A stretch of DNA of 63,724 bases, the filler included, from Klebsormidium nitens (lineage: Eukaryota; Plantae; Klebsormidiophyceae), in assembly GCA_000708835.1 (NCBI GenBank). It is 8 parts of 8 records of this genome, joined end to end, with 100 filler letters (N's around TTAATTAATTAA, not from the genome) between each part and the next. Parts side by side here need not be neighbours in the genome. Positions count along the whole stretch, not along the records: positions 59,547 to 61,629 come from DF238745.1; 7 more parts are not named here. One strand, 5' to 3'. The position numbers were made by a program, and so were the translations under genes. The notes under the pieces are model-generated. The model was not told where the DNA came from. It saw only the letters and a program-made list of their open reading frames with translations, and searched no databases. Positions 1-63,724 of the stretch are shown piece after piece. Numbering within the stretch: the first letter of the stretch is position 1; each line of letters opens with the position of its first letter.

Positions 1-511
1 GGAGAATTCGCAAATCTATTTCGCATGTTGCGTTGTCATCACAGTGGCCGTCGACAGTCGCAAATCGGACGGCTGGACGATAGGCCTTCCACACTCCAAA
101 AAATATCTTGACGTCAGCGGTACAAAGATCCGCGCGTCCGGCAATGAAAGTTGACATGTGCGCCTCTTGAACTTCAGCGGCCCAACGTTGGAAAGAAAGT
201 GGAGTGCACTGACTGATGTCAATGCTGCAGCTCAATGCGCGCCGTCTGCCATGCCACTGCCGAGTCTTCCTCGCCAGTGTAGGAATCATCTCCAAATTCT
301 CTTTGAGATTCTAATGAGCTGTCGCAAATCGCACCTAATGGCGGCTTGCACATCCTGTGGGAAATGGAGGACGCCAGTCTCGCTTGGTTTGTGTTAGGTG
401 TCTGTAAATATACGAGGCTAGGGCTTACACGACGGCTAGGTCTGGCAAATTGGTACGAAGACCGGTTTTCGGGGTTTTGGTGAGCCGTTTTGAAACTCGT
501 GGGGAGCTGAA

Positions 512-3500
512 ATGTCAAGCTTGTTTCCAGCATATCAGGGCGATCAAGCGCTGGGCATCCTCTCCCTCCCCCCTGGAGCAAGACCTCATGACGCCGTCGT
601 CGTAGCGGCTCAAAAGGCGGTGCAGGCGGCTGCCGAAGCCGCTGCCGCCGCCCAAAAGGCCGCGGCCGCTGCGGCCGCTGCAGTTGCTGCGAGGGGGTAT
701 GACTACGCGGGGCATCCTGGGGCACCTCGCTACCTGCGGGCGCCGCCGCATGTGGAACATGAGTACAGTGTTGCGAGGGGGGGGCAGAATGAGCTGGTGC
801 AGCATGGGGGGTACATGTGGGGCCGCGCTCCCATGGACGCCTTGGGGAGGCAGGTGCCTGCGGGGGCGGCTGTTTGGGCAAGGTTTGATATGATGTATGC
901 GCCGTATGCTGTGCGGAATTCGCAGAGTAAGTGCCCCCTGCCGGCCCCGGTGTCAAACCATGGGGGGAATTACTCGGCGGCGTCGTACATGACGGGGACG
1001 ACCTCTCAGTGGAGCCAGGAGGAGCACTCAGACTATCTGAACAAGATGGAGGCGAGGTTTGTGGAGGGCCTCCTCTGCAGCAGGTGAGTGGCATATGCGC
1101 AGTTCGTTGTTGCACACCCTTGCTGCTCCTTCAAGCTTTAGTTGGTTAGGAGTTGTTAACCCAGCAGGTTGACAATAACCTAGCTGCTGGAACCAGCATA
1201 CAGTATCATAAGTCAGACATGTGCGCCAGAGCATGCAGCAGGCAGTCTTGTCAAGGATGGATGTAAATGCAAGAAAGGGTGCATGGTTAATGTACACAAC
1301 AATGGGAACGTGCGTCAAACATTCAGGGTTTGATCGCAACGTGAGGGACTTCGAGATGATCTTGCTAGTGTGTCTGCCTACTCTAGAGTCTAGCAACCTG
1401 TTTTTTCCAGCCTTTCTAAGGAGGAGAAGAGTTGCAAAGTGTTAGTTATACATCGTGTTAGTTATGCATCGTGGAAACAAGAAGCACCAAGATATTCTAT
1501 TCCATTTTCATGGTGTACAAGACGTGGGAGCACATTTAAATTGTACTTGCATTTTGTGCAAGGTCCCTCTCTTGATCTAGCGGAAGTGCACAGTTCGGAT
1601 CACTCCAGATCACTCCGACTGATTCTATGAGCCAAGGCTTGTAACAGCAAGCACGACAGTTGCAGCGTGCACTGCCCGGAAGCACGTGCAATGCATCAAC
1701 AAGCATCTATAAGCTATCCTGTCGGAAAAAACCCTCTGCAACACATGCTGCTGAGCCTTGTCATGTTCAGAAATTGCTAGTCCTGTAATGACCGCCAAAT
1801 GTGCATCAGGTGCTGAACATCTCTGATGAATGTGCAGGTTGCAGGGCCAGAGTCAGGGCCGCTCCCAGGTCCAAGTGGAGGAACTAGACATGGCAAGCGT
1901 GGACAGCCAGTGCTCGTCGCCTGGCATCCACAGGGTTCCCGAGATGAAGGGCCTGCGGCGGGGTGCTCCCAGCAACGAGAGCAACTTCCGCAGTAGAGCC
2001 AAGGCGGCAGTGTCTGAGCAGTCTCGGGGGATGCCGAATCCCAAGGGGGAGAGGGAAGAGGGGCCAACGACGTCAAGGAGCCATTCCAAGCGGCCGAAGG
2101 ACGAGCCTGAGGAGAGCAGGAGCAGGAAGCGGGTGAAGACAGAGTTTGAGGCAGAGTCCAGAGCGGCGCATGGCGCCTCGCCCCGGAGCCTGGAAGAGGA
2201 GCCGTGGCGGCGGCAGCCAGTTTCAGCTAAACAGGAGCCCAAGGCAGAGGAGACGGCGATGCGGTCCCCTTCAACATCAGCGCACTTGCATCCAGAGTCT
2301 CCCAAGGAGATTGACTTTTTTGCCAAGGGGGGGGCGGGCGGGCCGAGCTCACTGCCTGCCTTGGCTAGCCCCCGCTCGGAGGCGGAGGGCGCCGGAGAGG
2401 GGCCAGGAACCGAGCGCACCCGGCAGTTCTTGGCAGGGTTTCCGGGCTTTGTGGGGGGCCCGCTGGGAGGAGGACCAAAGCGAGCGGCGGAGTGGTGGGG
2501 GGTGGGAGCGCGGGGGGGTGCTGCTCAAGGAGAAGGCACCCCCCAGCAGCCCTCAATGTCTTTGCAGGGGGGTGCAGAAGGGGCTAAAAGGACACCCCCC
2601 CGGAGGAAGGGGGAGCGGCAGCCGTTTGATCTGAACAAGCTGGCCGAAGAGCAGATGCGGTCTGGGAGCAAGGACCCAAGCGGCGGGAAGGACGGGGTGC
2701 GGTCGCGCTGGCAAAAGGTGCGGTCACAAGAGGCGGATAAGAGCACCAACGGGAACTTGTTGCAGTTGGGGACGGGGTCCGAGCGGAAGGGAGGGTATAT
2801 CGCTCTGCCGCTTGGTGAGGGGGGGCCTGAGCATGCCTTGCGGCAGGTGCGCAAGCGCCGACGCGAGGAGAGCTTTGAGAGTCCGCCGCAGCACAAGAGC
2901 GGGGCTGAAGCTCTGGATGAGAAGCCAGGGGAAACTGCTGATCTGCCTAGGGTTGCCAGAGAAGGCCCGATGAGAGTGAGCACGACAGAACGGTCTGCGG
3001 CACCCCCCCTTGAGCCTCCGCCAGAGGAACCCCCCCAGCAGGTTTTAACAACGGCGCCCGCACCTAAAAGCCCCCGGCCTTCTGGCCCCCCAATTCCTTC
3101 AGGGGGGCAGGAAGAAGTTGCGTCTGCACCCGAGCTCGACCCCCCTGGGTTGAGGAGAAATCGTTCTGGGACCCCCCAGTCGAACGCGCAGAGAGATGCG
3201 GCGACAGCAGCGGCTATTTGGTATCAGCGATGGCAGTCTGCGGTGCATCATGAGCGAGCGAATCAGGATTTGGGGGGGGCTAGTCCGAGGGCTGCGAGGG
3301 TCTACCGGCCACTCGCACAGGGCGCCCTTAGAAATGGCTCCGCCGAGCGGGCCTGGACTGCGCAGGTGGATCTGCTCACGGCTGATTCAGACGCACGTCA
3401 TGCAGCGGCTGCAAACGCTGAGGAGGTAGACGGTATGGATTGTGACGGAAATGCAGACGGTGTTGAAGGTGAGAGGGGCGTCCGGACTGCGGCAGGGGTT

Positions 3501-4115
3501 GGACATGCAGAGGGGGCGCGAGATGCCGAGGTGTTCCCAGATGTGGAGGGCGTTAGGGGCATCCAAAGTGCAGAGGAAACGGCTCAGGTGCCGCAATTTG
3601 TGGGGGCTGCTGCGACGCACGGAGTGGCGGAGGGGGTCTGCACGGTGCCTGATAAGAAGGAGGTCGCTTTGGGCTCGGTAGAAGAGGATATGGATGTGGC
3701 AGGGGGGCTTCCACGGGCGGAAAGGAAGCGAGGTGACGGGTTGGGAACGGAGACTGATTCAGGGCAGTTCTCAGCACGGGGTGGGGGGGCGATTGACGGG
3801 GCAAACATGGGGGGGGCTGCGAGCGCAAGCGGGAGTGCGAGCGCGACCGCGCCGTCTAAGTACAGCTTGGAGCCGATTAATGCTTGGAAGGCCAGGTGGC
3901 AGCCTGCGGCAGAGGCCCGAATGGATTCCGGCCCGAGGTTGTCAAGTGGGAGTGAGGCGGAGCAAGCAATCTCGCAAGCAAGGGCAGCAATGATGATGGC
4001 CGCGCAGGACTCGGCAGCAGGTGCGCCGTCACCATCTAGACTCGAACCCTTGGGTTCCGTTGTTGAAAAAGTGCTTGCGCAATCAGCGTGGATCTTGTCC
4101 GCTCATCTTCCATAA
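512..4115 (+). CDS. Large low-complexity protein with a COR27/COR28-like motif; 2 exons join(512..1083,1838..4115), ~949 aa
   Basis: Donor AG|GTGAGT at 1083/1084 and acceptor TGCAG|G at 1837/1838 are both phase 2 and join the 191-aa and 761-aa ORFs. The end of exon 1, SQWSQEEHSDYLNKMEARFVEGLL, fits the W-x2-E-x-H-S-x-Y-L-x2-M-E-A-x-F-V-x2-L motif of land-plant COR27/COR28 as recalled. Exon 2 also has an EAR-like FDLNKL. Confidence 0.6.
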
Positions 4116-5262
4116 GGTGTCTGTGCCATAGCCGGATTGACAACGTCTTGCTGGTGGCTCTGTTGGATGCATTTGTTTATGTTGCTTTCCATTATTGCAA
4201 AGAGAAGCGGTCCTTGTGCTAGTATTGATCAGGCTCTGCAAAACAATCGGCTCTGTCGATTCATGCACGCGCGCCGCTTTTAGATATTCGGGACATACTT
4301 CTTGGATGTTTGAGTAGGTCGGCGAGCTGCTCAACGGGTCCACTATCGCACTACATCGACATAAGCAGTACTGATTCTGGGGGGTTGCCATTGTAAAGCT
4401 CGAAGTTTCCTGAGTGCAGATGTCGCCTTTGAAAGCTGCAGAAGAAAAGTTTCACTCTTCGGGATTCCCTCTTCGTTAAGTTGCCTCATCCTCGTTCGTG
4501 GATGTCGTGGATGTCGTTGTTCAACAACTTCGGAAACTGTAAGCTTCAGCACAACAAAAGAAACTTTGGCAGGCAACGCTTGCGGGTGATAAGCAGAGTC
4601 TTGAAACGCATATTTTCCTCAACCCAGGTTTGCAAAGGTACCATCACCTGGCACAGCTGTTGCATCATCAGACTGGAGGAGCAGATGCGCCAAGTCGACC
4701 CCCCAAGCACCGAAAGCGGTCTCGTGCGCACTCTCAACCCCCCATTCCTCGTGGGGAGCCTGAAGACCCGGCACAGGTAAGAAGGGGTTCACGTCAGCTC
4801 AGACGCCTGAGCTGGTTTGGTGTGAATCCGGCCTACGCATTAATCTTGACGTGATCGTCCTTGCTTTAAAGGAGAATCTCGCGAGTTTAGTTATCTTCAA
4901 GCAAGCTGCCAATTATTCTGTGTGTCGACGAGAGGGTAAGTTGCTGTATCGTAAAATGCAACGTTTGTTTTCGCGGGGCTAAGTGCACATCATTGCTCGC
5001 TTCATCACCTTCAGGCGCTTGACTTTCCGGTCAGAAGATGACGGTGGAACGGTCAAACGCGTTCGCTTGTCTTCGCCTCAATTTTCCAAACGATTGCTGT
5101 ATGATGCCGAGTGCGGCGTTCGTACGTCCAATTGCTTTACCAATCTCTTGTGCCTGGTCGGTAGGTCCGCAAAGTAAACTATTCGATACGTCCCCTTGCA
5201 AGAGGTGTATGGACTTCCGTCTCAATCTACGGCCGTCCGAAGTCTCTTTTGACTATCTGCAG

Positions 5263-5793
5263 GCTGCTCTTTCAACCCAGCCGGCCACCAGCCCCTTCCG
5301 GGCCCGCGCTCTCTCGCCGATGTCATCACCACCTCCGCGTCCCGCGTCCGCACTTGCCGAAGCTGCACCGGTCTGGTTTCCCACCGGCCCTCGAGAAGCC
5401 AGCGGGGAGTCTGGCGTTGGGCGCCCGGTAGACACCAACCGGGCACTTATCCAGCCAGGACCGGGGTCGGGACTTGGTCTGGGCCGCTCGGTGGATGCCA
5501 ACCGGGCACTTGATCGGCTGGGAAGCGGGTTGGAAGTCGGGCTGGGCCGCTCGGTGGAACCGAACCGGGCGCTCGATCTGCTGGGAAGGATGGGGTCGGG
5601 GAGCCAGCTCGGGGGTGGCCCGTCGGCGGGCTCCAAGGCGAGTCAAGAGGCGACGAATCTGGCGCTTGCTGCGCCGGAGGCTGCGCTGCAGGAGTTCATC
5701 TGGACGAACGAACGGGAGAGGAGGAAGCAAGCTACGCCGAAGCTGTGGAAGTGGGACTTGGGGTCAAAGCGGCGCAGAGACGAGAAGCCGTGA
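5263..5793 (+). CDS. Probable terminal coding exon of an unknown protein with three internal peptide repeats
   Basis: Acceptor TATCTGCAG at 5254-5262; open frame to TGA at 5791-5793; GC-rich coding-like composition. Upstream exons are not resolved (candidate GT-AG exons 4420-4538 and 4628-4776). Confidence 0.4.
   Translation, partial: AALSTQPATSPFRARALSPMSSPPPRPASALAEAAPVWFPTGPREASGESGVGRPVDTNRALIQPGPGSGLGLGRSVDANRALDRLGSGLEVGLGRSVEPNRALDLLGRMGSGSQLGGGPSAGSKASQEATNLALAAPEAALQEFIWTNERERRKQATPKLWKWDLGSKRRRDEKP
5416..5585 (+). repeat. Three diverged direct repeats encoding G(V/L)GR(P/S)V(D/E)xNRAL
   Basis: gggcgcccggtagacaccaaccgggcactt / gggccgctcggtggatgccaaccgggcactt / gggccgctcggtggaaccgaaccgggcgctc. 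Confidence 0.8.
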
Positions 5794-8601
5794 GATGGTT
5801 GTTGGGAGTTGTTGCGACATTGACTTAAAAATAGAGAAATGCTGAGTTGAGCTGTCAAAAAAAAAATCGTGATCCTGTGCAATGGTGGTAATCACATTGA
5901 CGTCAGGACGGGTTCTTACAGATTGAGTACCCATTTGGCACCCGGCGCGATTGCGGGGCCCTACTGAATAGGGGTAATGAGAGGTCACATATTGGTATTT
6001 GGGTATAATCAACAATTTTTGCTCACATAAGCGGAGGTTCTACGAGAGATTGGTGTACAGTAACTCAAGTTGAGCACTCAGCCTAGCACACTCCACCCTG
6101 ACAGTGAAAGTTGCGTCAATTACTGTATACATGTCACGCTCTATCTGTAGTTTCTCAGGGCTGCTTGCGCGCAACTTCTACTTCTGCTGCCTGTTAAATC
6201 CGTTCAACAGTTCCATTTCGTTCTTATCCAAATGCGTTTGATTTGGCTTGCTTGCAAGGCAGAAGTAAAGTGCATTCATCATTGATTCATTGAAACACGT
6301 ACATAGATAGAAGTGCATTGTCATGTGTGGTGCAACACGTGCATCATGCACAACTTGTGTTGTCACATGCTGAGTGCTTGCTAAACATGTGACTTAAAGC
6401 AAGCCTGGCCCCGCTAGCTGAATAATCTACGATCATATGAGTTTATACGCCTTCTTGAATATAACGATATGTAAAGCGGATTCTTGCTCATATAAAGCAT
6501 TGTCTTACATTTGCATCAACGGTGCAGTATGAACGAACGCGCAAATTGCAGAACTTTTTCGAGTCATTGAAATGCCGCAGAAGATCTCTGCAGCTAGATA
6601 TATGCATTTGTGAAGCTGCCGCAGCCACAACCTGCAGAGAGTTACGCACTTCCCGCTCAGCTCGGAGTCCCTGAATTCTTTCTGTGCGCTTGAGGGAATG
6701 TCTGCGCTTCACTATTCGAAAAGCCTCTAGTTTTTTGACTCTGTCTCATCACGCCAGGATCCTTTCCGATCTAGCTTTGCAGCAGCTTGTCAATCCGAAG
6801 CACGTTGGCTGAAAGTTGCGAATAAAACTTTGCCAATTTGAAGGAGGCGGTGGCCTTAAAAAGGAAGCGATTCACTAAGCGAGGCTGCCTTGAGACCATG
6901 ACTTGGGAAGTGAAAAGTAGCTTGTGCATGGCGCCACGCATCGTCAAAGCACAGGCGCAGCTCTTGTCGTACTCATGCCGATTTGCTGGTGCTGGTTCGC
7001 ATTTGGTGCTTCGAAGATCCGTCAATGACCTGCGCAAAAATCAACGAATGACGTGGCCCATGCCGCTGGCATGCAAGTTCTCCTGCCGTCACAAAAACTG
7101 TCGTATCGTCAGAAGGCTTGTAACGTCAGCTCGTCTGGGAGAGCTCCAACCAATGCTCTAGCTTCCTTTTCTGCCAAGTGAAGGTGCCTGAAATTTGAAA
7201 GCTACTGAAGACCGTGCTCCTCTCGATTTTCATCGCCCCTTCCTACGCTGTGAAGCTATGAAATTGGCACGCAAGCTTGCAGATCGAAACCCGTCCTTTA
7301 CGAAATTCAAGGTGAGACAGAATTCGGTTGATAGGCGGACCCTCGAATCGTATCAGAAAGGACCACTTCAGAAGAAGACAGAGGAGGATTCCCGCTTGTA
7401 AAGGTAGTAATACGAGGAGGACAAACCCCATTCCAAGTAGAAAAAGCAGGGGGGGAGGCTCCCGCCTTTTGCATGCAGCGTCATTCTTCTGGATAGATTG
7501 AAGGACCCGGAAGATGGCGACCGCTCAGCTTGCGCGTCCGGCTCTGAGGGCGCCGCCAAGTGCGTCAAGCGCTTTGTGCGCGCTGAACGGAGGCGCGAGT
7601 GTGACCACGCGGCCGGCTCCCACGTTGCGCGCGCACAACCTCAAGGCCAGCGGAGAGGCGCATGCAGAGAGCCTGGCGTCTTTCAGGCGGTTTTCTCTGT
7701 CCATTTGTCGGACGCAGGGGGGTCTGTATACCAGCAAAAAGAGGGAGAGGGGATGGCGGCACAGGGGAGGGAGCATGCTTGTGCGGGCGATCAATGGAGG
7801 AGGTTCAGACGCTGTGGTGCTCCCCAACGTAAGAATTTCGCTTCTGACGTCACGTACAACCGCTAAGAAGTGCTGCTCGGGATTGGCTTAGATTGGTGCA
7901 TGAACGCTTAGGATAGGTATCATGCGCTTGCGTGGGCCTTTGAAAACGGGAAATTGAGTCCAAGTGATTTTTCAAGTCATTGCTAGATTGGCGTGAAATA
8001 ATGATCTTTCAAGTTGACAAAATCAGCGAAGCGTATATACCGAAATCAGCCTCTCTTAGGAAGATGCGACCAGAACGCAATCAATAAAACCCGAGAGGGT
8101 TGTCTTTTGAGCATGTTTGTTCGAACCAGGCTTTCTCGATTGCGCCGGCGAGTTTCGCCACTAGCAAGATCTATTTTCATGATCAGTCAGCCTCTATTCC
8201 AAGAGAAAAATGAACACGAGGCAATTAAGGTTTGCTCCGTTTTGCAGGAGCCGCTCGATGTCGATGCAAGTAAGTGCACTCTTCCGTCTTTGAGTGATGG
8301 TCCTTGCCATTGATCTGAGAGCTACATGAATCAGTAGATGCTGCTTTTTTTTAAAACTAAGAAGTACGTTTTCCGCATCTGGACTTTGAAGTTGCGCGTA
8401 CAACTAATCTTACCGTTTAAGAAGAGATTCTTCTCAGTAAAGGAACGGAAAGATCTTTCTGCTCCGACTACGTTGCTTCACTCTGCACAGGTTAAACTCC
8501 GATTGATTTGTATTCTGTTCGAAGAGCTCGATTATCCTTTGGCGTTTCGGCTCACCGTCTGTCGTTCCGCTGACACACTTCCGTTCCGTTGTGAACGACA
8601 G

Positions 8602-11398
8602 TGCCGGACCCCGAGAAGGTCAAGCGGTCGGTGATTCCTCCCGTGCTCATCGGTCTGACCACTGCCCTGTACTCCTACCCCACCATTATCCCCTGGGCGC
8701 GCTCGCACCTCGCGGTCATCCGCGCGAGCGGCTGGGCGGTGAGCAGAGTTGTCGGGATTTGGGGTTTAGGGTTTCTGCTTGCTTCGCAATCGGTCGCGCC
8801 ATCAGCTGCGCCGCCAGCTGTTTGTGCTTCATCAGACTATACTTTGAGACGGAGGATCTGCTGAGCTCCTGCGACTCCAGGAAAATTCATGTTGCTGATG
8901 GACAAGGGCAGGTAACTCGAGCTTCGACACTGATAGCTCTCCACGGGGAAGATACAAGAGTCTAAGATCGCTGATATATACGGGTGAAGAAAGTAAGTCC
9001 GAATCCAATGCTTTTTTGGAAGCTCTACGAATCATCCCCGATCAAGGATACCGGGGTCCATTTAATCTCGCAAATCCGCAAGTCGCGTTGCATTCTGATC
9101 TCAGGACGCTTGAACGTGACTGCTTCCAGAAATCAAGAGACCGTCTGATCATGTGAAAGCTTGCCCTCTTCGTTGAAGCGCGCAAAACGTTTTCGAAGAA
9201 GGATTTCCCCAATCGTTCTGAAAAGGATACACTATCCTTCATCGCGCATTTTCATTCCTTTGCGGAACCAATTTTCCCTTTCTCATTCTTCCCTCCCACA
9301 CAGCCCGTTCACGTGGGCATCCGCACGGTGGACACGTGGCTCGCCCTCCTCGTCGCGTTCTTCGAGGACGCGGCCGCGTACGATTGGGGCGCGCTCGCGC
9401 TCTTCTACTCTTCCGCGCTCCTCCTCTCGTGGGCGCTCGCGGCCGCGGTCGAGTCCGCACGCTTGGACGCCGCGCGCGCGCGCCTGGTGCGGTACTTTTC
9501 CGCGTTCGCGCCCATCGCCATGTTCCTGGGGCCCGGGGTGCTCGTCCCGATCAGCTGGGTCGCTCCGTACCTTACGATTCCCGGAAATACGGTGAGCTTA
9601 CATGTTGGCGGGCTTTGAGATCTGAGAGCTGGCTCAGGTGACGTGAAAAGAACGGTGCCAACCTGTTCTTTCACTTTATCGCTTGTCTCACTCTTTTCTA
9701 CATCATATTCTCCATATTTTGGAGATGTTGGAAGGGGCTTGAGGTGCAATTGTATTACATTCGTCTTCGGGGTCTGAGTGTGTGTTTGCTTCACGTGCCG
9801 GTGCCGCTCAGTGGATTGATTTATCTACTTGAGTGCAAAGGCAACTGCCGTTTCTAGAACACTGCACCGTCATTAAAGCTTGTTCCGCTACAGGAAGCCT
9901 TTCTCGACCTGTACTGTCTTGTAGCCAGATTAACACCGCAGCTTTTACAGCAGTTGCACCAAACCTGTCCACGTGCACGGTAACGTTCTAAGCGCCGTGC
10001 ACGGTATCATCGCTCCGTTCCGGTACACGGTATCGAATGTTGAAACCGGGCCCCGGTTTTCCTTGACGGCCCGTCGCTTCAAATCGGTACCGGGCCCCTT
10101 CTCCTGTCCAGGCACAGAAAGCGGTAGGCGGATACCGTGCACCGAAACCGAGCGACAACAACGTGCCCGGCGGTCAAACCTTTACGTGCATTCGGACAGG
10201 TTTCATGAAAATTGCTGTAATCACGCCCCTCCTCTTGCAGACGTCCGGCGACTGCCTCCCGACGCGCCTCGCGCTCGCGAAGACGGTCCCGACCGCGGTC
10301 GTGCGCGCGCTCAACTTCGCGATCCTGCTCTCCTCCGCCGTCTACTTCGTCACCCGCTTCCAAACCCTAAACCCCCTGCTGCTGCTCGGCCTGCCGCTCC
10401 TCTGGCAGCTCGCGGCCGCGCCGCCCGCGCCCTGGCTCGGGGTTTTAGACGCCCCGGTGATCGGGCACCGGGCGGCGGAGCACATCCACAGCTTCGCGGC
10501 GGGGATCGGCATGGCGCAGGTAGGCGATCGGTCGCCGGAAAGACCTCATTACGTTCCAAGTCTTTCGAAATAATGAGCACTTTTCTTTGAACTTGATGAC
10601 TGAAAACTCTGAAGAGAGCAGATGAACCAGCCACTAGATCTTCCTCCCCGGAGTCGAGAAGATAGCGACAGGGGCAACCCTCCATTTCCTTCTCGCACCA
10701 TTACCTCCACAACATTTGAATGTCTTGACCCAATTTCCGGAAAAAAATTGTGCGGATGAAAAGTTCAGGGATAGCCCATATAAAATGACGCGCTACTCGC
10801 TCCGTTTGAAGACTACTAACTCGCGCCCTTCTTATGCCTGCAGCACATCTCAAGCGTGATGGCGCTGGTCCAAAACCCGCGCATGCTCGCCGACTTGGCG
10901 CGCGCGTTCATCGACCCGCCCATGCGCGCGCGCCCCGCCGTCTTCGTGGCCGCCAACGCGCTGGGCCTGTGGGCAGGTCAGGACTCCGCTCCGTTCCGCC
11001 CCGTTTCGTTCCGCTTTGTTGCTTTTCCGTTCCATTCGCTCCGTGATCATGAGTTCTCTAACCCCCCTTGGCACCTGCTCTTCCGTTGCGTTCGCAAGCG
11101 CGGAACAAGGTAGGGGCTCTGACGAAACACTGCACTCTTCATTGATCCAACTCAAGCTGCCCCTTTTGGTTATCACATCAGCCGAAATTACCCCCTTCTG
11201 CGGACAGCGCTCCTGACGATCCCGCTCGCGCAAGAGGGGCGCCACGCGGCGCTCCGGCTGCTGCTGATCAGCGCGCTCTTCGGCCCCGCGGCCGCGGTGT
11301 CGCTCTACTTCGCGAACCGCGAGGCGGCCATCGAGCGGAGAGTGGCGCAGGCCGAGGGCGTAGCGGTCGAGATCGCGGTCGAGGCTGTTCAGGAGTAA
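8602..11398 (+). CDS. Multi-pass membrane protein of unknown function; exons 8602-8738, 9304-9591, 10241-10519, 10844-10976, 11208-11398; N-terminal exon(s) upstream uncertain (donor at 7828/7829)
   Basis: All internal junctions are GT-AG and phase-compatible (0,0,0,1). Exons are very GC-rich and encode successive hydrophobic helices, ending ...FGPAAAVSLYFANRE...VQE*. Confidence 0.7.
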
Positions 11399-12452
11399 GG
11401 TGGGCGCGCGCGCGCGCACATCGTCTCAGAAGGCTCCGCAATCTGGGTGTATTCTGAATCTGGCGCGCGCGCAGTTTAGCTGTATCGAAGGATGTCCGGT
11501 TTTGACGCACGCACTTATAAGGAGTTTCTCGAATCGCACTCACAAGGAAGCCCGGAAGACGAGTAGCATCTTGCCACGTGCCCGGATCGGTTCCATGCGT
11601 TGATTCAATTCGCACATGGTTTGATCTTGCGAGTGGAGTTTGACCGTTCTTGGGTGACAACTTCGGATGCAACCAGCTGGGAACGGAGGGATGTCATATA
11701 GAGACAGTCTAGGTTTTTACAAAGCAAAATCCGCCAGTGTACAAAATCAGTACCAGGGGTTAGACTTTCCGGCTCCCGGTCCGATGTATTTCAGCAGCCT
11801 CAAACGACTAGGCACTTTCCTTCGTATCGTTGTACACCGCAAAAAGTCCTCGCACCCTTGTGCTAACGTTCTTGATATATAACGTCTCGTTTTGTTTTTT
11901 CGTGCCGCAAAGCTACTCTTCTAGACCTTCCCATAGTGAGAGACTTCTGCAGAATAATAGAACGTAAAATTTTCTAGCCCAGATTCCAGATAGTAGCATA
12001 TCTTTCTTCACGAGATTCATGGAGAACGGTAAGCAGATGCGACCGCGGAAATCTGTTGTGACTCGGATGCAGTTGCTGATAGGGCAGAATGACACCCCTT
12101 GTTTGCCCATTGTTTTTCCGGCCGTTTGCGGTTCTTTTCGAGTGTCCAACACCGCCCAACTTCCCAAACTTACGAGAGAATTTGAAATATCCAGATTCAG
12201 AACAGGGTTAGAAGTTCAATTTAGAACAGAAATAATCTCAGAAAGACTCAGAATCCGCGCATCTGCCTCTTTCTTTTATTTTCGCGGTCGATGGAGAAGT
12301 CTACATTGAGAATCTACTGCTCTTCTTCTATGTTCGATGTGCGACTGTTGCTGCTCCTTCTTTGCCAACGCCGTCGGCATGTCAGATAAGAGCTGATGAT
12401 ATAGATCCGAGGCAAGCAGAACAAATAACAATTCTGACGTCACCTCGTGCAG

Positions 12453-12685
12453 GACTGCTGACGATTCCCCTGGCCCAAGAGGGCGTCCACAAAGCGCTCA
12501 GGCTGCTGCTGTACGGAACAGTCATCGGACCCGCCGCTTCCATCTCACTCTACTTCGCGGCGCGCGAGGCGCGATATGAGAACATGGCTGGGGCGGGTAC
12601 GACGATAGCGTATGAGGAGGACATTAGCCGCACGGTCGAGGGACCGGTTCCATGGGGTGGCCATGATAGGGCGGCGTTTCTGTAG
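12453..12685 (+). CDS. Duplicated alternative last exon of the membrane-protein gene
   Basis: Acceptor CTCGTGCAG| at 12452, phase 1 like the exon at 11208. Encodes GLLTIPLAQEGVHKALRLLLYGTVIGPAASISLYFAARE versus ALLTIPLAQEGRHAALRLLLISALFGPAAAVSLYFANRE. Confidence 0.65.
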
Positions 12686-14403
12686 CGGACAGATTACTTG
12701 GTTTTAGAAACTTTGAGAGAGGTTTGTCCGCTTCTCGGATATCAACCTGTACATAACTTTAGGGAAGACGTTAAAGAGACCAGGAGTAGGCGGCTGCGCT
12801 CAGTGCGACAAGTGATACGAATTTTGACGCCATGGACTTCTCGTGTGTAGAGCGAGGTCCATGTGTGCCATGACAAGTCGTTTCTTCTAGCCATGCGGCC
12901 ACGCGCTTAGTCGGGCCGCCATTGTTGCTTCTCAATTAGTGCCCTGCGAGGCACGTTTCTGATGAGTGCCGGTGCATGATGTATGCTTGGCTATGGGTAA
13001 CACTGATGCAAACGACGAGCGATAGCGCAGCAGCAATCCAATGAAGTTCGATTCCAGACCCTTTTATCCCGCGATTGAGGTTGCGTGCACGATTGGAGCC
13101 TGGCTGCTTGTAGAGTCCGCCAGCACGTCCCAGATGCCCAGTGAATCATGAAATATGGCTGCGATCAAAACAACTGACAGCAGCAATGACGTAGACATTT
13201 GTGGTCCGCGCTTGAAGTTTGCGGGATAGCCCGTCTGGCCGCACCGTAAAGCATGCGGATCGCGATGGCGGCTTGGGGCCCAGCGCCGCCGTTCCAACTT
13301 TTTAAGTTAGAGTCTAGATACATGAAGCTAGCTTTGGCTTCAGTACGAACTCAAACGCAGGGCAGCATTTGAACGCAGGGGCGGAAACTCCCTCAGTTTG
13401 GAACTCTGCAAAGGCAAACTCGCTTAGCTTACTAAGAGCACCTGCGCATCACAAGAGGCGCGCGGCGTACGATGGCAACGTGTGCCAAATTTTCAAGGAC
13501 ACTAATGTACGACCCTGATGTGTTTGAACGCAAATAAATGCCTCAAACTTCTTGTGGAACCTGCGCATTAAGATTCGCTGCGAGGTGATAGCGTCAGATC
13601 GAATGCCTGCAGCTTTAAACGAGAGAGGTATTGACATCACAGTGGGTTGTAACAACATGGTCGAAGTGGCCTCTCGCAACTTGACGAGGGTAAACTGCTT
13701 GACGAAAGAACGTCATGCGCTGCTTCACGCTGTGTGCAGATGTTGAAAAAAGGCGTGCAGACGATGGGCCGGGTTTGGCTTGGTTAAGTGTGCGGGGGCC
13801 AGGTCTTTTAAAAACTTAGTTAAGCCTTTGAAATCAGGTCACCTAAGATGTAATAGAAGAGCTAGGAATATGTAACCGAGCTGGGAAGTTAAGGGGTAAC
13901 CCTTCTTCTTGAACCTGGAATCAAAGTACTAGAGGGTACTAGAGTGCTTCAGTATCTTGAAGGGTCTACTGCGGAGTAGGGTTTCTCCTTAACCCAGCTC
14001 TATCACTTTCCGAAACTTATGCGCAGCAGAGTACTGCATCAGGAAGTCACATCAGGAACGGCGTTTGGGGCGCCCATGCGTTGGAGGCCGCGAGGGGTTT
14101 GATTAATAGCAGAAATTCCGGACTGGCGCAGGGGCTTCTTGCGCAGCTTCTTGCAGTTTCATGGGCGCAGCACGTCAGAAGCGCGTGATCTTTGCTTCGC
14201 GCATGCACCTTCTTCTGCAGTGCTTCGAGACGCTGCAAGAGCTTGATTCAACAGCAGGTCATGCATCTCTGGGAAGATGCTCTGCAATGAAGCAAACGAG
14301 TTCGGGAAAGTCGTCGAGTCTGGAGTAAGGGTGCTGTTTCTTTGAGACTGGCAAGACAACCTAAGGCAGCTTCTGAGGCACTTATCTGCAATTGACAGGA
14401 GCA

Positions 14404-15869
14404 ATGGATCTGCCGTTTGTGGAGCAATTTGTTTCTCGTGTCCTCTCCGCCGACCCCTCGCAGGTTTTAGACGCCATGGAGAGTCTTGATGAGCTCCGGG
14501 TCAAATTGAAGGAACATCCTGTGCGCTTCTCCAGGGTAAATCAAGAGATTGCCATCTACAAGCAGGGTGCCGTCATCAAGAAGCTCATCGAGCAGCTTTT
14601 CCAAGAGCAAGACAAGCTAGAGGCTCTGCATGATGCATTGTTTGAATCTCTCGCAGAACATTTCCGTTCAACGAACTCAGGGGAGGTTCTTCATTCCATT
14701 TTCAACCCAGATGTGCTAGATCCTCATAAGCAGGCTGCTTCCATCCTGGTCTTCTCGAGAATGGCAACCAGCAAGGTAGTAGCTCAGGTGTTCTTGTCCA
14801 AAGAGGAAGTAGTTGAGAGAATGATGCAAATATTCTCGAAAAAGTTAGGGCGGGTTGGACCATTCAGTGGATATTCCAGGGAGATCATGTACACACTCCA
14901 GGGCATCGCCAGTTTCGCTCAAGCATCAAAGCTGTTCCGGCAGAGTATGGAAGCGAACGGAATGAATCTCCTGCCTGCAGTACAGATACTGTGTTCGGAG
15001 TACATCTTGCCAGCAGAAGAGGACGAGATCTACGCATCAAGGGAGGCAGTGGCCAGAGTGATTGAGAGCTTGTCGTTTTCCATCGATAGCCGACGTTGGA
15101 TGATTGACGCGGGGTACATTCACGTTCTGGCAGAACTCTTCCGGACAAAACGCCCAGGGGAAAAAGAGACAAAAGACGTTATACTCAGGTCTGCTTTCTC
15201 GCTTTTGCGCCTCCTCGAATCCCAAGAATGCCTCAAGAAGATGAAAGAGTGTGATGTACTTTCCCTTCTAAGACCCGTCTCCAAAGTGCTGGAACTAGAT
15301 GACTTGCCTGGCGTCTGGAGTCACATTGAGAACAAACTTTCAGACGACGCGGGCAGCAAGCAAAAGATCCATTACGTTTTTACAACGCGCTTCTGGAAGG
15401 GCCTCAAGAGAGCCGACTTTGCCATTCGCACGGTCTGCTCGTGGAAGGACTGTGCCGCGGTAGAGTCGCATTCAGATACAGCTTTCAGCAAGTGCGGGCG
15501 ATGCGGTGTGGCACCATACTGCAGGTGAGTGACTTCTGAAGGTGTCGGTGTATCTGTTTGCTTGAAGAAACCGGTAGAGAGAAACTTTGATATATGTAGA
15601 GAAAATGCACCAGGTTTTTTGAATCTGGGGACAACAAAACACCGAAAGCGTTGCATTCATGAGCCAGGAACCGACGAAGCACCTGCCTCCGTAGATGCCT
15701 TGAAAAGTGTTTTGCCGCTTTTAACTGAAATGCTTTGTCGGGGCACTCAATTGGTCAGAACCCGCGTCTGATAGACGTTTTCTTTTTCCACAGCAAGGAG
15801 CACCAGAAGCTTCATTGGCCATCGCACAAGAAGCACTCCCTCTCGAAGGGGGAGAAGCCTTTAGGATAG
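14404..15869 (+). CDS. MYND-type zinc-finger protein with helical N-terminal region, copy 1; join(14404..15524,15794..15869)
   Basis: CSWKDC...FSKCGRCGVAPYCS|KEHQKLHWPSHKKHS across a phase-2 GT-AG intron; MYND signature C-x2-C-x4-YC-x3-(C/H)Q-x2-HW-x2-HK. Confidence 0.85.
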
Positions 15870-18066
15870 TCAACGCTGATGAATGTATCGTAGCCGGGGT
15901 GAGTTAGAGGCGAAATCAGAGAGGCAAGGACTCAGTGAAGGCGTGATTTTCCTGTCTTCGTCATCCAAAGTCCTAGCGTAGCGGCGTCGATGAATGTCGT
16001 AGCATGAGTCTTCTGCTTTGTCGAAGACAGATTTGCGGCTCGTATGTTCTCTACTTCACATTCAAATTACTAATATTCCTGGTTCAAGGCACAAGCTCGC
16101 GCAGATTCTGTTGTACGCAAGAATGCAATGGCTTTGTCGTTCAAAAATTGTCATATCAAGGCAGTCCAACCTCTAAGCGCGGGATCGATCCCTGAAAGAG
16201 CAAACATACTCTAATCGGATTTCTGGCATTAAAGCGGCTTGTCAGGCTTCTGATTGCTCTCACCGTTCTTACTTCAAGTCTTGCGTATTAGCTTGTAACT
16301 GAATGTTATGTGACTGATCACTGATGGAAAATTGGAGCCTTTTCATATGAGCATCTTCTCCATAGAAAGGACATCAGTGGATTGCACATCGGCCTTCGCA
16401 GTCAGTCTCTCCGCCTACTCAAGGAATCTAGACTTCTGGGCACAAAAAACAAGCTACAAAAATGGTTTTGCTACAGGACACACGGGGAAAGAGATTCGGG
16501 CCAGAGAATATGATGAGGCATTTTCGAACTCCACATCTCGAACCCGCTCATGTTGTTCAATTCAGTTCTTCAATGAACGAAACGTAATCGTGAATGTAAG
16601 TGTTGCGCCGCTATTATTTAGATCGCCCGCAGTTCCTCGTAAGTGCCATCTCCTTCGTCCCGTAGTCATGCGCCCTACCAAAGTCCTTGCAAGCTCGAGC
16701 AAGTTTCCTAAGCACAGGACGCTATGCTTAGGGTAGTCGGCAGTGCTTCAGCGGGCTGCAAACGTCTACATAGCTATATTCTCTGCACAGCTTGATTTTT
16801 TGAAGTTTTCAGTCAATCGCTGGCTTCGTCGTTCCTACAAGTACAGTAATTCAGACTAAGTCGTTCAGCCGCCAGATCCAGGAAAACAGAGTCAAAAAGC
16901 CGCTCATCTGCAAACCACGTGCCACCATATCTCAGATCTGCAACGGTGCTTGAGTAAAGGGCAATCGCGACTTAATGATGCATCTTGTACTGCAGCCGTG
17001 CAATCCCGTTCAGGTGATCTGCGTCGTTTCAGCTAATCTTCGACTCTATACTGGAAACGGACACGAATGCCACAAGTGTTCAACCAACCGACGACGCTCA
17101 CGGTTACTACAGTAGATTGTAGAGAGATGCAGATGCGGCCGCCCGGCCCAAGCAGCGCGCGCAATCAGAACCGCGCGCGGCCGGCTCGATCGATTTAACC
17201 GACGGGAGTGGGCAGTTGAAGTAGACTCGTATTTTATGTGCCGTTAGCTCCAGATCATTCAAAAAGAGGGGCAACATAAGTACAGTTTCCAAGGCTGTAT
17301 CTGACCCTGATCTAACCATGATGATTGCAAATGGATCAAGGTTTCAATGCAATAGACAGTCTGGCATACATCTCTGATCTGGACATCGCAAAAAAATAGC
17401 TTTGCTCGGACAGAGATCACCGACTGATCCAAAATAAGCTTAATCAAAAGTCTCAATGAATGGGATGCCTTGACTTTGCTGTACACTGCATTGATTGAGA
17501 TCCACCATTTGTCCGTTCAATCTTGGAGCAAACTCTGAGAGAATGGCTTTCCGACCGGCCCTTGATTGCAAAGCGCAACTGTGAATTTGGAAAAACCGCG
17601 ACTTGTCATCAACGTGAATATATGTAAACGGTATCATGCAGTTGACTGATCATGAGGTGAATGAGCAGATAAAGCACATGCAGATGCCTCAACAGAATAT
17701 CCTGCATCCTCAATCGAACACCCTTCCATAGTGCAAACTCGCGTGGGATATCGAGAATATGCAGACTTTGCACGTATTGCAAGGATCGTGCTACTGCAGC
17801 TGAGCGATAGACCGAGAGCCATTGCAAGGCTACCCGTTCCAGAAAGAGAGAAACGGAGATCTCCGATCGATCAACGGATTACGAGTTCTCGAGATGGCCC
17901 ATTGGTCACTTTCACAAGCTTCACAGTTACGCTGAACCCGACCTTCTATTTATGACACTGCAAGAACCTAAACGAGAAGATGCTCTTTGCATGCCTCATG
18001 CATCTTTTAAGAGCTCGCTTCCCTGTGCTTGCACTTGGTTCGACCTTGCAAAGAAGTGGGCACTAT

Positions 18067-19585
18067 CTACTTTCCAAAAGACGCCTCTGCTTTTGACAAG
18101 CAGTGTTTCTTGTGCGCTGGCCAATGAAGCTTCTGGTGCTCTTTGCTGTGGAATAAACAGTCAAAGCTCAGACACCGCTCTCGCCGAGACATGTCGTTGG
18201 AGTCCATGGTCCTAATTTTAGATCGTTCGTTGCCTCAAACCCGAGTGATGGAAAGGAAAGTGCGATGAAGCATTGCTTATTATCTGGTCCTTCAAAGGGA
18301 GCAACTAGCTCCCGACATCAGCAGTGACCATCATGATGATTTCCATATCTGCAACGAGAACCAGCTTCCTTGAGTACAGACATCTATAAGCAAGGGATAT
18401 AAACATATAGGAACAAAAACTGCGATAAGCGACTTACCTGCAATAGCGTGCCACACCGCATCGCCCGCACTTGCTGAAAGCTGTTGTTGATGCCGACTCT
18501 AGCGCGGTACAATCGCCCCACGAGCAGACCGTTGGCACGGCAAAGTCGGCTCTTCTCAGGGACTTCCATACAGGGTGTGATCCTTGGAAACTTGGCAGAA
18601 CCTCTTTCAAGTTCTTGTCGTACGCGTCGTCCAGCAGTTTGTTCTCGAGGTGACTCCAGAAGCGAGGAGTGTGATTGTCCAGTAGGCTGGAGTACGGTTT
18701 CAGAAGCGAGAACACATCAGACTCCCTCATCTTTTGTAGACACTCCTTCGATTCGAGCAACCGCAGCAGTGAGAAAGCACATCTACTTATCACGTCTTCC
18801 TTTTCAGCTTTGTTGGCGGGCCTCTCGAAACGGAAGAGCTCTGTCATAACTTGAAGATCACCTGTGTCGATCATCCAGACGCGGCTGTCTGATGACAGTG
18901 CTAAGGTTTCAATAAGTCGGGCCAGTGACTCCGTTGACGCATAAACTTCTTCCTCGCTCAAGAAGAAGTAGTGCTTGGACAACAGCTTTTGGACTGCAGG
19001 CAGCAGATTCATGTTGATCGCTTGCATCTCCTGCCGGAACAGCTTCGATGCGTGAGCAAAGTTGGCAATCCCTTGAAGAGTACAGACGACATCCCTAGAG
19101 TCAGCAGTGACCGTTTCAATACGCGCTATCTTCTTGGAGAGGTTGCGTGCCAGCTTCTTCACAACATCTTTGTTGGTCAGGCACGTTTGTGCGACTACCT
19201 TGCTGGTTGCCAGCCTCGAGAGGACCAGGATCGAAGCAGCCTGACTTTGAAGGTCTTGTGTAGGTGGGAGTACAATCATAGATGACAACCCGAGCTGCTC
19301 TATACTTGTACACCCGAACAAATCGGTGACAGATTTGAGGCATGCACTAGTATAAGCGTCGAATTCTTCCTGCTCTTGAAGCAACTGCTTGGTAAGGTTC
19401 TTGATGATTGAACCCTGTCTATAGATGGCCAGCTCCTGGACAGCTCTCGCAAAGCGCACACGTTCGCCCAGCAGATTGCGCGACCTCGTTCTGGCCTCGT
19501 CGAGAAGCTTCAAGGCTTCCAGGAGCTTCGAAGGATCATCAGAGAGGAACCGAGAGGCAAAACTCTCCACAAACGCCGAATCCAT
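18067..19585 (-). CDS. MYND-type zinc-finger protein, copy 2; complement(join(18067..18145,18438..19585))
   Basis: Colinear paralogue of copy 1 (FVESFASRFLSDDPSKLLEAL..., AASILVLSRLATSKVVAQ, AFSKCGRCGVARYCS|KEHQKLHWPAHKKHC) with the same intron position and phase. Confidence 0.85.
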
Positions 19586-21470
19586 GCGCGTGTTGCCCGA
19601 GCACCTTGCCGGTGAAGTGAATGAGAGACAGCAACCTTACTCAAGGGGGCCCTCTATGCTGCCTGGATGCAGAGTTTTATTCTCCGAAGAAAGAGCGCTC
19701 GTGCGCCTGAGAATCTGAGGTCGTGCGCCTTGCAGAGAACCAAAGGAAATCAATGTTGTTGTACAGGAGTGAAAAAAGAGCTTGTCTAAAGGCTGGTCCT
19801 AAGGAGCCATCGGCGCTGCGCTCAGAAGATCCCTTCCTAGTCCGCTTGAAAGCGGCGCCGCGATCGACTGTTGCCTCACTGACGCTGAGAAACGAAACTC
19901 TTTGCGAACCTCCTGAACCACCGCCGAAATAAACATCACGCTTGTGCAGCTGAGCTCGCGCCGAACATCCGGGACACTGCATTGCATGCACCGTCTGAAC
20001 TAAAATGAAGGTTCTGTTTCGGTTCAAGCGACTTCGTCGAGTTCTTTGCTGATGTCGATTTCGCGATCTTCACGACGAACTCACCGCTCAGCCTCAGAGG
20101 CAATTTAGAGACCACTCGCCCACGAACTTTCGCATGCATGGTTGCAATATTGCCGGCTGGTAGAACGGGCCGTACGCATGCGCAGACTTGCGTCTATTCA
20201 ATCTGCCGCTATCTCCATCCGGTATATGTCTGCTAGACACGGATTGTCGATCGAGGGTGATGCTGAGATTTGACATGCTATCATATGGGAGGCACATGCG
20301 CTATCTCGAGATCTCAGCTTCAAGCGGTGCGGTGTGAACCCTTGATTTTAATTGCTCAAAGCCTAGGTAGTCAGGTCCAGATTCATGCATCAGGATTTTG
20401 CAATCAGCGCGGCGGTAGCATGAACATGGAGGTCGGCTGATGGCTCCGACGCATGCCATCAACGGAAGTCCCGGGCCGACTTAAGAATGGCCATCGAGCT
20501 TGCGCGCCGCAGGGGAGCGCCTGTATACGAGCGCCTGTACATGGTCACTCGGGCCGATGCAGACTCACCGACGCCTACTTAGTGGCTTTGGATGAGACGA
20601 GATTGAAATGATCATGCAAACCACTAACATCAGCCGGAGAGGCGGCCACTCGCTTCAAACCTGGATATAGGCGCGTCTGCCCTTGCACAAAAAGGACCCT
20701 ATGCTAAAACCGCCCTAAGCAATTTCGGGACCCCTTCCATAAAACATTGAAGACTTCGAGGCCTTTCCTGGACCCCTATAGCAGAACGGAAGGTGCGCTT
20801 TTGAGAGTTTCAAAAGCGAGCAACTACACCCACGATGGTCAGAAACGGGCCGCACAAATGCAGAGAAAAGGTAATTCAAGCGTACCGATTCTAAGGGTCC
20901 ATGTACTGAAGCTCTAATGCAGGTGCTGAAGGAAATGAAGACAGATCACAGAAGGCATATCCCGACCCTATTATAAAACTTGATGCTGCCATTTTGCAAC
21001 CCCTTTACGCAAAACCAGTGTTTTAGCTCAGCTGCATATCTTATACCCTTCTGTCGACGCGGCTCTCTTCCATATAAGCTATGCCCCAAGTGAGAGTGAC
21101 CGCCTCTCCCATCAGCCGTAGCTACGTCTGTAGCTGTGCAAGTCAGCAGCATGGCCGCCAGCTCATGCAGTGCGCGCGCGCCAGCCTGTTGCATGCTGCT
21201 GCCGCGCCTACGCGCGCGTACCGTACGTACCAGGCTGAGACGGACTCCGAGCCTAGGCCGCGGCTCGCGCCGCCGCTCGATCATTCAAGTTCGCGAACTT
21301 GAATCATCGGTCGCCGGGTTTCAATGGCCGGACGACTCTGGGACGCGCGGCCGCGAAGTGGCCCGACCGGCCGGCGAGAACAGGCTTCAAGTTGAAGCCG
21401 CGCCGCCGGTGCATGCCAGCACTGCGTGCGCATTGCGGATGATTGCCTACTACCTACCGTAGTACCGTAT

Positions 21471-21725
21471 TGGCACGACCCTTTCACACCAAAAATAATT
21501 ATTCTGGGCTTGTGTGAAAAAAATAAATAATTCTGAACAGGCCGGTGTGAAATTGTGAAAGCTGGTTAGGGTTGCGGTTCCATGCAAAAAGCAAGGTTTG
21601 CACTGCTAACTTCCTAGGGTTTTCTCTATGGTGTGAACTTTCGGAATTGGTCGGTGGGCTGGTGTGAAAAAATGAAAGCGAAAAAATAATAGTTCGCAGC
21701 GAGTAGGTGTGAAAGGGTCGTGCCA
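21471..21725. mobile_element. MITE-like element, ~255 bp, with 20-bp perfect terminal inverted repeats
   Basis: TGGCACGACCCTTTCACACC (21471-21490) and GGTGTGAAAGGGTCGTGCCA (21706-21725). AT-rich non-coding interior carries four more GTGTGAA motifs. No clear TSD. Confidence 0.6.
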
Positions 21726-22096
21726 CTACCGGTAGTACGGTACTACCGGCAGTACGGCAGTACCGGTAATACACTGCATGCCTATGCATGCGCTAGAACT
21801 TGGAGAGGGCACCAACAGATGGTTGGCATAAAATGAGCGGCCGAGATTCGTCACAAAAATCGCCTGCCAGATCGGACGGTTCCCACGCGCTAAAGGCTAG
21901 AGTTCCGGCACTTTGACGTTATTTAGGAAGCTTGTCCCGCAGAGGATTCCCTGTACGGCACCCCTGAGGTCGAGACGGGCGGAAACCAGGGAAACTTTTA
22001 CTCCGGCCGGGCAACCACATGATATAACCGCTCGTGAAACCGCTCGAAAACGACCCACGTTGCACGCTTTAAAACGAGAATTGACTAAACTACGTA

Positions 22097-22196
22097 NNNN
22101 NNNNNNNNNNNNNNNNNNNNNNNNNNNNNNNNNNNNNNNNTTAATTAATTAANNNNNNNNNNNNNNNNNNNNNNNNNNNNNNNNNNNNNNNNNNNN
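22097..22196. other. Assembly gap with artificial TTAATTAATTAA linker (same pattern near 28.35, 34.2, 40.63, 57.0, 59.5 and 61.68 kb)
   Basis: Identical 12-mer centred in N-runs. Confidence 0.95.
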
Positions 22197-23226
22197 CCTC
22201 CGGCTGACCGCCCGCAGCGGCCGGAGTGGCCGGGAGGTCTTCTTCGTAGAGGGGGGCGTTCGGCCCCAGGACGTTTTGGTAGAGGGCAGTGACCATTTGG
22301 CGCAGGGGGATGGGGCGCGCTGGCTTGACAGACCGGCCGGGGTGTTGCGCGTCCCAGTTCCGCTCCACTCCTTGGCTTTGTTGATGGAGAGGATGCAGCG
22401 CTCCACCGAGGCGGCGTCCTGCATGGGGAAGAGGTGGTGCTCGACAGCGATGATCCGCTTGTCGATCTTGCCCGCGTGCTTTTCCTTGTTCTTGAGGGGG
22501 ATGCGGCGCTGGATGAGGCAGATGATGAAGCCGATGACGTCCTTCTTCCATTGGTCCGTCATTTTCCGGAACTCGGGGAGGTCATCATCGCTGGTGATGA
22601 CGTGGGTCTTGTGGAAGGGGATGAGGCGGTCCTTGCCCGGGGCTGCCTGGCGCGGCAGCTGCATGGAGTTGAGGCGGCCCGTCCCGCAGGACCTGAGTGT
22701 CTTCTGTGCAGGGGGGCGGGTTCTCTGCATAGGGGAAGATGGGGAAAAGGTCATCCCACTCTTCCTCTTCCAGTTCGGTCAGGTCCTCGCTGTCTGTTCC
22801 CTCCGTTTCCGAGGGAACGTACGCGTCTCCCGAGCTGCTAGAAAGACTTTCTTCTACGGATGACTCTGATTCTGTCCCTGAGCATGCCTCTGAGCCCTCT
22901 GATTTTGACGATTCTGAAGACATGGCATTGTCTTGGGCATTCATTCCTGCCACTATTCCCGAGGGAATGCTAAGTTCTTCTTGCTCAGAAACGTCAATGA
23001 CATCCTTGGTGGGCGGCGGCTGCGACCCACTGGGCTCGTTTGGATTTTGTTTTTCCTGCGTTTCCTGATTCTGGGCTTCCTCAAAAGGCAATTCTACAGA
23101 CTGCCCACCTGCTGCATCGTCCTGCTCCTTGTCCTGCGCACGCCTCTGCGCCGCGCCAGATGTCTCTGCAGCGATCCCCCCCTTTCCCCGCTCCTCCTGA
23201 TTCCTGGGCCGAAGGTTTGGCGCCAT
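22197..23226 (-). pseudogene. Frameshifted acidic/Ser-rich ORF (MAPNLRPRNQ...), probably repeat-derived, running into a gap
   Basis: Protein-like segments continue across three different frames (ORFs 22585-23433, 22149-22754, 22141-22551). No recognisable catalytic motif. Confidence 0.35.
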
Positions 23227-26102
23227 GGTGCGTGGACGTTGCGGCGAAATGATGTGCTGGTGGCAGGGGGTGACTGCTGACTCTGCGGTCAAGCTGAGAA
23301 GGGAAGTGGCTGCCTCCGCAGCCCTTGTGGTTAAGACAAATGGTGAACTGCCCCTGGATAGGGTGACAGCTCCTAAGGGAACACTTGGCTTCAGGAGTAG
23401 ACTCAGCCATGTCTTGCAGCAGGATTTCTTCAAGCCGAAGGGCAGACTTGAAGTCGACTGTCAAGTCGACGTTTCCAAGCTTGGATGTAAGCTTGCTAGT
23501 CACTTTGTGACGTTGGGGCATGCTCGTGCATGAGTCCGCAAGACTCGCACGTGCTGCCTTTTCTAAGTGGATTGTCAAGGTACTTGACTCCTTTGGACAT
23601 CCACTAGACTCAGCTGCAGGGCTGGTAACTAGTGTGGGGCTTCTAGCAAGTTTAGTGTTAATAGTTAACTTGGCTTGGGCCCCTTCTGACTCAATGTTTG
23701 AACTAGACTGGGCTGACGAACTAGACCCGGTGGGTCTAGGCGTCATTGCTGCTAACTGAGCAATTTGTTTGGCTTGTTCCTCTGCTGACAGTGACTGGAA
23801 CCCAAAATCATAACCACGGGGATCCCTTTTGAGCAGAGCTTGGAGTTCCGGATGGGGATTCTTGTAGCTATTAGGATTTGGTTCTGCTGGGGGTGTTCTA
23901 GGACTGCCTATCCATTGTGGATCGGCAGGATCCTTCCAATATTCATAATCCTTATGATATTTATTGGTTACGATTGATGGTAGCTTAGCCAATTCTTCTA
24001 ATTCCCTAGTCAATTTTAATACTACGCATATGTTTTTCACGTTCCTCCTTTCTTCGTTGAGCGTCAGTCCTGAGTTGATCTTTTGGTATGAAATATGGCA
24101 TTTCTCGAGCTTCAGCTTTTGCAATTTCTAGTGATCGAAAAGTGTCCGATTTTTCAGTATAATTGATAGTGTTATTATTGTTGTCATCCCCCCCCCTCGC
24201 ATTGGAACGAAATTTCTCAATTTCCTCGCTGGGGCGAAAACTCAATGGCATGTCGGGATTTCGCCTGGGAAATTGCGTTTCAGTGCGCTGTCGGGAGTAT
24301 TTCTTTTCTGTTCGTTTTCGTTCACGCTTTTTGGTGACGGTTGCCGGTTCTGGTTTGGTTAACTTGTCTTTATTGCGCTTGCGCTGAGCCGCTTTGGCTT
24401 GTGTTTCATCATGTATTTTATTTTCGAGATTCTCCAAATCAAATTCGAATTGTTCAATTCTGTCTTGATTTTCCACAGCCTGCGCGTGCGCCTGCTTGAC
24501 ATGTATTGGTAGGGGATTTTCTGATGCAATCTCATGAGAACTGGCGGGGCTGGATCCCCGGGAGGAATATGCGTTTGAGATTTGATGGCGCTTTTCATCC
24601 TCTTTCCAAAGTTCCTTTTTGTGTGCGCTATCATTGGTCCCTCGGTTGTTCCGGCGGCTGTGAACGGCTGCGGAACTCCGAGTGGGTTGATTACGTGGCC
24701 GTGTGGCCAGCTCAGGATGTAATGCGATGCATTGAGATGAATCATGTGTGTTTATCTGATGATGTGTACACCATGGTTTGCCAGGAATTTGTTGATTGAT
24801 AGGTCCATTTGTAACAGGTCGGTTTGGACATTGGGCAGCTTGGTGCCCCATTTGATGACATCTGAAACATGGGCCAGGTTGGAACTTTGAAGTGGGCGCA
24901 GTCTGCGCTGTTTTGGCACTTGTTTTATGGGAATTACTCCGGCAGTTAGCTGCTGAGTGTCCTATACGTCCGCAAAGTTTACACTTTGGCCTGTTGCTCC
25001 TAACTTTATTATCAATCTTAGGATGGTTATTATTAGTAGAACTATTGTTAGATGTAATGGTCTTTGGGTTTAGTAACTTCTCTTGGTTTATAATCTTCTC
25101 AAGCTTTTCAGCCTCTGACCGTACTAGTTCTACTGTCCATGTACTAATGTCTTCATATTGAAACTGTAACTTTGTACGCAACTTAGACTGTATGTTCCAC
25201 GGCAAAGCATTGAGCAGCTTCTCAGCTGCCTGCGTTTGTGGTTGCTTAAGGTCTCACGCTAATTTGGACTTACGTTGACTAGCTGTAGTAATTGAATCAT
25301 TCTCCTCCACCTTGAAGTCTCCATAGGCTTGTATCTTGGCAGCTAAATCCTTTGGATATGCCTGCAAAAGACGAGCCCACAATTTAGTGACTGGATCACC
25401 GAGGAAGGTTGTAATTGTTGGAGGTTTCGGTGGCAAAGCTGGCCGGACAACCGTTCCGCGTTGTTCTGCGGTCTGGGCGTCCCATGCAGCTATGGCTTGT
25501 TCCTGAGTAAGTTTGTCTCTAAGGTAATTGGATTGCAACGCCGCATTGTGTGTTGCTAACTCTTCTTCCTTTTCTGTGAGAAGGGCAAGGCAGGTATCAT
25601 GGGCTGCCCCGCCCGTTTTGGACATGATCACATGAAACTTATCAGTGGTGGTCAGTCTGTCATAACCTAACTGCAACTTATGCGTGGCCTCCCAGGCTGC
25701 ATAAGTTGAACGCAGGTCGTCCAAAGTGACAGACGATTTTGGCTCTCCTGTGAACTTATGATTAAATGAATCAAGTTCTTTGAGTGCCATGCTTACTGTA
25801 ACGGATGATCCTGAGTCTGCTGAATCAATTCCTTCAGACGCGTCAGTGGCCTGAGTGACAGCAAAGGTCTCACCTCGTACGCTTCTTTGTTGGCGGTTCC
25901 CCCACTGGATAAAGGGTGGCCGCGGCCCTTCGGTCCTGTACGATGAACCTTGGGCGTAAGGATTCTGAAGTTCTCTGCGGAGTTGGTATCCGTCTTCAGA
26001 ATTTAAATTGGACATGGATATCCTTTGTTGTTTTGGATATCCAAAATGTTGTTGCCTAAACTGTTTTGGGCAGCAACAATTGTACTTGGGTTGTCTGTCC
26101 AA
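23081..26102 (-). pseudogene. Retroelement gag-like gene with two CCHC zinc knuckles, interrupted by an in-frame TGA at 25254-25256 and a frameshift near 24006-24124
   Basis: CKLCGRIGHSAANC and CFRCHQMGHQAAQC (C-x2-C-x4-H-x4-C) plus WCTHHQINTHDSSQC. ORFs 25254-26102 and 24006-25205 share a frame (...KSKLA*DLKQPQTQAAEKLLNALPWNIQ...). The sense strand is A-rich and intronless. No RT/RNase H/integrase motif is visible. Confidence 0.65.
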
Positions 26103-26688
26103 GTCTACTAGATTGACCTTATCCTACTGCAGAAGCTTATTGAATTTTGCCAATAGGGACTACTTTCCAGGTTACTGTTTTTCCTTTGACCTTCTGGCGT
26201 CTGCTAAAAGGGATGATGTGGACAACAGAAACCTGTCACCTGTGGCTATGGATGCGCTACTTTATAACTACAGGGGTCTTATCTACTTCCGAACGCAAGG
26301 GGTGGGTACACTCCCCTTGGGCTTGCCAGTTGTGTTTGTCCTTCCAAGATTCCCTTTTCAGGACGCACACCTAGTATGCTAACTGGACTCTATCACTAGC
26401 TGTTCCACATAGGCTCTGAAAAAGCTCAGAGCTTCAATGTCCACTCAATCCTGACAGGGGGTTATAACACTGTCAGGGGCAAACTGAAGCAGATCCTTGT
26501 CCAGTAGGGTGATTTCCACTTTAGACAAAGAGCGGCATTGGCTGGACAGCCAATGTCTCTGGTCCCTTGGATTTCCTGCGCAGTCGACAAATGGCAGCCA
26601 ACAAGCAGTAAATGAAAAAGACTCTTCAATCAACTGATTCTAGTTTCAGGTAATTTGGGTCCAATCCCACCAGTCAGTCAAACAGTTT

Positions 26689-27753
26689 TCAGTAACTGAC
26701 ACAACAAAAAGGCAGCGCCTTTCTGGATTTTTGGTCCTTTACCTTATCCCTAAAGTAGGGGCTCGTAGTAGTTGTAGGTCTAAGTTGTCTTCCAGGGAAG
26801 GCCCTTGGGCGGCTTCTGGTGATGATGCTGGTACGGCTGGGCCCGTGCGGGGCGTACTTGGGAAACAGCTGCGGTGGGCGATAGGGGGCCAGTTGGTAGT
26901 GGCCTCTGTACGCCGGGTTGTTGTCCAGTCGGGTGAAGACAGACATGTTCTTGTACGCCGGGCCCTGATGCAACCTTGCTGCGGGGGCAAAGTGCACACG
27001 TCGGTTGGCTCCAAAGCCTGGGGGCCTGGGAGTGTCGGCGCGGTGCTGCTTGCGCCAGGTGGCGTTGTGGACCACTGGGGCAGGGGCAGGTTTGGGGACC
27101 CGGTTGACAGGACGGCGGTGTGAGTTGTTGACGGGGACGATGTGTTGGCCGCTCCGTCGCTGACGCCGTGGCTTGGAGGGGCGGATGTCCGGGATTTCCC
27201 TGATGGCTTCGTACACCCCGTGTTGTTTGGTGGTGACGTAGCGATGTTGAAGGCCGGTCTTCCGGGCTGCCAAGCGGTGACGCTCAACGGCCTTGGTACC
27301 GTCCAAAGCTACGTGTTGGGCAAACAGGGTATCCGCCCGCGTGACAGCGTGTTGCAGCCGGGCTTGGTCGATGTCGTCAGCCTGGGCTGCCAACTGTTGC
27401 TCCGGAGTGGGCTCACGACGGTCCCGGTCAGAGCTGGTGCTGATGTTGACCTTCAGGCTGCTGCGAAACGCTCTGGACGGACGCCCAGGGCACTGATCTG
27501 AGGTATGGAGGATTGAGTTAGGCCCGCAGCGGTTACACTGGGGCGGACTGGAATGCTGGGGAGATGAGGGCGGTGTTGAAGATAGGCTGGGGACGGCAGA
27601 ACTCCGCCGGCTTTTGATGGCGGGGCTGATGGGGGCGTCGACACGCTCCAAGAGTCCGGGGACACTCTTTGCGTTCTCCTCCCAATTGAAGTTCTGTAGG
27701 TGGGGAATGTGGTTAGTTGTTGCAGGCGTCCGATGCACACTAGCAGGGGACAC
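26689..27753 (-). CDS. Basic, Pro/Arg-rich ORF with one knuckle-like motif, probably part of the same retroelement region
   Basis: 354-aa open frame; CNRCGPNSILHTSDQC (C-x2-C-x6-H-x4-C). It lies upstream of and co-oriented with the gag-like gene. Confidence 0.35.
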   Translation of the reverse strand: MSPASVHRTPATTNHIPHLQNFNWEENAKSVPGLLERVDAPISPAIKSRRSSAVPSLSSTPPSSPQHSSPPQCNRCGPNSILHTSDQCPGRPSRAFRSSLKVNISTSSDRDRREPTPEQQLAAQADDIDQARLQHAVTRADTLFAQHVALDGTKAVERHRLAARKTGLQHRYVTTKQHGVYEAIREIPDIRPSKPRRQRRSGQHIVPVNNSHRRPVNRVPKPAPAPVVHNATWRKQHRADTPRPPGFGANRRVHFAPAARLHQGPAYKNMSVFTRLDNNPAYRGHYQLAPYRPPQLFPKYAPHGPSRTSIITRSRPRAFPGRQLRPTTTTSPYFRDKVKDQKSRKALPFCCVSY

Positions 27754-28407
27754 GCACTAAGTAGAATCCTAAAATGTCCAAAACTAATAGGACTGAATGG
27801 ATGTTTGGATGTCCGTTTACTGTAATCTGTTGCTGTATGATTCCAGCTATCACTGGTCTCCAAAGGTCCTTCTGGACCGTTAAGCGCTGTGTGCCGACAG
27901 AAGGTCCGACAGAATCGTCCGTAAAGGTTGACCTGAGGGGCCGGGTGAGTAATACGAATGCAGACACACTATTCCACTCCTGCGCTGAAGACTGGCACAC
28001 TGGACAAGCAAGTGACTTCCAAGTTTCTAACTGCGGACCAATGTAATGCCTGATATCGGCGTAAAGTTGGTCCACCCCACAAAGATCGTCCGAGTTCCTG
28101 TGCTGATATGGATATTCACTTAAATCTCCCGGCAAGACCTGACTGGCGATACTGCCACGGCAGCTGCTGATCTATTCTTCGCTGAACCGTAATGGCAATT
28201 TCTGGTCTATCCGCTTCCCACAATCCAGTTGGGTTTCCAAAACCAAAGTTTGTCAATCCAAGCAGGCTAATTCCTACTGTGGAACTCCGAGAAAAGCTCA
28301 TTCACACNNNNNNNNNNNNNNNNNNNNNNNNNNNNNNNNNNNNNNNNNNNNTTAATTAATTAANNNNNNNNNNNNNNNNNNNNNNNNNNNNNNNNNNNNN
28401 NNNNNNN

Positions 28408-29047
28408 GCAGTTCGTCGATTGGGAGGACGCTTCGGGTCGGGGGAGAAAAGGCTCCGAAGAGCGGCTCACTCAGCACTGCAGCGCCCCCAATCCTCGATC
28501 GTCAAAGGGGCGCGCGGGGGTGTTCATCGCTTGTTGCCAGGACCGAGCTCCCTTAGGGTACCACTGGCTCAAGGGGGGCGAATCCGTCTCGCCGGACCTC
28601 GGAACGGTGCTTCTAACGCGGTTTCCATTCAAGACGCTAAGGGGGCTCACGATTGTGGAGGACGCCGCTTGCAACGCCCAGGAGTGGTTCTTAAACCGGG
28701 TGCCGCAGTTGGCCAAGTTCATGTTGTTTGTCGTCGACCGATTCCACTCGGGGTCCGTGAGCTGTGCACCGGCGGGGGCGAAGCGCTACGCAACGCACAC
28801 GTGTGCGCCAACGCTGTTCATCGACTCCTTTCCGCAACATTGCCACACGATCACAACTGCGTCCGAGGGCATCAATTCAGGGCTGAAGAGATGTGCAGCT
28901 AGCCTCCAGCAAATCACGAGTATTAGGAGGTTGCTGAGCCGTGTGACGACCATACTCGACACGTTATTCGAACGGTCAAAGTACGCCGTCTATTGGAGTG
29001 AGTCTAGCAATGCGTTGAGGGACTCGATCAGGCGGGCGCGCGGCTGA
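28408..29047 (+). pseudogene. C-terminal part of a KDZ (Kyakuja-Dileera-Zisupton) transposase, 5' part lost in a gap
   Basis: GVFIACCQD...GYHWLKGGES...LLTRFP...IVEDAACNAQEWFLNR...FVVDRFH...ASEGINSGL matches the KDZ core (D-x-A-C, D-x-F-H, E-x2-N). Closely related to 34271-35094; frameshifts at its 5' end. Confidence 0.75.
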
Positions 29048-29059
29048 CGCGCGGCCTCG

Positions 29060-29622
29060 TTACTGTATTACTCATTACCCACCCTCCCAAGTTCCATTTG
29101 CGTTTTTGCATTTGTCATGTGGTGATGGAAGTTGGAAAGAGGTTCCATGGTAATAGAGTAATAGGGTAATAGAGATGTGTGTTCGAGGCTTCTTCATGGG
29201 TACAGTCATGTGTGTGTATGTGTGTGTTATAAGGTAATAAGAGGGTAATGATCTATTTGGTACTCAATTACTTCAGAGATTCGTCTTTTTTGCTTCCTCA
29301 AGACACTACATGCCATTCTCTATTCCTCCTCACCACCAACACATGACAGCTGGAGCAAGGGTAGAATCATGATGGGCGATGCTGCTGATCATTAGTATTA
29401 CTCTACTACTCATTACCCACCCACTTCAAGTCTTCTGCTCTTTATATATTTGTCATGTGGTGATGGGGGGTTAGAAGAGGTTCCATATTCGAATAATCCA
29501 TGGTAATAGAGTAATAGGGTAATAGAGATGTGTGCTTGAGGCTTCTTCATGGGTACAGTCATGTGTGTGTGTGTGTGTGTTACAAGGGTAATAAGAAAGT
29601 AATAGGTTGTTTGGTACTCAAT
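29060..29622. repeat. Two diverged ~210-225-bp direct repeats (29060-29268, 29396-29622) containing GTAATA(G/A) iterons and inverted CATTACCC motifs
   Basis: Shared CTCATTACCCACC...TTTGTCATGTGGTGATGG...CCATGGTAATAGAGTAATAGGGTAATAGAGATGTGTG...GAGGCTTCTTCATGGGTACAGTCATGTGTGTG...GGTAATAAGA...TTTGGTACTCAAT. Confidence 0.9.
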
Positions 29623-32407
29623 CACTTGTAGAAGAACCTACTTTTGTCTTATCTCTAGTCAATACTTCACCGTCCTCACCTCTTCTCACCTCCCACACAT
29701 GATGGTTCATGCAAAACGAGCACTTTTGCTCCGCGACCGATTGTCGCGACTCTTTTGAGGCATCAATCAGCTTCTCAAGAGCGTTGGGATCCGTCATCCA
29801 TGGCCCTTCCTTATCTTCGATATAGTCGAGCCGTTGCCAGGTGTCCACCCACTCCATGGTAGAGCTCAGAAGCTTGCCTTTATGGAGAGCCTCGCAGATA
29901 GCGCCCTGTGTGGGGAACCACCACCCCTTGTGTGTCCGTACCCCTTGAATGGAACGTGCCGCATGCCTCATGTTGAAAATGGCATTCAGGGAGCGTATCA
30001 AGATGTTGATGTCGGTATGGCGATCCTCTTTGATGTCCAACTGAAGCAGAAACATGTCATATGTCCGCTTGATGTCCGTCGATGCTACCCACGTTTCTAA
30101 AGAAGGGTGAAAGCACCCGTTCTCGAGCAGCGCTTGCATCATATTGACGTGAGGTGGAATCGAGTGTTCCTTCAAGCCTTCCCCCCAAGCTGTAATCGGC
30201 ATCTTCTGAGGATCCCAATTGGTTATGTCAATAGACGATAGATATCGATGGAAGTGATACGCGGTCTCAGGTTTCTCCAACTCGTCCATGAGCTCATCAA
30301 AGTGTTGCTTGTTTCCCATCTTGGCATCTGAAACTTGCTGGCAAGAGTATCGGCGATCGTCTGCCTCTCGTTTAACAGGCCAGAAGTTATTTGTGGTGAA
30401 CACAATGTTGCTCTTGTCATCCACGCTGATAGGGTCTTGGCCTTTGCGCTCCATACACGTCTCTTCTTGGGTGATTAAGGACTTTATCCGGTCATTCATC
30501 CGAAACGCGCCTCCCCAGTTTCCGGCTTCATCAAAAACAATAAGTAGCCTATTGGCTCCTAGTGAGTTGAATTTGCCAATGACCTTTTCGATCTCGTTGC
30601 AGTAAAGGTAATACTTGCCGCCAAGGATTGTCAATCCATAAAACTTCCACAATGAAGACTTTCCACTCCCTTGCCCACCGCGGAACACGAGGGCCACTCC
30701 AATCTTCTTCCAAGGCCTCTGAACGCTGTGTGCCATCCATTTCATATTATACTCAAATCGCTCGGGAAACTGATCACACAGAATGTTACGAATGTGCCAC
30801 ATGAGTTTTGGCATCCGACCCTCGCACTCTACGAGCTCTGATTCTGTTAGCTTGCGGTCGAGTGGTTTGAATCTCAGCCCGCTGAATAGGTTGAAATGTC
30901 GTGAGGACACCTTTGATGGGTCCGGCTCAAACACAATCTGATCGTATTCCCGGCGTTTTGGGCTGCTTTCCCAAAACTTCGCAACCTCCTTGCTCTTTCC
31001 AGATAGACTCTGGAGTTGGAAGTTCCTGCAGATCTCCAAGAAGTCCCGGCCGGACCGGTGGATAGTCTCCTCGGGCTCAAGCTGCCCGTTTGCGTCTCTC
31101 GAGTAGATTGTCTCCAGGTAGACAGCCTTCGTCGAGCGGACGACGGCAAAATAATGGTTCATGATGCGCAAAGCGAGATCGAGCAAGTCCAATTTTGCTT
31201 TACTTGTTCGTACGTCATCTTCCTTTTTCCTCCTTTTCTCATCGTTTTCATCTGTGGACGGCTCGAAGGGAAGAATGTAGCTCTCGCAAGTCTTGAAGAG
31301 TTCTCCTTCCACTCTCAGAGGCAAACACTCGGGCCAGAAGTGAATGCCCAACAGTTGCTTTGGTCGATCGATGCACCCTGGACTCAGACAGCGGTACACA
31401 AGAATGCACCCGTTGCTCATGATGCTAAACTGGTTCGAATCGTGTTGATGACCATTTAAGCAAGTTCGAGTGCCGTTTGTTTTGAACTTTAGGATTTGCC
31501 ACCCATTAGGGGTCCTTTCTCCAACACCGTTGAACGTGCTGCTGTCGTCTTGCATTTTATCATGCAGCAACCTCTTGGTCTCTCGGACCGCGCTTTCCAA
31601 TCCGGGCAGGGTCTCCGTGTTTTGCACATTTCCAAGAGTTGCTTACGGCATCGATGTTGAGTTTTGACCAACAGATGGTGTGCCATTTGAGTTACTCTTG
31701 CACGTTTTGTACTTTGTGGCCTCGATCTCGTCCTTTGCAGTCTGTTGAACATGGTCGTTGAGAAATTTTGCGAGCCAAGGAGGCATGTCCTGGCATGCAT
31801 CAAAGCTTGGAGGCCCGTTGAGCCATTCGTATGTCGCAAGCTTTCCGTGACCCTTGACATAGCTTGCGGGGTGAGCAAAAACGACCCCTCCACCAGCTCG
31901 ACCGTCAATACCATAGACAGTGTCATCAACCTTGATGGTCTCGAAGTTACGGGTGCATTTGAGGCCGGGCGAAGTCGCCTTGAAATAAAAATGATACCCA
32001 CCGGATCCTGATTGTGCTTTGAGTGTTTGAGGCTCGCCATGTTCCTTGACGAGTTGGTTCCAAAGCTGGATCCCCGGTGATTTTCCATCTTTGCTGGACA
32101 CATCAATATCGACCACGAAGATCCGACTGGGACGTGTCAGAATCGCGATGCCATTGGCGTCCTTCCTCTCCTGCTTTGCTTTATTGATGGAATCTTTCCA
32201 CAATTCGGGTGTTGTAATTTGGGCGTACGTATATGGAAATTCGGCATCTTTCTTACCCTCTTTTTTATTCCAGAACATGCGCACGGGGATTGCATAGAGC
32301 CCAACATTGGAGAGCCGTTCAATCTCTTCTGCAACGGCTTGGGGCCCTACGGGTCTGGGGACTTGAGCGGCCTGAGGTCTTGAGAGGCTAGCCTGGGCGT
32401 CTGTCAT
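29618..32407 (-). CDS. Bifunctional primase-polymerase (Prim-Pol) / Zn-domain / D5-like superfamily-3 helicase fusion, ~929 codons with one in-frame TAA at 31643-31645
   Basis: N-terminus: NGIAILT...IFVVDIDV...TLKAQSGSGGYHFYF (Prim-Pol). Middle: CLNGHQHDSN...YRCLSPGC. Helicase: RGGQGSGKS (Walker A), LLIVFDEA (Walker B), VFTTNN (SF3 motif C). ORFs 31643-32407 and 29618-31627 are in the same frame (STSMP*ATLGNVQNTET). Confidence 0.85.
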
Positions 32408-32492
32408 TTTCTTTTGACATTATGAGAAGATTTTAAAGCGGGCATTTCAAACGCGCGTGCGTCCAATCTTTCTTCGTTCAAATTTTCTTACC

Positions 32493-32870
32493 ATGACAAT
32501 AGTACTCAGTGACATGGAGTTCCACCATGAAACCGCTTCAAACGATTGTTGCACTTGCAAAGCGTGCAAAACTATAAAGCAATTTTATGAAAAGCACCCG
32601 GATGCTCGAAAAACCTACACGAAAAGGTACTACTACAAACATAGAGATGCAATCTTATTGGCCCAAGCCTTCGACCGCTACAAGAACGGGCATGCATGTC
32701 AACAAAAGACACTAAAGCGCCTTTTCAATGCTGGCTTTCCAGTGGAAGATTCCGTAAATGCATGGCAACACGATAATCATCAAATGACGTCTTCAGACAC
32801 GTCACTGGCAGATGATGCCAAAGTGCCCTCGCTCCATCTGAGCGCATTCACAGGGATCCAAGTGTCATGA
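32493..32870 (+). CDS. Small basic protein with a Cys cluster and Tyr/Lys-rich helix, divergent from the primase-helicase
   Basis: ATG at 32493; CCTCKAC followed by RKTYTKRYYYKHRDAI. It sits between the primase and the recombinase. Confidence 0.5.
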   Translation: MTIVLSDMEFHHETASNDCCTCKACKTIKQFYEKHPDARKTYTKRYYYKHRDAILLAQAFDRYKNGHACQQKTLKRLFNAGFPVEDSVNAWQHDNHQMTSSDTSLADDAKVPSLHLSAFTGIQVS

Positions 32871-32906
32871 AAAAAGCTGCCACATGGCGAGGAGATTGTA
32901 AACCGT

Positions 32907-33962
32907 TCAAAACTTGATCCGCGAGCCGTCCGGGTTAAACTTCTTTTCGTACGTTCGCTGTGCCATAGCTGCCGTGTGCAACATGCTCCGCGCGAGGTCG
33001 TCGCGCTCGGCAATGCTCGGAGCATCTTTGAAGAGGTTGCTGACGCAAATCTTGCGTAAAAGACACGAACCCACTTTTGCGTCCTTAAAAAGGCCCGTGC
33101 TGCAAACCTTTGTCAGATAGTTTCGACTCATTGGCTTGTCAGGCGACTTAATATGAGACAGAAGAAACTTTCTGGGAAAGACCTGAAGGCTTTCGGTAAT
33201 GACATTGTTGCATCGGGTCGACATGTCTATCGAAGTGGGTCCGTGGTGCTTGACGGTCTTATAATCGTTCAATACCAAACGAAACTGATCTTGTGCAATC
33301 TCTAAGAGATAGTTTCCGGAACCGGACATGATCTCACGTGCATCGGCCGTTTTGATGTCCTTCAAGCGCACAATGGGGCAATCGCTGTAGTCATTGCGGA
33401 TTGCTGGTTGATAGCTATAAAGGCACAGTATGAGGTGGCGAAAAAGCACGAATTTGTCCTCATCGGTCAATGCTTCGGGCCTCTTGTGCAGGAGCTTGCG
33501 GTTCACGTGCCTTTGCAGCTCTACTCGGCGCTCCGTAATCTCGTCCAAAGTCTTCCAATTCGCCGCTTCCCGCTCCGTCAGCTGTTGAGGAGGAGGCTTC
33601 GCATCTTCCATGAGCTTGCGAACCTCTATGTACCGCTTGTAATAGGCATCATAGAGCTGCTTGTCTTCGGGAAATGCTTTTTGCACGAGAACCAGAAGCG
33701 GATTTATCCCAGTGGCCTGCATTGACAGCTTGATGGGGTACGTTTCTTTCAAATACGTGATAATTCCGTCGGCATCCTTGATCCAAACGAAGCTGGTAAA
33801 GTCTTGTTGTCTTTTAAACCCTTGAAACAAGTGCATAACATGCTTCATATATTGTTGAATCGTCAGGTCCTTTCGAGTACCATCATCGAATGCCGAGCGC
33901 AGCAGCCTTTCTCCCTGGGTTACGGTGGTTATGCGTCTCGTGGTTTCAGCAGACCCTTGCAT
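32907..33962 (-). CDS. Tyrosine recombinase (phage-integrase fold), viral/PLV-like type
   Basis: Catalytic residues in the expected order: YQPAIRNDY (R), NDYKTVKHHG (K), CLLRKICVS (x-x-x-R), SMLHT (H), AQRTYEK (Y). N-terminal TIQQYMKHV resembles the core-binding helix. Intronless, 351 aa. Confidence 0.8.
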   Translation of the reverse strand: MQGSAETTRRITTVTQGERLLRSAFDDGTRKDLTIQQYMKHVMHLFQGFKRQQDFTSFVWIKDADGIITYLKETYPIKLSMQATGINPLLVLVQKAFPEDKQLYDAYYKRYIEVRKLMEDAKPPPQQLTEREAANWKTLDEITERRVELQRHVNRKLLHKRPEALTDEDKFVLFRHLILCLYSYQPAIRNDYSDCPIVRLKDIKTADAREIMSGSGNYLLEIAQDQFRLVLNDYKTVKHHGPTSIDMSTRCNNVITESLQVFPRKFLLSHIKSPDKPMSRNYLTKVCSTGLFKDAKVGSCLLRKICVSNLFKDAPSIAERDDLARSMLHTAAMAQRTYEKKFNPDGSRIKF

Positions 33963-34270
33963 CTTTCACAATTTTTGGATACTGCCAAGATTTTTTTGAC
34001 CACCTCAAGGTCCCCGATTCCAGATAACATGAATGAGCACGTTCAAAATCGTTCGCACGAAATCGAGATGGGTAGCAGCTTTTAACGGTAAAAACGGTTA
34101 TGAGTGCGTGTAAAAGCCGCCTAAAAAGCGAGATGGCCACTCAATTTTCAGNNNNNNNNNNNNNNNNNNNNNNNNNNNNNNNNNNNNNNNNNNNNTTAAT
34201 TAATTAANNNNNNNNNNNNNNNNNNNNNNNNNNNNNNNNNNNNNNNNNNNNCTGTTCAGCGCCGCTTCAG

Positions 34271-37200
34271 TTAATATAGTGCATACTTCGATCTCTCAAA
34301 CAGCGTATCAAGAATCGTTGTGACCCTACTCATCAAGCGTCTAATGCTCGTGATATGCTGGAGACTAGCCGCCGATCGCTTTAAGCCCGAATTGATCCCT
34401 CCGCTGGCTGTTGTCACGGTATGATCGTGCTGCGAGTAGGAGTCGATGAACAGAGTCGGCGAGCAGGTGTGCGTCGCATAACGCTTGGCCGCTCCAGCGG
34501 GCGCGCAGCTGATCGGGCCAGAATGGAATCGATCGAAGAGGAAGAGCATGTATTTTGCCAGCGGTGGCACCCTGCACAAAAGAGAGTTGTAAAGATTGTT
34601 AGTAAAGGCCATGAACGGAAAACGTGGTAAAGCAAAGGGCGTTTTGGCCACCAAAGCTCAACAGAAGCTTGAAGACTCACGTTAATGCATCTCGAGTTAA
34701 TGCAGATGCACAAACTGTGGGTCAAACACACGGATTGCGCAACTTGTATCACTCACCGGTTGATAAGCCATTCCTGGGCGTTGCAGGCGGCGTCCTCCAC
34801 TACCGTCAGGCCGCGCAGGGTCTTGAAGGGGAAGCGTGTGATCAGGACCGTTCCCAAATCTGATACGCTCTCGCCGCCCTTAAGCCAGTGATAGCCGAGG
34901 GGCGCCCGATCCTGGCAGCATGCAATGAACATCCCTGCTCGGCTCTTGGACGACCGAGGATTTGGGGCCCCACAGTGCTGCGCGAGCCGCTCCTCGGAGC
35001 CCTTCTTTCCCCGCCCCGACGCGTCCTCCCAATCCGTGAATTGCGGCCGCCCATAGAGTAGCGGGTGGAAAGCGTAGATTGATACGGCCCCCATGCACGC
35101 TCTCTACAGACAGCCGAGGCCTCTCGTAGAAAGCCGTCAAGACCGTAGCACTGGGGCTCCCGCATCCCAAGCTCAAACAAGAGGGTGTTGGCGCCCCCCT
35201 TGAGCGTTGCGCCAAGTTGTTCCGTATAGACCATGCCAGGGTCTCTTGAGTTGCCCACTGACCTGAGCCTCTCACGCTCCAAGAACCACAGATGCTCCGT
35301 AGCATCGAGGAGCGCAGCAAGAGGGGAGCGACCACTGGAGGCACTGGGACGGTTGGCACTCGGTTCGAAACAGAGGAGGTTGGTTGCGTAGATGTCCCGG
35401 ACGAGCGGACGTAGTGCCGCTGGAAAGGCGTATTGCCTAGGACCCGTTTGCACTCCGACCGTTGGGTGCAGCCGAAGGATGGCGGCTAGCATTGGCCCAT
35501 CGTTGGTGAGATAAGCGAGCCCCCTCTCGTCAACTGGCCCCTCGAGCAACAGATGTCGAAGCAGCTTCAGCGTCACGATGTGCCCGAATACCCAGCTGTA
35601 GCGGGGTATCAGGAGAGCGTGCACGAGGGCCGCGTATGGCTGGAAATGGGTCGGGCACCAACCTGTGGGCGCTACCGGGCCCCCTTTCAAAACTCCATCC
35701 ATCCAGGGCCTCCGGGGCACAGCCTTGCAGACCGCACATGTCGTAGGGTCGGCGCAGCTCCCGGACTCTGTCGCAAGGTCGATCAGGGCCCTCACGTTTG
35801 CCGGCAACCCCTGACGCATGGCAACGAACTCCTCCGCCGAAAGAGGCGAGTTGGCCCCCTGACCCTGGCCCTTCCAAAAGTTACACCATCGGAAGGCCGC
35901 TGCTCGTACGGCCGGCCTCAGCTCCGACAGCCCGTTCCTAAACTTCGAAGGGCAGTCGATCCCCTCGAGAGGAACGTCCGAGGGCCGCATCCCACCGACG
36001 CCCAGAGGGGTGAAACCCCCTGCCACGCGAGGTGCGCCCGGGTCCGGCTCACATATGCTATACAGAGAGGCCTCGTTGCTGTCCCGCATAGCTCTGGAGT
36101 TGGGGGAAAATGTGCCGTCGAACGTGATGACCTTATCCCGGCTGAAGGCGTAGGTTGAAAGATTCAGGGGCGGCCCCTCGGTCCGCTCCGGTTGGAGTGG
36201 GCATCCGGCTCTCTCTGCCTCTGCCTCAGCAGCTCGAACTTCAGACGTGTATAGATAAGCGCAATCAGGACGTTTGCAGACGTGCTGGATCCGAGGCCGG
36301 GCTGCGAGATCGTTGAAGGCCTGCATCGCTGCGTCAAAGACGCGGTCGTCCAGCCTGGATGCGCTCGGGCCTTCGAGGCTTCTGGTCGCCATGTTGTTGG
36401 CGTCAAAGTTGAGCGAATGGGAAGCACCCAAGGCTGCCGCAAAGTGGTTGCGCAGCAGGAGGCCGTGCGAGATGAGCGTCGTCCCGGAGAAGTTGAAGAT
36501 GGCGTCCTCCTGCAAGGAAATAGAGAGATACATTCAATCATTCAAATCCTACGTTTGAAACCAACCAGTTGTTTTGATCGGCGTCTTAAAGGGACAACCA
36601 TGGCTGCAAATGAGAAGTTCGCCGAGCCGTATTGAGCGTCGTCGGTCAAAAGGGTGCCCTTTCTCTTCGAGACTTGGCAGCTTCCGCATCAACCGTGCAA
36701 AGACGCCTAAGCGTATATTGGAGGTGTGATGCACGAATTCTCGGTGCCTTTCAATCGAACACTTGGTCCCAAACCGCTGATGGAGATCCGGCCGTGGCAA
36801 GCTTGCTCCAAGTGCGGTCGTCTTACTGATTTGGTGTGGCCGTTGCCTCCCCACGAGGAGCTTGTAGTCTGCGATTATTGCATTCATACAGGGTACGAGT
36901 CGCTACTTGGCTGCTTGACCACTCTTGATGCGCGCAAGTTGTATCACGTACAAAACTTGTCCAACTTGCAATGGGTGCCGCATCCAGAAAAGAGGCTAAA
37001 GACCCGGTATTATCTGAAATCCGACGTGCATAAGCTTGCCATTCGGACATACGGCGGGCCAGAGTGCTTCAAAGCATTCCAAGGTGCTAAGGCTAAAGGG
37101 AAAAAGCAACGGCGTGCACAAAGTGCAATAAACACTGAGCAATCGGTAATCGGTCCAGGTGGTGAGAACTAGATCTTACCTGACCGTCGTAAGCCACCGA

Positions 37201-39061
37201 GCAGCACGCCGCCTCTCGTCCTGGTGCGATCGTACACACCCGCCGGTACGTCATCACCGGATAGCGCGCCCCAGCCGTATAGAGCGATCCACTCCTGCTC
37301 TCCAGTTGCCATGGCCGCCCGCAACCTGGTCAGAGCGGTTCAACGGGCCTCGGCGCACAGAAGTACTTTGCCCCATCCCGCTTCCGGATCCCCTCATCAC
37401 CCCATCGTTCGCAGAGGCTCGTGACCTGCTGCCCACCCCTGCTCATGACTGTGTCGATCTTCTTGTGGCTGTGCCCCATGTCCAAGGCTGCTGCAGGGAG
37501 GCACTCCCACTCCTCGAGCGTGCCTCCATGCACGCACGCAACCTTTAAGTCGGGCCTTCGACACATGGGGTCGTTGCAGACCCAGAGCTTCCATTGTCCA
37601 GACGCTCGAAGCGCTGACCTCTCCGCACGCTTGTCCGAGTTTGTTGCTCCCCTCTTGGTAGCCTTGTGAGCAGGCCCGCTCTGAACCCCATCTCCTCCCC
37701 CCGTTGCTGTAAGCACCCTTTTTACGTGCGGACACCGCTCCCGTTCTGAGCATCTGCTGCAGAAGGCGCTCATTCCAGCGAGCACGCAGACCGCCGGAGA
37801 GTCATCGGCTCCCTCTGAGGTCACAAAGACGCGCAGCTGCGGCCCCAGCCAGGCCTCCGCATTGAGGCCAGTCAGAGGCACTCCAAGCTGACCTCCCGAT
37901 CGAGTGGGAGCACTCGTCCGAGTCCGGTACCCGTCACCTCCCGTGCGAACCTCTTTCCGCCGTTGAACGAGCCGAAGAGGGGCTCGACCTCCTTCGAAAC
38001 CGACTGCCACCATCCGTCGAGAAAAGCGATTTGTCTGAGAAAACGGATGTCGTGCTCTCTGCACGCCCTCTGGCCGCACATGCAGGCGTAGTCACCAAGT
38101 GGTCCACCTGGACAAGCCTGGGGACGTTGACGGGCCTTCCGTCCCTCAACGAGATGTCGATTCAAGCCGGTAGTTGACGTCCAGTTGCGGCACGAGGAAA
38201 AGGCCGGGTGCGATGATCGTTGGAGGAACCGCGCTTCTTTTTAACTCCCCAAAGATCAAGGCTGAGCCGAGTTCCTTTGGAGTCGGGCCCGATTCGAGCG
38301 CCTTCTTTTTGGGGCGGTCCCGGTTTGTCGTTCGACTCTCTTTGCAGTACGGGCATGCGACCAGGTCCCGCCTCTGGACGAAGAACGGGTGCCCCCCCTC
38401 CGCTGCAGGCTGCCCCAGATGTGCGAGTCTTAGCTCTTCCGCGGCAGGGAAGGCCTCGTACTTCCTGAAGAGGTCCCCCCGGTCAATGACGGCCCCCGCG
38501 TGGAGGTCGAAACGAAAGGGCAGCCTCCCGCGTACATGGCGTCCAAGCAGCGGAGGCACAACAGGTGACCTCCCCCGCCGGGGCAGATGATCGCGTCGCC
38601 TCGGTTCCTCTTTCGATCCCAGACAAAAGGGTCCAGACCGCGGGAGTAGATGGGGACCTTCCCCTTGCAGCTGCCTCCTATGCACGTGGACCCAAAGCCC
38701 CGTTTGGTGAAGGCCTCCGATTGCCGTAGGCAGAATGCGTACCCATAGTCAAAGAAGAAGTCGACATTTGATCTTGCTGTGCCGCATACGACGGCTGACC
38801 CGGGCCCCGAACCCCTCCAGCGTTCGGCAACGGCGAGACAGCTACGGGAACGCTTCTCAGGTCCGAGAAGAGGACGTTAAGGCCGGGTAGGGGAGCGCAG
38901 GGCTCCGTCGGAACCTCCAATCGTGACAGCAGCAAGCGCCCGGACCTGATCGCCCGCGGCCAAAGTGCTGTGCAGGCGGGCGTTTGGCGCTGGTGCGGTC
39001 GAGGTGAGCAGCAGAGGTCGAGACACGCCGTTGACGAGCGCCATCCTGCACACGCGGGCAA
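34271..39061 (-). pseudogene. Near full-length KDZ/Zisupton-like transposase gene (SWIM-like fingers, CxC domain, KDZ core) with one 670-nt intron (36510-37179), several frameshifts and an in-frame TGA at 37330
   Basis: YACMCGQRACREH and FCSRCSERERCPH (SWIM-like). Splicing CAG|GTAAG (37180) to TTGCAG|GAG (36509) gives ...CGRPWQLESRSGSLYT...YRRVC...CCSVAYDGQ|EDAIFNFSG..., a CxC-type YDG-x2-(D/G)-x-IFN motif. C-terminal VEDAAC, LFDRFH, ASGGIN. The 5' part aligns frame by frame with 60439-61629. Confidence 0.75.
36729..37172 (+). CDS. XPA/Rad14-like C4 zinc finger + XPA C-terminal-like domain, nested antisense in the KDZ transposase intron
   Basis: CSKCGRLTDLVWP...VVCDYC, LTTLDARKLYHV, RYYLKSDVHKLAIRTYGGPE resemble the XPA DNA-binding domain pattern. 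The uninterrupted ORF lies wholly within intron 36510-37179. Confidence 0.65.
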   Translation: MHEFSVPFNRTLGPKPLMEIRPWQACSKCGRLTDLVWPLPPHEELVVCDYCIHTGYESLLGCLTTLDARKLYHVQNLSNLQWVPHPEKRLKTRYYLKSDVHKLAIRTYGGPECFKAFQGAKAKGKKQRRAQSAINTEQSVIGPGGEN

Positions 39062-39172
39062 TTGAGCTACGAATTGAGCTTATTGCATCTCTCTAAGTAT
39101 GTCGAGGGTCCTCGAGCTTGGTGGGCCGGCCACCCAGGTGAGTTTCTGAGAGATTTTGTATTTGATGACGCG

Positions 39173-39818
39173 TGTACCAAGTTTTGAGAATCTCAGGCTC
39201 CTTTAGGAAAGAACACGCCTGACCTTGGTACTCCTCTGAAATTGAAACTGACGATTGGCCCGACCATACCACTAGAAACTGAACCTTGAACCGACCATAC
39301 CACTGATTATCTGAGTTGAATATTGCAATTGATGGCACGTGTACCAAGATTTGAGAATCTCTACTTTAAGAAAGAATACGATGTACCTTTGGTACATCTG
39401 AGAACCTGAAGCCCAACCATACCCCTGGTTATGTCAGTATGCACAGACATTTATTGTGATTGATGGCGGGTGTACCAAGATTTGCGACGTTTTACTTTAA
39501 GAAAGAACAAGCCTGACCTTGATACTCCTCTGAAATTGAAACTGACGATTGGCCCGACCATACCACTAGAAACTGAATCTTGAACCGACCATACCACTGA
39601 TTATCTGAGGAATATTGCAATTGATGGCACGTGTACCAAGATTTGAGAATCTCTACTTTAAGAAAGAATACGCATACCTTTGGTAAATCTGAGAATCTGA
39701 AGCCCAACCATACCCCTGGTTATGTCAGTATGCACAAAAATTTATTGTGATTGATGGCGGGTGTACCAAGATTTGGGACGTTTTACTTAAAGAAAGAACA
39801 AGCCTAACTTCTTGGTAC
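39173..39818. repeat. Array of five ~55-bp imperfect palindromes TGTACCAAG...(C/T)TTGGTAC in a higher-order ~291-bp tandem repeat; an outlier unit at 40437-40490
   Basis: Units start at 39173, 39340, 39471, 39632 and 39762 (spacing 167, 131, 161, 130). Located 5' of the minus-strand KDZ gene. Confidence 0.85.
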
Positions 39819-40999
39819 GACACCTTATCCTGGTCAAATTGCCTTTTCTAGTGTAGTTGAAACAGTCGTGCAAGTTGTCTGCCCACCATGCCGTTGAATT
39901 CTCGAGTCTGACAGTATCTTGTAGCTGGTGGCACCTGGCATGCCACTGGCTTTCCGCCACAGCTTGTAAGATTAGCACTGTCACTGCCATACTCACGTTG
40001 AGAGGGCGGTCACTGCTAAGGCCAGCGGTCCAGCCCAGCAGCATTGAGCCTCCCCTTTCATTCTGGGTACATGTTGAATGAATCTGCAGACACGGGAATC
40101 AGAGTGAGTTTACAACCATAGCTTGTTTCTGATGTTGCTACCTAGAATCCACCATACATACGAATCTCGGAGACATGCAGCTTTCATATGAGTCTGCAGG
40201 CCATCATTCCGGTGAGTTCCCCAGCTGCATAGTAGTTCGTACAGTACTGTATCAAGAATTACTATTATTGAAGAGAAACAGACGAACTCGTGGTACTGAC
40301 ACTAGATTCAACGCAAACTCACTTTCAGTGCTCCATCTTGTGCCGGTGGTTGCAAGCGCCACTGAAGCGTGGTCTCTCTTCATGTTTAGATTTGCACATG
40401 CAACATAATTGCTTCAGAAGATGTAGTTGATATCGGTGTACCAAGAAGTAGGTACTACTACTCTAAAGAGGATTAGGCAGTTGTTGGTACTTCAGTGACA
40501 TGTTTTCGGACGGCCATCTCACTGGTTTTCTTACCAGGGCCCTTGTAGGTGATGGGCTGTATGTGACGATTCGAGTCTATGAATCTTCNNNNNNNNNNNN
40601 NNNNNNNNNNNNNNNNNNNNNNNNNNNNNNNNTTAATTAATTAANNNNNNNNNNNNNNNNNNNNNNNNNNNNNNNNNNNNNNNNNNNNTTACAAGTTACA
40701 ATCTTGTCGCATCCATTTCAGTGATCCACATTCAAGCCCAAGGCGGGCGGATCAGTGGTAGCGCCTGCATGCTCGTTGCTCGTTGCTCATGAATGCACGA
40801 ACACGAAGAGCTTCTAGGGGCAGAGAACTCTCGTTGCCTGAAGGGCAGAATTGAGCTTCTAGCATTCTGCTTTGCGGACTGTCCCGCTATTGCAGCTCAA
40901 ATCTTGCGCACGTTGTAGTGGCACTGACGGAGCGGCATTGATTGAAGCAGAGAGTCAAGCAGATTGATTCTGTCGCTACCACCACCGCATATTCAAAAG

Positions 41000-43900
41000 A
41001 TGGCTACCTCAGCACTGAAATTGCAGATTACGGCCGGGGCATGCCAGTGGGTCAATACATGGCAGACACGGTCCGGGGATCAGTATCTGAAGTCAACGCG
41101 TCCCAGAACGATTTTGAATGAAAAGGTAAGGAATCTCGGATCTCCTCGATTGGCAGCAGGACCTCGATTATCCTCAGAAAGATGTCACATAATCACGTCA
41201 TTGTGTGCAAAATTGCTGAACGTGTCTTTGGCTTTACAGAAGTTCCTTGGAAGTGGTGGCAAACTGTCGGAGAATGTTGCCAGGGAGAAGGTTTATCAAC
41301 AACAGAAGAGAAGCCTGGTTCGCTCCAGACAAAGCCCAAGCGGGGCTGGCCAAATGCTGGTGAGAAGCCCCATACTTGAAGTCATTAGAGAGGTGATGCA
41401 ATTATCATAGCTGGGCAATGACACACCATCAAATGGAAGTGGTTACTTGATAGTTAGCCACTCCTTTCAGGATTCCCTTCCTAATTACAGACCACGCGCA
41501 TATTGCACAAATACATGCAAGTTCCATTATCTTTTGCAAAGAGCTTGCAGATGCAACATTCATGAGGACTGTCAGTGAAAATCAATCCTGACTGCTTGGC
41601 AGGTGTACGTCCCCCCACACCCGCTCATCAAACACTGGATGGCGGTCCTTCGGAACAAGGACACCCCGCAGCCAATCTTTCGTAAGTCCATTGACATCGT
41701 CGCTTGCAAGTGTTATCTACTGTTAGAAATATGGATTTCATGTTGATGATGTTAATTCTTGTGCATGCAGCCTGGCACACACAATCATCGCCCACTTGAA
41801 GTGTGCGTCTGCACTCGCGAGTATATCTGGACATTGGATGGTCCTAACTACCGGGTTGAATCTATCGGACGGCTCAAAATTGGCCTCTTCGAGCCTCCCT
41901 CCAGTGCTCCTCAGGACTCAGTCTCATTAGTGTGCTTGTAAAATCTGACGCCCACTTTAAGATTGGAAATGCTTGTTTGCAGGTAGCGCGCTCGCAGAAC
42001 TGGGCCGGTGCCTGATCTACGAAGCGCTCCGGGACTGGCTGGTAAGCCATTCCAGAAACAGGGTCTTAACGACAAGTCCCATCATGGATGTCTTTCCTTG
42101 AAATATTCAAAAGTCCAAGCCAGTCCACTTTGTTGCTGAAGTGCTTCCATCCATTGTCCCATGTTGATGCACCCAACATTGTGTTCTGCAGCCTATGATC
42201 GAAACACAGGTTGAGACGCCCTGCGGAGTCGCAGACGTGGCCTTCATCGACCCCACGGAGCCTGTGAAAGTTGTTCCCATTTTGAGGGCTGGCCTGGTGC
42301 TGATAGAGAACTCCACCACCCTTCTTCCTGCCATGCAAACATACCACCTAGGTAAGCTTCCTTATGGTTGTATGTTTAGCTGCCTCGTTCCCTTGCAGAT
42401 CTGTTCCGGTCAAAGCGAAATCATCTGTAGTCTACCTGTCCATGAGTGCACTGTGACATCAATTCACTGACGGATCAGCGCCGTGTCAAAATTCATTCAT
42501 TGGGTTTGCTAATTGCTTCGTGGTTGCCTACAGGATATGCTCGCGATGAACGGACGTTAAAACCTCGCCTCTATCTCAACAAGTGAGGCTCCATCCGTGA
42601 GACTCCTCTAGATCCTCCATTCGACCATTCATCTTTCTTGTAGGACAAGTCGAGTGTCCATCAGAGGAAAGCACTGTCGACCTCTATTAGTAGATTAGTT
42701 GGTAGAAGAGGTGGCATACTAGACTGGGAGTGTCCTTAGGAAAGTTTGCAAAGTTAGACAATCTCTGAGGTTTGAAAAGCGCTTTTTGCGTTATGCAGGC
42801 TTCCGCCAAGCTTTCCGCAAGACTCCCGGATTCTTCTAGCGGACCCAATGCTTGCGACAGGTAAGACGGCCCTCTCACCTCTGAAATGGGCGGCGCCAGC
42901 CCCCCTAAGGCAGTAACTTTCGAAGGGGAGAGTCAACATCGTCTAGAGAGTATGATTGTCCGAATGGTGGCTGTGGACTCTAGTATCCGTAAACAATGAG
43001 TCTTCATATCCTGCTTTTGTTGGAAAGCATGCGCAATCGAACGAAGGGGGTCCGGACTCCCTCTGTTAACCAAAAGCAGAGGTCGGAAAAGCACGTATGT
43101 GTCGCGGAGGTCCGACAATTGAAAGATTGCACGAAGCCATCAGCTTGTACTTGTGACGTGGATGTTTCCAGAAGAGTTCGTTGTCCTAGGTCAGGATAAA
43201 ATACATGTTTGTCTGTAGCTCAGCTGCTTTTCAATGCCTCCACAATTGATCACTGTACGTCCTTTTCACAATCAGTCGAAGGTGCCGTCGATAACCGACA
43301 ACCGAATGCGAATCGTACTCTTCTTTTTGCTCCTTCCTCCAGGTGGAACGATTGTAGCTGCGATCGAAGAGCTAAGAAGTAGAGGAGCGGACGTCCGACT
43401 CATGAGAGTGGTAAGCGGGGTCTCCTTTGATTGCTCGGATCTGTCGGACCCTAGAATAAGCTCGTTCGCTTATGTGTAGATGAAGAAAACGCATCTTGTT
43501 GTTCTGGTCTTGACATCTGAATGAGTCTTTTCTTTGCGTCAAAGCTAGACAAGCTCATGCTTTCGCTCATGGATTCGCAGGTTTCGGCTGTCTGCGCTCC
43601 CCCCGCCTTGAAGCTTTTGAGCGAAAGGTACCCAGGGTAAGGGAATTCTACCATGGTCGCAGAGCCTTCAGCTTTTGAGGTTTAAAAATCACTGCCTTGT
43701 AACCCTGTTCTGTTTATTCTTCCATTTCGCTGCTGCCTACAATCACCAAATATATCGAGAAGATGGTCATTCACGTTCGATACTGTGCTAAGGTCCCAAA
43801 GACGCGTCATCCACTTTTCTGCAGTTTGAAGGTGTACACTGGCATCATCGATCCAGATCTGAACGACTATGGGTAAGTTTGATTCAGAAAGTGCCAACCC

Positions 43901-44291
43901 GAAACTGAAAGTCTTTGGGTCACGTGTCGACTGAATGGCTGAGCGCTCATCTCCGGTCCTCCGGACCAATGACATCGCTTCGATGGATCACGTGGTAGGA
44001 AAAGTACAGACCTGGTACATATTTCTGCTAGAGAGGCAGTGTACAGAGCTGTATGCGGACCGGAGATGCGAAGCTGGTGGGCCTAGCAGTTTTCGGTCGA
44101 TGCGAAACCTTAGCTTTTTCTGTCCTTCTGCTCGAGAACAGTGCAAGTTTGAGGTTTGAGTGCAGGATGATGCTGGGTTTTGGTCATAGTTTAGCGCAAA
44201 CTCCTGTGGCCTGAAAGTCCATTTATTGCTTCCATGCAGGTTCATTGTCCCAGGCCTCGGCGATGCTGGTGACAGGAGTTTTGGAACCTAA
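41000..44291 (+). CDS. UPP: Uracil phosphoribosyltransferase, plastid-type, multi-exon
   Basis: Spliced exons give QML|VYVPPHPLIKHWMAVLRNKDTP...ELGRCLIYEALRDWL...VVPILRAGL...GYARDERTL...LADPMLATG|GTIVAAI...VYTGIIDP...FIVPGLGDAGDRSFGT*, i.e. canonical UPRT/PRPP-binding motifs. The N-terminal extension is transit-peptide-like. Confidence 0.93.
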
Positions 44292-46273
44292 CGAGATGTA
44301 CCTTCTGTTTTGCTGGAGCTTTCTCAGCATCTGCAAGGTGCCCAACTCAGAATTCTTGAGGGACTCGGAGGTGCTCATTGCGGAACTCTTGTCGGGGGCT
44401 TCTCCCAGCAGTCATAAGATGGCTCGCTCCTGCGGACAGAGTTCCTCTTTGTCTGCAAGTAAGGCAACTTGCCATCACGATACGCCTTGTTCCAGTGGCT
44501 GCATAAGAAGATTGAAATGCTTTGATGCTGCTCTGCAATGGCTCATGTTACAATGTCTCTGACGAACTTACTCTTGAATCCTAGAGTAGCCTCGATGCGA
44601 TGCATGGTAGTGCAAACGATTCAAACAAGGTGCCTACCCGCATGCTAGAGCCAGTTTCTCTAAGTGTGAAGGACACATCCATCCTGGCTGCAGCTAAGCA
44701 TGTGATTGATCGATTGTTGGATGGATCGTGTATCCAAGGCATGTAGATTGAAATGAATGTATGTGCATGAGCCTGCACGATCAACGCGCCGCGGCCGCCC
44801 GCGCGCATCCGCGCGTGAACATGCAAATGCCACTGGAATTCGGCACATGAAAAGTATATACGCCATAGCGTTGTTGAAGAGGCGTGCAAGCCCGCCCCCA
44901 ACTTTTTAGAGAAATCCAAGTTTCCCACCTGTCAGAGAAAGATTGCTTTGCAGGATGAGGTACAATTAGCTGTCGATGCTCCCAAACAGGGGTGCGGACA
45001 GAATTTTGCCCCGGGGCGCTTNNNNNNNNNNNNNNNNNNNNNNNNNNNNNNNNNNNNNNNNNNNNNNNNNNNNNNNNNNNNNNNNNNNNNNNNNNNNNNN
45101 NNNNNNNNNNNNNNNNNNNNNNNNNNNNNNNNNNNNNNNNNNNNNNNNNNNNNNNNNNNNNNNNNNNNNNNNNNNNNNNNNNNNNNNNNNNNNNNNNNNN
45201 NNNNNNNNNNNNNNNNNNNNNNNNNNNNNNNNNNNNNNNNNNNNNNNNNNNNNNNNNNNNNNNNNNNNNNNNNNNNNNNNNNNNNNNNNNNNNNNNNNNN
45301 NNNNNNNNNNNNNNNNNNNNNNNNNNNNNNNNNNNNNNNNNNNNNNNNNNNNNNNNNNNNNNNNNNNNNNNNNNNNNNNNNNNNNNNNNNNNNNNNNNNN
45401 NNNNNNNNNNNNNNNNNNNNNNNNNNNNNNNNNNNNNNNNNNNNNNNNNNNNNNNNNNNNNNNNNNNNNNNNNNNNNNNNNNNNNNNNNNNNNNNNNNNN
45501 NNNNNNNNNNNNNNNNNNNNNNNNNNNNNNNNNNNNNNNNNNNNNNNNNNNNNNNNNNNNNNNNNNNNNNNNNNNNNNNNNNNNNNNNNNNNNNNNNNNN
45601 NNNNNNNNNNNNNNNNNNNNNNNNNNNNNNNNTGACCGGACCGCGCACTGCACTGCCAGGTTGCACGGTGATCCGACGTTGGCGGCCGCGCCAGTGTGAC
45701 TGAGCTGAGCCGGCCCGGACTATTCTGCATGGTACTCATAGGCGCGAAATTCGAAGGCGCAAGCTGCTTATACAAGTTACGAGGCATTCGAATTTCGAAG
45801 AGGTGTGCCGCGCTTATGAACTGAATGATCCGGCAAGCCGACGTTCAGTTCTTCTTTTTAGGTCACGCCCATGTCGGATGTGCCCATGACCCATGAATAG
45901 ATGGGACGAATCCGTTTGGCCCGTAGTACGCACCGCCACGTGCAATTCATTGGCAAGCCCAGTGCCTAAATTAGTATTCCTATGGCACACTTCCATCATT
46001 TGTCAATTGAATGTTGCATGCAATATATTGACGCGGATGGAAGTCATGCTAAAAATGATTGTTTAGCCAGCTTCTTAGCTTGTCAAAATTGATCTTCGAT
46101 TTCATGGTCTGATTCCTCGGCATCGCTTTCTTCTATCACGACTGTACTCGCTTTAAATAAAGGCCTCCTATTTGTTTTAACCCCTTTCTTCCACCGCCTG
46201 ATTGAATCCTTGTATACCATACTTGATGGACTAGGGCCATACAGCCTTATACGCATAAGCACATCTAGTGAAC

Positions 46274-49200
46274 CTATCGTGGCCTACTCCTATTTCTTGT
46301 TTTGATATCATTCTGACACGAAAATCCTCGCTCACACGCTGCTGTGTTCAAGGGCTGAACTATTGCAATCTGTAATAACAATAATAGGTTAGGATAGGAG
46401 TCCTTATATGGCTCCTCGGTGGACAAGATCTTCAGCACCCCCGCCATCGGCGGAGTGGGCTCCCTTCCCTTGAGAGTTAGAAGCACATGCTTCAGCTCCT
46501 TCCACTCTGTACGGGCCTCATCCGAATCTACAAGCGGTGGGAAGATTACGTCATCCCTGCCTACCTTCTGCTCGCCAAAATGCTCTAGAAGCTTATTCAA
46601 CTCTGTAACCCCAAACTTCTGAGCGAAGTCGCGAAGCTCGTCCTCCGCTTTAGGATCCGGAAAGGCAGCCGGGCTGAAGATGTGGAATGCGTTGAACAAC
46701 TCCCGGGCTGGGAAGCGGTCTCGCAACTCCTTCACTGCAAAGCGAAGAGGAGCCAAGAATCACCAAGTGCAAACGAGCCTTGGTGATGGGACAAATGAAA
46801 GTGATTCCAATCTGAAAACTGATTCAATAGATTAGTCTGTTTGTCAAAGACTGGTACCACGGTCACTCACAACCAGTCAAGCACGCCTACAAAGTGCACA
46901 TGTCATAGAGCAAGGAATCTGCCTGGATGCTTGATCACGTGATCCAACTCACCTACAGCACGAGCGTACTCTTCCATGTAGTCAAAACTGCCTTGCAGGT
47001 CCACGTTGAGAAGCTCCCGACCCTCAAACAGCACCGGCTCCCCAACCGTCGCCGGCTCGTGCACCGCCTCCAGAAAACCCCGCAACACCCCCCCAGGCGG
47101 CCCATGCTCCCAGGCTGACCTTTCCAAGTCCCGGTCGATAAACGCTTCCGTGAACGACTTGATCGTCCGCTCCACGTACGCATCGACAGCTGGCAGGTTC
47201 AGCTTATCAGCCTGAAACTGCTTGCTTAACTTGGCCAACTCTCCGAGCGCGTCCGCGAGGAAATGCAGACTGAAGACGAACTTGAAGTCACGAAGCTGAA
47301 GATCAAGGCGTGCGTCGTCAGCAGCGTCAGCTGGAGTTACAGGATCGGCGAGTGCCGCGGCAGCAGCTGCAGCCGCGATACCCCTAACAGCTGCAGGGAC
47401 ATGCTGCTCGATGTCCAGCAGCACTTCGGGCCAGACCTTAAGGACCCGTTCAAGCGACTGGTGACGAGAAAGCCAGCGCACTTTGTGGATGCGCTGGACA
47501 CGAAGAAGCTTTGACCCCGCTTCTTCTTGGACCTTCCGCAGCTGGGAACTAGCCTTGGCTGACTTGGAGTAGCGCGTGGCCAGCTTGGTGACGACGTCAT
47601 CCACAGCTTTGCTGTAGGGGGTGGCTGTGGCAGCACCTGCCGAGGCGAGGGCAGCCCGGTGTGCAACGCAGTGGGTTGAAAGTAGGTGGCCGTTCAGCTT
47701 CCGAGTGAGCATCGCTGCCACACCATTGACCCTCCCTGCAAATTATATGAGAATTCTGATGAGCGTCGACATACCATCTCAGTCCAGATCTGATGGCCAA
47801 AAGCAAATGGCATTGACCGACAACTTACATGACAACCTACAGAAACAATTAGATCTGCTGCAAGCATTCTTAGAGCCTGCTTTTGCAAGGACTTCGAGTT
47901 GTTGCAACATTGCAAGACGAGTGCGGCAAACTGGCTCGCTTTCACTCCCTATATCATAGACCCTCAAAAGTGCTCAGATCCACAGGATTGAACCACCCCA
48001 GATGTTTTCGTCTAACATCCACCTACCGGTCATGACGGAAGCACCATCAGAGCCGAAGCCAACGAGCTTGGCGAGGTCGACTCCCAGAAGCTTGAGAAGC
48101 CCCTCAAGGGCGCCGGTCAAGCCTGCAGCCGTGGTATCGGTTACCTGAAACCCACAGAAGAAAGCAGGTGTGAGATCAGCCTTAGTGAAGCCTGTGGTCA
48201 ATCACCGAGCAAATCAAGTGTTTGCAGCAGATACTGTTTAAGAGCTACGCCACAAAGCAGACAACTTGCGCTGAACACACTGGGAATGGTTGTTACATTG
48301 TACCTGAAGCAGCGAGATGAAGTCCACTTGAAGCTCGTTGTTCTTGAGGTACAGAGCATAGACGATCATGTGCTCGTTCACTGCAATATCAGTGGTCTCG
48401 TCAATCATGACGCTGAAGACAGGACTCGCGTTGAGGTCCTTCTTCAACTTCTCAAACAAAGACTCTGACATCTTTGCCTGAAATTCATGACAAGCGTCCC
48501 GGTTGCGGTAACTGGCAGTGATCATCTGCACATCCTGTGAACAAACATGGATGTAAGGAAAAAAAGTGATGGCCTGACAAAAAGAGCCAAGCAACGATTC
48601 AGAAGACAATGGCACAATCTAAGCTGCAGTAACGTGCTCGAATTGGCTGCACTCGAGCACAGATACCCACAAGCAGAAGTACCTGCAAAGCATTGAAACT
48701 CTGTTGGATGCACTGATCATTATCGTCCCAGATTTGAGATCTTTACCTGCTCCTCCAGATTCTTGATGAAGCTCTCGTACTTCGTGGCTGCTATGTTCTT
48801 CTTTGCCATGTAGTAGGCATTCTTGAACATACCCCGGATCTGCTGTTGCTTCTCCTTCAGAGCTTTATCACTGGCCTTTGCCATGGCACCAGCATCGACG
48901 CCGATCCCTTTTGCCAGCAGCACAGCAGCAACATGGGACGCTGAAGCGACGTGCTTCGCAACTGCCTTCTTCTCAATCTTCTTAGCACCTACTGTGAAGG
49001 CATTGGTCTTCTTGTTGTCAATGCAGATCTGGCAGAACATCTTGCCATCATTGAAAAACAACCCAGGGCACTTGCACTCGTGCGCCCACCGCTCCTTGAA
49101 CTTCCTGACAATGCGCGGCTTGGAAGGCTGCGGGGCCTTCTGATCTGCTGCTGATTGAGCTGCAGGAGCTGCATTGACTGCTGGAGAAGCTGTTGCCGCA

Positions 49201-49379
49201 CGTTGACCTGCTGCTACTTGGCGATTACCTCCTGCAAGCTGGGTTGCACGTCCTGAAGAGCCTGCATTCACATTTGCTGCAGTGGCAGTATCGGAAGCAG
49301 GTTTCTTTACGGTCAAAAATCCAGCAATGCCCATCTGATCAGAGCCCCTCTTTCTTGGCAATACCTTCTGGGTCACCAT
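46274..49379 (-). CDS. hAT transposase (ZNF862/DUF4371-like), about 5 exons
   Basis: MFCQIC...KHVASASH (zinc finger), FSVMIDETTDI (D1), GFGSDGASVMTG (D2), THCVAHR (CxxH), YPNL...PLNTAACERGFS (catalytic E, hAT dimerisation domain). GT-AG introns near 48747/48534, 48304 and ~48010. Confidence 0.88.
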
Positions 49380-49549
49380 GGCTCCTGCCTTCCCAGTGCC
49401 CACAGCCTCCTTTCAAGTTGAATTGATCATGTCAATGCAGGACCTGATCAAATGCAATGCGGGACCTGATCAAAAGTTGTCGAAGTTCGCAGCGCCAGAT
49501 CTGAGCCAGATCCAGCAACGAGTCTGGGCCGGGCTGCCCATCAAACTTG

Positions 49550-49800
49550 AGCCTCGGGCGCGGCCTCGGCCCTTCGGGCCTCGTGGCCCGGGAGCCGGGC
49601 CGGCGGTCGGCCAGACAGGGCCTCGGCCCTCGGCCCTCGGCCCTTCGGGCCTCGGTGGCCGGACAGGGCCTCGCGGCCCGGCGCCGACCAGACAGGGCCT
49701 CGGCCCTTCGGGCCTCGGCGGCCGGACAGGGCCTCGGCCCTCCGGGCCTCGGAAGCATGGACCAGGGCCCTGCCCCTTCGGGGCAGGGCCCTTTTTGCCC
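49550..49800. repeat. Subterminal GGGCCTCGGCCC(T) repeats of the hAT element
   Basis: About ten GC-rich copies of gggcctcgg(ccc) between the transposase ATG and the right TIR. Confidence 0.75.
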
Positions 49801-50971
49801 GGGGCGCTACTGCGCCCCGGGCTTGCGCCCGGGGGCGCAGATATTTTCCCGGGGGCGCTCCGCGCCCCATTCTGCGCCCCGCTCGCACCCCTGCTCCCAA
49901 ATCCTCTTCTGCGCCGTGCGATGATGGTTGCGGCTGGGGTGGGTGGGCCGGTACTAGGCCGGTGGTGATAATTTTACAATCGATTATCGCAGTGGTACCG
50001 CCGTAGCCTGAATGTGTCAGAGTCGGGTACAGTTGTTGTCAGTACCGTACGGTTCCGTGAATGCTTTTGTACTTTTTGTACGGTGAAATGTACCTTCATG
50101 TCAGAGGCCTCTACATGTTCAAGTTCGCAACGCGGTACCTAGCTAGCTGGTAGCTACTGCACCGGGCAGCAGCTTATAGTTATTCTGAGTCGCAACCACG
50201 GACGGCCGGGCAGCATGGGAAGTCTGATCAAATATTTCTACGCCGGAAACGGCGGAGGTGACTTTCCGGAGACTACCCTCCTAAATCACTATCGACCCAG
50301 ACTGATGAGACCCCCGTGGCAAAATTGAAGTTGCGTACCGGATACTTTCTTGTAGAGGAAGTAGTAGGTACCGTGCGACGGTTCAAGACCTGAGGTTGCG
50401 CAACCCAAACTTGGAAATCGACGGTCGACATGGACGATAAGGTCAATCGACGGTAATTTCTGCCTCATCCTGCAAAAAAATCTTTCTCTGACAGGTGGGA
50501 GGCGAAAGAGCCCTGGTCGCCGCACGTGGGCGGGGTTGTGATGTTCTTCTACAACGCTATGGCGTGATTGAATGCATGTTGACGTGTTTCGATCCGTACT
50601 ACGTGCCAGACCCGGCAATTATCATCCATGCTGCAGGCCGGTCACTGGACCATTAGATTACTCAAACCGGATCTAACATGTTGGTTTCTGCGTGCTAAAT
50701 ACCGGTGGCATGATTCGGTCTCAATCATTTGACGAGAATTTGATTTAGGCCGTGTTTGCACACCTCGTACCCCTTGACGCGTTTATGCTTCTTGCTGACG
50801 CCATGGTTTTCACTCGGCTCCGAAGTTTCAAACTCCGCCTGCTGCCCTTTTGTCTTCGGGAACAGGTGCAATCTGCTCTCCTTTCCTCCGACAGCGGCCA
50901 GAACCACTTGCTCATGGCAAGTGATGTAATTATGTACATAGTACAGCACCTAGCTTTTGACTCTATGCAAC

Positions 50972-56422
<5,451 letters not shown>

Positions 56423-57116
56423 TGCAACAACTGTTACTTTAACATCTCAGAATTAACGGCACTGCTTCTCAGAAACAACTTGCCATGAAATGCTGCACTG
56501 CTGTGCAGCTTCAATTGCAGCAATCCATCTCGTAAGCGTCAACAATTCCACGAAACATCAAGCTTTCAACCGCCAGCTATATGCGGTTAGGTACATTCGC
56601 TCGAGTTGCCCTGCATTCGCACCTAGCACACATGTGGCAGTTCTGCTTTGCCTTTGGGCATGTCAGTCAGGATACCCCTGTGAATGCCAACGATCTCGAA
56701 CACCCTTCTCCTTCCAATCAGACTGGCCTTATACTACTTTCGCCCACCAAAATTCTTCCCCTGTTGAACACAGATGTTGGGCCCATCCAGCCATATACCG
56801 TACCGCCAAGGGAATTCACCTGAAAATAAATATTTGGGGTCGGTGTGAAATTTTGAAAACTAAATGGGACCCCAAGTGCGAAAAGGTGAAACCATAAAAT
56901 AATCGAGAAAAAGGTCATTTTCCTGCTTCTCAGTGTAAGAAAAACGNNNNNNNNNNNNNNNNNNNNNNNNNNNNNNNNNNNNNNNNNNNNTTAATTAATT
57001 AANNNNNNNNNNNNNNNNNNNNNNNNNNNNNNNNNNNNNNNNNNNNTTGCGGTGATTTGGCGTGTAGTGTGTGAATTTGCGGGTATTGTGAGTCTTACTG
57101 TGAGTGTTTGACTCGG

Positions 57117-58762
57117 GGAATTGAAGTATATTGGGTGTAATTGCAATTGACTCATCAGCTGGATTTGGGTTGTACTACCTAGGGTACCTTGTGAAACTCG
57201 GCCTTGCGGCCGAGAGGGAAGGAAGTTGTAAGTGGATTGAATGCCTGTAGGCTCCACGGGGAGCAGAGCTTAGGGGCAGTCCCGAGAGGGCTGCCCTTGG
57301 AGGTGTACTTGCTTGTCTTGCACTGTATAGCTTTGTAAGGCATTGTATGAGCATTGGATTGCAGAGCATAGCATCGTCCAGCCTTCTTTAGCATTGGCAT
57401 TGCATGCTAGTATCGTGGCAAGATTGCAAATCAGATTGGCAGGCTGGTTGGGCTGACGCCACAGAGGGCGCAGCCATTTGCTTCGCTGAAAGGCTGTATT
57501 GAGCAGAGTGCAGCTGGATAGAGGGGGAGCCCGTTTAGTCGCTGACAGATTGCTGTGGGCTGACGCCATCGACGGCGCAGCTTGTCTTCTTCGCTGACAG
57601 ACTGGTTTTGAGCTGCACCACAGAGGGTGCAGCTGGTTTTTGTGCTGACAGTCTGGTTCTTGACTTGATTAACAGGCTGCAGACTGTGTGCCATCGTCGC
57701 CGCAGTGTTTTGGTTGCATGCGCCAGAGCGACAGGCTGATTTGAGTGCGCCACAGTGGGCGCAGCTGGTTGTCTTGTTGACAGGCTGTTCTCGATCAGCG
57801 TTACAGTAGGCGCAGCTCGTGTGCTTCGCTGTCAGGCTGGTTAGAAGGTGTGCAGCTGGTTTTGTGCTTGCAGAACAGGCTTACGATCAACAGAATAGCT
57901 GATGAGCAGAATGTTGTGAGTGGCATCAGTTGATTTGGTTGAGCGACAGCTGATTCGTTTGCGGATCAGGATTGTTTGAGTGTGTGCCAGGGCTGCAGAC
58001 AGGCTGATTTAGTTGNNNNNNNNNNNNNNNNNNNNGGAATTGAAGTATATTGGGTGTAATTGCCATTGACTCATCAGCTGGATTTGGGTTGTACTACCTA
58101 GGGTACCTTGTGAAACTCGGCCTTGCGGCCGAGAGGGAAGGAAGCTGTATGTGGATTGAATGCCTGTAGGCTCCACGGGGAGCAGAGCTTAGGGGCAGTC
58201 CCGAGAGGGCTGCCCTTGGAAGTGTACTTGCTTGTCATGCACTGTATAGCTTTGTAAGGCATTGTACGAGCATTGGATTGCAGAGCATAGCATTGTAAGC
58301 CTTCTTTAGCACTGGCATTGCATGCTAGTATCGTGGCAAGATTGCAAATCAGGTTGGCAGGCTGGTTGGGCTGACGCCACAGAAGGCGCAGCCATTTGCT
58401 TCGCTGACAGGCTGTATTGAGCAGAGTGCAGCTGGACAGAGGGTGCAGCCCGTTTAGTCGCTGCCAGACTGCTGTGGGCTGACGCCATCAACGGCGCAGC
58501 TTATCTTCTTCGCTGACAGACTGGTTTTGAGCTGCACCACAGAGGGTGCAGCTGGTTTTTTGTGCTGACAGTCTGGTTCTTGACTTGATTGACAGGTTGC
58601 CGACTGTTTGCCATCGTCGCCGCAGTGTTTTGGTTGCATGCGTAAGAGCGACAGGCTGATTTGAGTGCGCCACAGTGGGCGCAGCTGGTTGTCTTGTTGA
58701 CAGGCTGTTTTCAATCAGCGTTATAGTAGGCGCAGCTCGTGTGCTTCGCTGTCAGGCTGGTT
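57117..58762. repeat. Near-identical ~726-bp direct duplication (57117-57842 and 58036-58762) separated by a short gap; interior rich in (G)CAGCTG/CTGACAG motifs
   Basis: Direct alignment by eye with only scattered substitutions. Confidence 0.85.
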
Positions 58763-59286
58763 TGCATCAGCGGCAGGATGTTTTGAACATACGCAGCTGG
58801 TTACGTGGCTGATTTACGTTTACATCAGGGCCGCGCATGTCTCAGTAGCTGGCAGACTGGTCTTGCTTCCGTCTCGCTTGCGTCTGACAGGTTGACAGCT
58901 GGTTGGCATCGCTGGCAGTTTGTTTTAGCGCTGCGCCACAGGGGGCACCGCTGATTTGTATCGTCGCATCGTTTGTTTTTATCCCGTGCTTTGTTCCAGG
59001 CTGGCTGCACTGCTGACAGGGTGTTTGCTAGCGCTGATTGACTCAGTACAGTCTGATTCGTTGCATGTCAGGTTGCTTTGAGCTTGTCAGCTGAATTGTA
59101 TGGGGTAGAGCGCTGCAGCTTGCGTCAGGTTCAGCGACAGATTGTGTTTTCTAAAGCAACAATACGCTTCGTCAATTGGCTGTAGGCTCGAGTAGCTTGC
59201 AGAAAAGTTGACCCAGTGGACATTTTAAATCTGTGAACAAAATCAAACCGGCTAAACCATGGGTTCGCCACCCGTTTGTGTTTTAG

Positions 59287-59446
59287 ATGGTCCACACGGA
59301 CGACGAGCTTAGCTACAGCGCGTCGGAAGACGAAGCTCCACCCTTGGAGCCCCCAGTGCCCGAAGCCCCGACGCCGGAAGACGAGGAGCTTGAAGACGCT
59401 CCTGAGGAGGACCCAGCCCCTCCCGCCGTTACCCAACCCGTCGTCG
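59287..59446 (+). CDS. Start of an acidic/Pro-rich ORF truncated by a gap
   Basis: ATG GTC CAC ACG GAC GAC GAG...; open until the N-run; no family recognisable. Confidence 0.3.
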
Positions 59447-59571
59447 NNNNNNNNNNNNNNNNNNNNNNNNNNNNNNNNNNNNNNNNNNNNTTAATTAATT
59501 AANNNNNNNNNNNNNNNNNNNNNNNNNNNNNNNNNNNNNNNNNNNNCCAGCCATCCAGCACACTGTCAGCA

Positions 59572-60175
59572 TGTACCAAGAAATGGAGTATTAATTCTTA
59601 AGAATCTAATGGGCCTCTTTTTGGTACACTGCCAAGCTGCTGGGTATGGCTGGGCTTGCAGCCCCTAAAACGGAATGCCTGCCATCCAGCGCACAAATCA
59701 GCGTGTACCAAGAAACCGCGTATTACTTCTTAAGAATCTAATGGGCGGTTCCTGGTACATCCCGCAGGACATTGCCGGGTCTGCAGAAGCTTTGAGGCCG
59801 CTGCAGCTTTCTGGCGGCGGGACACTCGGTGACGTACTGCCAAATTCTTTCGAGTCGGGGAACGATCGTGTGTACCAAGCAATATTGCACTTCTTCTCAA
59901 AAATCTAATGGGCATTTCTCGAAACATCTTGGCAGGCATGGCCGGCCCCTTAAACGGTGTGAGCGTTTCATTTGGGAGAAAGCTCAGAGGGAGTCGCGAA
60001 CGTGTACCAAGAAACGATGTGTTACTTCTTTAGAATCTAATAGGCGTTTTTCTGGTACACCTCCGAGTTGCAGGGTATGGCCAGCCTCGACTTCCAACCA
60101 TCCAGTCCGCGATGAGCCTGTACCAGGAAACGCTGTAGTACTTCTTTAGAACCTAATGCGTGCTTTTCTGGTACA
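59572..60175. repeat. Array of five ~57-bp imperfect palindromes TGTACCA(A/G)G...(C/T)TGGTACA, homologous to 39173-39818
   Basis: Units start at 59572, 59704, 59871 (right arm decayed), 60003 and 60119; conserved core TTACTTCTT(A/T)AGAA(T/C)CTAAT. Located 5' of the plus-strand KDZ-type gene. Confidence 0.85.
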
Positions 60176-60438
60176 CCTTCAAGTTGCAGGGTGTGGGCAG
60201 CAGCTTTGGTCCTGATGGACCACACATGCCAATTGATGGTTATTAGGAATTGGGCTTTTTGCTGAAAAGAACGGTCCGCGTCAAGTTTGCAAGGTGTGGA
60301 CCAACGTTGGGCGGCCATCGGGCCCACTGCATGACGTTCAACTTTGTGTTCCGCATGATGAGCGGAATTCAGGGTTGCTGCAGAGACTCAGGGCCATCGA
60401 AACGTGCTCAAAGTCACAGCTTTCTCCTCGGTCCCAGG

Positions 60439-61629
60439 ATGAATCCAATGACGGCGTCCCGTGACGAGAAAGGACCCTCCGACATCGTTCTCGTCGCATC
60501 GACCACCCCTGCGGCCTCGGCGAGCCTGCACGAGAACCTGAAGGCCGGTCAAGCCGTCAGGAGTTGTGCGGCGGTCCACTTCGAGGGTCCGGCTCCCGTC
60601 TTCGGCGACATCAGGAGCGTTCCGGCTGCCGTTCCGCCTCTGCCAAATGCAGGAGGCGTGTTGGGCGGCCGTCCCTCCTTTGCCGCTCGACAAGGGGGGC
60701 GCGACTTCGTCTTTGATTACGGGCTGGCCTTCCAACTGCGGCACGCGGACGCCTTCACTCGGAGTGGGTTTGGCTGTGCTTGCATCGGCAGCACATGCCA
60801 TGGGAAGAACCCGGTTTATGTCCGAGGTAGGGAGCCGTTCGTCTGGGAGCGCAAGCGCAATCGGGGTGGGGCGCTCATTTGCCCGGGAGCTGGGGGGCAT
60901 CTCTTGTGCCTTCGCTGCGTGGAGGCCGAATACGACGGAGGGCGGCCCTTTGTGACGGCAGAGACAGGTGGTCCCGTTGCCAAGGAGGACCTGTTCACCA
61001 AGTTCGAGGTCTTTCCTAAGCTTGGAGAGCTGCGGCAGGCGCAGTCGGGGGAGGCGGCGGGAGAAGGGGGGCATCAATTTTATGTGCAGAGACGTGACCT
61101 CGCCCCGTGCCCATACTGTACCGAGCTCAAGGGGACTTCGAGGCGCGGGGTGAAGAGGGCGCTTGAGGGGGGGTCGGCGCCATCAGAGCTTGGCCCCATG
61201 CCAGGCATGCTACTGGAGCTCAAACGGAGTAAGGTCCCGCCGACAGCCGTTGCTCCTGGCCTCTTTCTGGTCCCGCTGATTGGGGGCTCAGACAGGCGCC
61301 TTCTGGACATCACAGTGACCGAGAGGGGGCTCGTGAACGCACCTCGGCTTGTGAGGATTGACCACACGGGGAAGTTCCTGTGCGTGTGCGGACAGAGAGG
61401 GTGCCGAGACCACGAAATGAGCTTCCTGGAGGAGACCCGTCGGCTGGACGGTTGGTGGCAGGGTGGGGTCGCAGACTTTGCGGCTTTTGAAGAGAGCCGG
61501 TCCTTTGTGCGAGAGGTCACGAGCGGCGTCTCGTGGGTCTTGCCAATCGATCAGAGCGGACGGGTTGGGGCGGTTCTCAGAGGGTCAGACGCGGCGGCGT
61601 GGCGCGGCGGGCGGCAGGTGCGAGTCTTT
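60439..61629 (+). CDS. N-terminal (Cys-rich/SWIM) part of a second KDZ/Zisupton-like transposase, open until a gap
   Basis: Colinear with 37870-39050 (PLPNAGGV, FDYG, ICPGxGGHLLCLRC, EGGHxFxVQRRDLxxCPYC, APGLFLVP, CxCGQRxCRxH, LDGWWQ) but without frameshifts. Confidence 0.7.
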
Positions 61630-61828
61630 NNNNNNNNNNNNNNNNNNNNNNNNNNNNNNNNNNNNNNNNNNNNTTAATTAATTAANNNNNNNNNNNNNNN
61701 NNNNNNNNNNNNNNNNNNNNNNNNNNNNNCTGATCGTATTGCCGCTTTATAGCTGAGGCTTTAGGGCAAACGTTACAGAGTACCTGTTTGGAGAAACTGA
61801 TGCATACCACCCAAACGAGCTGTATGCA

Positions 61829-63068
61829 TCATTGTACAGCCGCTCTCTTTAGCTTCCACACACGCCTGTCAACGGCTCGCACCAGGCTCAGGGGCAGCTC
61901 GGGATTACTGGGCCGCCCCCCTTCTTTGACCCATTGCGTGAGAGCCCTGTTCTTGGCTTCCTGAGACGAAGTATACCTGATCTCGTACGGGTACGAGGTG
62001 TGTGCGAAATAGAATCGCATCTCCTCCATTGTATCAACCAGCTTCTGGACATTGCCTTCTTCAAACCAGATGTATCGCTCACACAGCCGGGAGTCTGACC
62101 TCAACTCCAAGCCTCTGGCAGCGAGTGCCTCTCTCAACTCCTTCTCACGAGCGGCTCGATCCCATGCAGCCTCCACGACCTCATCAACGGCGAGGTGGCC
62201 GGTGAGACAGGCTGCAGCATCTTCGACATCCAGGCAGTTTACGCACCCGCCCAACGCCTCGTACAGTTTGCTTGCATTGAGTGCTGCTTCGAGGTCCTTG
62301 TCAGCACCGCTCGCCAGATACTGATCCCTGTACTGGTCCAGGATGGACTTGAGACCTCCTGTGGCAGGAGGTGCTGCCAGGTCAAAGTGTATGTAACGCT
62401 CAATGCGAGCCTTCATTCCTCGTTGGCCACCCTTCCCATTCCTCAGGAATTGATCGCAACAAACATCAAGGATGATGCGCTTGTCCGGCCTCTTGTCGAG
62501 TGCAAAGTCAGCAACGATCCGCTCAAGGACACTCTCACGCTTGGCTTTTGCAGTGCCGCCCCTGTTGAGCCCTCTCTTTGAGCGCTGATCAAGGGCACCC
62601 TGAAGCCCCTCCGGCCCGCCGTGCTTCTCAAAGGCGACTCCGAGAGCATCCTGCCACCTGTACATACTGATATCGTTGTGATAGGACCGGTGCCGGGTGC
62701 GGAGCACCGCACAGGGAGCCAAGTCTGCGTCATTCAGGAGGAGTGCTCGCTTACATTCTGTCCGGCCGACTATGCGCAGCTGTCTAGGCCCATCGGCACC
62801 CGTGCAGGTCATGCAAGCATGAAGTGAGGGATCGAATGGGAATACGAGTGACGTCCTCCTCTTGCAACCCGCACAAGGCCTCGGGGGTCTGAACGGACAC
62901 CCCCGGCTGCGTTCCAGCACGGTAGTTCCCTTTCTTCTCGGCCCAGGCATCCCTTGCTACTTGCCGGAACTCCCGTGATACCGGAGCAATTGCAAGCAGC
63001 AGATCCTGTCCCATATCGGAGTGATGTTGCAAGAGGTCGGGTAGGAGGTGAGCAATGGCTGTTGCCAT
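61829..63068 (-). CDS. XPA-like zinc-finger protein with F-box-like N-terminus (joined across one frameshift near 62890-62950) and an extra C-terminal domain
   Basis: CAGCKRRTSLVFPF...ACMTC, VGRTECKRALLLNDADL, MYRWQDALGVAFEKHGGPE (XPA-like, homologous to 36729-37172). C-terminal REKELREALAARGLELRSDSRLCERYI...DTMEEMRFYFAHTSY. Upstream MATAIAHLLPDLL...LLLAIAPVSREFRQVARDAW is in another frame. Confidence 0.6.
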
Positions 63069-63188
63069 TGCTCTCGTGGGTCCATAAGAATCTGGAGCAG
63101 CTGGCCGCAGCCTGGGATGGATCAATCAATGGACATCGTCCGTTGATTGCATGGCGTGCAACGAGCTGGGTCTCAAGACAGGCAACAC

Positions 63189-63724
63189 GCATGGCGCGCA
63201 AACACGGAGGTTTCAGAGCTCTCCCCTAGGAGGGAATCAGGGTGTTTGAGATTCTGAAATACTTTTGAAAGTTCCGCTCCATCTGCGCATCTGCGGGGCG
63301 TGCCGTCGACTCTAACATCTTTTATTATGCCGGGGATGCACTGCGCGCATGGCGCGCAAACACGGAGGATTCAGAGCTCTCCCCTAGGAAGGAATAAGGG
63401 TGTTTGAGATTCTGAAATACTTTTGAAAGTTCCGCTCCATCTGCGTATGCCCGGTCAGCAAGTCCAAGTCCAAGTTTCCTTCCGAGCTATTTTTCCGCAG
63501 GCATTTATGCCAATTGCCAATGCAGTGCCCGGTATGCAAGTCCAAGTCCAAGTCCAAGTATCTCACCGGGCACTGATTTCACTGGCATTTTCGCCAATGC
63601 GGTGCCCGGTAGCGCCTCCAAAGTCCAACCAAGTCCAAGTTTCTCACCGGGCACTATTTTTACAGGCATTTGCGCCAATGCAGTGCCCGGTAGCGCCTCC
63701 AAGTCTAAGTCCAGGTCCAAGTCC
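63189..63724. repeat. Two ~99-bp direct repeats (63189-63287, 63347-63445) followed by ~75-bp tandem units built from AAGTCC hexamers and CACCGGGCACT / TGCCCGGT motifs
   Basis: Direct sequence inspection; the array runs off the window end. Confidence 0.8.

Follow-up and report, generated by a model that had tools for sequence, protein, structure and literature searches.

An XPA/Rad14-like gene nested antisense within an intron of a probable KDZ-type transposase gene in Klebsormidium nitens

Why would a relative of XPA, which is known as a single-copy scaffold for nucleotide excision repair, be encoded on the opposite strand within an intron of a transposase-like gene? The question arises in DNA from the alga Klebsormidium nitens. 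The window (the whole stretch that was analysed, 63,724 nucleotides with filler) includes a 6.3-kb contig (DF238364.1; positions 34,252 to 40,588), and the annotated gene KFL_014150010 (P0002) matches this contig at 100% identity. An earlier note, made from the sequence alone, proposed that this locus is a KDZ transposon that carries a passenger gene in the intron of its transposase. Our preferred answer, which we think is probably right but hold with some reserve, is that the locus belongs to a multi-copy mobile element of K. nitens that encodes a probable KDZ-type transposase and, antisense within its intron, an XPA-type accessory gene, and that the copy in the window is dead.

The intron lies at 36510..37179 on the minus strand. 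It is 670 nt long, runs from GT to AG, and is in phase 0. Its donor (GTAAG) directly follows ...AYDGQ and its acceptor (TTGCAG) directly precedes EDAIFNFS; the coordinates, the phase, and the splice sites all agree with the note's reading of a canonical intron that splits YDGQ from EDAIFNFS. The GC content of the intron is about 0.50, as against 0.60-0.65 in the neighboring exons. Also, contigs from two runs that are probably RNA (X1 and X3) omit exactly 670 nt and join 36509 to 37180, which is the predicted junction. These spliced contigs are 97.7-98.5% identical to the window, and the ends of the omitted segment are CT..AC on the plus strand, that is, GT..AG on the minus strand. Finally, the donor and acceptor are kept at the identical codon, in phase 0, in 9 other loci.

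A quite different reading would do without the intron: two minus-strand genes would flank an ordinary plus-strand gene, or the plus-strand ORF would be a chance ORF or a one-off insertion. The ORF is only marginally unusual in its length, and the NCBI gene model uses another donor. But given the exact GT..AG removal in contigs from two runs and the phase-0 sites that are conserved in all copies, we rejected the two-gene arrangement, and we rejected a chance ORF or a one-off insertion because a homologue is nested between conserved splice sites in 10 of 10 loci and has dN/dS below 1. Also, the CxC4 match that we describe below crosses the joined exons. So a locus with no intron is almost certainly the wrong picture.

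Both genes in the window are pseudogenes. On the 3' side of the intron, the host exon (34842..36509, minus strand) begins with EDAIFNFSG, has 555 open codons, and lies inside the annotated KFL_014150010. The C-terminal part of the host protein is encoded in other frames, as far as about 34274, which means that this downstream exon is frameshifted in the window copy. On the 5' side, the final 50 codons of the exon (37180..37329, minus strand) end with ...CCSVAYDGQ and encode a cysteine cluster. They are preceded by an in-frame stop codon (37330..37332, minus strand) where the paralogues have serine; the NCBI gene model bypasses this stop by using a different donor. The N-terminal half of the host gene (37333..39061, minus strand) is decayed, with several frameshifts and stops in the three-frame translations, and tblastn with the intact paralogue P0048 needs multiple frames and crosses stops. 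The note had recognized that the host copy is damaged, and indeed, besides the nonsense codon, at least three frames are involved between 39060 and 37180. Rfam had zero matches in the 6.3-kb piece.

The plus-strand ORF (36729..37172, 147 codons plus a stop in the ORF list) encodes a zinc finger and an XPA-C-like domain and is 66% identical to its homologue P0001. It occupies 66% of the intron and its stop codon (37170-37172) is 7 nt from the donor, as the note had described. The note also considered the nested ORF to be clean, but this did not hold up: the ORF is the open remnant of a longer gene. Homologues start at an ancestral ATG that corresponds to 36600, 43 codons upstream, and comparison with P0001/L001 and other copies shows that this 5' part (36600..36728, plus strand) is decayed. 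In these first ~43 codons there are two frameshifts (+2 nt at 36624-36625 and +1 nt at 36695), and TAA replaces CAA at 36708-36710. The window copy of this multi-copy mobile element is dead. An open run as long as the window ORF was found in 240 of 5000 Markov shuffles, so by itself the length is only marginally unusual; it is conservation and homology, not length, that support the ORF as a gene.

How widely is the arrangement conserved? We gathered loci by 12 exact-protein look-ups; neither of two scans of metagenome contigs, one from the nested alignment (A1) and the other from the alignment of host exons (A6), yielded a relative. In all 10 related loci that cover the junction (the window, five further copies from K. 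nitens, and four contigs from metagenomes), a phase-0 intron at the same place contains a homologous ORF in antisense, and the arrangement persists down to about 45-66% amino acid identity of the host proteins. So the intron position and the nested gene are shared with the other copies, as the note supposed they might be. The family is multi-copy, with at least 8 paralogues in K. nitens and with relatives in JGI, ENA, and Logan; none of the nested proteins is present in NCBI or UniRef. Judging from substitution patterns, both genes are constrained. The dN/dS ratio of the nested ORF is 0.17-0.34, which shows purifying selection on it, and that of the host exons is 0.09-0.11. The five remaining frames of the nested region are stop-ridden. 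Synonymous sites are saturated between element lineages.

Is the nested protein really related to XPA? Searches with the window ORF as a single sequence (Pfam, phmmer against PDB, and Atlas embedding) gave no XPA signal. The XPA_C model of Pfam (PF05181) did not match the proteins from the window ORF, L002, L006, P0025, or P0026, and the best family member (P0039) scored 18.8 bits against a cut-off of 25. The link to XPA emerged solely with the family profile and the fold. When the profile was compared to 1.84 billion proteins, it found P0041, P0044, and P0045 at E = 1e-6 to 9e-4, and these are XPA_C proteins according to Pfam (64-82 bits). Among PDB sequences, human XPA and yeast Rad14 ranked first (E = 0.003-0.03). 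In hhalign, the family matched XPA proteins with a profile-profile probability of 96.7% (E = 3.6e-10, 124 columns), and the window ORF alone scored 94% against true XPA proteins (E = 1.4e-7). (One other match to the profile, the 2033-aa protein P0040, resembles a bacterial surface repeat protein, and we set it aside as spurious.) The AF2 model of the nested core has pLDDT of 80-89, and the top 15 Foldseek matches from PDB are all XPA or Rad14, with probability up to 1.0, E = 3e-3 or weaker, and TM below 0.5. VIA gave Z of 5-6 (below 8) for this model, and XPA_C clusters came out on top in the Atlas shape search. We consider the match of the predicted fold to be moderate. Together, the profiles and the modeled fold indicate that the nested protein is a true distant homologue of the DNA-binding domain of XPA/Rad14, which upholds the note's proposal of an XPA-like domain with a C4 finger.

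The alignments also show which parts of XPA are shared. The C4 zinc finger (36804..36881, plus strand; residues 26-51) has the form C26-x2-C29-x18-C48-x2-C51, and its four cysteines are invariant in 7 of 7 family members (alignment A2). The finger of XPA is C-x2-C-x17-C-x2-C, which is in the same spacing class, and the two fingers align with each other in both hhalign and the HMMER comparison to PDB. The finger is followed by an XPA_C-like alpha/beta core and then a basic helix (36903..37115, plus strand; residues ~59-129), which we delimited from invariant columns and the XPA alignment. The core has the pattern CLTT..AR..Y...L..L.W..P....RYY..DV..A, and in the same two comparisons it aligns with LTKTEA...NP...LY...V...A..WG of XPA. 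XPA and Rad14 (XPA_N, PF01286, plus XPA_C, PF05181) resemble the nested protein in having a LT(K/T)TEA...Y.L...L...P....(L/Y)Y...V...A..(W/Y)G core and a basic helix.

Nevertheless, the nested protein differs from XPA/Rad14 in several ways. It is about 16-25% identical to them, and the alignments all run from the finger to the basic helix. Its N-terminal ~55 residues, which have pLDDT below 50, do not match XPA and are unrelated to the part that binds ERCC1 and RPA32, and its C-terminal tail is different as well. Because the regions that bind partners in nucleotide excision repair (ERCC1 and RPA32 at the N-terminus and TFIIH at the C-terminus) are absent, the nested protein is not the XPA of nucleotide excision repair. 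Also, XPA is a single-copy gene for nucleotide excision repair, while the nested gene is multi-copy and is borne by an element. This fold is found outside of nucleotide excision repair in the DNA-binding-like domain of SLC30A9 (PDB 2enk).

A relative of the nested protein, P0046, has an F-box-like N-terminus as well as an XPA-like domain. The alignment between it and the nested family covers 126 columns (94.7%). Its F-box-like domain scores 23.2 bits, below the cut-off of 24.3 bits, and the F-box-like stretch aligns partly with residues 23-35 of the nested protein. The F-box and F-box-like models of Pfam do not match the nested proteins, and Atlas neighbors that carry F-boxes have a score of 0.88. 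Possibly, the short helical N-terminus of the nested protein is F-box-like. The contig that encodes P0046 is compact and eukaryotic, with RING, TspO, MUS81/EME1, and aquaporin genes as neighbors. Both P0046 and the SLC30A9 domain are cellular, look single-copy, and are not nested in a transposase, in contrast to the nested family.

Given a cellular-looking relative such as P0046, the nested gene might be a captured hitch-hiker with no role in the element, which stays open because of unrelated selection or short-lived inertia. Many nested copies are broken, as this would suggest: those in the window, L001, L003, L004, L005, and L008/9 are damaged or truncated, which is most of the nested copies. 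On the other hand, a useless passenger should have been lost or scrambled over such divergence, yet element lineages that have diverged to saturation at synonymous sites still share the position, with dN/dS of 0.17-0.34. Furthermore, the nested gene is intact where the host gene is intact: in L014, the host model of 1147 aa is whole, and so is the nested ORF of 229 aa. (The nested proteins of intact copies are 230-310 aa; KFL_009560030 and KFL_008920030 are examples of loci with intact copies.) A hitch-hiker seems quite improbable to us, and we prefer to view the nested gene as an accessory gene of the element.

What is the host protein? In three members of its family (P0018, P0006, and P0048), the cysteine cluster (37180..37329) and the start of the next exon form a match to CxC4 (PF18717), a KDZ-associated cysteine cluster, with E = 0.0019, 0.0057, and 0.044. 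These matches are at the same place in all three proteins, span the exon junction, and score 14-18.5 bits, which is below the cut-off of 26.9 bits. In the Atlas embedding, 15 of the 30 clusters nearest to the host carry the KDZ transposase domain (PF18758), with a score of 0.95 and 197 of 256 features shared. PF18758 itself has no HMMER match, even at E = 10, in at least 20 members of the host family. Similarly, a Pfam scan of 15 members at E = 10 found nothing relevant, and a word-indexed protein search with the host alignment (A4) returned proteins from within the close family, none of them annotated as KDZ. An AF2 model of the catalytic half (655 aa, from 15 rows) had a mean pLDDT of 39, which is too poor for fold comparison. 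The host family consists of large, multi-copy proteins in which a cysteine cluster (a sub-threshold CxC4 match) precedes a long catalytic-type region, an arrangement suggestive of KDZ elements. We think that the host is probably a KDZ-type transposase with an N-terminal cysteine cluster, its KDZ membership being suggested rather than firm. The note's label of KDZ/Zisupton-like transposase thus has the cysteine cluster and the embedding in its favor, but not the catalytic domain model. Past the start codon of the host gene, the sequence beyond 39060 has no homology between copies. KDZ families do occur in green algae (PMC8226300).

The genes next to the host are not what would be expected for a simple KDZ element. 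In every sufficiently long locus, the host gene is adjoined by genes for Prim-Pol/D5_N/DUF5906 and for Herpes_ori_bp (a UL9-like helicase)/DUF8368. Replication-type genes of this kind, together with the undetected PF18758, set this element apart from KDZ elements, and it probably exceeds a simple transposon in size. So the description of a KDZ transposon with a passenger fits insofar as the gene is nested in the host intron in 10 of 10 loci, but it may be too narrow given the primase and helicase genes. In Teratorn (PMC5601938), a piggyBac transposon and a herpesvirus have become fused, and further giant transposons have been described (PMC6431247). As in those elements, a transposase gene is linked here to viral-type replication genes (Prim-Pol/D5 and UL9-like Herpes_ori_bp), although the type of transposase differs from that of Teratorn and the flanks that we retrieved showed no genes for capsids or packaging.

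These neighbors raise the alternative that the XPA-like protein and the large protein belong to a virus-like or self-replicating element, in which the XPA-like protein would serve replication (at origins or primer junctions) and the intron would merely reflect gene packing. Two observations besides the conserved position of the replication genes fit with this. First, in a more distant type of element (L011/L012), a distant member of the family (P0042) lies by itself without the KDZ-like intron, and sequence that is homologous to the primase module is found about 1 kb downstream of it. Second, NCLDV-like inserts have been reported in K. flaccidum (PMC5294986). But in all 10 loci with the junction, the gene lies inside the KDZ-like intron and not beside the primase, and the lack of capsid or packaging genes in the flanks that we retrieved also counts against it. 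We consider this alternative to be somewhat unlikely.

Under our preferred explanation, the large protein would be a KDZ-type DDE transposase whose N-terminal cysteine cluster is interrupted by the conserved phase-0 intron, and this intron houses the element's second gene on the opposite strand. The product of that gene (a helical N-terminus, a C4 finger, and an XPA/Rad14-like core) may be an accessory factor that recognizes distorted DNA or junctions between single-stranded and double-stranded DNA. Its substrates could be ends, hairpins, and gaps that arise as the element excises or integrates, or else intermediates made in replication by the adjacent Prim-Pol/D5-type helicase. It would act in trans and might recruit host factors. 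These ideas overlap with those of the note, in which the protein might bind branched or damaged DNA and might participate in excision repair, target choice, or regulation of the transposase.

There are precedents for DNA transposons with two genes: PIF/Harbinger elements encode a Myb-like DNA-binding protein, and Helitrons carry RPA-like genes. In both cases, as here, the element encodes a catalytic protein and a second protein that is built on a DNA-binding module, and the RPA-like module of Helitrons was borrowed from the host's toolkit for repair and replication. However, those second genes sit beside the transposase, while the XPA-like gene is antisense within its intron, and we know of no Harbinger or Helitron accessory gene that is XPA-like. 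Harbinger elements also figure in PMC12730594, as does an extra TET/JBP gene in fungal families of KDZ (Kyakuja-Dileera-Zisupton) elements. Here the accessory gene is XPA-like rather than TET/JBP, and again it is placed antisense within the transposase's intron. Within the set of papers that we searched, nothing links KDZ elements or transposons with XPA, and we found no description of the nested family; the arrangement is apparently undescribed, as the note had suspected. If a mobile element does maintain an XPA module, a new accessory function could be added to those known from eukaryotic DNA transposons (the Myb-like protein of Harbinger, RPA-like genes in Helitrons, and TET/JBP genes in fungal KDZ families). 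An XPA-type module would also suggest which DNA structures occur in the element's intermediates.

The placement of the nested gene has consequences for transcription. Between the ends of the nested ORF and the splice sites there are 7-90 nt (about 90 nt from the ATG to the acceptor), and in L002 and L005 the ORF extends about 18 nt into the host exon. With so little room, or none, a transcript of the ORF would have to reach into the host exons, so the two transcription units must overlap antisense. Expression of the host and the nested gene is probably coupled. Contigs from unstranded soil RNA-Seq cover the nested ORF at 36858-37008 and at 37045-37195, and one of them runs across the donor unspliced. 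This geometry and the unspliced (but unstranded) contig would also fit with the nested unit being mainly regulatory: antisense transcription would damp or time the transposase, by interference or by dsRNA, and the protein would be secondary. But the purifying selection is on the amino acid sequence, and the finger is conserved along with 25 invariant residues, which shows that the protein matters. A primarily regulatory role is very doubtful.

If we combine our preferred explanation with these leads, we can imagine an undescribed class of large algal elements that have a KDZ-type transposase, Prim-Pol/D5, UL9-like helicases, and an XPA-derived sensor of junctions or lesions, possibly linked to an F-box. 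The sensor gene would be locked antisense in the intron of the cysteine cluster, with splicing and sensor expression dependent on each other, and the sensor would recognize intermediates of excision, integration, or replication and recruit or remove host factors. This scenario is unlikely to be right as a whole. Nevertheless, with primase-helicase and UL9-like helicase genes linked to it, the locus hints that early-diverging streptophytes may have a larger type of element that is so far undescribed, and the conserved antisense-in-intron placement would be a natural system for studying how splicing and expression are coupled between two genes. The K. nitens genome also lacks annotation of the nested family, so recognizing it is a concrete gain for a key streptophyte model.

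A spliced, conserved phase-0 intron of the host gene contains a constrained gene in antisense orientation. The host gene lies on the minus strand of the piece at 34252-40588 (6337 bases, identical to a Klebsormidium nitens contig) and is annotated as a partial hypothetical protein, KFL_014150010 (our P0002, 100% identity). Its upstream exon ends at 37180 with ...CCSVAYDGQ, directly followed by GTAAG, and its downstream exon starts at 36509 with EDAIFNFSG, directly preceded by TTGCAG; the 670-nt intron has about 50% GC, as compared to 60-65% in the flanks. When we compared public sequencing runs with the stretch, we obtained a single joint, a precise skip of these 670 nt (36508/9 to 37179/80) in one contig each from runs X1 and X3, which carry the same organism label. 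The ends of the skip read CT..AC on the plus strand, or GT..AG on the minus strand, and the contigs' flanks are 97.7-98.5% identical to the window. That these runs are RNA is only our guess, and a near-identical paralogue or strain may be the source of the contigs. Nevertheless, the exact removal of a canonical intron has the appearance of spliced mRNA. The deposited NCBI model joins ...CAPRP (37333) straight to EDAIFNFSG (36509): it leaves out the upstream exon's final 50 codons to evade a stop at 37330-37332, and uses a different donor than the contigs, which splice at 37180.

The nested ORF (plus strand, 36729-37172) is open for 147 codons, makes up 66% of the intron's length, and stops 7 nt short of the donor, much as the earlier note described. 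Open runs this long occurred in 240 of 5000 Markov shuffles, so its length is only marginally unusual, and the case depends on conservation. The sole close database relative, P0001 (66% identity), is encoded on a soil-metagenome contig of 124 kb, whose order matches that of the window over the host exon, the intron, the ORF, and the next exon (76% DNA identity). At every locus we examined that covers the junction (the window, L001 to L006, L008/L009, and L014), an antisense homologue of the ORF sits between an exon ending in (Y/F)DG(Q/R) and an exon starting with E(D/N)GIFN. In every copy, the intron interrupts the identical codon boundary in phase 0, with GT at the donor and AG at the acceptor, even though the introns vary from 619 to 1249 nt and the host protein of the L008/L009 lineage is just 45-66% identical or so to those of the other loci. 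By the Nei-Gojobori method, the nested ORF has a dN/dS ratio of 0.17-0.34 and the host exons on either side one of 0.09-0.11, and the other five reading frames across the ORF contain 2-19 stops. Together, these patterns of conservation argue that the nested ORF is a gene maintained by selection. Its presence at all of these loci and its dN/dS rule out a one-off insertion. The earlier note's canonical GTAAG...TTGCAG intron holds, and so do the conserved intron position and nested gene that it proposed to look for in other copies.

It could also be argued that there is no intron or that the ORF arose by chance, but this is contradicted by the exact skip in the contigs, the conserved phase-0 sites, the dN/dS, and locus L014, where the nested gene (229 aa) and the host model (1147 aa) are both intact. 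Other intact nested proteins have 244 aa (L006) and 307 aa (L002). A further observation concerns two K. nitens loci, L002 (KFL_008920030) and L005 (KFL_002740165): dS between them is 0.19 for the nested gene, 0.33 for the upstream exon, and 1.28 for the downstream host exon. Such discordance suggests that element lineages have recombined or undergone gene conversion close to the intron acceptor.

In the window, both genes have decayed. The earlier note was right that the host gene has frameshifts and a stop: besides the minus-strand stop at 37330-37332, several frames are needed for its N-terminal half and its extreme C-terminus. It was mistaken that the nested ORF is clean. Members of the nested family start at the ATG that corresponds to window position 36600, 43 codons upstream of the open remnant, and in between, on the plus strand, the window has two extra nucleotides at 36624-36625 and one at 36695 (relative to L001) and a nonsense codon, TAA, at 36708-36710, where other copies have CAA. 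Other nested copies are damaged as well, by a nonsense codon (L005), a nonsense codon and a frameshift (L008/9), loss of the start (L004), or truncation (L001 and L003).

What does the nested gene encode? Single-sequence searches with the window ORF (Pfam, PDB, and Atlas embedding) gave no XPA signal. An exhaustive search of 1.84 billion representatives with a profile of seven family members found 24 proteins, of which three (E = 1e-6, 2.6e-4, and 9.2e-4) are assigned to XPA_C by Pfam with scores of 64-82 bits; for one of them, the source gives the name "DNA-repair protein complementing XP-A cells." In hhalign, the family matches these three proteins with a probability of 96.7% (E = 3.6e-10); the 124 aligned columns start at the zinc finger and reach the basic helix. 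The window ORF alone matches at 94% (E = 1.4e-7). Human XPA and yeast Rad14 are on top when the family profile is searched against all PDB sequences (E = 0.003-0.03). For the L006 protein, AlphaFold gives a model with a core pLDDT of 80-89, whose best 15 Foldseek matches in PDB are exclusively XPA or Rad14, a comparison that the earlier note had proposed; the fold scores are moderate (VIA-align Z of 5-6). XPA_C clusters also top the Atlas shape search, followed by SLC30A9, whose XPA-like domain appears in the PDB matches too. Because these independent methods agree, we consider homology to the XPA DNA-binding domain to be firm. The C4 finger reported previously is present (C-x2-C-x18-C-x2-C, residues 26-51 of the window ORF), and 25 columns are invariant across the family. 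The XPA-C-like domain proposed alongside it stands at the level of profile and fold, but the protein itself does not reach Pfam's XPA_C threshold. Because of this, and because the alignments are confined to the DNA-binding domain while the N-terminal ~55 residues differ (and are poorly modelled), the nested protein is not a nucleotide-excision-repair XPA.

The host family is multi-copy: K. nitens has at least 10 gene models, and relatives are numerous in JGI, ENA, and Logan assemblies. Its FDGTF, (E)DAACN, and DRFH...H.C motifs resemble what we take to be KDZ motifs. None of the listed members has a precomputed Pfam domain, and Pfam's KDZ transposase model matches none of over 20 members, even at E = 10; AlphaFold's model of the catalytic half has a pLDDT of 39. 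On the other hand, CxC4 (PF18717), described as "associated with KDZ transposases," has sub-threshold matches (E = 0.002-0.044) at the identical position in three paralogues. These cross the joined exons, which argues that a single domain is encoded across the two. Of the 30 clusters that lie nearest in the Atlas embedding, 15 have PF18758 (top score 0.95, with 197 of 256 features shared). Given the CxC4 matches, the embedding, and the motifs, and with the KDZ model unmatched, the host gene is probably KDZ-like rather than a demonstrated member, so the earlier note's KDZ/Zisupton-like transposase survives in part. UniRef names two full-length paralogues, P0047 (KFL_006400060) and P0048 (KFL_009560030), "HMG domain-containing protein"; we could not reproduce a significant domain behind this name, as the best match is CxC4 in P0048 (E = 0.044) and P0047 has none. 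Just upstream of the host gene's start, at 39201-39805, is a tandem repeat in AT-richer surroundings (GC about 0.40). Its 291-bp unit occurs in 2.1 copies that match at 95% and includes a duplicated 31-bp motif, and the repeat shows no homology to any of the other copies that we compared.

By analogy to XPA's DNA-binding domain, the nested protein would bind distorted or junction DNA, and it would assist the element as an accessory factor that acts on intermediates of excision, integration, or replication. That it is a pure passenger seems unlikely to us, given the constraint on its sequence. About 90 nt separate the nested ATG from the acceptor. At the other end, the window's stop codon comes 7 nt before the donor, and in L002 and L005 the stop falls within the host exon. 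The nested transcript would have to overlap host exons at both ends, so expression of the two genes is probably coupled. Such overlap could also suit an antisense regulator, which we think is more doubtful still, as the unit encodes a conserved protein.

The accessory factor might serve more than transposition. In every locus that is long enough, a Prim-Pol/D5_N/DUF5906 primase-helicase gene comes after the host gene, and beyond it is a Herpes_ori_bp (UL9-like) helicase with DUF8368 (these neighbors are at L001:5996-7333, L002:4643-8330, L004:8241-10127 and 16820-, L005:13914-22581, L006:10871-12764, L007:4559-14265, L008:1167-3956, and L014:7588-9698). Such neighbors suggest that the mobile element of Klebsormidium is large and replicative or virus-like, rather than a simple cut-and-paste transposon. 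Also, P0042, a distant XPA-like member of 226 aa, stands alone on the plus strand at L011:8001-8681 and L012:2775-3455, outside any KDZ-like intron and ~1 kb upstream of homology to the primase module. Thus, what moves may be a large element that brings along genes for its own replication, and the XPA-like protein may be of use as much in replication as in transposition. That it works for the replication machinery of a virus-like element instead is a minority reading, though a likelier one than a passenger.

KDZ elements are known from green algae (PMC8226300), and fungal KDZ and other transposons are known to have TET/JBP genes as accessory genes (PMC12730594), in contrast to the XPA-like gene in Klebsormidium. 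In agreement with the earlier note's impression that the arrangement is undescribed, a full-text literature search found no paper that joins Kyakuja with XPA, an XPA-like gene with a transposon, or Zisupton with Klebsormidium, and all of the nested proteins are absent from NCBI and UniRef. This appears to be a new type of transposon accessory gene, with a function we infer from homology, in a conserved and unusual nested position and possibly within a larger undescribed element.

A weak lead is that the nested protein's N-terminus may be F-box-like, based on its Atlas neighbors and on a relative, P0046 (L013:3829-4767), whose F-box-like match scores 23.2 bits (the cut-off is 24.3) and whose N-terminus aligns in part. 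P0046 has an F-box-like N-terminus and an XPA-like domain and looks cellular. Its position among ordinary cellular genes suggests that the element's nested gene was captured from a cellular F-box-like/XPA-like gene, a type that P0046 may represent. The contig is compact and eukaryotic, with RING-finger and TspO genes on either side of P0046, and a longer contig that encodes the same protein has MUS81/EME1 and aquaporin genes nearby as well.

What the first reader, a model, noticed from the sequence alone, without database searches (positions are those of the whole stretch)
59572..60175. Array of covarying ~57-nt hairpins with CRISPR/TIGR-like layout upstream of KDZ copy B
Seen: each unit is edge (TGTACCAAG) - variable ~9 nt - constant core (TTACTTCTTAAGAATCTAAT, containing the palindrome TTCTTAAGAA) - variable ~9 nt - edge (CTGGTACA). 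The two variable segments change together and stay roughly complementary: AACCGC/GCGGTT in unit 2, GAAACG/CGTTTT in unit 4, AAACGC/GCGTGCTTTT in unit 5, GAG/CTC in unit 1. Spacing is 132/167/132/116, echoing array A despite sequence divergence. Inference: selection for a stem-loop or cruciform of fixed length, such as multiple transposase-binding or recombination sites, or a processed structured ncRNA array linked to the KDZ/XPA-like system.
Basis: partly seen in the sequence, partly recalled or inferred. Interest (0 to 1): 0.75.

Follow-up and report, generated by a model that had tools for sequence, protein, structure and literature searches.

The report
Palindrome repeat array upstream of transposase
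Five copies of a roughly 130-base repeat, each carrying a 57-base palindrome, sit just upstream of a multi-copy transposase-like gene of the green alga Klebsormidium; they look like a transposon's own repeated control or binding sites, not a CRISPR- or TIGR-like guide array.

Summary
Five units start at 59572, 59704, 59871, 60003 and 60119, spaced 132/167/132/116. Four are 56-57-nt imperfect palindromes that fold far better than shuffles; unit 3 has lost its 3' arm. The stated edges, core and variable segments are as described.

"Covarying" is weakly supported. On a fixed alignment covariation equals the shuffle control. An arm-swap test gives only the minimum attainable p of about 0.04.

The layout is not CRISPR/TIGR-like:
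- The linkers between hairpins are partly homologous, so whole ~116-167-bp monomers were duplicated.
- The two "variable" segments pair with each other.
- They hold the only CpGs of the intact units.
- No Nop or Cas protein is present.

The ORF 263 bp downstream (60439-61629, cut at the contig end) belongs to a multi-copy family seen only in Klebsormidium. It is 71-72% identical to gene models that continue into a CxC4-like cluster and a KDZ-like region.

Best reading (about 0.45): a tandem array of AT-rich palindromic protein-binding sites in the 5' region of a KDZ-like DNA transposon. Rivals are a neutrally decaying minisatellite and RNA hairpins in the leader.

No related DNA could be fetched, so position relative to the element's ends and recurrence in other copies are untested. 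Interest is modest.

The parts
59547..59563 (+). Upstream flank motif of monomer 1 (CCAGCCATCCAGCACAC). The contig begins inside the array.
   Evidence: family D3: copies at 59547, 59678 and 60094. L0 against L1, z 6.3.
59572..59628 (+). Unit 1: 57-nt imperfect palindrome (hairpin-capable).
   Evidence: RNA fold -23.2 kcal/mol, z -4.02.
59704..59759 (+). Unit 2: 56-nt imperfect palindrome. Inner stem AACCGC/GCGGTT.
   Evidence: RNA fold -27.1 kcal/mol, z -5.30.
59871..59926 (+). Unit 3: degenerate copy. The left arm and CTAATGGGC are kept; the right arm is lost, so no hairpin forms.
   Evidence: z +1.55; score against its own reverse complement is 3, versus 18-30 for the other units; 66 bits on the + strand.
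60003..60059 (+). Unit 4: 57-nt imperfect palindrome. Centre mutated to TTCTTTAGAA.
   Evidence: RNA fold z -3.54.
60119..60175 (+). Unit 5: 57-nt imperfect palindrome, closest to unit 4.
   Evidence: RNA fold z -4.59; 0.88 identity to unit 4.
60060..60085 (+). Downstream flank motif (CCTCCGAGTTGCAGGGTATGGCCAGC). It is shared after units 1, 4 and 5, which shows that whole monomers were duplicated.
   Evidence: family D2 (88-nt copies). L4 against L5 z 9.5; L1 against L4 z 4.7.
60176..60330 (+). Flank of unit 5 followed by a degenerate monomer without a hairpin. Relic flank motifs lie at 60282-60299 and 60314-60329.
   Evidence: No significant fold. No match to the covariance model.
60439..61629 (+). 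First 397 codons, free of stops, of a multi-copy KDZ-like transposase family gene of Klebsormidium. It is cut off by the contig end.
   Evidence: 71-72% identical to P0048 and P0051, whose downstream parts give CxC4 hits and KDZ-like Atlas neighbours.

Best explanation
The array is a diverged tandem repeat. It has at least five monomers of 116-167 bp plus a decayed one, in the 5' region (promoter, leader or subterminal zone) of a KDZ-like DNA transposon of a Klebsormidium-type green alga.

Each monomer carries an AT-rich 56-57-bp palindrome. The palindrome is built of two inverted 12-bp half-sites (TGTACCAAGAAA) around a near-invariant core (TTCTTAAGAATCTAAT).

The most likely function is at the DNA level. 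The palindromes would be multiple binding sites for a dimeric or oligomeric protein, either the element's own transposase (whose lineage-specific N-terminal ~500 aa carries invariant Cys/His clusters) or a host factor. Cooperative loading would help transposition-complex assembly, regulate the adjacent transposase gene, or both, as subterminal repeats do in Mutator, CACTA, hAT and foldback elements. Cruciform extrusion of the AT-rich palindrome is possible but not required.

Shown here:
- the repeat, its palindromy and its non-random half-sites;
- the monomer-level duplication;
- the adjacency to a multi-copy KDZ-like gene.

Inferred: protein binding, the identity of the binder, and the position relative to the element's end.
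For: Half-sites. There are 10, five per strand, all in hairpin arms, against 1.09 expected by chance.

Palindromy.
- It runs through the centre TTCTT|AAGAA. An RNA stem-loop does not need that; a two-fold symmetric DNA site does.
- With DNA parameters both strands fold equally well.

Conservation pattern.
- The best-conserved parts are sequence motifs: the left arm, the core and CTAAT, which are invariant even in unit 3, the unit that has lost hairpin potential.
- Hairpin segments are 71-88% identical between units, while the linkers keep only patches of homology.
- The hairpins are AT-rich islands (GC 0.33-0.43) in GC 0.60 linkers.

Association with a transposon.
- The array ends 263 bp upstream of the ATG of an ORF whose family has dozens of diverged copies in K. 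nitens and related assemblies. Many sit on short contigs or are partial.
- In 1.84 billion representative proteins only 17 relatives turned up.
- Longer members carry CxC4 hits (E 2.5e-4 to 0.044, below threshold) in 5 of 7.
- The nearest named Atlas clusters of P0051 residues 440-1147 carry KDZ or CxC Pfam families, top score 0.95.

Precedent. Tandem subterminal repeats in Muta1 raise transposase binding, cleavage and excision (PMC5499845).
Against: - No second copy of the array could be examined. Recurrence in other element copies, presence at the other end, and distance to a TIR are therefore unknown.
- KDZ elements can be 10-30 kb (PMC12477816), so a site next to the transposase gene need not be subterminal.
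- Spacings of 116-167 bp and 57-bp palindromes are far larger than classical 12-bp subterminal motifs.
- One unit has lost its right arm and a further monomer has lost the hairpin entirely. Constraint is therefore not strict.
- + strand RNA folds are 1-5 kcal/mol better than - strand folds in all four intact units, which leans slightly towards an RNA reading.
- KDZ membership of the ORF rests on sub-threshold and language-model evidence only.
Confidence: 0.45

Rival explanations
1. Neutral, decaying minisatellite. An ancestral ~130-bp segment that happened to hold a palindrome, for example a small foldback, was amplified in tandem inside the transposon and is simply drifting. On this view the hairpins have no function. 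The 'constant/variable' pattern reflects CpG hypermutability and AT-rich low-mutability segments.
For: - Whole monomers including flanks are homologous.
- Unit 3 has lost an arm, and the monomer nearest the gene has lost the hairpin.
- Covariation is no higher than the shuffles.
- In the four intact units every CpG lies in the two 'variable' segments, at mirrored positions 13-16 and 41-43. Those segments are therefore expected to vary fastest, and on both arms.
- With about 10% divergence per unit from a palindromic ancestor, retaining 21-24 pairs needs no selection (inference).
Against: - Hairpin segments are clearly better conserved (0.71-0.88) than the linkers, which keep only patches of homology.
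- The arm-swap test puts the native arm pairing at rank 1 of 24 for the inner stem.
- Unit 1 and unit 2 each carry changes on both arms that restore pairing (GAG/CTC and AACCGC/GCGGTT). Not all of these are CpG transitions.
Confidence: 0.27
2. RNA-level hairpins. The array is transcribed on the + strand as part of the transposase leader or as a separate non-coding RNA. The hairpins would act as processing substrates (small-RNA precursors that feed silencing or self-regulation) or as protein-binding RNA elements.
For: - Units 1, 2, 4 and 5 fold with z -3.5 to -5.3.
- + strand RNA folds are 1-5 kcal/mol more stable than - strand folds in 4 of 4 intact units. There are 8 G-U pairs on the + strand against 5 on the - strand.
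- The orientation is the same as the downstream ORF.
- The arm-swap test is suggestive.
Against: - No Rfam family matches. The best is mir-2208 at 22.5 bits against a gathering score of 70, E 0.13.
- The loop and core are the most conserved part and are themselves palindromic, which an RNA hairpin does not need.
- There is no statistical covariation.
- The G-U excess is not significant.
- No expression data are available.
Confidence: 0.17
3. A CRISPR- or TIGR-like guide-RNA array. The variable segments would be spacers that direct the KDZ or accessory protein to targets.
Against: TIGR arrays are contiguous ~36-nt units made of two alternating 8-12-nt repeats and 9-nt spacers. They lie next to a Nop-domain Tas protein in prokaryotes and their viruses (PMC12045711).

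Here:
- the period is 116-167 nt, with homologous linkers;
- the two variable segments are complementary to each other, so they are sequestered in a stem;
- units 4 and 5 have nearly interchangeable arms;
- no Nop or Cas family is found in the ORF or its homologues;
- the host is a eukaryotic alga.
Confidence: 0.01
4. Independent insertions of a 57-bp MITE-like palindromic mobile element into this region.
For: The TGTACC...GGTACA edges look like short terminal inverted repeats.
Against: - The flanks of the units are homologous to each other on both sides.
- No target-site duplications flank the units, read directly: CAGCA|unit|CTGCC, CAGCG|unit|TCCCG, GAACG|unit|CCTCC, GAGCC|unit|CCTTC.
- The regular spacing fits tandem duplication.
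Confidence: 0.02

Closest known systems
Subterminal tandem repeats of DNA transposons: Muta1 and foldback-type MULEs (PMC5499845). From general knowledge, also the 12-bp TnpA motifs of En/Spm (CACTA) in direct and inverted orientation, and the AAACGG repeats of Ac.
   Same: Multiple copies of a short motif (here a 12-bp half-site, 10 copies) lie in non-coding DNA next to the transposase gene of a cut-and-paste-type element. Inverted pairs are capable of secondary structure. The plausible role is cooperative transposase binding.
   Different: Here the half-sites are paired into 57-bp palindromes with a conserved 16-20-bp core. These are embedded in 116-167-bp monomers rather than 12-bp repeats with 3-4-bp linkers. 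The position relative to the element's terminus and presence at the other end are unknown. Binding is untested.
KDZ (Kyakuja-Dileera-Zisupton) DNA transposons
   Same: The downstream gene family continues, in longer K. nitens models, into a CxC4-like cysteine cluster and a region whose nearest language-model neighbours are KDZ/CxC clusters. It is multi-copy. KDZ elements are known in green algae (PMC8226300; PMC12477816).
   Different: No Pfam KDZ domain hit reached even E 10. The ~500-aa N-terminal region has no detectable relatives outside this family. TIRs and 8-bp TSDs (PMC11343200) could not be examined. None of the KDZ papers read here mentions such palindrome arrays.
Tandem monomer promoters of transposable elements, such as the 5' monomer arrays of mouse L1 (general knowledge)
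   Same: Tandem ~100-200-bp monomers lie directly upstream of the element's ORF. The copies nearest the gene are the most degenerate.
   Different: Those belong to retrotransposons and lack long palindromes. Promoter activity was not tested here.
TIGR arrays (TIGR-Tas; PMC12045711)
   Same: Only the nominal order of conserved edge, variable, conserved middle, variable.
   Different: The unit length, contiguity, independence of the two spacers, the associated Nop protein and the host domain all differ. See the membership test.

Membership tests
TIGR array | Contiguous units of about 36 nt made of two alternating 8-12-nt repeats (edge, loop) and two ~9-nt spacers (PMC12045711). | tested here: not met
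   The period is 132/167/132/116 nt, with 59-111-nt linkers between 56-57-nt units.
TIGR array | Spacers A and B are independent guide segments, not complementary to each other. | tested here: not met
   The two variable segments pair with each other within each unit. Units 4 and 5 have interchangeable arms.
TIGR array | Adjacent Tas protein with a Nop domain, in a prokaryotic or viral context. | tested here: not met
   No Pfam family was found in the ORF or in 22 homologues other than sub-threshold CxC4 and noise. The named relatives are all Klebsormidium nitens and the rest are unnamed JGI, ENA and Logan entries. Only 2 kb of context is available.
CRISPR array | Near-identical 25-36-nt direct repeats separated by unique spacers of similar size. 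| tested here: not met
   The units are 69-100% identical to the reference copy and the inter-unit linkers are mutually homologous (several pairs with p of 0.01 or less).
Transposon subterminal repeats / transposase-binding sites | Multiple copies of a short motif, in non-coding DNA of a transposon. | tested here: met
   10 half-sites against 1.09 expected, lying 263 bp upstream of a multi-copy KDZ-like ORF.
Transposon subterminal repeats / transposase-binding sites | Located within a few hundred bp of the element's terminus and present at both ends. | not testable with these tools
   The contig begins inside the array. No related DNA was retrievable.
Transposon subterminal repeats / transposase-binding sites | Bound by the element's transposase. 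| not testable with these tools
   This needs EMSA, footprinting or a DAP-seq-type assay.
KDZ transposon | Transposase with a KDZ catalytic domain (PF18758). | tested here: inconclusive
   The window ORF is cut before that region. Longer homologues P0051 and P0046 give no Pfam KDZ hit at E up to 10. The Atlas neighbours of P0051 residues 440-1147 carry KDZ or CxC Pfam families (0.95, 192 shared features).
KDZ transposon | CxC-type cysteine cluster N-terminal to the KDZ domain. | tested here: inconclusive
   PF18717 CxC4 is hit in 5 of 7 longer homologues, with E 2.5e-4 to 0.044 and 14-21 bits against a cut-off of 26.9.
KDZ transposon | Terminal inverted repeats and 8-bp target-site duplications (PMC11343200; PMC12730594). 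| not testable with these tools
   The element's ends are not in the 2,083-bp piece.
Known structured RNA family (Rfam) | A match at or above a family's gathering score. | tested here: not met
   The only match is mir-2208 at 22.5 bits against 70, E 0.13.
MITE-like insertion | Units flanked by target-site duplications and by unrelated sequence. | tested here: not met
   The flanks are homologous between units. No duplications are seen at the unit borders.

The most novel reading that the evidence does not exclude
The palindromes could be functional single-strand structures that have co-evolved with a lineage-specific, Cys-rich N-terminal module of a KDZ-like transposase. They would be either RNA hairpins processed from the transposase leader or extruded DNA cruciforms. 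That would be a structure-specific rather than sequence-specific recognition system for a eukaryotic cut-and-paste transposon, or a transposon-encoded hairpin-RNA cluster that tunes its own silencing. The evidence does not exclude this: the arm-swap test is at its minimum p, and + strand folds are better in 4 of 4 intact units.
Probability: 0.1. Interest if true: 0.7.

Novelty: new member of a known kind. Interest (0 to 1): 0.3.

Why it matters
KDZ elements are among the largest and least understood eukaryotic DNA transposons. None of the KDZ papers read here describes their cis-acting sites beyond TIRs and TSDs. If this palindrome array recurs at the ends or promoters of the Klebsormidium copies, it would give a concrete candidate binding site for a KDZ-type transposase and its lineage-specific zinc-cluster N-terminus. 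That would make end recognition and autoregulation in the superfamily testable. If it is only a decaying minisatellite, it is ordinary transposon-internal repeat DNA. Either way it is not a new guide-RNA system.

Tried and rejected
Searches for related DNA
- The protein-anchored scan of metagenome contigs found no relative.
- The hairpin pattern GTACCARGAAA-N8-14-TTCTTNAGAANCTAAT gave 0 matches in metagenome, genome and viral collections.
- Protein scans of genome contigs and viral contigs found none.
- Searching the protein database with a translation of the array (106-aa ORF at 59829-60146), to detect arrays elsewhere through spurious ORFs, found no hit. That result is uninformative.

Identifying the ORF
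- Pfam on the window ORF and 15 homologues of up to 672 aa found no family at a meaningful level, only three chance-level zinc-finger-type hits.
- The PDB profile search found nothing.
- AlphaFold2 on the 13-sequence alignment gave pLDDT 42.7, so no fold search was run.
- The Atlas search on the N-terminal 397 aa gave only RING-finger clusters at chance-level scores of 0.83 or less.
- The full HMMER profile search found only 17 proteins, all from the same family.

Further units
- The covariance model R1 found no units in the piece beyond the five.
- The candidate sixth unit (60216-60330) keeps flank motifs but does not fold.

Readings rejected: the TIGR/CRISPR reading, the MITE-insertion reading and a known Rfam family. 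See the membership tests.

Papers: the Zisupton and Iyer et al. papers are not held in the library.

Full report
**Scope**

Only the piece 59547-61629 (2,083 bases) is real sequence. The protein database lists the ORF's own entry on a 2,083-bp contig, so the piece is a whole short contig.

**1. The observation**

The repeat finder returns a five-member family, D1, starting at 59566, 59698, 59865, 59997 and 60113. Start-to-start spacing is 132/167/132/116, exactly as reported. Trimmed to the palindromes, the units are as follows:

| Unit | Coordinates | Length |
|---|---|---|
| u1 | 59572-59628 | 57 nt |
| u2 | 59704-59759 | 56 nt |
| u3 | 59871-59926 | 56 nt |
| u4 | 60003-60059 | 57 nt |
| u5 | 60119-60175 | 57 nt |

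- Folded as RNA, u1, u2, u4 and u5 give long hairpins of 21-24 pairs. Energies are -21 to -27 kcal/mol and z-scores against dinucleotide shuffles are -3.5 to -5.3.
- u3 does not fold (z +1.55). Its 3' arm has decayed to CTCGAAACA.
- The 12-mer TGTACCAAGAAA with up to 3 mismatches occurs 10 times against 1.09 expected, reached by 0 of 100 shuffles. Five sites are on each strand and all are hairpin arms.
- The left arm is closer to the consensus (0-1 mismatch) than the right arm (2-3).
- A covariance model built from the five units finds nothing else in the piece.

**2.

(a) Each unit aligns with its own reverse complement along its whole length, through the centre TTCTT|AAGAA. The units are true DNA palindromes, not merely stems with a loop.

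(b) The repeat is not hairpins separated by unrelated spacers.
- An upstream flank motif (CCAGCCATCCAGCACAC; D3) is shared between several monomers.
- A ~26-nt downstream flank (CC-CAAGTTGCAGGGTATGGCCAGC; D2) is also shared.
- Local alignments of linkers against shuffles give z up to 9.5.
- The duplicated unit is thus the whole 116-167-bp monomer, with indels in the linkers.

(c) Downstream of u5 the flank motifs recur once more, at 60282-60299 and 60314-60329, without a hairpin. This is a decayed monomer next to the gene. The contig also starts inside a monomer, so the array may be longer.

(d) The hairpins are AT-rich islands, with GC 0.33-0.43. The linkers have GC 0.60 and the ORF 0.64.

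(e) In the four intact units, every CpG lies in the two 'variable' segments, at mirrored unit positions 13-16 and 41-43. u1 has none, and the degenerate u3 has one at position 50.

**3. Is there covariation?**

- On a fixed-column alignment (A3) with the u4 structure, 85.6% of cells pair, against 33-53% when the partners are slid. The palindrome is therefore real.
- The covariation score equals the shuffle control, which reaches it in 280 of 500 shuffles. Only one pair has a change on both sides, and that change is in the degenerate u3.
- Because the variable segments differ by indels, I also swapped arms between units and refolded. The native 5'/3' combination ranks 2nd of 24 permutations for whole units and 1st of 24 for the inner stem. 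That is p of about 0.04, the minimum attainable with four units.
- u1 and u2 each fit their own partner best. u4 and u5 are interchangeable.

This is suggestive, not demonstrative. Mirrored CpGs (point 2e) predict fast change at paired positions on both arms without selection. Hairpin-templated repair of a palindrome would also produce apparent compensation.

**4. Strand and molecule**

- With RNA parameters the + strand folds 1-5 kcal/mol better than the - strand in all four intact units. There are 8 G-U pairs on the + strand and 5 on the - strand.
- With DNA parameters both strands fold equally well.
- Rfam gives only a sub-threshold mir-2208 match, at 22.5 bits against 70.

The RNA reading stays open but is weakly supported.

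**5. The neighbouring gene**

The ORF 60439-61629 (397 codons, no stop, cut by the contig end) has no Pfam family.

- The word search finds 31 relatives at 52-81% identity. Every named one is a Klebsormidium nitens hypothetical protein. Many are 'partial' on contigs of 2-3 kb. The rest are unnamed JGI, ENA and Logan entries.
- A full HMMER profile search of 1.84 billion representatives finds only 17 proteins, all from the same family. The N-terminal ~530 aa is therefore lineage-restricted and multi-copy, the signature of a mobile element.
- The alignment has invariant Cys/His clusters: C115, C120, C148, H154, C157, C160, C224, C227, C315, C317, C322 and H325. UniRef names one member a SWIM-type domain protein, but Pfam does not confirm this.
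- All short gene models end at ...CCSVAYDGQ followed by unrelated tails, which looks like an exon end.
- A region search with that last conserved segment recovers longer K. nitens models: P0051 of 1,147 aa, and P0046, P0048, P0049, P0050, P0054 and P0055.
- Five of these seven hit Pfam CxC4, the 'cysteine cluster associated with KDZ transposases'. E-values are 2.5e-4 to 0.044, below the gathering score.
- No KDZ-domain hit appears even at E 10.
- The language-model neighbours of P0051 residues 440-1147 carry KDZ or CxC Pfam families (top score 0.95, 192 shared features).
- The window ORF is 71-72% identical to the N-terminal parts of P0048 and P0051.

AlphaFold2 on the shallow alignment failed (pLDDT 42.7), so no fold search was made. 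The PDB profile search was empty.

**6. Related DNA**

None could be obtained.
- Protein-anchored scans of metagenome, genome and viral contigs found no relative.
- The hairpin pattern has no exact match in any of the three collections.
- A translated-array query finds no protein.

Three questions therefore remain untested: whether the array recurs in other copies, whether it is at both ends, and how far it lies from a TIR.

**7. What it most likely is**

The best-supported reading (about 0.45) is a tandem array of palindromic protein-binding sites in the 5' region of a KDZ-like DNA transposon.

Arguments for:
- there are ten non-random half-sites in inverted pairs;
- the symmetry runs through the centre;
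- the sequence motifs (left arm, core, CTAAT) are the most conserved columns and persist in u3, which cannot fold;
- the hairpin segments are better conserved than the linkers;
- the array lies 263 bp upstream of the transposase start;
- Muta1 gives an experimental precedent, where the number of subterminal repeats raises transposase binding, cleavage and excision (PMC5499845).

From general knowledge, En/Spm TnpA binds 12-bp motifs in direct and inverted orientation in subterminal regions that overlap the promoter, and mouse L1 promoters are tandem monomers.

Binding, the identity of the binder and any role of cruciforms are inferred, not shown.

Rivals:
- a neutrally decaying minisatellite derived from a palindromic ancestor (about 0.27);
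- + strand RNA hairpins in the leader, or small-RNA precursors (about 0.17);
- MITE insertions (about 0.02), rejected because of the homologous flanks and the absence of TSDs;
- a TIGR/CRISPR-like guide array (about 0.01).

**8. Comparison with TIGR/CRISPR**

TIGR arrays are contiguous ~36-nt units of two alternating 8-12-nt repeats with 9-nt spacers. They are processed into tigRNAs, sit next to a Nop-domain Tas protein, and occur in prokaryotes and their viruses (PMC12045711).

Here:
- the period is 116-167 nt;
- the linkers are homologous;
- the 'spacers' are complementary to each other;
- no such protein is present;
- the host is a charophyte alga.

The resemblance is nominal.

**9. Novelty and verdict**

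KDZ elements are known in green algae and can be giant (PMC8226300; PMC12477816; PMC11343200). No paper in the library combined Klebsormidium with any of the KDZ search terms. None of the KDZ papers read describes palindrome arrays.

The finding is a real feature, probably a new instance of the familiar class of transposon-internal or subterminal repeat arrays, in an under-studied superfamily. Interest is modest (0.3). It would rise if genome-wide copies showed structure-specific conservation or processed RNAs.

Noticed in passing
window 60439-61629 (+), residues 115-160, 224-227 and 315-325 of the ORF: Invariant Cys/His clusters occur across 13 family members (C115, C120, C148, H154, C157, C160; C224-x2-C227; C315-x-C317-x4-C322-x2-H325). 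UniRef labels one member a SWIM-type domain protein, and the Atlas gives only chance-level RING-like neighbours. This may be a lineage-specific zinc-binding DNA-recognition module. Pfam finds nothing.
   Followed up: partly
Homologues P0005, P0008, P0009, P0010, P0020, P0037, P0038 and P0043: Eight of the shorter gene models, from different sources, run through the same residues (...CCSVAYDGQ) and then into unrelated tails. Longer NCBI models continue with EDGIFNFSG... This looks like a conserved exon-intron boundary that most gene callers miss, so the family's true proteins are probably over 1,100 aa.
   Followed up: partly
window 59547 (start of the piece): The 2,083-bp contig begins inside a monomer of the array, at the flank motif CCAGCCATCCAGCACAC. 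This suggests that the assembly broke in the repeat and that the array is longer, or is present in several copies in the genome.
   Followed up: no
window 60176-60438: The leader between the array and the ATG holds a decayed, hairpin-less monomer, with relic flank motifs at 60282-60299 and 60314-60329. The ~40 codons in frame upstream of the ATG resemble the N-terminal extensions of P0010 (…AQTHRFYFGARMN against …AQSHSFLLGPRMN). The 5' leader is therefore conserved between copies at the DNA level.
   Followed up: partly
window 59572-60175, unit positions 13-16 and 41-43: In the four intact units all CpG dinucleotides sit in the two 'variable' segments, at mirrored positions. Unit 1 has none (TG where the others have CG), as expected from decay of methylated CpG. 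The degenerate unit 3 has one CpG at position 50.
   Followed up: partly
window 60000-60064 (+): Weak Rfam match of unit 4 to the mir-2208 precursor (22.5 bits, gathering score 70, E 0.13). It is most likely chance for any 60-nt hairpin.
   Followed up: yes
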